Shown: positions 1 through 24,590 of the stretch, piece after piece
Position numbering within the stretch: position 1 is the first letter of the stretch
Layout of the letters: each line of letters opens with the position of its first letter
Origin: Candidatus Diapherotrites archaeon CG08_land_8_20_14_0_20_30_16
GTDB taxonomy: Archaea > Iainarchaeota > Iainarchaeia > Iainarchaeales > 0-14-0-20-30-16
Length of the DNA stretch: 24,590 bases
Direction of reading: 5' to 3'
Assembly: GCA_002779075.1 (NCBI GenBank)
Contig: PEXK01000015.1
Coordinates: forward strand, 1 to 24,590
Notes under the pieces: generated by a model
What the model was told of the DNA's origin: nothing
What the model saw: the letters and a program-made list of their open reading frames with translations, nothing else
Database searches by the model: none
Position numbers and translations under genes: made by a program

Positions 1-92
1 AGATTATTGTTAATCAATATACAAAAGCAAGTCCAAAAGTAAAGAAAGAATTATTAAATATATTAAAATCCATTTTTGAAGCACAGTGGTGA
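1..92 (+). CDS. 3' end of an upstream CDS, truncated by the window edge; product unknown
   Basis: The frame starting at nt 3 is open from the window edge (..IIVNQYTKASPKVKKELLNILKSIFEAQW*) and ends at TGA 90-92. Its last codons contain GGTGAT, which sits 3 nt upstream of the next ATG (97). This is typical operon packing in this window. Confidence 0.3.
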   Translation, partial: IIVNQYTKASPKVKKELLNILKSIFEAQW

Positions 93-96
93 TTAA

Positions 97-597
97 ATGC
101 CATTACCAACAACTCATGTTTTAATTAATTTGGCAATATTTTTTCCTTTCAGGAAAAAATTGGGCAAGTATTGGTTTGTTTTTGCTGCTTTTTCTGGATT
201 AGTTTTGGATTTTGATTTTATTTTAGAATTAATTCAAAACTTTTTTGGTTTCAACAATTTTTTTCTAACTCACGGAGGAATAATACATAGCCTTGGTTTT
301 GTTTTATTATTAGGAATGATTTCAACAATTATTTATTATAAAAATAGAGAATATGGGAAATATGGATTTATACTTTCTGCGGGTTGTTTTGTACATTTGA
401 TTTTAGATTTCGTTCTTGGCGGTGGACAATATTCTTTGATGTTGTTATATCCTTTTGTAGAAACACAATTTAGATTACATTTGCTAGAACCCTATACACT
501 TTTAAACATATATGAAATATTAGATGCTGTTCTAATTATGTGTGCCCTAGCGACTCTTTTTTATTTGCAAAGAAAAAAGAAATCTCGACTTATTTAA
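97..597 (+). CDS. Membrane-bound metal-dependent hydrolase-like protein (DUF457/YdjM-like), polytopic
   Basis: 166-aa hydrophobic ORF. His/Asp residues are placed as in the YdjM/DUF457 family: N-terminal TTH, LDFDF, THGGIIHS, HLILDF. A GGTGAT Shine-Dalgarno-like element lies just upstream. Confidence 0.45.
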   Translation: MPLPTTHVLINLAIFFPFRKKLGKYWFVFAAFSGLVLDFDFILELIQNFFGFNNFFLTHGGIIHSLGFVLLLGMISTIIYYKNREYGKYGFILSAGCFVHLILDFVLGGGQYSLMLLYPFVETQFRLHLLEPYTLLNIYEILDAVLIMCALATLFYLQRKKKSRLI

Positions 598-2164
598 TTG
601 CCTGCAATTGTTTATCTATTTGTTTTTCTGATTCCAATCTTTCAAAATCATAATCTTTTAAATCAATAAATTTCATGGGTTCTAAAAGATTTGGATGTAC
701 TTTTAAAATTTGTCTATACATTTCTTGACACATTTTTCTATAATCAGGATGCCCTTGCCTTATTGTTCTTAACTCCAATAAATGATAAGCTTCTCTTAAA
801 TTAAATTTTACATACCATCGCAAATTGTACGCAAAAGGCACACAATATTGTGCTTTTTCTTTTGATATTTTTGTCAGGTCCAAATATACTTTATTTGCAT
901 TATCTAATGCTTTTTTATATTTTTTATCATAACCTGCAAGTATTAAATCTTTGGGTACATCATAACCAAAATGTGTTGTTAATAATTGTCTTTCTTGCGT
1001 CAAAATTCTGTGCCTATGTAAGTCTCTATAGGCCCCAAAATTTCCAACTAACTCAAAAGTGTAATCTGTATTTTCAAAAGCTCTAAACGGTTTGTGTCTT
1101 CTGTTTGTTCTAACACCACAATATTCTCCCAACAATTTTTTTTTCTCGTCAACAGGCATTTGTTTAATGATTTTTATTGCATCCTTTAAAGACAAACCAG
1201 ATTTTAAATAATATATCTTTGATAATACTTTTATTTCTGCATCTTTATCATAATGCAACAATGTAATTCTTTTCTTGTTTTTTGTTATGCCATCAACCGA
1301 AGGATATTTTATTGTTTTTAAATAATCAATAATAGCTTGTCCAAATTCGCCTTTACTTCTTTTCACAAATGATGGAAATACTTTATTTAATTCAGTATAT
1401 GTCTGGTTTCCTAAGTTTTTTATTTCATCTAAATTAGAGGCTTGCATTTTTGTTAATAAATATTCAAATGCTCTACCATTACCAAACAAACCAACATTTG
1501 TCAATGTTGATGCAGGAAGCAACCCTCTAATAGTATCACAAGTTTTTGCTCTCAGCACTGCATCAAAAGCTCTTTCTGATAAGTTCTCTGTGTTTGGCAA
1601 TTTCTTAAGAAAATAATCTCGCATAGGGCCCATCAATTCAGAATATGTATCAAATAAAAAATCCATTGCATTAACATAATCCTCGCTATGTTTTGAAGCC
1701 ATTATTTCTGCATCTCTGTAATAATTGTATTTTCCATTTACTTTTTCATTAAAATAAACATATCTGCTTGATTTTTCTAAAGGATTTATGCCAATTCTCG
1801 AGTCTTCTACAAACTTTGTTGCCAAATTAGAAATATTTTCTAAAGCAATATGGCAACCGCCTAACTCAGCAACAGAATCATCTCCAAACTGGCCTAAAAT
1901 GCGATCATAAAACTCTTCTGCTTTTTTTATTGCTAATAATTGATTATCAATATTTTTTACATCACCAACAATATTCTTGAATTCGTTATCCTGACTGTTG
2001 AAAAAATCAGATAAAAATAAACTGCGCAAATCCTTGCCAGATCTGCTGTATCTTGCAAATAAAGTTCCTTTTACTACTTCTGGCAAGTTAATCAATGCAA
2101 AAACATCTTCTGTAGTATTTGTAAAAAAATAGGATAATATTTTTTGTTCTTCATCATTAAACAT
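590..2164 (-). CDS. thyX: FAD-dependent thymidylate synthase ThyX, long (~525 aa) form
   Basis: ThyX-type RHRxx[ST] signature (RDLHRHRILTQERQ) and an E-x-S-x-RY-like element (EKSSRYVYF). The size matches the long ThyX class (chlamydial type, from memory). Its start overlaps the 3' end of the SHMT gene. The start is probably ATG 2164, with GGGGGAG 6 nt upstream; the ORF track starts at 2179. Confidence 0.6.
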   Translation of the reverse strand: MFNDEEQKILSYFFTNTTEDVFALINLPEVVKGTLFARYSRSGKDLRSLFLSDFFNSQDNEFKNIVGDVKNIDNQLLAIKKAEEFYDRILGQFGDDSVAELGGCHIALENISNLATKFVEDSRIGINPLEKSSRYVYFNEKVNGKYNYYRDAEIMASKHSEDYVNAMDFLFDTYSELMGPMRDYFLKKLPNTENLSERAFDAVLRAKTCDTIRGLLPASTLTNVGLFGNGRAFEYLLTKMQASNLDEIKNLGNQTYTELNKVFPSFVKRSKGEFGQAIIDYLKTIKYPSVDGITKNKKRITLLHYDKDAEIKVLSKIYYLKSGLSLKDAIKIIKQMPVDEKKKLLGEYCGVRTNRRHKPFRAFENTDYTFELVGNFGAYRDLHRHRILTQERQLLTTHFGYDVPKDLILAGYDKKYKKALDNANKVYLDLTKISKEKAQYCVPFAYNLRWYVKFNLREAYHLLELRTIRQGHPDYRKMCQEMYRQILKVHPNLLEPMKFIDLKDYDFERLESEKQIDKQLQAIK

Positions 2165-3317
2165 TAGAATCTCCCCCATTCAAAAGTATTTTCTTAAACT
2201 TATCTGCAAGATTAGAAAAATCAGATTTTGTATTTCCACGCAAAGTCATTTCTTGCACACCCATTCTAATTCCACTAGGATTAATAACACTTTTATCCCA
2301 AGGCAAAGAATTTTTGTTAACTATAATATTATTCTTTTCTAATTCGTTTGCAACTTGCTGCCCGCCACCTTGTTTAGTAACATCTAATATTACTTGATGA
2401 CTCTCTGTGAAGCCCTGCTTTTCGCAACAAACATTAAAACCTTGGGCAGATAATTCTTGTGCAAAATGTTTTGCATTTTCAGTAATCCTTTTTGAATAAT
2501 CTTTATATTTCTCATCTAATAATATTGCAGTCATCAACAAAACAGGTAAACGATGCAGATGATGATTCGAAACAATCCCGGGAAACACAAATTTATTAAA
2601 TTCATTAAAGTCTTTTGATAAAATTATTCCGCCTTGCGGACCAGGAAATGTTTTGTGTGTTGATGCTGTGACTATATCTGCACCTTCTTCAAAAGGTTTT
2701 TGAAATAATCCTTGATAAAGTAACCCAAAAACATGTGCTGAATCATACACTATTTTTAATTCTGGAAACTCCTGCCTTATTTCTTTTATGGGTTCAGGAA
2801 ATAAAAACATAGACTTGCCCAAAACAATAAAATCAGGATCAAATTCTTTAATTATTTTTATACTTTCGTCAATGTCAGAAACAAAAGGATTTTCTTGAGA
2901 CTGGGAAAAATTTTTAATATCATAATTTAAAATTCTGCCCAAAGTGCCAATTTTATTGTGAGTTATATGCCCACCAGAAGGCAAAGAATTTGTTATTACT
3001 TTGCCTGTTTTTCTTAAACTAGAAAATACTGCTAAATTTGCAATAGCTCCAGAAATCGGTCGAGTATCACAAACATTTACATTGAATTTTTTCTTAAAAT
3101 AATCCTGACATTCTTGTTCAATACAATCAATATATTTTGTACCATTATAATACCTATTAAAGGGCAGACCTTCAGCATATCTGTGCATAAAATCATTTGA
3201 ATAAAAAGGCTCTACTTCTGTTAGCATTGTGTTTTCAGATGCAATTAAATTGACACAAGAATCTCGCCATACATTTTGTTTGGAAATGAGTTCTTTTACA
3301 TCCTCAAAAGTCAACAA
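2157..3317 (-). CDS. glyA: Serine hydroxymethyltransferase (short archaeal-type SHMT)
   Basis: PLP-lysine motif TASTHKTFPGPQGG, N-terminal NLIASEN, and SGAIANLAV. The ORF-track start GTG 3326 is probably the Shine-Dalgarno element itself (GGTGAT). The likely start is TTG 3317, 4 nt downstream of it. Confidence 0.85.
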   Translation of the reverse strand: MLTFEDVKELISKQNVWRDSCVNLIASENTMLTEVEPFYSNDFMHRYAEGLPFNRYYNGTKYIDCIEQECQDYFKKKFNVNVCDTRPISGAIANLAVFSSLRKTGKVITNSLPSGGHITHNKIGTLGRILNYDIKNFSQSQENPFVSDIDESIKIIKEFDPDFIVLGKSMFLFPEPIKEIRQEFPELKIVYDSAHVFGLLYQGLFQKPFEEGADIVTASTHKTFPGPQGGIILSKDFNEFNKFVFPGIVSNHHLHRLPVLLMTAILLDEKYKDYSKRITENAKHFAQELSAQGFNVCCEKQGFTESHQVILDVTKQGGGQQVANELEKNNIIVNKNSLPWDKSVINPSGIRMGVQEMTLRGNTKSDFSNLADKFKKILLNGGDSNV

Positions 3318-3450
3318 GAAAATCACCGTCTCATTAAACAGTACAAATAGGTGTACTGATAAGATAAAAAGAGTTCTAAAAGATTTAAATAGTGTTGTTT
3401 AAACATAAGATTAAATAAAGCCAATGTTAAAGAAGAATATTAAAAACCTG

Positions 3451-4352
3451 TTAAACCATACCAAAGAATTTTTTTAACCAATCAATTATTTTTTGAATGA
3501 AACTTTGGGCCACACATTGATTATTAATGCATATATTGGATGTACACTCAAAGTTATTTTCGCAAGCTGTATCACCAGTTAATTGTTGTTTGAATGTGCC
3601 ATCATCAAAACAAAATTTTCCTTGTTTCCTATAGCCAAAGGGATAACATTTCCCGTCTAATGGACAAGAATCTTTACAAATCAGAGACGGCTCTGTTTTT
3701 TCTTCTATTGATTCTTTGTTAATATCCTCAGAGACTTTATTTTCATCCGCTTTTTTTTGTTTATCTTCTTTTATTTTCTCAGAAGGAAGGAACACCTGCC
3801 CCTCTTTTTCATAATTTAAATAACAATCTTTTAATACATTAAAAGAATTTACTCCACATTTAGTAACATCGTCGTATGTTTTACAATGACCTTTGCAAAA
3901 AATTTCTGCCTTCTTTTGCCAAGATTCTGAAGGGCTACACCCCTCATATTCTAATTTCTGTGGAGCGTGCTCTAAACCATCATAACATTGCCAATAAGCA
4001 TTTAAGAATCCTTTGCCTTGAATTTATTCAGGAGTTACTTCTGAACCAGGAGCACAGATAAATTCAACATTTTCATTTGCACCATCCATTACCGTATATG
4101 CATATCCGTCACATGAACTCTTCCAATCAAACTTGAATCCACTTATACCAATTACATCTACAACACAATTGTCTGTTCCATCACATTTAAATTTTCCATT
4201 ACTAGTATAACAAGATTGTTGTGTTGTTGAATTCAAAAAAGTACATTTCACAATCTCTTTTATATCGGACTCTGTTTGAGCAGATAAAAAATTGAAATTT
4301 AACAACAATAAAAAACAACTAACAAGCCAAAGAGGTATCTTATTTTTTTCAT
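3451..4352 (-). pseudogene. Cys-rich secreted protein gene, disrupted. ATG 4352 with an A7-tract frame change, one in-frame TAA at 4024-4026, and otherwise a single continuous frame to 3451
   Basis: ORFs 4024..4308 and 3451..3795 are in the same frame (4308-3795=513). My hand translation of 4023..3796 shows 76 further open codons with no ATG/GTG/TTG start, continuing the Cys-rich pattern (IQGKGFLNAYWQCYDGLEHAPQKLEYEGCSPSESWQKKAEIFCKGHCKTYDDVTKCGVNSFNVLKDCYLNYEKEGQ). ATG 4352 gives MKKIRYLFGLLVVFYCC*. A -1 shift in the A7 run (4343-4349) gives a textbook signal peptide, MKKNKIPLWLVSCFLLLLNFNFLSAQ, joined to the ORF. Confidence 0.55.
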
Positions 4353-4374
4353 ACTACTAAATAACCCTTAACTC

Positions 4375-4382
4375 TTTATAAA
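4375..4382. promoter_or_regulatory. Palindromic TATA box (TTTATAAA) shared by divergent, apparently leaderless genes
   Basis: TTTATAAA is its own reverse complement. Its centre lies about 25.5 nt from ATG 4404 (+) and about 26.5 nt from ATG 4352 (-). That is the usual archaeal TATA-to-TSS distance for leaderless mRNAs. No Shine-Dalgarno element precedes either ATG. Confidence 0.45.
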
Positions 4383-4403
4383 GTTTTCCTATACAGTTTT
4401 ATT

Positions 4404-5048
4404 ATGGACCCAGAAGTGTACTATAATCCAGAACAACAACAGAAAAAGAACTTTACATTAAAGAAGCCAGAAATAATACACCTTGTTATTGCATGGGTTG
4501 GAATTACTGTTGCATTTTCATGGAAAGGTGTGTCCAATATTGGGGCGATGTGGGATCTGTTGCCCATTATTTTGGTGGGTACATTAACTGCTTTTATTTT
4601 ACATGAACTTGCACACAAATTTGTTGCAATACATTATGGCTGTTATGCACGATTTGTTTTGTGGCCTGCAGGATTAGGGTTTGCAATTATTTTATCTTTA
4701 ATTACATCTGGAGGGTTTGTTTTCGCTGCGCCAGGAGCAGTATATATTTGGGGTAAAAACATTACGAGAAAAGAAAACGGAATAATTTCTTTTTCTGGTC
4801 CTTTTGCTAATTTTTGTCTTAGTATAATCTTTATATTTTTAGGAATTGTTTTGTCACAATTTGTCAGCAACCAATATTTACTAACACTGTTTTACTATGT
4901 TGCAATGATAAATATATTTTTAGGGGCCTTCAACTTATTACCAATTCCTCCGCTTGATGGTTTTAAGGTTTTCTTGTGGAATAAATTATTGTGGCTGATT
5001 TCGTTGCTAGCATTTATAGGGTTGTATTTCTTTTTAATTTATGTGTGA
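4404..5048 (+). CDS. Site-2 protease family (M50) intramembrane zinc metalloprotease
   Basis: HELAHK (HExxH) sits within a TM helix, and the second ligand motif NLLPIPPLDG (NxxPxxxLDG) is present. There are multiple TM helices. Confidence 0.8.
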   Translation: MDPEVYYNPEQQQKKNFTLKKPEIIHLVIAWVGITVAFSWKGVSNIGAMWDLLPIILVGTLTAFILHELAHKFVAIHYGCYARFVLWPAGLGFAIILSLITSGGFVFAAPGAVYIWGKNITRKENGIISFSGPFANFCLSIIFIFLGIVLSQFVSNQYLLTLFYYVAMINIFLGAFNLLPIPPLDGFKVFLWNKLLWLISLLAFIGLYFFLIYV

Positions 5049-5077
5049 TGTTTTTGAAGTGGTGAGGAGATGAAAAA

Positions 5078-6109
5078 ATGATGATTGGATTGACTGGGCC
5101 TAATTGTAGTGGAAAGGGAGAAATAGCAAATATATTGAAAGAAAAAAGATACAAATATTATTCTTGCAGCGATGTAATTAGAGAAGAAGCAGAAAAAAGA
5201 AAATTAGAAAAAACAAGAGAAAATTTAATTGCGATAGGTAACGAATTGAGAGAAAAATTAGGGCCAAATGTTTTAGCAAAAAAACTTTTGGAAAAAATAA
5301 AAGAGGATAGAAAAAAAGGGCAAAAAGATTTTATCGTTGATAGTATAAGAAACCCAAATGAAGTTGAAGAATTAAAAACAGATAACGAATTTAGTTTGTT
5401 AGGGATAAACGCACCAATAGAATTAAGATATGAAAGAGCAAAAGCACGTGGGCGAGTTGAAAATGTAAACAATTTTGATGATTTTAAACAAATGGATGAA
5501 AAAGAAAATTCATCAAATCCAAATGCACAACAATTGAATGTTGTTTACAAAATGGCTGACAAGTATGTATTTAATGATAGCACATTAGAAGATCTGAAAA
5601 AGAGATTAGATTTTGCTTTAAAATATGAAAAAAAAGAAAGGCCATCATGGGCTGAATATTTCATGAAAATTACATCAGTTGTTGCAGAAAGGAGCACGTG
5701 TTTAAGGCACAATGTTGGAGCAATTATTGTCAAAAATAAAAGATTGTTAACCACAGGTTATAATGGTGCTGTAAGAGGCAATGAGGATTGCCTTAAATTA
5801 GGATGCAAAAAAGATGAATTGGGCCTTGAATCAGGTTTTGGTTCTGAAGAATGCAGGGCAGTTCATGCAGAACAAAATGCAATTATCCAGGGAGCTCTTC
5901 ATGGAATAAATATAGAAGGGGCCACATTATATTGCACAACAATTCCTTGCAGAATGTGTGCAAAGGAAATTGTAAATGCAGGAATTAAAGAAGTAATAAC
6001 TTATAGTGACTATGCTGGAGCAAAGGGTTCAATAGAGTTTCTACAAAATGCAGGAGTAAATTTTAGAAAAATTCCAAGACCTAATAACAGTATTAATTTT
6101 AAGGATTAA
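5078..6109 (+). CDS. Fusion protein: N-terminal P-loop nucleotide kinase-like domain plus C-terminal dCMP deaminase (ComEB/dCTD type)
   Basis: The N-terminus has Walker A GLTGPNCSGKG with an adenylate/dephospho-CoA-kinase-like layout. The C-terminus has cytidine/deoxycytidylate deaminase zinc motifs HAEQNAI and PCRMCAKEI, preceded by CLRHNVGAIIV. Confidence 0.8.
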   Translation: MMIGLTGPNCSGKGEIANILKEKRYKYYSCSDVIREEAEKRKLEKTRENLIAIGNELREKLGPNVLAKKLLEKIKEDRKKGQKDFIVDSIRNPNEVEELKTDNEFSLLGINAPIELRYERAKARGRVENVNNFDDFKQMDEKENSSNPNAQQLNVVYKMADKYVFNDSTLEDLKKRLDFALKYEKKERPSWAEYFMKITSVVAERSTCLRHNVGAIIVKNKRLLTTGYNGAVRGNEDCLKLGCKKDELGLESGFGSEECRAVHAEQNAIIQGALHGINIEGATLYCTTIPCRMCAKEIVNAGIKEVITYSDYAGAKGSIEFLQNAGVNFRKIPRPNNSINFKD

Positions 6110-6127
6110 AAGTAAGTAGAAACCAAA

Positions 6128-7684
6128 TCAAAATAATTTCCTTTGTCTTTGTTTTTCTTCTTTCTTTGGGTGTTGGGCCTTTCTTTCTTCTTTCTTTTCT
6201 TTGATGCCACCTTGTGTTTCTAACTTTGGGTTTGAAACACTTTGTAAAAGATTTTCTTCTTTAGAAGACAATATTCTACACTTCTTTTCTTTTTCTTTTT
6301 GGTATTTCTTTTCTGATGTAGGTTCTTTTCTTTCTTTTAATTCTAATTTTTTGTGTTTTATTTCTATTTCTTCTTTCTTTGGCACCACCTTTCTTTCTTC
6401 TTTTTCTTTATTCTCTTTTTCTTGCTCTATATCTTTTGTTCTTGGTTCTTCTTTCAAAGAAGAACTATGTGGGGTGTTAAAGAATTTGAACTTAAAAAAA
6501 TCTTGTAAAAAGAGGAGATCTTCATCTGGCAAATGTTCTAACAAGTATTGTGTGAAACCCCCTTTATTGAAAAAGAATCTGTACAAAAAAATCTCCCCAG
6601 ATATTTTTGAAACTGAACCACGAAATACTTTGGATAATATCTGTGCTGCTTTTTTGTTGCGCGAATATTCGCTTAATTCTCTTGTTTTCAATTTAATACT
6701 TTGAGGATAAGAAATCTTGAAAGTAAATTGATCTTTCTTGGGAATTAAACAAGGGCTTATAATGCCTAATGCCAAAAAATACTTGAAGAAAACCCAATTC
6801 TGTCTTGAATATATTCTGCTTTTATTCAAATCAGCCAATGCAGCAAAGCGATAAGCCTCTTTTAAATTATCTTTCTCGTAAAACAAGTGCAGATTTTCAG
6901 TAATCCAAGCAAATAACATATCGAAATCTAATTCTGTGGCATTTGCAATCTTTTGCGCTTCATTAAAAGTTTTTGCTTTAAACAAACCAATTATGGTTTT
7001 GAAAACATCTGCTTTTCTTTCTCTTCCTGAAAGCAATTCTAAATTCTTTTTTGTTATTCCAAAGGGACTTAAATAATTCATATCTAAAAAAATAGCTCTT
7101 AAATCACCAGAATTCATTTTTATTAAATCTTCTATTGCATCTTTCTCAAATTTTATTTTCTTTTGCAGGCACATTTGGGATATATAGTTAGTAAGTATAG
7201 TGGTGCTTGTGTGTCTCATTTCAATTATTTCGCACATTTCTCTTAACTGTGCCAATTTTCTGTCAGCATACATATTTGTTGCACAAAAAATAACTGGATT
7301 TCTTGATTCTTTGACGCATTTTAAAATAGTTTCAAAACCACCTTTGTCTTCTGCAACAAAAACATCAATATCATCAAAAAATAATAAATTCTTGTTTGAA
7401 AAAATACTTTTACTTTGTGAAACTGCGTGCAAAATGGGTTCTAACGTTTCTTTGTCTCGATCATCAGAAGGTGTTAATTCATAGAGGGTCAGATTGTGTT
7501 CTTTTGCAAATAATCTTACTAATATTGATTTTCCTATGCCTACTGGACCAACAAGCAAACAGGGTTTCTTGTGATTTTTATACCATGCATCTAATGATAA
7601 AATAGTACTCTTGTTAATACACTCTTGTAAACTCTTTGGTTCATAAGCATCCAAAACATACACAATATACCACCAATTAAGCAT
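6128..7684 (-). CDS. rfcL: Replication factor C (clamp loader) large subunit, with a long K/E-rich C-terminal tail
   Basis: AAA+ motifs are present: Walker A GPVGIGKS, Walker B LLFFDDIDVF, PVIFCATN. The N-terminal EPKSLQECI resembles the RFC box (YRPKxLxE). The roughly 110-aa Lys/Glu-rich tail ends ..KQRQRKLF*. Confidence 0.75.
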   Translation of the reverse strand: MLNWWYIVYVLDAYEPKSLQECINKSTILSLDAWYKNHKKPCLLVGPVGIGKSILVRLFAKEHNLTLYELTPSDDRDKETLEPILHAVSQSKSIFSNKNLLFFDDIDVFVAEDKGGFETILKCVKESRNPVIFCATNMYADRKLAQLREMCEIIEMRHTSTTILTNYISQMCLQKKIKFEKDAIEDLIKMNSGDLRAIFLDMNYLSPFGITKKNLELLSGRERKADVFKTIIGLFKAKTFNEAQKIANATELDFDMLFAWITENLHLFYEKDNLKEAYRFAALADLNKSRIYSRQNWVFFKYFLALGIISPCLIPKKDQFTFKISYPQSIKLKTRELSEYSRNKKAAQILSKVFRGSVSKISGEIFLYRFFFNKGGFTQYLLEHLPDEDLLFLQDFFKFKFFNTPHSSSLKEEPRTKDIEQEKENKEKEERKVVPKKEEIEIKHKKLELKERKEPTSEKKYQKEKEKKCRILSSKEENLLQSVSNPKLETQGGIKEKKEERKAQHPKKEEKQRQRKLF

Positions 7685-7716
7685 TGTTAAGCAATGCTAT
7701 TTTTGTTTTGAAATGC

Positions 7717-7956
7717 TTATATAAAGTCTTTTAATACTTGTTCTTTTGTTTCTGTTTTTTTTTCTTGAATTTCTTCTTCTGCAAGTTTGTCAAATGATTT
7801 CATTTCTTCTGATTTCTTATTTAATCTTGCTAATGTGTAAAGATATGCGTTAATTACACTGTCTAAATCTAATTTTCTTTTCAAACCTAAACGCGCAACT
7901 TCTTCAACATAAAGTTTAACTATTCCTAATGCTAAATCATCATTTTTTTCGTGCAT
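7717..7956 (-). CDS. Hypothetical small helical protein (79 aa)
   Basis: ORF with GGTGAT 4 nt upstream of ATG 7956; the ORF-track GTG 7965 lies inside that Shine-Dalgarno element. It is co-directional with rfcL and 32 nt upstream of it. I recognised no motif. Confidence 0.5.
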   Translation of the reverse strand: MHEKNDDLALGIVKLYVEEVARLGLKRKLDLDSVINAYLYTLARLNKKSEEMKSFDKLAEEEIQEKKTETKEQVLKDFI

Positions 7957-8039
7957 AAATATCACCCTTGATATAATATAGGTACTTACAATTATAAATA
8001 TATCCTGTTTAGTAGGTATTGAGACACAATTGATCCCGT

Positions 8040-8387
8040 CTAGTGTACAGATATTAAAATGTTATTAAAATCACTTGAATTCTTTATCTGCTTCTCTATT
8101 ACTGATGTGTAATTCTCTAGCATCTGCTTGTTATAATCAGGTAGAGAAAAGGTTACTATAATATTTATGTCTTTGCCTTCTACTTTGCTTAAAAGAGTAT
8201 AATCTCCTAAATAATTTGATTTGAGAGTAAAGCTATCCAAATGATTCTTTGTTATGCCTAAAGCAGTAATCTCCCGGGTATTTTGTGGGAGTTCAAAGAA
8301 AATCAAAACAACTATAATTATGATTACGACGAGCACTATGAGGAACTCTATACTGGATTGACCTTTTTGCATAATATTTTTTTGCAT
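8040..8387 (-). CDS. Archaeal type IV pilin-like protein with a class III signal peptide
   Basis: The N-terminus is MQKNIMQKGQSSIEFLIVLVVIIIIVVLIF. K-G-Q followed by SxEFL and a hydrophobic helix is the class III (PibD/FlaK-processed) signal. The start could be ATG 8387 or 8372. Confidence 0.65.
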   Translation of the reverse strand: MQKNIMQKGQSSIEFLIVLVVIIIIVVLIFFELPQNTREITALGITKNHLDSFTLKSNYLGDYTLLSKVEGKDINIIVTFSLPDYNKQMLENYTSVIEKQIKNSSDFNNILISVH

Positions 8388-8553
8388 AATACATATACAA
8401 ATATAAGTTTAAAATGCTTTTCAAATTATCTCTTTTTTGTTTCAATCAGGGGTTTTGATTGTGTTTGTAATAATTTGTTATTTGACTATAAAGGCAAATT
8501 CAAATATAATGGAATGCCTGAAAAGAGAAAAAATCAGTAATAAGTTTATGTTT

Positions 8554-10134
8554 TTATTTGTTTGTTAAAAATGACTTTAGTATTACTGCGTATGCTGGTC
8601 TTGTAATCAAAACTCCTATTGCAACTCCTGCCAAAGTTGTAATTGCAAACCCCACCAACTTTGGTACACCGCCAAATATGAAAACTATTGGCAGCATTGT
8701 TACTGCCAAAGTTGCAGCAGATATCCAAATTATGAAGAAAGCTCTTTTTACTCTTGATAATAAACTTCTTTCTTCTTGTGCAGCTTCTTCTTTTTTGCGT
8801 GCTAATTCATCTGTAATTATTATTTGGTCATCAACCCCGGTTCCAACAGCTGCCAAAATACCTGCTATTGCTGCCAAATCTAATTGCCAACCTATTAATG
8901 CAGCAAAACACAATATCAAAAATATTTCTGCAAACCCTGTAAAAAATATTGGTAAAGCAACTCTATAATCTTTATATCTAAAGAAAATTATCATAGCAAT
9001 AACTGCTAAAGCGATTAATCCTACAATCAAAATCTTGCTTAATATATTTTGCCCAAAAATTGGTGAAACAGTTTCTTTAGAAATGTTTTCTATACCTACT
9101 GGCAAAGATCCTGAACTTAAAATTGCAGATAATTCATTAACCTCTTGTTGTGCTTCTTCTATCTGTTGGCTTCCACCTTCAATAGCTAAATTCATAAATA
9201 TTTTGAAATTTGCAGATTCTGTTGTTGGTGAATTTTTGTTTGTAATATCTTCTCTTAATCCAATAATTGTTTTCAGTCCTATTGCTGACCAAGTCCACGG
9301 AAAATTCTCGCGCTTTGAAACAGCAACTAAGGATATTTGAAGGTTTGCATCTTTTACAGGTTTAATATCAAATGTTGATGGATAAATCAATTTGATTTTA
9401 TTTGTCTGCGTTATTTTGTCTGAAATTAATTTAATTGTGTTTGCATCCAAGGTGTCAACTATAATATATGGTGCTTGTGAATTTTTTAAAAGATCATCAA
9501 GTTTTACATTGCTTGTTGCAGATGCACTTTCTTCATCATATAGGTCTTTGGGAATCAAAACTAATGCATCTAATGGCCTATCAATAAAGAAAAATGTACT
9601 TGGACAGCTTGCTGTGCCATCTGGCAGGCTTACACATTTATGAAAAATCCCTTCAGAGAAATTTCGTGCGGCTTTAGCATTTAAAGTAAATGGCACACTC
9701 CATTGATATCCTTCTTCAGCTTTATGTATTCCAAAACCTTTTTCAGCATCTTTGCTGACTGAAACTACGTCATCTCCAGTAAATAAAACAGTATTTTCAA
9801 AAAGGCATTCAAACCGTCCTTGTTTCTGTAAAAGTTCTTCTATTTGTGCAAGCTCTTTGGGATCACTTGCTGCAACTTGCACACCAACAAACCGTTCATC
9901 CCAACTATTCACTTTAACATCTTTCAAACCAGTCCAATCTAATCTTTGTGCAATGGTTGTTTTTACTTTGTCCATAGTGCTTGTATCTTTTACTGATTCC
10001 TCTAAAGTCAAAATAAATTGTGTTCCGCCAGAGAAGTCTAAACCATATTTCAAGCCTTTGGATGCCAATACTATTACACCAAAAATCAAAAATGCAATAA
10101 GAATTATTACTTTGACATTTTTCAAAACACTCAT
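8554..10134 (-). CDS. secD: Protein-export membrane protein SecD
   Basis: N-terminal TM, then LDFSGGTQ, a large periplasmic-type domain, and a C-terminal 5-TM bundle with GTGVDDQIIITDE. It immediately follows secF. The start is probably ATG 10134; the track's 10143 overlaps the secF stop. Confidence 0.8.
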   Translation of the reverse strand: MSVLKNVKVIILIAFLIFGVIVLASKGLKYGLDFSGGTQFILTLEESVKDTSTMDKVKTTIAQRLDWTGLKDVKVNSWDERFVGVQVAASDPKELAQIEELLQKQGRFECLFENTVLFTGDDVVSVSKDAEKGFGIHKAEEGYQWSVPFTLNAKAARNFSEGIFHKCVSLPDGTASCPSTFFFIDRPLDALVLIPKDLYDEESASATSNVKLDDLLKNSQAPYIIVDTLDANTIKLISDKITQTNKIKLIYPSTFDIKPVKDANLQISLVAVSKRENFPWTWSAIGLKTIIGLREDITNKNSPTTESANFKIFMNLAIEGGSQQIEEAQQEVNELSAILSSGSLPVGIENISKETVSPIFGQNILSKILIVGLIALAVIAMIIFFRYKDYRVALPIFFTGFAEIFLILCFAALIGWQLDLAAIAGILAAVGTGVDDQIIITDELARKKEEAAQEERSLLSRVKRAFFIIWISAATLAVTMLPIVFIFGGVPKLVGFAITTLAGVAIGVLITRPAYAVILKSFLTNK

Positions 10135-10139
10135 AAATA

Positions 10140-11189
10140 TCACACTTTCTTTTTACTCTCAACATACCATAAAAGTATTGGCCCATTCATCATCCAAGTT
10201 GCAATTAAATCAACAATCAATCCGAAAAATAAAACAAGGGAAATATTAAATATTACTGAAACATTGTAAAAGTATGAAAAAATTAACATGACTATCAAAG
10301 CTCCTAAAGTTGTTGTAGTCATATAAATTCCTGTACGCATTGAATCTCCTACTCTATCTTTTGGGCTTCCCTCTGACCGCTTTAAAAGTTTTGTTGTAAG
10401 TAACACATCAGTGTCAATAGAATACCCTAATAACATTAGCAAAGCAGGAATAGTTGTCAGAGATAAAGGAATACCTAGAACAACCATGCCTGTCAAACCA
10501 CCTAAAACATCTAATATACCACAAGCAATAATAGCAACACTGGGGACAAATTCTCTAAAAGCCAAAAAGACAACTATAATTATTCCTATAATTGCAATTA
10601 TTGCAACCCACAGTGCTTTATTGTAAAATGATTCACTTAAAGTAGGGCTGATTTCTTTTATTTCCACGCCTTTACTATCTAGATTAAATTTTGCTGCTAA
10701 ATTGTCAATTACTGCTGCGACTTTTTTATTTTTCTCGTTATTATATAACAAATCCAAAGAAGACATCCATTCTTTGTATTCTTTTGCATTTATTGTATTT
10801 AAATTATAATTATATTGGGTTAACAAAGTTTTTGTATTCTCTATTGCTGTTGCTTGACTACCTAAATTTTTTATTGCTAATATTTTTTGTTTTAATGCCA
10901 GTTGGTCAGGTTCTTGCAAATATTGTATATCTATCCTGTTTGTTTCTATTCCTTTGGATAATGTAACGCTTATCTCTTCTAGTTTAAATTCTGTCTGCAA
11001 ATAGTTTTTCATTTCTTCTGAATCTATTGTTTGATTTGTGTGAAAAGTTATTTGTGTTCCCCCACTTAGATCTATTCCTTTTTTTACCCCCACAGTAAAT
11101 ATCAGAACAAGGCAAACAATCAAAACTATTGCTGGTACAATAAGATATTTCTTGTAATTGCCAGAATAAAAGTTAGAATAAAAACTCAT
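10140..11189 (-). CDS. secF: Protein-export membrane protein SecF
   Basis: 349 aa. N-terminal TM, IDLSGGTQ, and a C-terminal TM bundle with GYSIDTDVLLTTK. The secF-then-secD order is as reported for archaeal secFD operons. Confidence 0.75.
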   Translation of the reverse strand: MSFYSNFYSGNYKKYLIVPAIVLIVCLVLIFTVGVKKGIDLSGGTQITFHTNQTIDSEEMKNYLQTEFKLEEISVTLSKGIETNRIDIQYLQEPDQLALKQKILAIKNLGSQATAIENTKTLLTQYNYNLNTINAKEYKEWMSSLDLLYNNEKNKKVAAVIDNLAAKFNLDSKGVEIKEISPTLSESFYNKALWVAIIAIIGIIIVVFLAFREFVPSVAIIACGILDVLGGLTGMVVLGIPLSLTTIPALLMLLGYSIDTDVLLTTKLLKRSEGSPKDRVGDSMRTGIYMTTTTLGALIVMLIFSYFYNVSVIFNISLVLFFGLIVDLIATWMMNGPILLWYVESKKKV

Positions 11190-11202
11190 TGCGTCACCAA
11201 AA

Positions 11203-11379
11203 TTAATTCACATCAGAAATTAAATTATTAAAGTCCGAATATTGTGTATTTGCAGTGTCTTTTGTTTTGGATGTTATATTTATAATTACTGCAATTACAA
11301 TTGCAGCCAAAACAATAGCTCCGCCTATTATTAAAAGGTATTCTAAAGCGCCTTGTGCTTTTTCATCTTTAAAAAACAT
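11203..11379 (-). CDS. Small class III signal peptide (archaeal pilin-like) protein
   Basis: MFFKDEKAQGALEYLLIIGGAIVLAAIVIAV matches the class III signal peptide consensus (QG-x-LEYLLxIG). GGTGGT lies upstream of ATG 11379. The ORF-track extension to 11442 is probably promoter sequence, since TTTATATA elements occur there. Confidence 0.7.
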   Translation of the reverse strand: MFFKDEKAQGALEYLLIIGGAIVLAAIVIAVIINITSKTKDTANTQYSDFNNLISDVN

Positions 11380-11445
11380 CCAACCACCAAAAAGAGATAT
11401 TATACATATATAATAAACAAAAACTATATAAATGCTAGTCAATCT

Positions 11446-12738
11446 TTAGGCAAATAGCGTCCTTTGTGAAGACCCTGTAGATTTTTGCAAATATTTCTTT
11501 TCTTTCATTTGGTCTTCTATTTTTAGCTCATTTTTTTGTTTTTCCAGTTCAGAGAAAGCAATTATTGGCTTACCATATTGACCAGCCCCGCCAGGAAAGT
11601 AATTAACATAGTCATTTCTAAAAGCAATTATATATTTTGCAATTTCTGGGTTTATTTCATTTAATTGAGGTTCTGATAAATACAACAACACATTTATTTC
11701 TGTTTCTGCTATTTTTATAAAGTCCCACCAAATCTTTTGCACTTTTTCAGCCAATGGGTTGTCACTATTTTGTGCAATAGCAATAATTTCTGCCAATGCT
11801 AGAATGTGTTTATATTCTGGTCTATCATATTTTTCTCTTTTTGGGGCGATTTCTTTTATTCTGTCATAAACTCCTTTTTTTATTATTCCTTTACAAGGAC
11901 AACGCCAATTTAATTTTACTGCATCTTCTAAAGAATAAAAAGTTAAACAGTCTTTACATCTTGTTTTATGATACATTCCCTCTTTTGGGTTCAAACCCAC
12001 ATTTAAAATCAAATCTCTTCCTTCTTTTTTGCCTAATGCTTTTTCAATCTCATAATAATTTGGTTTATTTAATTGAAAGGTGTTGAACTCTCTACCTAAT
12101 CTGTGTGGCCAAAAACTATGCGCATCACTATTTGATAAAAAAGGGGTATTTTTTAATTCGAGAATATCATTTGCCAGATAGCTGTCTGCACTTAGTCCTA
12201 ATTCTAAAAAATCAATATCCTCAAAATATTTTCCATATGCAATTTTTAAAGAATCGTAATGTGCATAAACACCAAAATAAGGAGTAAAAGCATGTGCAGG
12301 GCCAAAAGTCAAATCTGAATCAACACAAATTTTCGCAATTTCCTCAGCATTTAAACTCAGCCACGGACGACCATTCATTGGACCATCTAAATTTCTGCAA
12401 GATGATTTTATTCGTTCTCTAAACCCCAATATAGATTTTTTGTCTGGAAACAAAACTATGTGGTGTGTCCTATCTTTTGCTTGGACTTCTGTTGACAAAA
12501 TAAAATTTGTTCTTTTTTCACCAAAAATCGTTTTGATATCATAAAAATATATTTCGTCTTCGCATTGTAATTTACTAAAAACATCATCAAACCAAGGTTT
12601 GTGTGTTAAATCACCAACTGGGGATATTTGCAGACCTTTGTAGAAGCCCATTTCTGCAATCTTTTCAACACATAAATTTTTACTTGTACCGCCAGCATAT
12701 GGCCCATGAATATGAAAATCAGCATTGTAGTTTTGCAT
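11446..12738 (-). CDS. endoQ: Endonuclease Q (EndoQ), a PHP-domain nuclease acting at deaminated bases (dU / hypoxanthine)
   Basis: N-terminal PHP motif DFHIHG. Blocks that I recall from Pyrococcus EndoQ are present: GPAHAFTPY, DFLELGLSADS, LSNSDAHSFWPHRLGREFN, the zinc-finger region CKDC..WRCPCKGIIKKGVYDRI, and ALAEIIA. The C-terminus is ..SSQRTLFA*. Confidence 0.85.
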   Translation of the reverse strand: MQNYNADFHIHGPYAGGTSKNLCVEKIAEMGFYKGLQISPVGDLTHKPWFDDVFSKLQCEDEIYFYDIKTIFGEKRTNFILSTEVQAKDRTHHIVLFPDKKSILGFRERIKSSCRNLDGPMNGRPWLSLNAEEIAKICVDSDLTFGPAHAFTPYFGVYAHYDSLKIAYGKYFEDIDFLELGLSADSYLANDILELKNTPFLSNSDAHSFWPHRLGREFNTFQLNKPNYYEIEKALGKKEGRDLILNVGLNPKEGMYHKTRCKDCLTFYSLEDAVKLNWRCPCKGIIKKGVYDRIKEIAPKREKYDRPEYKHILALAEIIAIAQNSDNPLAEKVQKIWWDFIKIAETEINVLLYLSEPQLNEINPEIAKYIIAFRNDYVNYFPGGAGQYGKPIIAFSELEKQKNELKIEDQMKEKKYLQKSTGSSQRTLFA

Positions 12739-13261
12739 CTATATCCCTCTTGTATAAAGTTAACCAAATATAATAAAACAATACAAAAAATAGGAAGAAC
12801 CCTATTTTAAAAAGAATAGTATGTAAAATATCAACAACATAAATGTTTACATTCTGTAATAACCAAACCATTGCTAAAATTCTTGCTAAATTAAAATAAA
12901 AAAATAAAACTATCAATATGACTGCGCCAATAAGTTTATGTTTGAAAGAAACTATAAGAGTTGCAAAAATCAATGCTAAAAAAACACACAACTCAAACAA
13001 ACCTGTGCACACATCTAAAATATTTATTTGCATTTCTCCTATTGTTAATCCATAATTGGCCCCATTATAAAATACTTCGTTACTTATACCCTGCGAATTT
13101 AAGATTTGTGAGGACAATACAGAATAAGGTTTTGATAAATCAATGCTTTTAGTTACTAACCAAAAAATAAATAACAATACAAAAAAAAGAATTAAAAAAG
13201 AAAGAATGTGAAGGTGTTTTTTTTCTTTAATTTTAACCAAAAAAATTTTAATATTGCACAA
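12719..13261 (-). CDS. Exosortase/archaeosortase-family transpeptidase-like membrane protein (short form)
   Basis: Polytopic protein with the family's Cys/Arg/His arrangement: DVCTGLFELCVF (compare aCSG), FNLARILAMVWL, and DILHTILFKIGFF. The start is likely TTG 13261, 4 nt after AGTGAT. Its 3' end overlaps the endoQ start by 20 nt. Confidence 0.6.
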   Translation of the reverse strand: MCNIKIFLVKIKEKKHLHILSFLILFFVLLFIFWLVTKSIDLSKPYSVLSSQILNSQGISNEVFYNGANYGLTIGEMQINILDVCTGLFELCVFLALIFATLIVSFKHKLIGAVILIVLFFYFNLARILAMVWLLQNVNIYVVDILHTILFKIGFFLFFVLFYYIWLTLYKRDIDAKLQC

Positions 13262-13266
13262 AAATA

Positions 13267-14067
13267 TCACTGCATATCGAGTGCTTCTTTTATTTTGGAG
13301 ATTTGTTGTAATGCACCTCTTTCTCCGGCTATTTTGTAACTTTTAGCTGTTTCTAAACTAAATAAATCTTTTACAAGTGTATATTTTGGTTTTATAATTA
13401 TTTTGTTAGGTATCTTTTTGAGTGTGGATTCGGTCATAGTATGTTCAAATATTCTGAAACATCTTTGTGCAGTTTCTAAATGGGTTGGTTGTTTTGCAAA
13501 TATTTTTTTTATTTTAGGATACAAATCAACACCCACTAATACTGAGGGGTTCTTTTTTTGTAAAATATCTAGTGGTATAGGGTCTAAAAAACCACCATCT
13601 ACAAGCCATCTACCCCAATAAAAAACAGGTTCAAATACTAAAGGTATTGATATGCTAGCTAATAATGCAGATCTCAAACTGCCTTTATTTAAATAAACTA
13701 TTTTTCCAGTTTCTAAATCTGCTGCAGTAATGCACAGGGGTGTTTTACAATCCTTAAATGTACTATCTCCAAAAATATCTTCGAAGTATAATTTAAATTT
13801 CCTAATTCTTTTTTTTCTTTCTAATACAGTTTCAATATTAAACAAACTAAAATTATTTTCCTTAATAAATGATTTTGCATCTTCTTCTAATTTTTTCAAA
13901 TCTCTGTATAATGAATAATGACAACCAATAACTGCGCCAATACTAGATCCAGAAATATAATCAATTGGTATTTTGTATTTCTCCAAAACGCTTAGAACGC
14001 CTAAATGTGCTAAACCAAAAGATCCGCCAGCCCCTAATGCCAAACCTAATTTCTTTTTATACTGCAT
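13267..14067 (-). CDS. Patatin-like phospholipase
   Basis: Oxyanion motif GAGGSFG, nucleophile elbow GSSIGA (GxSxG), and catalytic Asp in VDGGFLDPIP. Confidence 0.85.
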   Translation of the reverse strand: MQYKKKLGLALGAGGSFGLAHLGVLSVLEKYKIPIDYISGSSIGAVIGCHYSLYRDLKKLEEDAKSFIKENNFSLFNIETVLERKKRIRKFKLYFEDIFGDSTFKDCKTPLCITAADLETGKIVYLNKGSLRSALLASISIPLVFEPVFYWGRWLVDGGFLDPIPLDILQKKNPSVLVGVDLYPKIKKIFAKQPTHLETAQRCFRIFEHTMTESTLKKIPNKIIIKPKYTLVKDLFSLETAKSYKIAGERGALQQISKIKEALDMQ

Positions 14068-14091
14068 AAAGATCCTCTCTTCTTTATGAAA

Positions 14092-14517
14092 TTATTCAAA
14101 TATTCCAAACCAATACGCCCCAATATTCAAAGTGTTTTTTATGTTCATCAACTTCACTACATTTTCTTTTGGAGTCATATAAAATATTTTACTATTGTTC
14201 CAACTAAAAACCAAAATCCAGTCTACCCCTTTTGCTTCTTTTTCTGTTTGTTCAAACCATTCAGAAATTCTGCTTTTTTTATTGACTAAATCTGTAAGCG
14301 TGATTGGTTGTTTTGTTTTTTTACATTCAACAACAATGTCTTTATATTGCTGGGCCTCTGTGAAAACATCTCCAAAGAATCTTTTGTCTTCACTTCTGTT
14401 AATTGTTGAGAAAGCACCAGACATGGGAACTCTTTTCCATTCAACATTTGTTAGCTTAGAACAAATCTTTGCTACTTGCCTTTCAAAACCCTTGCCCTTA
14501 ATTATGCTATTAACCAA
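14092..14517 (-). CDS. hjc: Hjc-type PD-(D/E)xK Holliday junction resolvase-like nuclease
   Basis: The motif order matches archaeal Hjc: KGKGFERQVAKI (compare KGSxxER), RVPMSGA (compare RAPASGS), GDVF (the Asp), and IVVECKK (ExK). It starts 12 nt after the mutL stop. Confidence 0.6.
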   Translation of the reverse strand: MVNSIIKGKGFERQVAKICSKLTNVEWKRVPMSGAFSTINRSEDKRFFGDVFTEAQQYKDIVVECKKTKQPITLTDLVNKKSRISEWFEQTEKEAKGVDWILVFSWNNSKIFYMTPKENVVKLMNIKNTLNIGAYWFGIFE

Positions 14518-14529
14518 AATCTCATACTC

Positions 14530-16275
14530 CTATTTTCTTCCTATTTTGTGATAAATTTCATTTTTTGTTAATTCAATAATTATTGGCCTTCCGTGTGGGC
14601 AAGTATATGGATTTTTTGTAACAAACAAACCATCAATAATTCTTTTCATTTCAAACAACCCCAAAGAGGTGTCTGCTTTTATTGCGCTTTTACATGCAAG
14701 AGTTGTTAAGATACTAACTCTTAGGTTATTTATCAAATTATCTATTTTTAGTTTTCCTTGGTTTTCAACATTGTTTGCAATTTCTAAAAGCATTTCTTTT
14801 AATTCTTGCTTGTCTGGAATTCTACCCAAAACAACAGGTATGCTTCGCAATAATATTGAATCTTTTAAAACATCAAAATCAAAACCAAAAGTTAAAAAGA
14901 CTTTTGCATATTCTGTAAAAATTTCCAAATATTCTAATTCAAAATCTAAACTTAATGGCAAAATTAATTGTTGTGATTTTATTGTACCGTCTCTTTCAAA
15001 AATTATAGAAAGATTTTCAAAGTGTATCCTTTCGTCTGCAACATGCTGATCAATAATAAGTAGGCTTTCGTTTTCATCTTCTACTAAAATATATGTATTG
15101 TTGTACTGGCCCAAAATTTTGTATTTTGATTTTGTTTCTATATTATTTGATGCAAAAGAAAATGTTGTTTGTGTTTGTTTTTCTTTTTGAGGAATATTAA
15201 TTTCGTTTTTGTCTTTTAATATATGGGTCAAATTATTTTCTTGACCTAATAAAGAAATTATTTTTGTTCTTTTTTCATCAGTATTGGAATCTATTCCTTT
15301 TTCCAAAGAGTTTTTCAAAGCGCCATAAACAGGATAAAAAAATGTGTTATCATCTTTTACTCGCACTTCTAACTTTTGGGGATGAACATTAACATCGATC
15401 ACTTTGGGCGAGATGTTCAAAAAAACAAAAACATTTGGTTTTCTTCCTTTTGGAACTCTTGTTTCAAAAGCTTTTATTATTGCAAAGGCTATTGTTCTAT
15501 TTGTTATTGGTCTATTATTTACATAAAAAATTTGTTTTGTATCTCCAAAAAGTTCTTTTAAGTCTGTTGGGTTTGTATAATATACTTGCGCATCAACAAT
15601 AGGGTCTTTAGATTGGCCCTCAAACACATCCAACCCAAACACTTCCTGAATTCTTTGTTTGATTGTGTCACACTTTTTATACTCAAAGACTAATTTAGTA
15701 TCGTTATAAAGTTTGAATTCTATCTTTATATTCGGAATGGTAATAGATTTTAACCAGTCACAAATCTTCTTGAATTCGTAACTGTCACTTTTTAAAAATT
15801 TCTGACGTGCAGGAATTGTGTAAAATAAATTGTAAATATTTATTGTTGTACCTTGATATTTTGTTGTTGGCACAAACTCTTTTTGTTTTCCTTCTTCTAA
15901 AACTAATTTATAAGAATAGGAATCAGTTTTTGTTCCTGAAATTATTTCCATTTTAGAAACTTCAGCAACTGTTGCAAGAGCTTCTCCTCTGAAACCATAA
16001 CTAAAAATAGAATAAATATCATTGATACTTTGTATTTTAGAGGTTGCGTGCCTTTTTGTACAAAGTAAAATATCTTCTTTATCCATTCCTTGTCCATTGT
16101 CTATTACTGTAATCTGTTTTTTGCCACCATCTTTTATTTTTACTGTAATTTCTGTTGCCCCAGCATCTAGGGAATTTTCAACAAGTTCTTTTACAACTGA
16201 TGCTGGTCTTTCAATAACTTCGCCAGCAGCTATTTTAGTAATTGTTGATTCATCAAGCAGTATAATCTTGGGCAT
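14530..16275 (-). CDS. mutL: DNA mismatch repair protein MutL, endonuclease-proficient type
   Basis: The GHKL ATPase N-terminus has IAAGEVIERPASVVKELVENSLDAG, DNGQGM and GFRGEAL. The C-terminal endonuclease motifs are DQHVADERIHFE (DQHAxxExxxxE, 15016-15051), ACKSAIKA and CPHGRP. Confidence 0.9.
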   Translation of the reverse strand: MPKIILLDESTITKIAAGEVIERPASVVKELVENSLDAGATEITVKIKDGGKKQITVIDNGQGMDKEDILLCTKRHATSKIQSINDIYSIFSYGFRGEALATVAEVSKMEIISGTKTDSYSYKLVLEEGKQKEFVPTTKYQGTTINIYNLFYTIPARQKFLKSDSYEFKKICDWLKSITIPNIKIEFKLYNDTKLVFEYKKCDTIKQRIQEVFGLDVFEGQSKDPIVDAQVYYTNPTDLKELFGDTKQIFYVNNRPITNRTIAFAIIKAFETRVPKGRKPNVFVFLNISPKVIDVNVHPQKLEVRVKDDNTFFYPVYGALKNSLEKGIDSNTDEKRTKIISLLGQENNLTHILKDKNEINIPQKEKQTQTTFSFASNNIETKSKYKILGQYNNTYILVEDENESLLIIDQHVADERIHFENLSIIFERDGTIKSQQLILPLSLDFELEYLEIFTEYAKVFLTFGFDFDVLKDSILLRSIPVVLGRIPDKQELKEMLLEIANNVENQGKLKIDNLINNLRVSILTTLACKSAIKADTSLGLFEMKRIIDGLFVTKNPYTCPHGRPIIIELTKNEIYHKIGRK

Positions 16276-16318
16276 ATATAAAATAACTAATAACCTTTAA
16301 TAGGCTTTGCCAAAAAGT

Positions 16319-16326
16319 ATTTAAAT
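16319..16326 (+). promoter_or_regulatory. Candidate TATA box (ATTTAAAT) for the small plus-strand ORF
   Basis: AT palindrome centred about 24.5 nt upstream of ATG 16347, which is leaderless-type spacing. It could instead, or also, serve mutL on the other strand. Confidence 0.3.
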
Positions 16327-16346
16327 TTCACTGTTGTTTATGTATT

Positions 16347-16520
16347 ATGCCAAAACCTCCGCGTAGATTGATGACTAGACACCATATTAAATCAATATAT
16401 GATATATCGGATGCAGCGCCAAATTTAGCTGATTGGAACAATGAAAACAGGAGCATATTGGTGAAAAGTCGAAACAGAGAGAAAAAACGCAGAAGAAAAA
16501 CATTTGATATGCGTATTTGA
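16347..16520 (+). CDS. Candidate small basic protein (57 aa), antisense-oriented in the gap between the mutS operon and mutL
   Basis: Hand-translated as MPKPPRRLMTRHHIKSIYDISDAAPNLADWNNENRSILVKSRNREKKRRRKTFDMRI*. It is below the ORF-track size cut-off. A TATA-like element lies at -24 and a T6 run follows directly after the stop. The region is locally more GC-rich than the flanking spacer. No homology was recognised. Confidence 0.3.
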   Translation: MPKPPRRLMTRHHIKSIYDISDAAPNLADWNNENRSILVKSRNREKKRRRKTFDMRI

Positions 16521-16526
16521 TGTTTT

Positions 16527-17012
16527 TTAAAATTCAACAACTCTGTTTGACGCTGTATTCAAAAGATCTTTTGTTACATGATCATTTGCCAATTGATTTA
16601 ACATTTTAGCAATTCTTATAGCATCAGAATTTCCTTGTATCGCCTGACTATAAACAATTTCTGCAACTATCCTCTGAACTTTTGGTTCGCCACTTGCTGT
16701 GAAAATTCCATAAAGTGTACTTGGTAGTCTTTTACTTTTTGCCAATACTTCATCTTCTTGCATTTTTTCTTTTAAATTATTTAATGTGTCTAATAAAGTA
16801 GACAAATTAATTTTTCTTGCTAAATAATCTCTATGTGTTCGAACTAAAGCTTCTTCAACATCTTGTCTATGCTCAGCATTTATTGTTTGTTCTGTTCTCA
16901 TACCTATTTGCCCTCTTTCTGTTCTTACTGGTTTTAGTTCTTTAAGTTTAAGTTCTTGATTATTTTTTTCATTTTTTGAAAAAAAACTTTTCAATCCATT
17001 CATTATGCTCAT
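16527..17012 (-). CDS. Unknown helical protein, paralog B of a tandem pair encoded between mutS and mutL
   Basis: The start is probably ATG 17012 (GGGTGAT upstream), 4 nt after the stop of paralog A. It aligns by eye with paralog A: an N-terminal LKSFFSK versus IKFFKRF, LLDTLNNLKEKM versus IINNLERLKRAL, QGNSDAIRIAKMLNQL versus ERGNAGAIFLAKRLLKA, and NTASNRVV versus SAASQKVV. Confidence 0.6.
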   Translation of the reverse strand: MSIMNGLKSFFSKNEKNNQELKLKELKPVRTERGQIGMRTEQTINAEHRQDVEEALVRTHRDYLARKINLSTLLDTLNNLKEKMQEDEVLAKSKRLPSTLYGIFTASGEPKVQRIVAEIVYSQAIQGNSDAIRIAKMLNQLANDHVTKDLLNTASNRVVEF

Positions 17013-17016
17013 GATA

Positions 17017-17484
17017 TCACCCTTTATCCTCATCTATTATTTTTAACTTTACTGGTTCTCTTATTTCAAGATTTACAACTTTTTGACTAGCTGCTGAAAT
17101 CAATACAGCCTTTATTTTCGGGTTCAATTTATCTTGGGCTTTTAAAAGTCTCTTTGCCAAAAATATTGCTCCGGCATTTCCTCTTTCTGCTAAAATCAAA
17201 AGAACATCACAAATTTTCCTTTTTAACAGATTATCTATCGTGCATTCGAAAAGCAAACCTAGCTTTGAGATTGTATTTTGGTCTACGTGCAAATCTTCAT
17301 GTATTGCTAATGCTCTTTTTAATCGTTCTAGATTGTTTATTATTTCAACAGTTCTGAAATCAGATCTAATGTGTTGATTATAAAGCCCATCAAATTCAGA
17401 TCTTAGATCTTCTACCAATGCTTTTTTAGATGTTGCATTTGGTTCTTTCTTTCTGGCAAACCTTTTGAAAAATTTAATTACCAT
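17017..17484 (-). CDS. Unknown helical protein, paralog A of a tandem pair encoded between mutS and mutL
   Basis: ATG 17484 lies 4 nt after the mutS stop (TAA 17489-17491). 155 aa, predicted helical by eye. The similarity to the downstream ORF is listed in that entry. Confidence 0.6.
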   Translation of the reverse strand: MVIKFFKRFARKKEPNATSKKALVEDLRSEFDGLYNQHIRSDFRTVEIINNLERLKRALAIHEDLHVDQNTISKLGLLFECTIDNLLKRKICDVLLILAERGNAGAIFLAKRLLKAQDKLNPKIKAVLISAASQKVVNLEIREPVKLKIIDEDKG

Positions 17485-17488
17485 AATT

Positions 17489-20400
17489 TTACCCGAACAA
17501 TGTCTTTTGTGGCAATTTGTTTTCTTTCTGTTGAGTTCTCTTCTCGTTTCTTGATTCTTCTTTTGGCAAAGAAGAATTGTACAGATTAGCAGTATTGTTG
17601 TTTAAATCCAAACTAGATTCTATTTCTTTTGCTCTTACAATTATAGAGTCTGGCAAACCCGCAAGCTTTGCAACACAAATACCGTAACTTTTGTCTATAC
17701 CTCCAGGTTCTATTTTCCTTAAAAATACTAAATTCCCATCAATTTCCTTTGCAGAAATGTGATAATTTTTTATCCCACCCAGCTGATTTTCGAGTTGGTT
17801 TAATTGATGATAATGTGTTGCAAACAATGTTTTTGAATGTATTTTTGTATGAATGTGTTCCAACACAGCCCATGCCAAGCTCATACCATCGTAAGTTGAT
17901 GTTCCTCTTCCTATTTCATCTAAAATCAAAAAACTATTTTCTGTTGCGTTGTTTAATATGTTTGATGTTTCTACCATCTCAACCATAAAAGTACTCAAAC
18001 CTAATGCTAAATTATCGCTGGCACCAATTCTTGTAAATAATTTATCAATAACACAAATGTCTGCAGAATCGCAAGGAACAAAAGAACCTATGTGTGCTAA
18101 TAAAATAATCAATGCATTTTGTCGTAAAAAGGTTGAATTGTGATTTATTAATCCATTAGCAACAAATGAATGTGTACTCGAAATTGAAAAATCATAAACC
18201 TCTTTTAATTTTGCTGATTTTTTAATTATGTCTATAGAATCATAAAAATAATTGTTATTAAATATTACTTTTAATTCCTCGCAATTAACATTATTTAACT
18301 CACAATAAGTAATTAGCTCTTTTAATTTTTTATGAGAGATGTTGCGTTTTGTTGGCAAATAAGTATAAAATATTGAATTAATGTTTTTAACTTTTTTAAT
18401 GGCTATTAATTTATTTGTTTTTGTAACAATTCTATTTTGAAGTTCTTTAAGAATGTTTTTCATGTAAGGTATACCATAATTAGGCATTCTTAATTTAGAT
18501 GCTAAGTTTTGTCTAACTTTTTTCCGTTTTAATTTAAACCCTATTTTTTTATGAAACATTATCGCATTTTCGCCAAAAATAGTTACCCTATAATTTTTAT
18601 TTCGATTTGTTTTTTTCTCTTTAAGCGATGAAATTATACCAAAATTAAGTAAGATTGTTTGAACTTGTTTGGCTAATTTTAATGAAGAAGTAGATACGCT
18701 CGCATTACCATATTTATTATCTGCTTCGCCATCAGTATCAAACAACCCTTTGAGAAATTCTCTAACAATGTTTTTGGGTGCACGTAATATGCTGTAGGGT
18801 ATTTCCTTTCTTAAAGCATTTACATAATCTAAACCCAATTCTTTAAAGAAAGACCTTATTTTAATACTGCCAATATAATGGTCCACGCCATTTTTCTTAG
18901 TCTTTACAATACAACCAAAATATTTGACAATAATTTTATTAAAACTAGTAATGATTTGTTTATCTATATTCGACAAATAGATATAGTTTTTGTAAGTTAA
19001 AGTCCCATCACCAATAAGTAAGCCGATTATATATGCGAGATCTTTATTAAGACTGGTAGGCAATTTGTAATTAATTACCCGTCCTCCATATGTATACTTT
19101 GATGCGTCTTTAATTATTTGGGCAGATATTTTTGTAGTTTTGCCCCAAAGATTAATTTTTCTTTTTATTATTATATAATCTGTATTTTTTATTTCTCCTA
19201 ATTTTCTCCAAATCTCTGCGCCCTCTTTATCCCTTACCAATATTGGATGATTATGTGTTCCTTCAATTGTGTATCCAAATTTAGTTACTAATTTGATTGT
19301 TGGCTTTTTTCCATCATAGTAAAAATGGGTTGTTTCTTTATTTTCATTTATTCCGTTAACAATTAATTTAAATGGACAAAATTGTCCCGGCTTTATCTTT
19401 ACAGGTTTAAACTGTTCTATTGGGATTAATCCCATCTCACTAAATATTATTGATTCTCCGACCAAACATTTCCCGCTCATATTTGGGCCTGTTATTATTA
19501 ATGTTGTTTCATTATTATCCATATACAAATCATTAGGAATGAATTTTTCGAAATCTATTTTTTCAATAACTGGATGTCTTCCATTTTTTATAAATATCTC
19601 GCCTTTTTTGTTTAAAATTGGCTTCACATATCTGTTTTTTGCTGCAACAACACTTAAAGATGCGTAAAAATCTATTTGTGCAATTTTGTTTGCGAGTTCA
19701 TATATTTCTTCTATGTGTTCTTTTGCCTCTTCTAAGATGTGAGAAAATAATTCTATTTCCAAATTACGACTTTTTTCTTCAGATCCCAAAACACTGTTCT
19801 CTAAATTTTTTAGTTCTTCTGTAATTAACCGTTCTGTATTAACCAAGGTCTGCCTTCTAACAAAATAAGGTGGCAATTCTTTTGCTTGAGATTTGGGCAA
19901 TTCAAAAAAGAAGCCAAATATTTTGTTATACCCTATTCGCAAAGTTTTAATGCCTGTGTTTTCCTTTTCTTTTATTTCTATCTTCAACAAAACATCTTTC
20001 AAATTTGTTTTTATCTCCAATAATTCATCTAACTCTTTATTGAAGCCTTTTCTTAGGAAATTTCCGTCTCGATAATTTACTGGAGGGTCATCTATTATTG
20101 CCTCAGATATTAATTTCGTAAAAGACAATAGATCCTTTGGCACATCAAAAAACAATTCTTCTAAATTACACGAATGTAAGAAATCAGAAAGAGGCAAAGT
20201 TGAGTTTATTGATTGTTCCAAAGAAATTAAATCTCTTGGAGATGCATTTCCATACATTATTTTTGAACCCAATCTTTCTAAATCCCAAATATTTGATAAA
20301 AATCCCGAAATATTAAAGGAAAGATTTGATTTTGTTATGCGCTCAACAATATTTAATCTTGAATTTATTTCTTCAAGGGTTTTCAAAGGCAAAATAATGT

Positions 20401-21316
20401 TTTTTTTCAAAAGTCTAGAGCCCATAGGTGTTTTTGTAAAATCTAAAACTGATAACAAAGTGTTTTTTTGATTACCATCTGAATTTTGTAAAAGCTCTAA
20501 ATTCTTTATGGTATGGGAATCTAATGCAACATATTTCTCTTTATCAAAAAATCTTATTTTTTTAACGTTTTTTAATTTGGATTTTTGAGTATGTTCGATA
20601 TATTGTAATAACGCTCCCACTGCACCAACAATTTCTATTTGGTTGTCCAAACCAAATGATTTCAAAGAAATTATATTGAAAGTGTCCTTTATCTTTTCTT
20701 CCCCAAAATCTTTGGCATAATAAATAAATGGTTGCTCATTAATTGTTGCTTGTAACGTGCGTGAGATAATATCTCTTAAATTAGTATCAAAAGAATCAGG
20801 AATCAAAATTTCTGCAGGATTTATCATTAACAAATCTGTTATTACTGATTCGTTAGTTGCGTTAAATACTTGAAATTCTCCTGTAGAAATATCTAAAAAT
20901 GCTATTCCTATTTTTTCATCTTTAAATAAAGAGAGTAAATAATTATTTGTTTTTGAATCTAAAAAATCATCTTCTATTATTGTTCCTGGAGTAACTGTTC
21001 TCACTACTTCGCGCTTTACAACTCTGCCTTTGGCTAATTTGGGATCTTCCATCTGTTCAATAATTGTTACTGTTTTTCCTGCAATAATTAGCTTTTTTAG
21101 ATAATGGTTTAATGAATGATGAGGAATGCCTGCCAAAGGCACCTTTGCTTTTGTGCCTCGTTTTGTTAAGGTTATGTTAAGAGTCTCTGATACTGTTTTT
21201 GCGTCCTCGAAAAAGCATTCATAAAAATCGCCCATTCTAAACAGCAAAACTGAATTTGGATACTGTTTTTTTATGTTCAAAAATTGTTTCAATGCAGGAG
21301 TAAGCTCTTCGGACAT
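17489..21316 (-). CDS. mutS: DNA mismatch repair protein MutS (MutS1 type), interrupted in-frame by an intein
   Basis: The mismatch-recognition motif GDFYECFFEDA (Phe-x-Glu) is at the N-terminus. The Walker A is split as TGPNMSGK|intein|STFLRQ. Downstream are ILDEIGRGTSTYDG and LFATHYH. The exteins total about 830 aa, a normal MutS size. The likely start is ATG 21316 (MSEELTP); the track uses TTG 21328. The C-terminus is ..PQKTLFG*. Confidence 0.9.
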   Translation of the reverse strand: MSEELTPALKQFLNIKKQYPNSVLLFRMGDFYECFFEDAKTVSETLNITLTKRGTKAKVPLAGIPHHSLNHYLKKLIIAGKTVTIIEQMEDPKLAKGRVVKREVVRTVTPGTIIEDDFLDSKTNNYLLSLFKDEKIGIAFLDISTGEFQVFNATNESVITDLLMINPAEILIPDSFDTNLRDIISRTLQATINEQPFIYYAKDFGEEKIKDTFNIISLKSFGLDNQIEIVGAVGALLQYIEHTQKSKLKNVKKIRFFDKEKYVALDSHTIKNLELLQNSDGNQKNTLLSVLDFTKTPMGSRLLKKNIILPLKTLEEINSRLNIVERITKSNLSFNISGFLSNIWDLERLGSKIMYGNASPRDLISLEQSINSTLPLSDFLHSCNLEELFFDVPKDLLSFTKLISEAIIDDPPVNYRDGNFLRKGFNKELDELLEIKTNLKDVLLKIEIKEKENTGIKTLRIGYNKIFGFFFELPKSQAKELPPYFVRRQTLVNTERLITEELKNLENSVLGSEEKSRNLEIELFSHILEEAKEHIEEIYELANKIAQIDFYASLSVVAAKNRYVKPILNKKGEIFIKNGRHPVIEKIDFEKFIPNDLYMDNNETTLIITGPNMSGKCLVGESIIFSEMGLIPIEQFKPVKIKPGQFCPFKLIVNGINENKETTHFYYDGKKPTIKLVTKFGYTIEGTHNHPILVRDKEGAEIWRKLGEIKNTDYIIIKRKINLWGKTTKISAQIIKDASKYTYGGRVINYKLPTSLNKDLAYIIGLLIGDGTLTYKNYIYLSNIDKQIITSFNKIIVKYFGCIVKTKKNGVDHYIGSIKIRSFFKELGLDYVNALRKEIPYSILRAPKNIVREFLKGLFDTDGEADNKYGNASVSTSSLKLAKQVQTILLNFGIISSLKEKKTNRNKNYRVTIFGENAIMFHKKIGFKLKRKKVRQNLASKLRMPNYGIPYMKNILKELQNRIVTKTNKLIAIKKVKNINSIFYTYLPTKRNISHKKLKELITYCELNNVNCEELKVIFNNNYFYDSIDIIKKSAKLKEVYDFSISSTHSFVANGLINHNSTFLRQNALIILLAHIGSFVPCDSADICVIDKLFTRIGASDNLALGLSTFMVEMVETSNILNNATENSFLILDEIGRGTSTYDGMSLAWAVLEHIHTKIHSKTLFATHYHQLNQLENQLGGIKNYHISAKEIDGNLVFLRKIEPGGIDKSYGICVAKLAGLPDSIIVRAKEIESSLDLNNNTANLYNSSLPKEESRNEKRTQQKENKLPQKTLFG
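18137..19468 (-). mobile_element. Intein (444 codons) with a LAGLIDADG homing endonuclease domain, inserted in the MutS P-loop
   Basis: Cys1 (TGT, 19466-19468) starts block A, CLVGESIIF. Block B is GTHNHPILV (TxxH). The LAGLIDADG motifs are LAYIIGLLIGDGTL (about 19001-19042) and REFLKGLFDTDGEA (about 18723-18764). The terminal block is VYDFSISSTHSFVANGLINHN, ending His-Asn (AAT 18137-18139) and followed by the +1 Ser (18134-18136). Removing it restores GPNMSGKSTFLRQ. Confidence 0.9.
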
Positions 21317-21452
21317 ATAATCACGCAAGTTTTATAAATACTTATATATAAAAGATATATAACTAATTGTTACATTAGACGTACTTATTTGTATATTGTT
21401 TAATTTCATAAATAGTATAAAATAGGGAAGAAACAGTATTTAAGGTGTTATT

Positions 21453-21998
21453 ATGTCATTTACAAAAAGATATAAAGAAACTTTGGTCAAAGTTTTATCA
21501 AAAAGGGAAGACAAAAACTATAATTATAGGGAAACTTACAAGAAAAGGCTTATGGACTTCAGGAAATTCGAAGGGACGGTTACTAAATTAGATGTGCCCA
21601 CCAACTTGGTAAGAGCAAAAGAATTGGGGTATAAAGCAAAAAAAGGGATTTTTACAGTAGTTGTTAGGGCTAGAAGAGGTCACGGATTATTTAGACCTGA
21701 ACACAATGCTAGAAGACCTAAAAGAATGGGTTTTACTAAGCTGACTAGAAATATAAGCATTCAAAGAATTTGTGAATTGAGAGCATCTGCAAGATATCCT
21801 AATTGCGAAGTTGTGAATTCTTATTTTGTAGGCGAAGATGGTAAATACAAATACTACGAAATAATCTTGGCGTCAAGAAACCAGCCAGAAATGCAAAAAG
21901 ACAAAGAATTGAAAAAAATCATAATGCACAAAGGCAGAGCTAATAGAGGCTTGACATCGCAAGGAAAAAAGAGTAGAGGATTAAGAAAAACAAAATAG
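21453..21998 (+). CDS. rpl15e: 50S ribosomal protein L15e (eL15)
   Basis: VPTNLVRAKELGYKAKKGIFTVVVRARRG and YPNCEVVNSYFVGEDGKYKYYEIIL match the archaeal eL15 pattern (compare RPTRLDKARxLGYKAKQG, NSY.VG.DG). AAGGTG lies upstream of the ATG. Confidence 0.85.
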   Translation: MSFTKRYKETLVKVLSKREDKNYNYRETYKKRLMDFRKFEGTVTKLDVPTNLVRAKELGYKAKKGIFTVVVRARRGHGLFRPEHNARRPKRMGFTKLTRNISIQRICELRASARYPNCEVVNSYFVGEDGKYKYYEIILASRNQPEMQKDKELKKIIMHKGRANRGLTSQGKKSRGLRKTK

Positions 21999-22090
21999 TT
22001 GTGATGGGTTTTAAACCCCAACACATAAGAATATGTTTTGATGTGGTAAATCCTAGCAACATACAAAATTGATATGTTCAGTGTGTAAAT

Positions 22091-22609
22091 ATGGACAAAG
22101 ATTATTTCTATAGGTATCAAAATCTAATTTTTGTATTTCCAGAACAGCTACCCACAACAGAAAAATTACAGAAAAAGGTTTGTGTATTCAGAAATAAAGA
22201 AGATGCAAAAAATCTGCAAAAGATACAAAGTACTTGTGACGCCACAGGAGTACTGTCTTCAAACCCAGAAACTATTGCTTTTTGGATAAACAAAAAAATT
22301 GATTATATAATAAATCCATTTGACTTTAGGGGTAAGGGATTTGATAAAAATACTTTTTCTATTTTAATTCAAAACAAAATATATCCTATAATCATTTTAG
22401 AAAAAATAATTTTGCAAAATTCTGAGCAGCAATTACAACTGTTTAAACATTTATTTTCATTTAACAAACTTTGTCAAAAATATAAACTTCCATTGATTAT
22501 TCTTTGTGAAGACCCAAGAGTTTGTATTGCTTTATATTATATTTTAGGATATAATGAAACACAAGCACAAAGCTTTTTAAAACAAATATTTGATGAGATG
22601 AATTTATGA
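22091..22609 (+). CDS. rnp3: RNase P protein component 3 (Rpp30-like), short form
   Basis: IDYIINPFDFRGKGFD...IYPIIILEKII...CQKYKLPLIILCED parallels the Rpp30 blocks (VDAIISP, ALGFSLRPLL, YKVRRFLTSSA). It occupies the position after eL15 and before Pop5, as in the archaeal exosome/RNase P superoperon. At 172 aa it is shorter than typical Rpp30. Confidence 0.55.
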   Translation: MDKDYFYRYQNLIFVFPEQLPTTEKLQKKVCVFRNKEDAKNLQKIQSTCDATGVLSSNPETIAFWINKKIDYIINPFDFRGKGFDKNTFSILIQNKIYPIIILEKIILQNSEQQLQLFKHLFSFNKLCQKYKLPLIILCEDPRVCIALYYILGYNETQAQSFLKQIFDEMNL

Positions 22610-22902
22610 AAAAGAAAATAAAAGCTCTGCCAAAAAGTATAAGAGAATCAAAAAGATACTTCCTTTTTGACTGTGTAGATATTGATCTAAGGAACATCAA
22701 AGATGCTTTCTTGTTTTTGTTTGGTAGCTTAAAACTAAGCGAAAGTGGATTTACAATAAAACCTGTTGAGAAGAAAAAAATAATCAAAATAAATAGAGAC
22801 TGCATAAATGAACTAATATTTAGCGTTTTTTATTATAACAAAACACAAAACAAAAATGCAAAAATTATAAAAGAATCCGGTACCCTCGAATCTCTGTTGT
22901 GA
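22606..22902 (+). CDS. rnp2: RNase P protein component 2 (Pop5-like)
   Basis: The N-terminal LPKSIRESKRYFLFD matches the Pop5 start (LPPxLRxxxRYI.FE). It is about 98 aa. A 4-nt ATGA overlap links it to the preceding gene. Confidence 0.6.
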   Translation: MKKKIKALPKSIRESKRYFLFDCVDIDLRNIKDAFLFLFGSLKLSESGFTIKPVEKKKIIKINRDCINELIFSVFYYNKTQNKNAKIIKESGTLESLL

Positions 22903-22922
22903 TACCCTGCAAATTGATATTT

Positions 22923-23222
22923 ATGGCAAAAAAAGATAAAGAAATTGCACAAGAAAGAAAAATAGAATTATTAAGCATTCTTAAAAAAACAAAAGATGAG
23001 ACCTTAAAAAATAATTGTGTTAAACAAATTGCTCTTTTGTCTGAGAGGTTTAATTTGCGAAGAACAAAAGAAGAAAAAGATTTATATTGCAAGTATTGCA
23101 GAACTGTTTATTCAAATAAAACAAAGACCCGGATTAAACACATTAAAAAAAACAAGAAAAAAATATTAAAGAAAATAATTATTTGTGGTAACTGTGGAAA
23201 AGATCAAAAACAAACTCTTTAG
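22923..23222 (+). CDS. rnp4: RNase P protein component 4 (Rpr2/Rpp21-like zinc ribbon protein)
   Basis: An N-terminal helical region is followed by a zinc ribbon, CKYC..(x28)..CGNC, within a basic sequence. The likely start is ATG 22923 (MAKKDKE); the track's GTG 22899 overlaps the Pop5 end. Confidence 0.55.
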   Translation: MAKKDKEIAQERKIELLSILKKTKDETLKNNCVKQIALLSERFNLRRTKEEKDLYCKYCRTVYSNKTKTRIKHIKKNKKKILKKIIICGNCGKDQKQTL

Positions 23223-23532
23223 ACAATATGAGATTTATGTACTGATTGGAATTATTATTATTGCCTTGGCTTTGCTTTTCTTTTTAACCGCCACACCTAC
23301 TAAAGAAATACAGGAATTAAAAAATTATCAAAATGGCAAATTTAATACCTCTGGTTTTGTTTCCGATTTAAAAGTATTTGATAATTACACAAAATTCAAA
23401 TTAAGTGATTCAACGGATTCTATTCAAGTAATTGCATTCTATAAAATAACAGATATAACTGTTGGCACAAAAATAGATATTATTTGCAATCTACAAACAA
23501 CAAACTACGGCAAAGAATGTGTTATTGATTAA
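23185..23532 (+). CDS. Membrane-anchored OB-fold-like protein (function unknown)
   Basis: One N-terminal TM helix (YVLIGIIIIALALLFFL). It is followed by a beta-rich segment with an OB-fold/tRNA_anti-like pattern (GFVSDLKVFDNYTKFKLSDSTDSIQVIAFY..VGTKIDIICNL). The start is ambiguous (GTG 23185 or 23194) and overlaps the rnp4 end. Confidence 0.4.
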   Translation: MVTVEKIKNKLFRQYEIYVLIGIIIIALALLFFLTATPTKEIQELKNYQNGKFNTSGFVSDLKVFDNYTKFKLSDSTDSIQVIAFYKITDITVGTKIDIICNLQTTNYGKECVID

Positions 23533-23545
23533 GAAAAAAGGTAGG

Positions 23546-24590
23546 TTATTTCTTGGGAAACAATAGGAATAGAGCTACTAATATTATAATTATAATCAAA
23601 GGGTTTATTCCACCTAAAGAACTTAATAAAGATTCTGAAGCTCCCGCTGCTTTTGCAGTTTCTCCAATTACTGGTGTTATTGAAACTACTTTTGAACCTA
23701 CATCTGCTGCTTTGCCAGCGCCAACCAATCCCCGCAAAAGGAAATATGCTAAAATTAAAATCAAAACAAGCATCAAACCAGTACCAAATGTTTGCCAACC
23801 CCATTTGTTCAACCAGCCGGCATTCTTTTTTTCTTCTTCTGGTTTTTTAACTTTCTCATCAAAGTATTTCTTTAATTCTTCTGTCTGTTCATCAGTCATT
23901 TTTTTTGCTTCATCTTTTGTTAATAACCCTCTTTTATCTAGTTCTGCAATCAAAAGGGTTGCTAATTCTGGAACTGTGCCTTTAATGATATCTGTAATTA
24001 ATGTTTTATATGCATCAGTTTCAAAGTAATCTTTTAAATCTTCTAATCTTTGTGCAACATCTTCTATTTTTGTTTTGTTATCCTGTACAGAATCTAATAT
24101 ATCTTCTAATTCTGCTTTTATTGCGTCATGATCTGCTCTATTCTCTTTTTTCAAACCTTTCATTATTCTTTCCAAAATATTCTGTTTTTTAATTATTGTT
24201 TTTAATATCTTGCTAGTTTCCATTGCTTTTATTATTTCTAGATTATTATCTTTTAATGCCTGCCCAATTACAGGTTTTACAATATCTTCAATTAATTTTT
24301 TGTATTCTGGGCCTTTAAAATATTTTTCTAAGGCATCAATTTTTGCAATTGTTTTTCCTAATGTGTGTCCGATTCCTTTTCCTGTACTTCGAACTTCTAA
24401 CAGTATATCTGCGAGATCCTGTCTTATCTGTGTTAAATCTGCTTTATTTATTGTTTGTGTTTTCAAAAAATATTCTATTGCCTGCAATCTCGAACCCAAA
24501 TCTTTCAAATCAGGATATTTTTTCTCAAACTCATCCATAATTGCTTTAACTAGTTCTGGTCTTTCAGCAGCAAATGCTTTTTTCAAAACA
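23546..24590 (-). CDS. Repeat-containing coiled-coil protein with two C-terminal TM helices; the N-terminus probably lies beyond the window
   Basis: The frame is open to the window edge, and the track's first codon is TTG at 24586. There are internal repeats (aa 83-106 IDALEKYFKGPEYKKLIEDIVKPV versus aa 181-204 LEDLKDYFETDAYKTLITDIIKGT) plus two further L..L.(E/K)YF copies. The TM helices are at about aa 264-287 and 328-343, and the protein ends ..GGINPLIIIIILVALFLLFPKK*. Confidence 0.6.
   Translation of the reverse strand, partial: VLKKAFAAERPELVKAIMDEFEKKYPDLKDLGSRLQAIEYFLKTQTINKADLTQIRQDLADILLEVRSTGKGIGHTLGKTIAKIDALEKYFKGPEYKKLIEDIVKPVIGQALKDNNLEIIKAMETSKILKTIIKKQNILERIMKGLKKENRADHDAIKAELEDILDSVQDNKTKIEDVAQRLEDLKDYFETDAYKTLITDIIKGTVPELATLLIAELDKRGLLTKDEAKKMTDEQTEELKKYFDEKVKKPEEEKKNAGWLNKWGWQTFGTGLMLVLILILAYFLLRGLVGAGKAADVGSKVVSITPVIGETAKAAGASESLLSSLGGINPLIIIIILVALFLLFPKK

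Follow-up and report, generated by a model that had tools for sequence, protein, structure and literature searches.

A predicted class-1 intein with a LAGLIDADG homing endonuclease interrupts the ATP-binding loop of MutS in a Candidatus Diapherotrites archaeon

Background

In a contig assigned to Candidatus Diapherotrites, the gene for the mismatch-recognition ATPase MutS carries a long insert exactly within the Walker A motif. This raises the question of what the inserted element is, whether an intact MutS can still be produced from the interrupted gene, how the element reached this lineage and whether it is still able to move. An initial annotation had described the insert as a LAGLIDADG intein that may still be mobile, in a gene not counted among the classical intein hosts. 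We followed up this description by profile searches, structure prediction and comparison with MutS genes in public genomes and metagenomes.

Results and discussion

The host gene and its locus

The window, i.e. the whole stretch of DNA analysed here, is a contig of 24,590 bp from a MAG of Candidatus Diapherotrites (DPANN). It also encodes an archaeal L15e, an RFC large subunit and Rpr2, in line with the reduced archaeal genome proposed initially. Scans with Rfam and for tRNA genes over the 24,590-bp window gave no matches. The window is one contig, and other parts of the genome may hold an additional mutS or a different repair route.

The open reading frame delimited mechanically at 17489..21328 on the minus strand has 1279 aa and a TTG start at 21328. 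From the ATG at 21316 the precursor measures 1275 aa, with the stop codon at 17489-17491. The following features were assigned:

17489..21316, minus strand: mutS precursor gene (ORF list; Pfam MutS domains I-V; NCBIfam MutS equivalog)
19469..21316, minus strand: N-extein, MutS domains I-IV and the beginning of domain V, up to GPNMSGK
21218-21232, minus strand: GDFYE mismatch-binding motif, in the N-extein
19469..19489, minus strand: GPNMSGK, first half of Walker A; Lys620 is the -1 residue of the intein
17492..18136, minus strand: C-extein, remainder of MutS domain V; its first residue is Ser+1 (TCA)
18119-18136, minus strand: STFLRQ, start of the C-extein
17897-17929, minus strand: Walker B motif LILDEIGRGTS, in the C-extein
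14530..16275, minus strand: mutL (Pfam MutL_C, DNA_mis_repair, HATPase_c_3), downstream of mutS and co-oriented

The host protein is a bacterial-type MutS1. It reaches 936 bits against the NCBIfam MutS equivalog NF003810 (cut-off 480), and the features of MutS1 are all found, namely Pfam MutS_I-V, the Phe-x-Glu mismatch-binding motif (GDFYE), Walker A and B, and FATHYH. The Walker A motif becomes contiguous only once the insert is excised. Within this motif G614, N616, G619 and K620 are invariant in our alignment A1 and P615 and M617 nearly so; every MutS-invariant residue, including those of GDFYE, Walker B and FATHYH, is retained in the exteins. The nearby mutL codes for the partner of MutS and belongs to the genomic context outside the intein. 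The gene order mutS-orf-mutL-PDDEXK_15-patatin is also found at an intein-free locus (L080).

A 529-aa ThyX ORF in the same window (590-2179) was considered as the site of a second intein and rejected, as it has neither an intein signal nor a Cys...HN junction. Its similarity to ThyX is restricted to residues ~314-499, and the first ~310 aa have no family match.

The insert has the elements of a class-1 intein

Read on the minus strand, 18137-19468 gives 444 open codons with Cys first and His-Asn last; the plus-strand reading has stops throughout and was discarded. The insert lies in frame between Lys620 and Ser1065, within Walker A, and its junctions are ...LIITGPNMSGK|CLVGES...GLINHN|STFLRQNA. 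The coordinates, the length of 444 codons and the Lys|Ser split of the initial annotation thus proved exact, the gene being on the minus strand. Joining the mutS flanks without the insert (at the nucleotide level ACAGGCCCAAATATGAGCGGGAAA|TCAACCTTTTTACGACAAAATGCA) yields the sequence GPNMSGKSTFLRQ. This excised Walker A region agrees with 80/80 other metagenomic MutS genes (pattern G.N..GK[ST]...[RK]Q) and with the closest homologues, including six intein-free MutS in alignment A1, so that excision indeed restores a MutS P-loop. The parts of the insert are:

18137..19468, minus strand: intein, 444 aa: HINT splicing domain, LAGLIDADG homing endonuclease nested in it, helical accessory region
19466..19468, minus strand: Cys1, block A nucleophile (N-S acyl shift), invariant in 14/14 MutS inteins
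19235..19276, minus strand: block B GYTIEGTHNHPILV, T71-x-x-H74 (GTHNH); H74 invariant, T71 at least 90% conserved
18164..18202, minus strand: block F EVYDFSISSTHSF, D426 and H433; D426 invariant, H433 at least 90% conserved
18137..18163, minus strand: block G VANGLINHN, penultimate His443 and terminal Asn444, both invariant

Following His443-Asn444, the +1 nucleophile is Ser. Together with the two LAGLIDADG motifs described below, every intein element that had been listed (Cys1, the TxxH block B, His-Asn and Ser+1) is present. In 14 aligned MutS inteins, which are 41-65% identical to the one in the window, C1, H74, D154, D244, D246, D426, H443 and N444 are invariant, and C389 is a second invariant Cys.

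Profile searches gave a concordant picture, with matches well outside what chance would produce. The insert matches Pfam Intein_splicing with E=3.4e-16 (59.9 bits, cut-off 35.8) and Pfam LAGLIDADG_3 with E=5.3e-23 in two stretches. NCBIfam intein_Cterm exceeds its cut-off of 15.6 bits with 21.4 bits (E=2.2e-4) on the whole MutS; when only the intein is compared, the score is 18.6 bits (E=1.7e-3). NCBIfam models of intein-containing DnaB, GyrA and V-ATPase also match the insert. The NCBIfam intein_Nterm model remains at 21.4 bits, under its curated cut-off of 24.5.

The features by which a class-1 intein is recognized in sequence are all found here: in-frame insertion, HINT fold, Cys1, block B, block F, His-Asn and Ser+1. 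We regard it as practically certain that we are dealing with a canonical class-1 intein, and it is very probably splicing-competent. Splicing itself we infer from the intact residues, the fold and the conserved host protein. If it did not splice, an insert at this position of the P-loop should be costly, since the exteins keep the MutS-invariant residues and mutL adjoins. A split intein or fractured gene was rejected, as there is one continuous frame at the mutS locus and likewise at the Lokiarchaeota locus mentioned below.

Predicted structure

The AlphaFold (AF2) model of the intein has a pLDDT of 91.3 and a pTM of 0.91; its termini are beta-rich, and it is confident across the entire endonuclease domain. 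The best match in Foldseek was the TliVMA intein (7qss, E=2e-26, TM 0.72), followed by PhoVMA, PI-PfuI, PI-PkoII (2cw7), PI-SceI and I-DmoI, and a profile search against the PDB also retrieved 7qss (E=1.5e-35). Residues 1-107 superimpose on the Mxe GyrA mini-intein with an rmsd of 2.0, while the whole chain aligns with 7qss, 1dq3 and 1vde. For the central part of the model, alignments were obtained with I-DmoI and I-Tsp061I (TM 0.57-0.73, relative to the target) and with the endonuclease domains found in PI-PfuI, PI-PkoII (2cw7) and PI-SceI. Comparison of the model with known structures thus places the endonuclease fold between the two halves of the splicing domain.

Among solved structures the TliVMA intein, from the VMA-b site of the V-ATPase subunit A of Thermococcus litoralis, is the best match both in structure and in sequence. 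It shares with the MutS intein the combination of HINT domain, LAGLIDADG endonuclease and accessory domain (429 versus 444 aa) and, likewise, the location in the P-loop of a host ATPase (Beyer et al. 2022, PMC8966425). However, the hosts are a V-ATPase and an ABC-type ATPase, which are non-homologous beyond the P-loop, and the two inteins are not allelic, given a sequence identity of only ~20%.

The homing endonuclease and its putative target

Two motifs define the nested endonuclease:

18998..19039, minus strand: LAGLIDADG motif 1 (block C) LAYIIGLLIGDGTL, intein residues 144-157, with the catalytic Asp154, which is invariant
18725..18766, minus strand: LAGLIDADG motif 2 (block E) VREFLKGLFDTDGE, intein residues 235-248, with Asp244 and Asp246, both invariant

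Both helices end in a catalytic acidic residue (D154 and D246), as in two-motif LAGLIDADG enzymes, and Pfam Hom_end matches the insert as well (23.4 bits, cut-off 21.1). The active TliVMA endonuclease retains both catalytic Asp residues, whereas the inactive PhoVMA has lost one of them together with a helix turn (PMC8966425). By this criterion the MutS intein endonuclease is predicted to be active because both Asp are kept, and we lean slightly towards an enzyme that is still active.

The coding DNA of the P-loop, the putative homing target, is strongly conserved: ACNGGNCCNAAYATG...GGNAAR|TCNAC. The Ser+1 codon is TCN in 16/16 occupied alleles; among empty alleles there are 58 with TCN and 22 with AGY. 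For these target-site and codon statistics we drew on MutS genes retrieved from metagenomes with the spliced domain V. The empty site of locus L080 reads GGGAAA|AGTACT. MutS inteins offer a compact, well-predicted LAGLIDADG enzyme with a putative target among the most conserved DNA in mutS.

Alleles at the same site in other genomes

Inteins at the same site were found in at least 16 other public prokaryotic genomes. There are 14 species-representative genomes from at least nine named groups, plus one MAG of Lokiarchaeota. Among the hosts are Woesearchaeota (CG10, PCXY01000003), Promethearchaeota/Lokiarchaeota, Chloroflexota, Acidobacteriota, Latescibacterota, Armatimonadota, Herpetosiphonaceae and Candidatus Marithioploca. 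At the 50% identity level, some 15 clusters out of 1.84 billion span the MutS junctions, wholly or partly. The matches listed from the protein search with the intein only were all at most 777 aa long, and the full-length intein-bearing MutS come from the search with the whole protein. These inteins agree with that of the window in the insertion point (GK|C...HN|ST), the domain architecture and the invariant catalytic residues, and are 36-65% identical to it, while their host MutS are only 37-46% identical. Their database records give them no name or call them 'hypothetical', 'MutS-related' or 'LAGLIDADG family homing endonuclease'. They represent true alleles of the intein in the window.

The nearest relatives outside MutS occupy the P-loops of phage terminase-like ATPases (phrog_15503), PhoH, FtsH and others, with 29-38% identity. 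In these, too, the insertion point follows the Walker A Lys (GK|C...HN|T), which is consistent with the known spread of related inteins between P-loops. However, they reside in other host genes, their +1 residue is usually Thr and not Ser, and their sequences have diverged too far for them to have been recent donors. A scan of viral contigs yielded no MutS inteins but only relatives of at most 35% identity in terminase-like and helicase-like P-loops.

Horizontal acquisition and state in the population

No intein is present in the 11 nearest MutS, whose exteins are 66-72% identical; one of these genes lies at a syntenic locus. In contrast, the nearest intein-bearing MutS have only 43-46% identity in the extein but 60-65% in the intein. 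Horizontal acquisition by homing is indicated by these two observations, as the closest MutS are intein-free and intein identity exceeds extein identity. By this comparison the intein probably entered this lineage horizontally, from an allelic family present in DPANN, Asgard archaea and several bacterial phyla. Within the closest intein-bearing pairs the intein is less conserved than the extein (93% extein versus 75% intein; 80% versus 58%).

The intein-bearing MutS was found on four contigs from several sources, with 0-3 substitutions and including identical 1275-aa copies (P0001 and P0178). As the same protein was assembled on four contigs, mutS with its intein is not an assembly artefact. 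A search of 5.8 billion proteins yielded no empty allele of more than 72% identity, and in metagenomes the spliced domain V retrieved generic intein-free MutS only (47-59% identity) and no empty allele of the same species. The intein appears to be fixed now in the sampled population, and it is host-like in composition. Its GC3 is 0.207, within the host range of 0.18-0.25, so that either its acquisition was not recent or the donor was equally AT-rich. The low GC (0.21-0.25) of the 3' half of the intein was considered as a foreign signature and dismissed in view of the host-like GC3; this dip results from amino acids, the region being rich in Lys, Ile and Asn. Decay of the endonuclease is expected once an intein is fixed. 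The mobility suggested initially has support as a past event, since intein and extein similarities conflict, but not for the present, where four of four contigs are occupied and no empty allele was found above the 72% mark.

Proposed mechanism and alternative explanations

According to its sequence, mutS encodes a single precursor of 1275 aa whose P-loop is split into GPNMSGK and STF. The HINT domain would then excise itself, beginning with an N-S acyl shift at Cys1 that the block-B residues Thr71 and His74 may assist, and proceeding through transesterification onto Ser+1 to cyclisation of Asn444, helped by His443 and by Asp426 and His433 of block F, and a final O-N shift. Lys620 would thereby be joined to Ser1065 in a MutS of 831 aa with an intact ATP-binding loop. 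The freed intein could act as a site-specific DNA endonuclease that cuts intein-free mutS at the conserved P-loop DNA, and recombinational repair from the intein-bearing copy would convert the empty allele, i.e. result in homing. It is reasonable to suppose that MutS is unable to bind ATP until the intein has been removed, and that mismatch repair is hence splicing-dependent. We consider this overall account highly probable: a class-1 intein with a LAGLIDADG endonuclease in the P-loop of MutS1, spliced and horizontally acquired.

The insert might instead not splice at all, mutS being a pseudogene with a degenerate mobile element or the contig an assembly chimera. One might cite in favour of this that the NCBI CDS at the locus has only 677 aa and is labelled "hypothetical protein", and that the NCBIfam model of the intein N-terminus stays under its cut-off. 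However, the shortened CDS is an annotation artefact that recurs in the Lokiarchaeota MAG, where the CDS was called at 660 aa, also hypothetical, with 631 in-frame MutS codons upstream of the called start, which is the Met of the P-loop. The frame of 1279 codons is uninterrupted, all splicing residues are intact, the exteins retain the MutS-invariant residues and far exceed the equivalog cut-off, and independent assemblies gave the same sequence on four contigs, all of which makes this explanation very improbable. A more serious alternative concerns the endonuclease only. The intein may splice but have become a fixed, immobile passenger late in the homing cycle, with a dead endonuclease, kept since precise deletion is rare. 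The occupation of 4/4 population contigs, the failure to find an empty allele above 72% among the 5.8 billion proteins and the entirely host-like composition by codon position would fit this, as would the homing-cycle model, which predicts decay after fixation (PMC8966425; PMC1654191). Against it, both catalytic Asp are retained, as are the endonuclease and accessory regions in their full length, these Asp are invariant across relatives of 41-65% identity from two domains of life, the degenerate PhoVMA differs by its loss of an Asp and a helix turn (PMC8966425), and the AF2 model is confident throughout the endonuclease domain. We therefore regard a dead endonuclease as possible but doubtful.

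It is also conceivable that the intein was co-opted as a switch, with conditional splicing that responds to redox state, temperature, metal ions or DNA damage and toggles mismatch repair, so that a transient mutator or hyper-recombination state would result. By analogy, conditional splicing is documented for P-loop/ATPase-domain inteins of RadA and DnaB (PMC4513877, PMC6195587 and PMC7360933), selective retention of P-loop inteins has been argued by Novikova et al. (PMC4760082), and the family has a second invariant Cys (C389). Yet no sequence feature demands conditional splicing, the closest relatives thrive without the intein, and the patchy distribution across phyla together with the conflict between intein and extein similarity fits a selfish element; a switch is therefore unlikely. 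Somewhat more speculative still is the idea that the interruption of the P-loop is in itself not neutral. Cutting of mutS and the presence of an ATPase-dead precursor might transiently lower mismatch repair during homeologous invasion, or conditional splicing might provide a mutator switch. MutS blocks recombination between diverged sequences. Lowered repair while the intein invades a diverged allele would explain its spread across mutS genes of ~40% identity in two domains. If true, TCN and AGY codons for Ser+1 would mark susceptible and immune target sites, respectively. Compared with these possibilities, we prefer a spliced homing intein.

Relation to published inteins and significance

The type of element is textbook, and the host gene is one in which inteins are rarely reported. 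The initial annotation overstated the novelty, considering the cases of Moumouvirus and Anaeramoeba and the at least 16 genomes with an intein at the same site. Inteins with LAGLIDADG endonucleases were described in MutS7-like proteins of Moumouvirus (Mimiviridae) (Green, Novikova and Belfort 2018, PMC5784728). The Moumouvirus intein has a different site, as its C-extein begins with SSISENL... and Walker A (NWCGKST) follows ~30 residues downstream. It belongs to another lineage, akin to inteins listed in helicases of chloroviruses and phycodnaviruses, and only its endonuclease core aligns with the intein of the window (26% over 172 aa). Allelism with the intein of MutS7-like proteins of Mimiviridae is ruled out by the different site and this low core identity.

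Inteins are also carried by Msh2/3/4/5/6 of Anaeramoeba, as reported by Gallot-Lavallee et al. (2023, PMC10710043). There the Msh2 intein is grouped with several that weakly resemble orthologous-site bacterial or archaeal inteins or other Anaeramoeba inteins, and transfer between the P-loops of unrelated proteins is documented. These hosts are eukaryotic and nuclear and most singleton inteins have no endonuclease; what they share with the intein of the window is a MutS homologue as host. In the papers searched we found no description of a P-loop intein in prokaryotic MutS1.

The current understanding of inteins is unchanged by these results; in practice they have modest but real consequences. 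The key ATPase of mismatch recognition, cellular MutS1, joins the P-loop proteins invaded by homing inteins, and an allelic intein family is defined that is common to DPANN, Asgard archaea and six or more bacterial phyla. In this family one can study, in a natural setting, whether an intein that resides in a repair gene affects its own spread or the mutation rate of its host. Surveys of mismatch repair in DPANN and Asgard archaea could score MutS as broken or absent, since the CDS is shortened in both records that were checked.

The intein within the mutS reading frame

The initial annotation placed an intein at 18137–19468, and translation confirms both coordinates exactly. Read on the minus strand, this segment consists of 444 open codons with Cys first and His-Asn last; a plus-strand reading was rejected because of its many stops. 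The elements concerned are:

17489–21328, minus strand: mutS reading frame, 1279 aa from a TTG start, or 1275 aa from an ATG at 21316, a start also used in other assemblies
18137–19468, minus strand: intein, 444 aa
18134–18136, minus strand: Ser+1 codon, TCA
17489–19522, minus strand: public CDS PIU22518.1, starting at Met603 of the full frame

The precursor is one continuous frame in which the P-loop is split between the Lys and Ser of Walker A, with the junctions ...LIITGPNMSGK|CLVGES and GLINHN|STFLRQNA. Removal of the intein segment yields GPNMSGKSTFLRQ, which is the uninterrupted Walker A region of six intein-free MutS homologues (alignment A1) and of 80 out of 80 MutS genes from metagenomes. 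The claim that excision restores the consensus therefore holds, and the spliced extein aligns with a contiguous Walker A as in these homologues. Outside the insert, the host carries Pfam MutS domains I–V and is a MutS equivalog according to NCBIfam (936 bits, cut-off 480). Since three further contigs (JGI, ENA and Logan data) carry the same protein with 0–3 substitutions, an assembly artefact is ruled out.

Domains, conserved residues and structure

All the elements initially listed are there: Cys1, block B, two LAGLIDADG motifs, the terminal His-Asn and Ser+1. As the initial annotation had expected, the insert matches Pfam Intein_splicing (E=3e-16) and, in two stretches, LAGLIDADG_3 (E=5e-23); Hom_end was matched as well. 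It also matches NCBIfam models for intein-containing DnaB, GyrA, RNA polymerase A'' and V-ATPase, the intein C-terminal model above and the N-terminal model slightly below the cut-off. In an alignment of 14 inteins from MutS at the same site (41–65% identity to the one studied here), the invariant residues include C1, H74 (block B), D426 (block F), H443 and N444, and for the endonuclease D154 (LAGLIDADG 1) and D244 and D246 (LAGLIDADG 2); T71 and H433 are conserved in at least 90%.

An AlphaFold2 model based on this alignment reached a pLDDT of 91.3 and a pTM of 0.91, with no segment below 50. Its top Foldseek match in the PDB was 7qss, the Thermococcus litoralis V-ATPase intein TliVMA (E=2e-26, TM 0.72), followed by PhoVMA, PI-PfuI, PI-PkoII (2cw7) and PI-SceI; the Mxe GyrA mini-intein aligns with its termini and I-DmoI with its middle. 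A profile search of PDB sequences was consistent with this (7qss, E=1.5e-35). TliVMA, which likewise interrupts its host's P-loop, has an active endonuclease, and its degenerate relative PhoVMA has lost one catalytic Asp (PMC8966425). As the catalytic Asp residues are kept in the MutS intein, its endonuclease looks intact by this comparison of sequences.

Splicing and endonuclease residues are all intact, the host protein is well conserved and mutL is adjacent. Established intein chemistry would predict an N-S acyl shift at Cys1, then transesterification onto Ser+1 and cyclisation of Asn444, after which an O-N shift would restore GPNMSGKSTF. Once freed, the intein would direct its LAGLIDADG endonuclease activity at mutS alleles with an empty site. 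Because 444 residues interrupt the P-loop backbone, the precursor very probably has no ATPase activity until it is spliced. Viewed from one contig, mismatch repair in this organism is likely to depend on splicing. The intein itself is of a well-understood, textbook type, its host gene being under-documented; the initial description and interpretation were correct overall.

Occurrence and previous reports

When 5.8 billion proteins were searched with the whole protein, seven other 90% clusters had MutS with an intein at the same site; one of these clusters comes from an Armatimonadota MAG. Searching with the intein alone yielded further MutS fragments, from Chloroflexota, Anaerolineae, Lokiarchaeota, Fimbriimonadales and Candidatus Marithioploca. 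Scanning one genome per GTDB species, we found the GK|C...HN|ST junction in MutS of 14 genomes: among archaea a Woesearchaeota (same CG10 sample series) and two Promethearchaeia/Promethearchaeota, among bacteria four Chloroflexota plus Anaerolineae and Herpetosiphonaceae, two Acidobacteriota, Latescibacterota, Armatimonadota and a 'Bacteroidota' MAG. In an exhaustive HMMER search of 1.84 billion cluster representatives, about nine complete and six partial 50%-identity clusters span both junctions. Thus, the allele is rare yet widely scattered, and both occupied (14 species-level genomes) and empty sites (all 80 metagenomic genes) were found. Public data already contain the allelic family to which the intein belongs, unannotated or mis-annotated. 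In one Acidobacteriota MAG (JANPDZ010000679.1, L010 1–21, at the contig start) the site reads PNMGGN|C, Asn (AAT) replacing the Walker A Lys, and MutS would be without this essential residue after splicing; this could be a decaying gene or a contig-end error.

That MutS is an undocumented intein host holds only in part. Two MutS-like inteins were reported in Moumouvirus by Green et al. 2018 (PMC5784728), and Gallot-Lavallee et al. 2023 (PMC10710043) state that Anaeramoeba Msh2-6 contain inteins, group the Msh2 intein with several resembling bacterial or archaeal inteins at orthologous sites or other Anaeramoeba inteins, and describe P-loop-to-P-loop transfers. Inteins in the MutS family are therefore nothing new, and there have been glimpses of prokaryotic ones. 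Sloan and co-authors state that they are aware of no intein in any extant eukaryotic MutS (PMC12292046). The Moumouvirus site differs from the one studied here, as its C-extein starts about 30 residues before Walker A, and its intein reaches no more than 26% identity to the present one, over the endonuclease core. For the MutS1 P-loop allele itself the claim stood: no description was found in the literature searched, where the phrase 'MutS intein' was not found either, and the main text of the prokaryotic intein survey by Novikova et al. (PMC4760082) leaves MutS unmentioned.

Probable horizontal movement

The 11 MutS closest to the exteins (66–72% identity) are all without intein. One of them, the syntenic relative L080 (L15e, mutS, orf, mutL, PDDEXK_15, patatin), has an empty insertion site, GGGAAA|AGTACT. 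The nearest intein-bearing MutS (P0002, P0003, P0004 and Woesearchaeota L001) share only 43–46% identity in the extein and 60–65% in the intein. Such higher conservation of the intein between distant hosts, together with intein-free nearest neighbours, is the signature expected if the intein homed into this lineage horizontally. The target DNA is very conserved in bacteria and archaea (ACNGGNCCNAAYATG..NGGNAAR|TCNACN), which makes cross-lineage homing plausible. The third-position GC of the intein (0.207) lies inside the host range of 0.18–0.25, so that the intein either was not acquired recently or came from a donor just as AT-rich; the lower total GC reflects a composition rich in Lys, Ile and Asn. 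Neither the 5.8-billion-protein search nor the metagenome search turned up an allele of this species without the intein.

Where two intein-bearing MutS are most closely related, the intein diverges faster than the extein (P0015/P0016: extein 93% identical, intein 75%; L002/L004: 80% and 58%), and shared descent is the simplest reading. L002 is a Chloroflexi genome (CFX2) and L004 a MAG labelled Bacteroidota; this mismatch reflects either a transfer of mutS, a mis-binned MAG or a site invaded twice by different inteins.

More distant relatives (at most 38% identity) follow the Walker A Lys of PhoH, FtsH, RecA and other ATPases, and also occur in GyrA. The closest outside MutS (33–38%; proteins P0134, P0136–P0147, loci L083, L090, L111) sit after the Walker A Lys of the phage terminase-like family phrog_15503, which has weak similarity to terminase large subunits. 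Several of these come from viral contigs in IMG/VR, which makes viruses a plausible reservoir of the lineage.

The Ser+1 codon is TCN in 16 of 16 intein-bearing alleles (the window, L001–L012, L014, L025, L241); the intein-free ones (L080, L161–L240) have TCN in 58 and AGY in 22 cases, with AGT in L080 (Fisher p=0.019, phylogeny ignored). A target preference of the endonuclease, immunity of AGY alleles or co-conversion of the flank could each produce this bias. It is also a weak hint towards a disabled MutS aiding the intein's own homeologous homing or acting as a mutator switch, which we consider very improbable.

Gene calling and genomic context

An exact-sequence look-up identified the C-terminal 677 residues of the frame as PIU22518.1 (COT14_00875), 'hypothetical protein'. 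The public CDS is thus truncated at Met603; it omits MutS domains I–IV, and its label names neither MutS nor intein. Intein-bearing mutS genes appear to be systematically truncated by gene callers. In the Lokiarchaeota MAG RDOG01000006.1 (L241 1108–4983), the Met of GPNMAGK, four residues ahead of the intein, is taken as the start of the CDS for P0122, and 631 in-frame codons directly upstream (MutS domains I–IV) have no gene called. P0121 and P0124 (Chloroflexota, Anaerolineae) have the same annotated start.

Other products encoded in the window are archaeal ribosomal protein L15e, the RFC large subunit, an Rpr2-like RNase P subunit, SecDF, ThyX, SHMT and a dCMP deaminase fusion. Two small frames follow mutS on its downstream side, and after them come mutL, a nuclease and a patatin:

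16527–17484, minus strand: two frames of 168 and 155 aa, no family match
14092–14517, minus strand: PDDEXK_15 nuclease, after mutL
13267–14067, minus strand: patatin-like phospholipase, after mutL
590–2179, minus strand: ThyX frame, 529 aa, about twice the usual length
5078–6109, plus strand: fusion of an N-terminal kinase-like AAA_17/AAA_18 P-loop domain and a C-terminal dCMP/cytidine deaminase domain

As nuclease and patatin also stand behind mutL in the intein-free L080 (6583–7802), a conserved mutS-mutL-nuclease-patatin cluster is suggested for these archaea. The two small frames show weak mutual similarity (26% over 90 aa, E=2e-4); L080 has one 151-aa frame in this gap, without detectable similarity to the 155-aa frame, the sole comparison made. 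The long ThyX frame was rejected as a second intein host, no intein signal being found; its ThyX similarity is confined to residues ~314–499, and the first ~310 aa have no family match. The fusion gene lies near thyX and glyA, so that this region looks like a thymidylate-synthesis neighbourhood.
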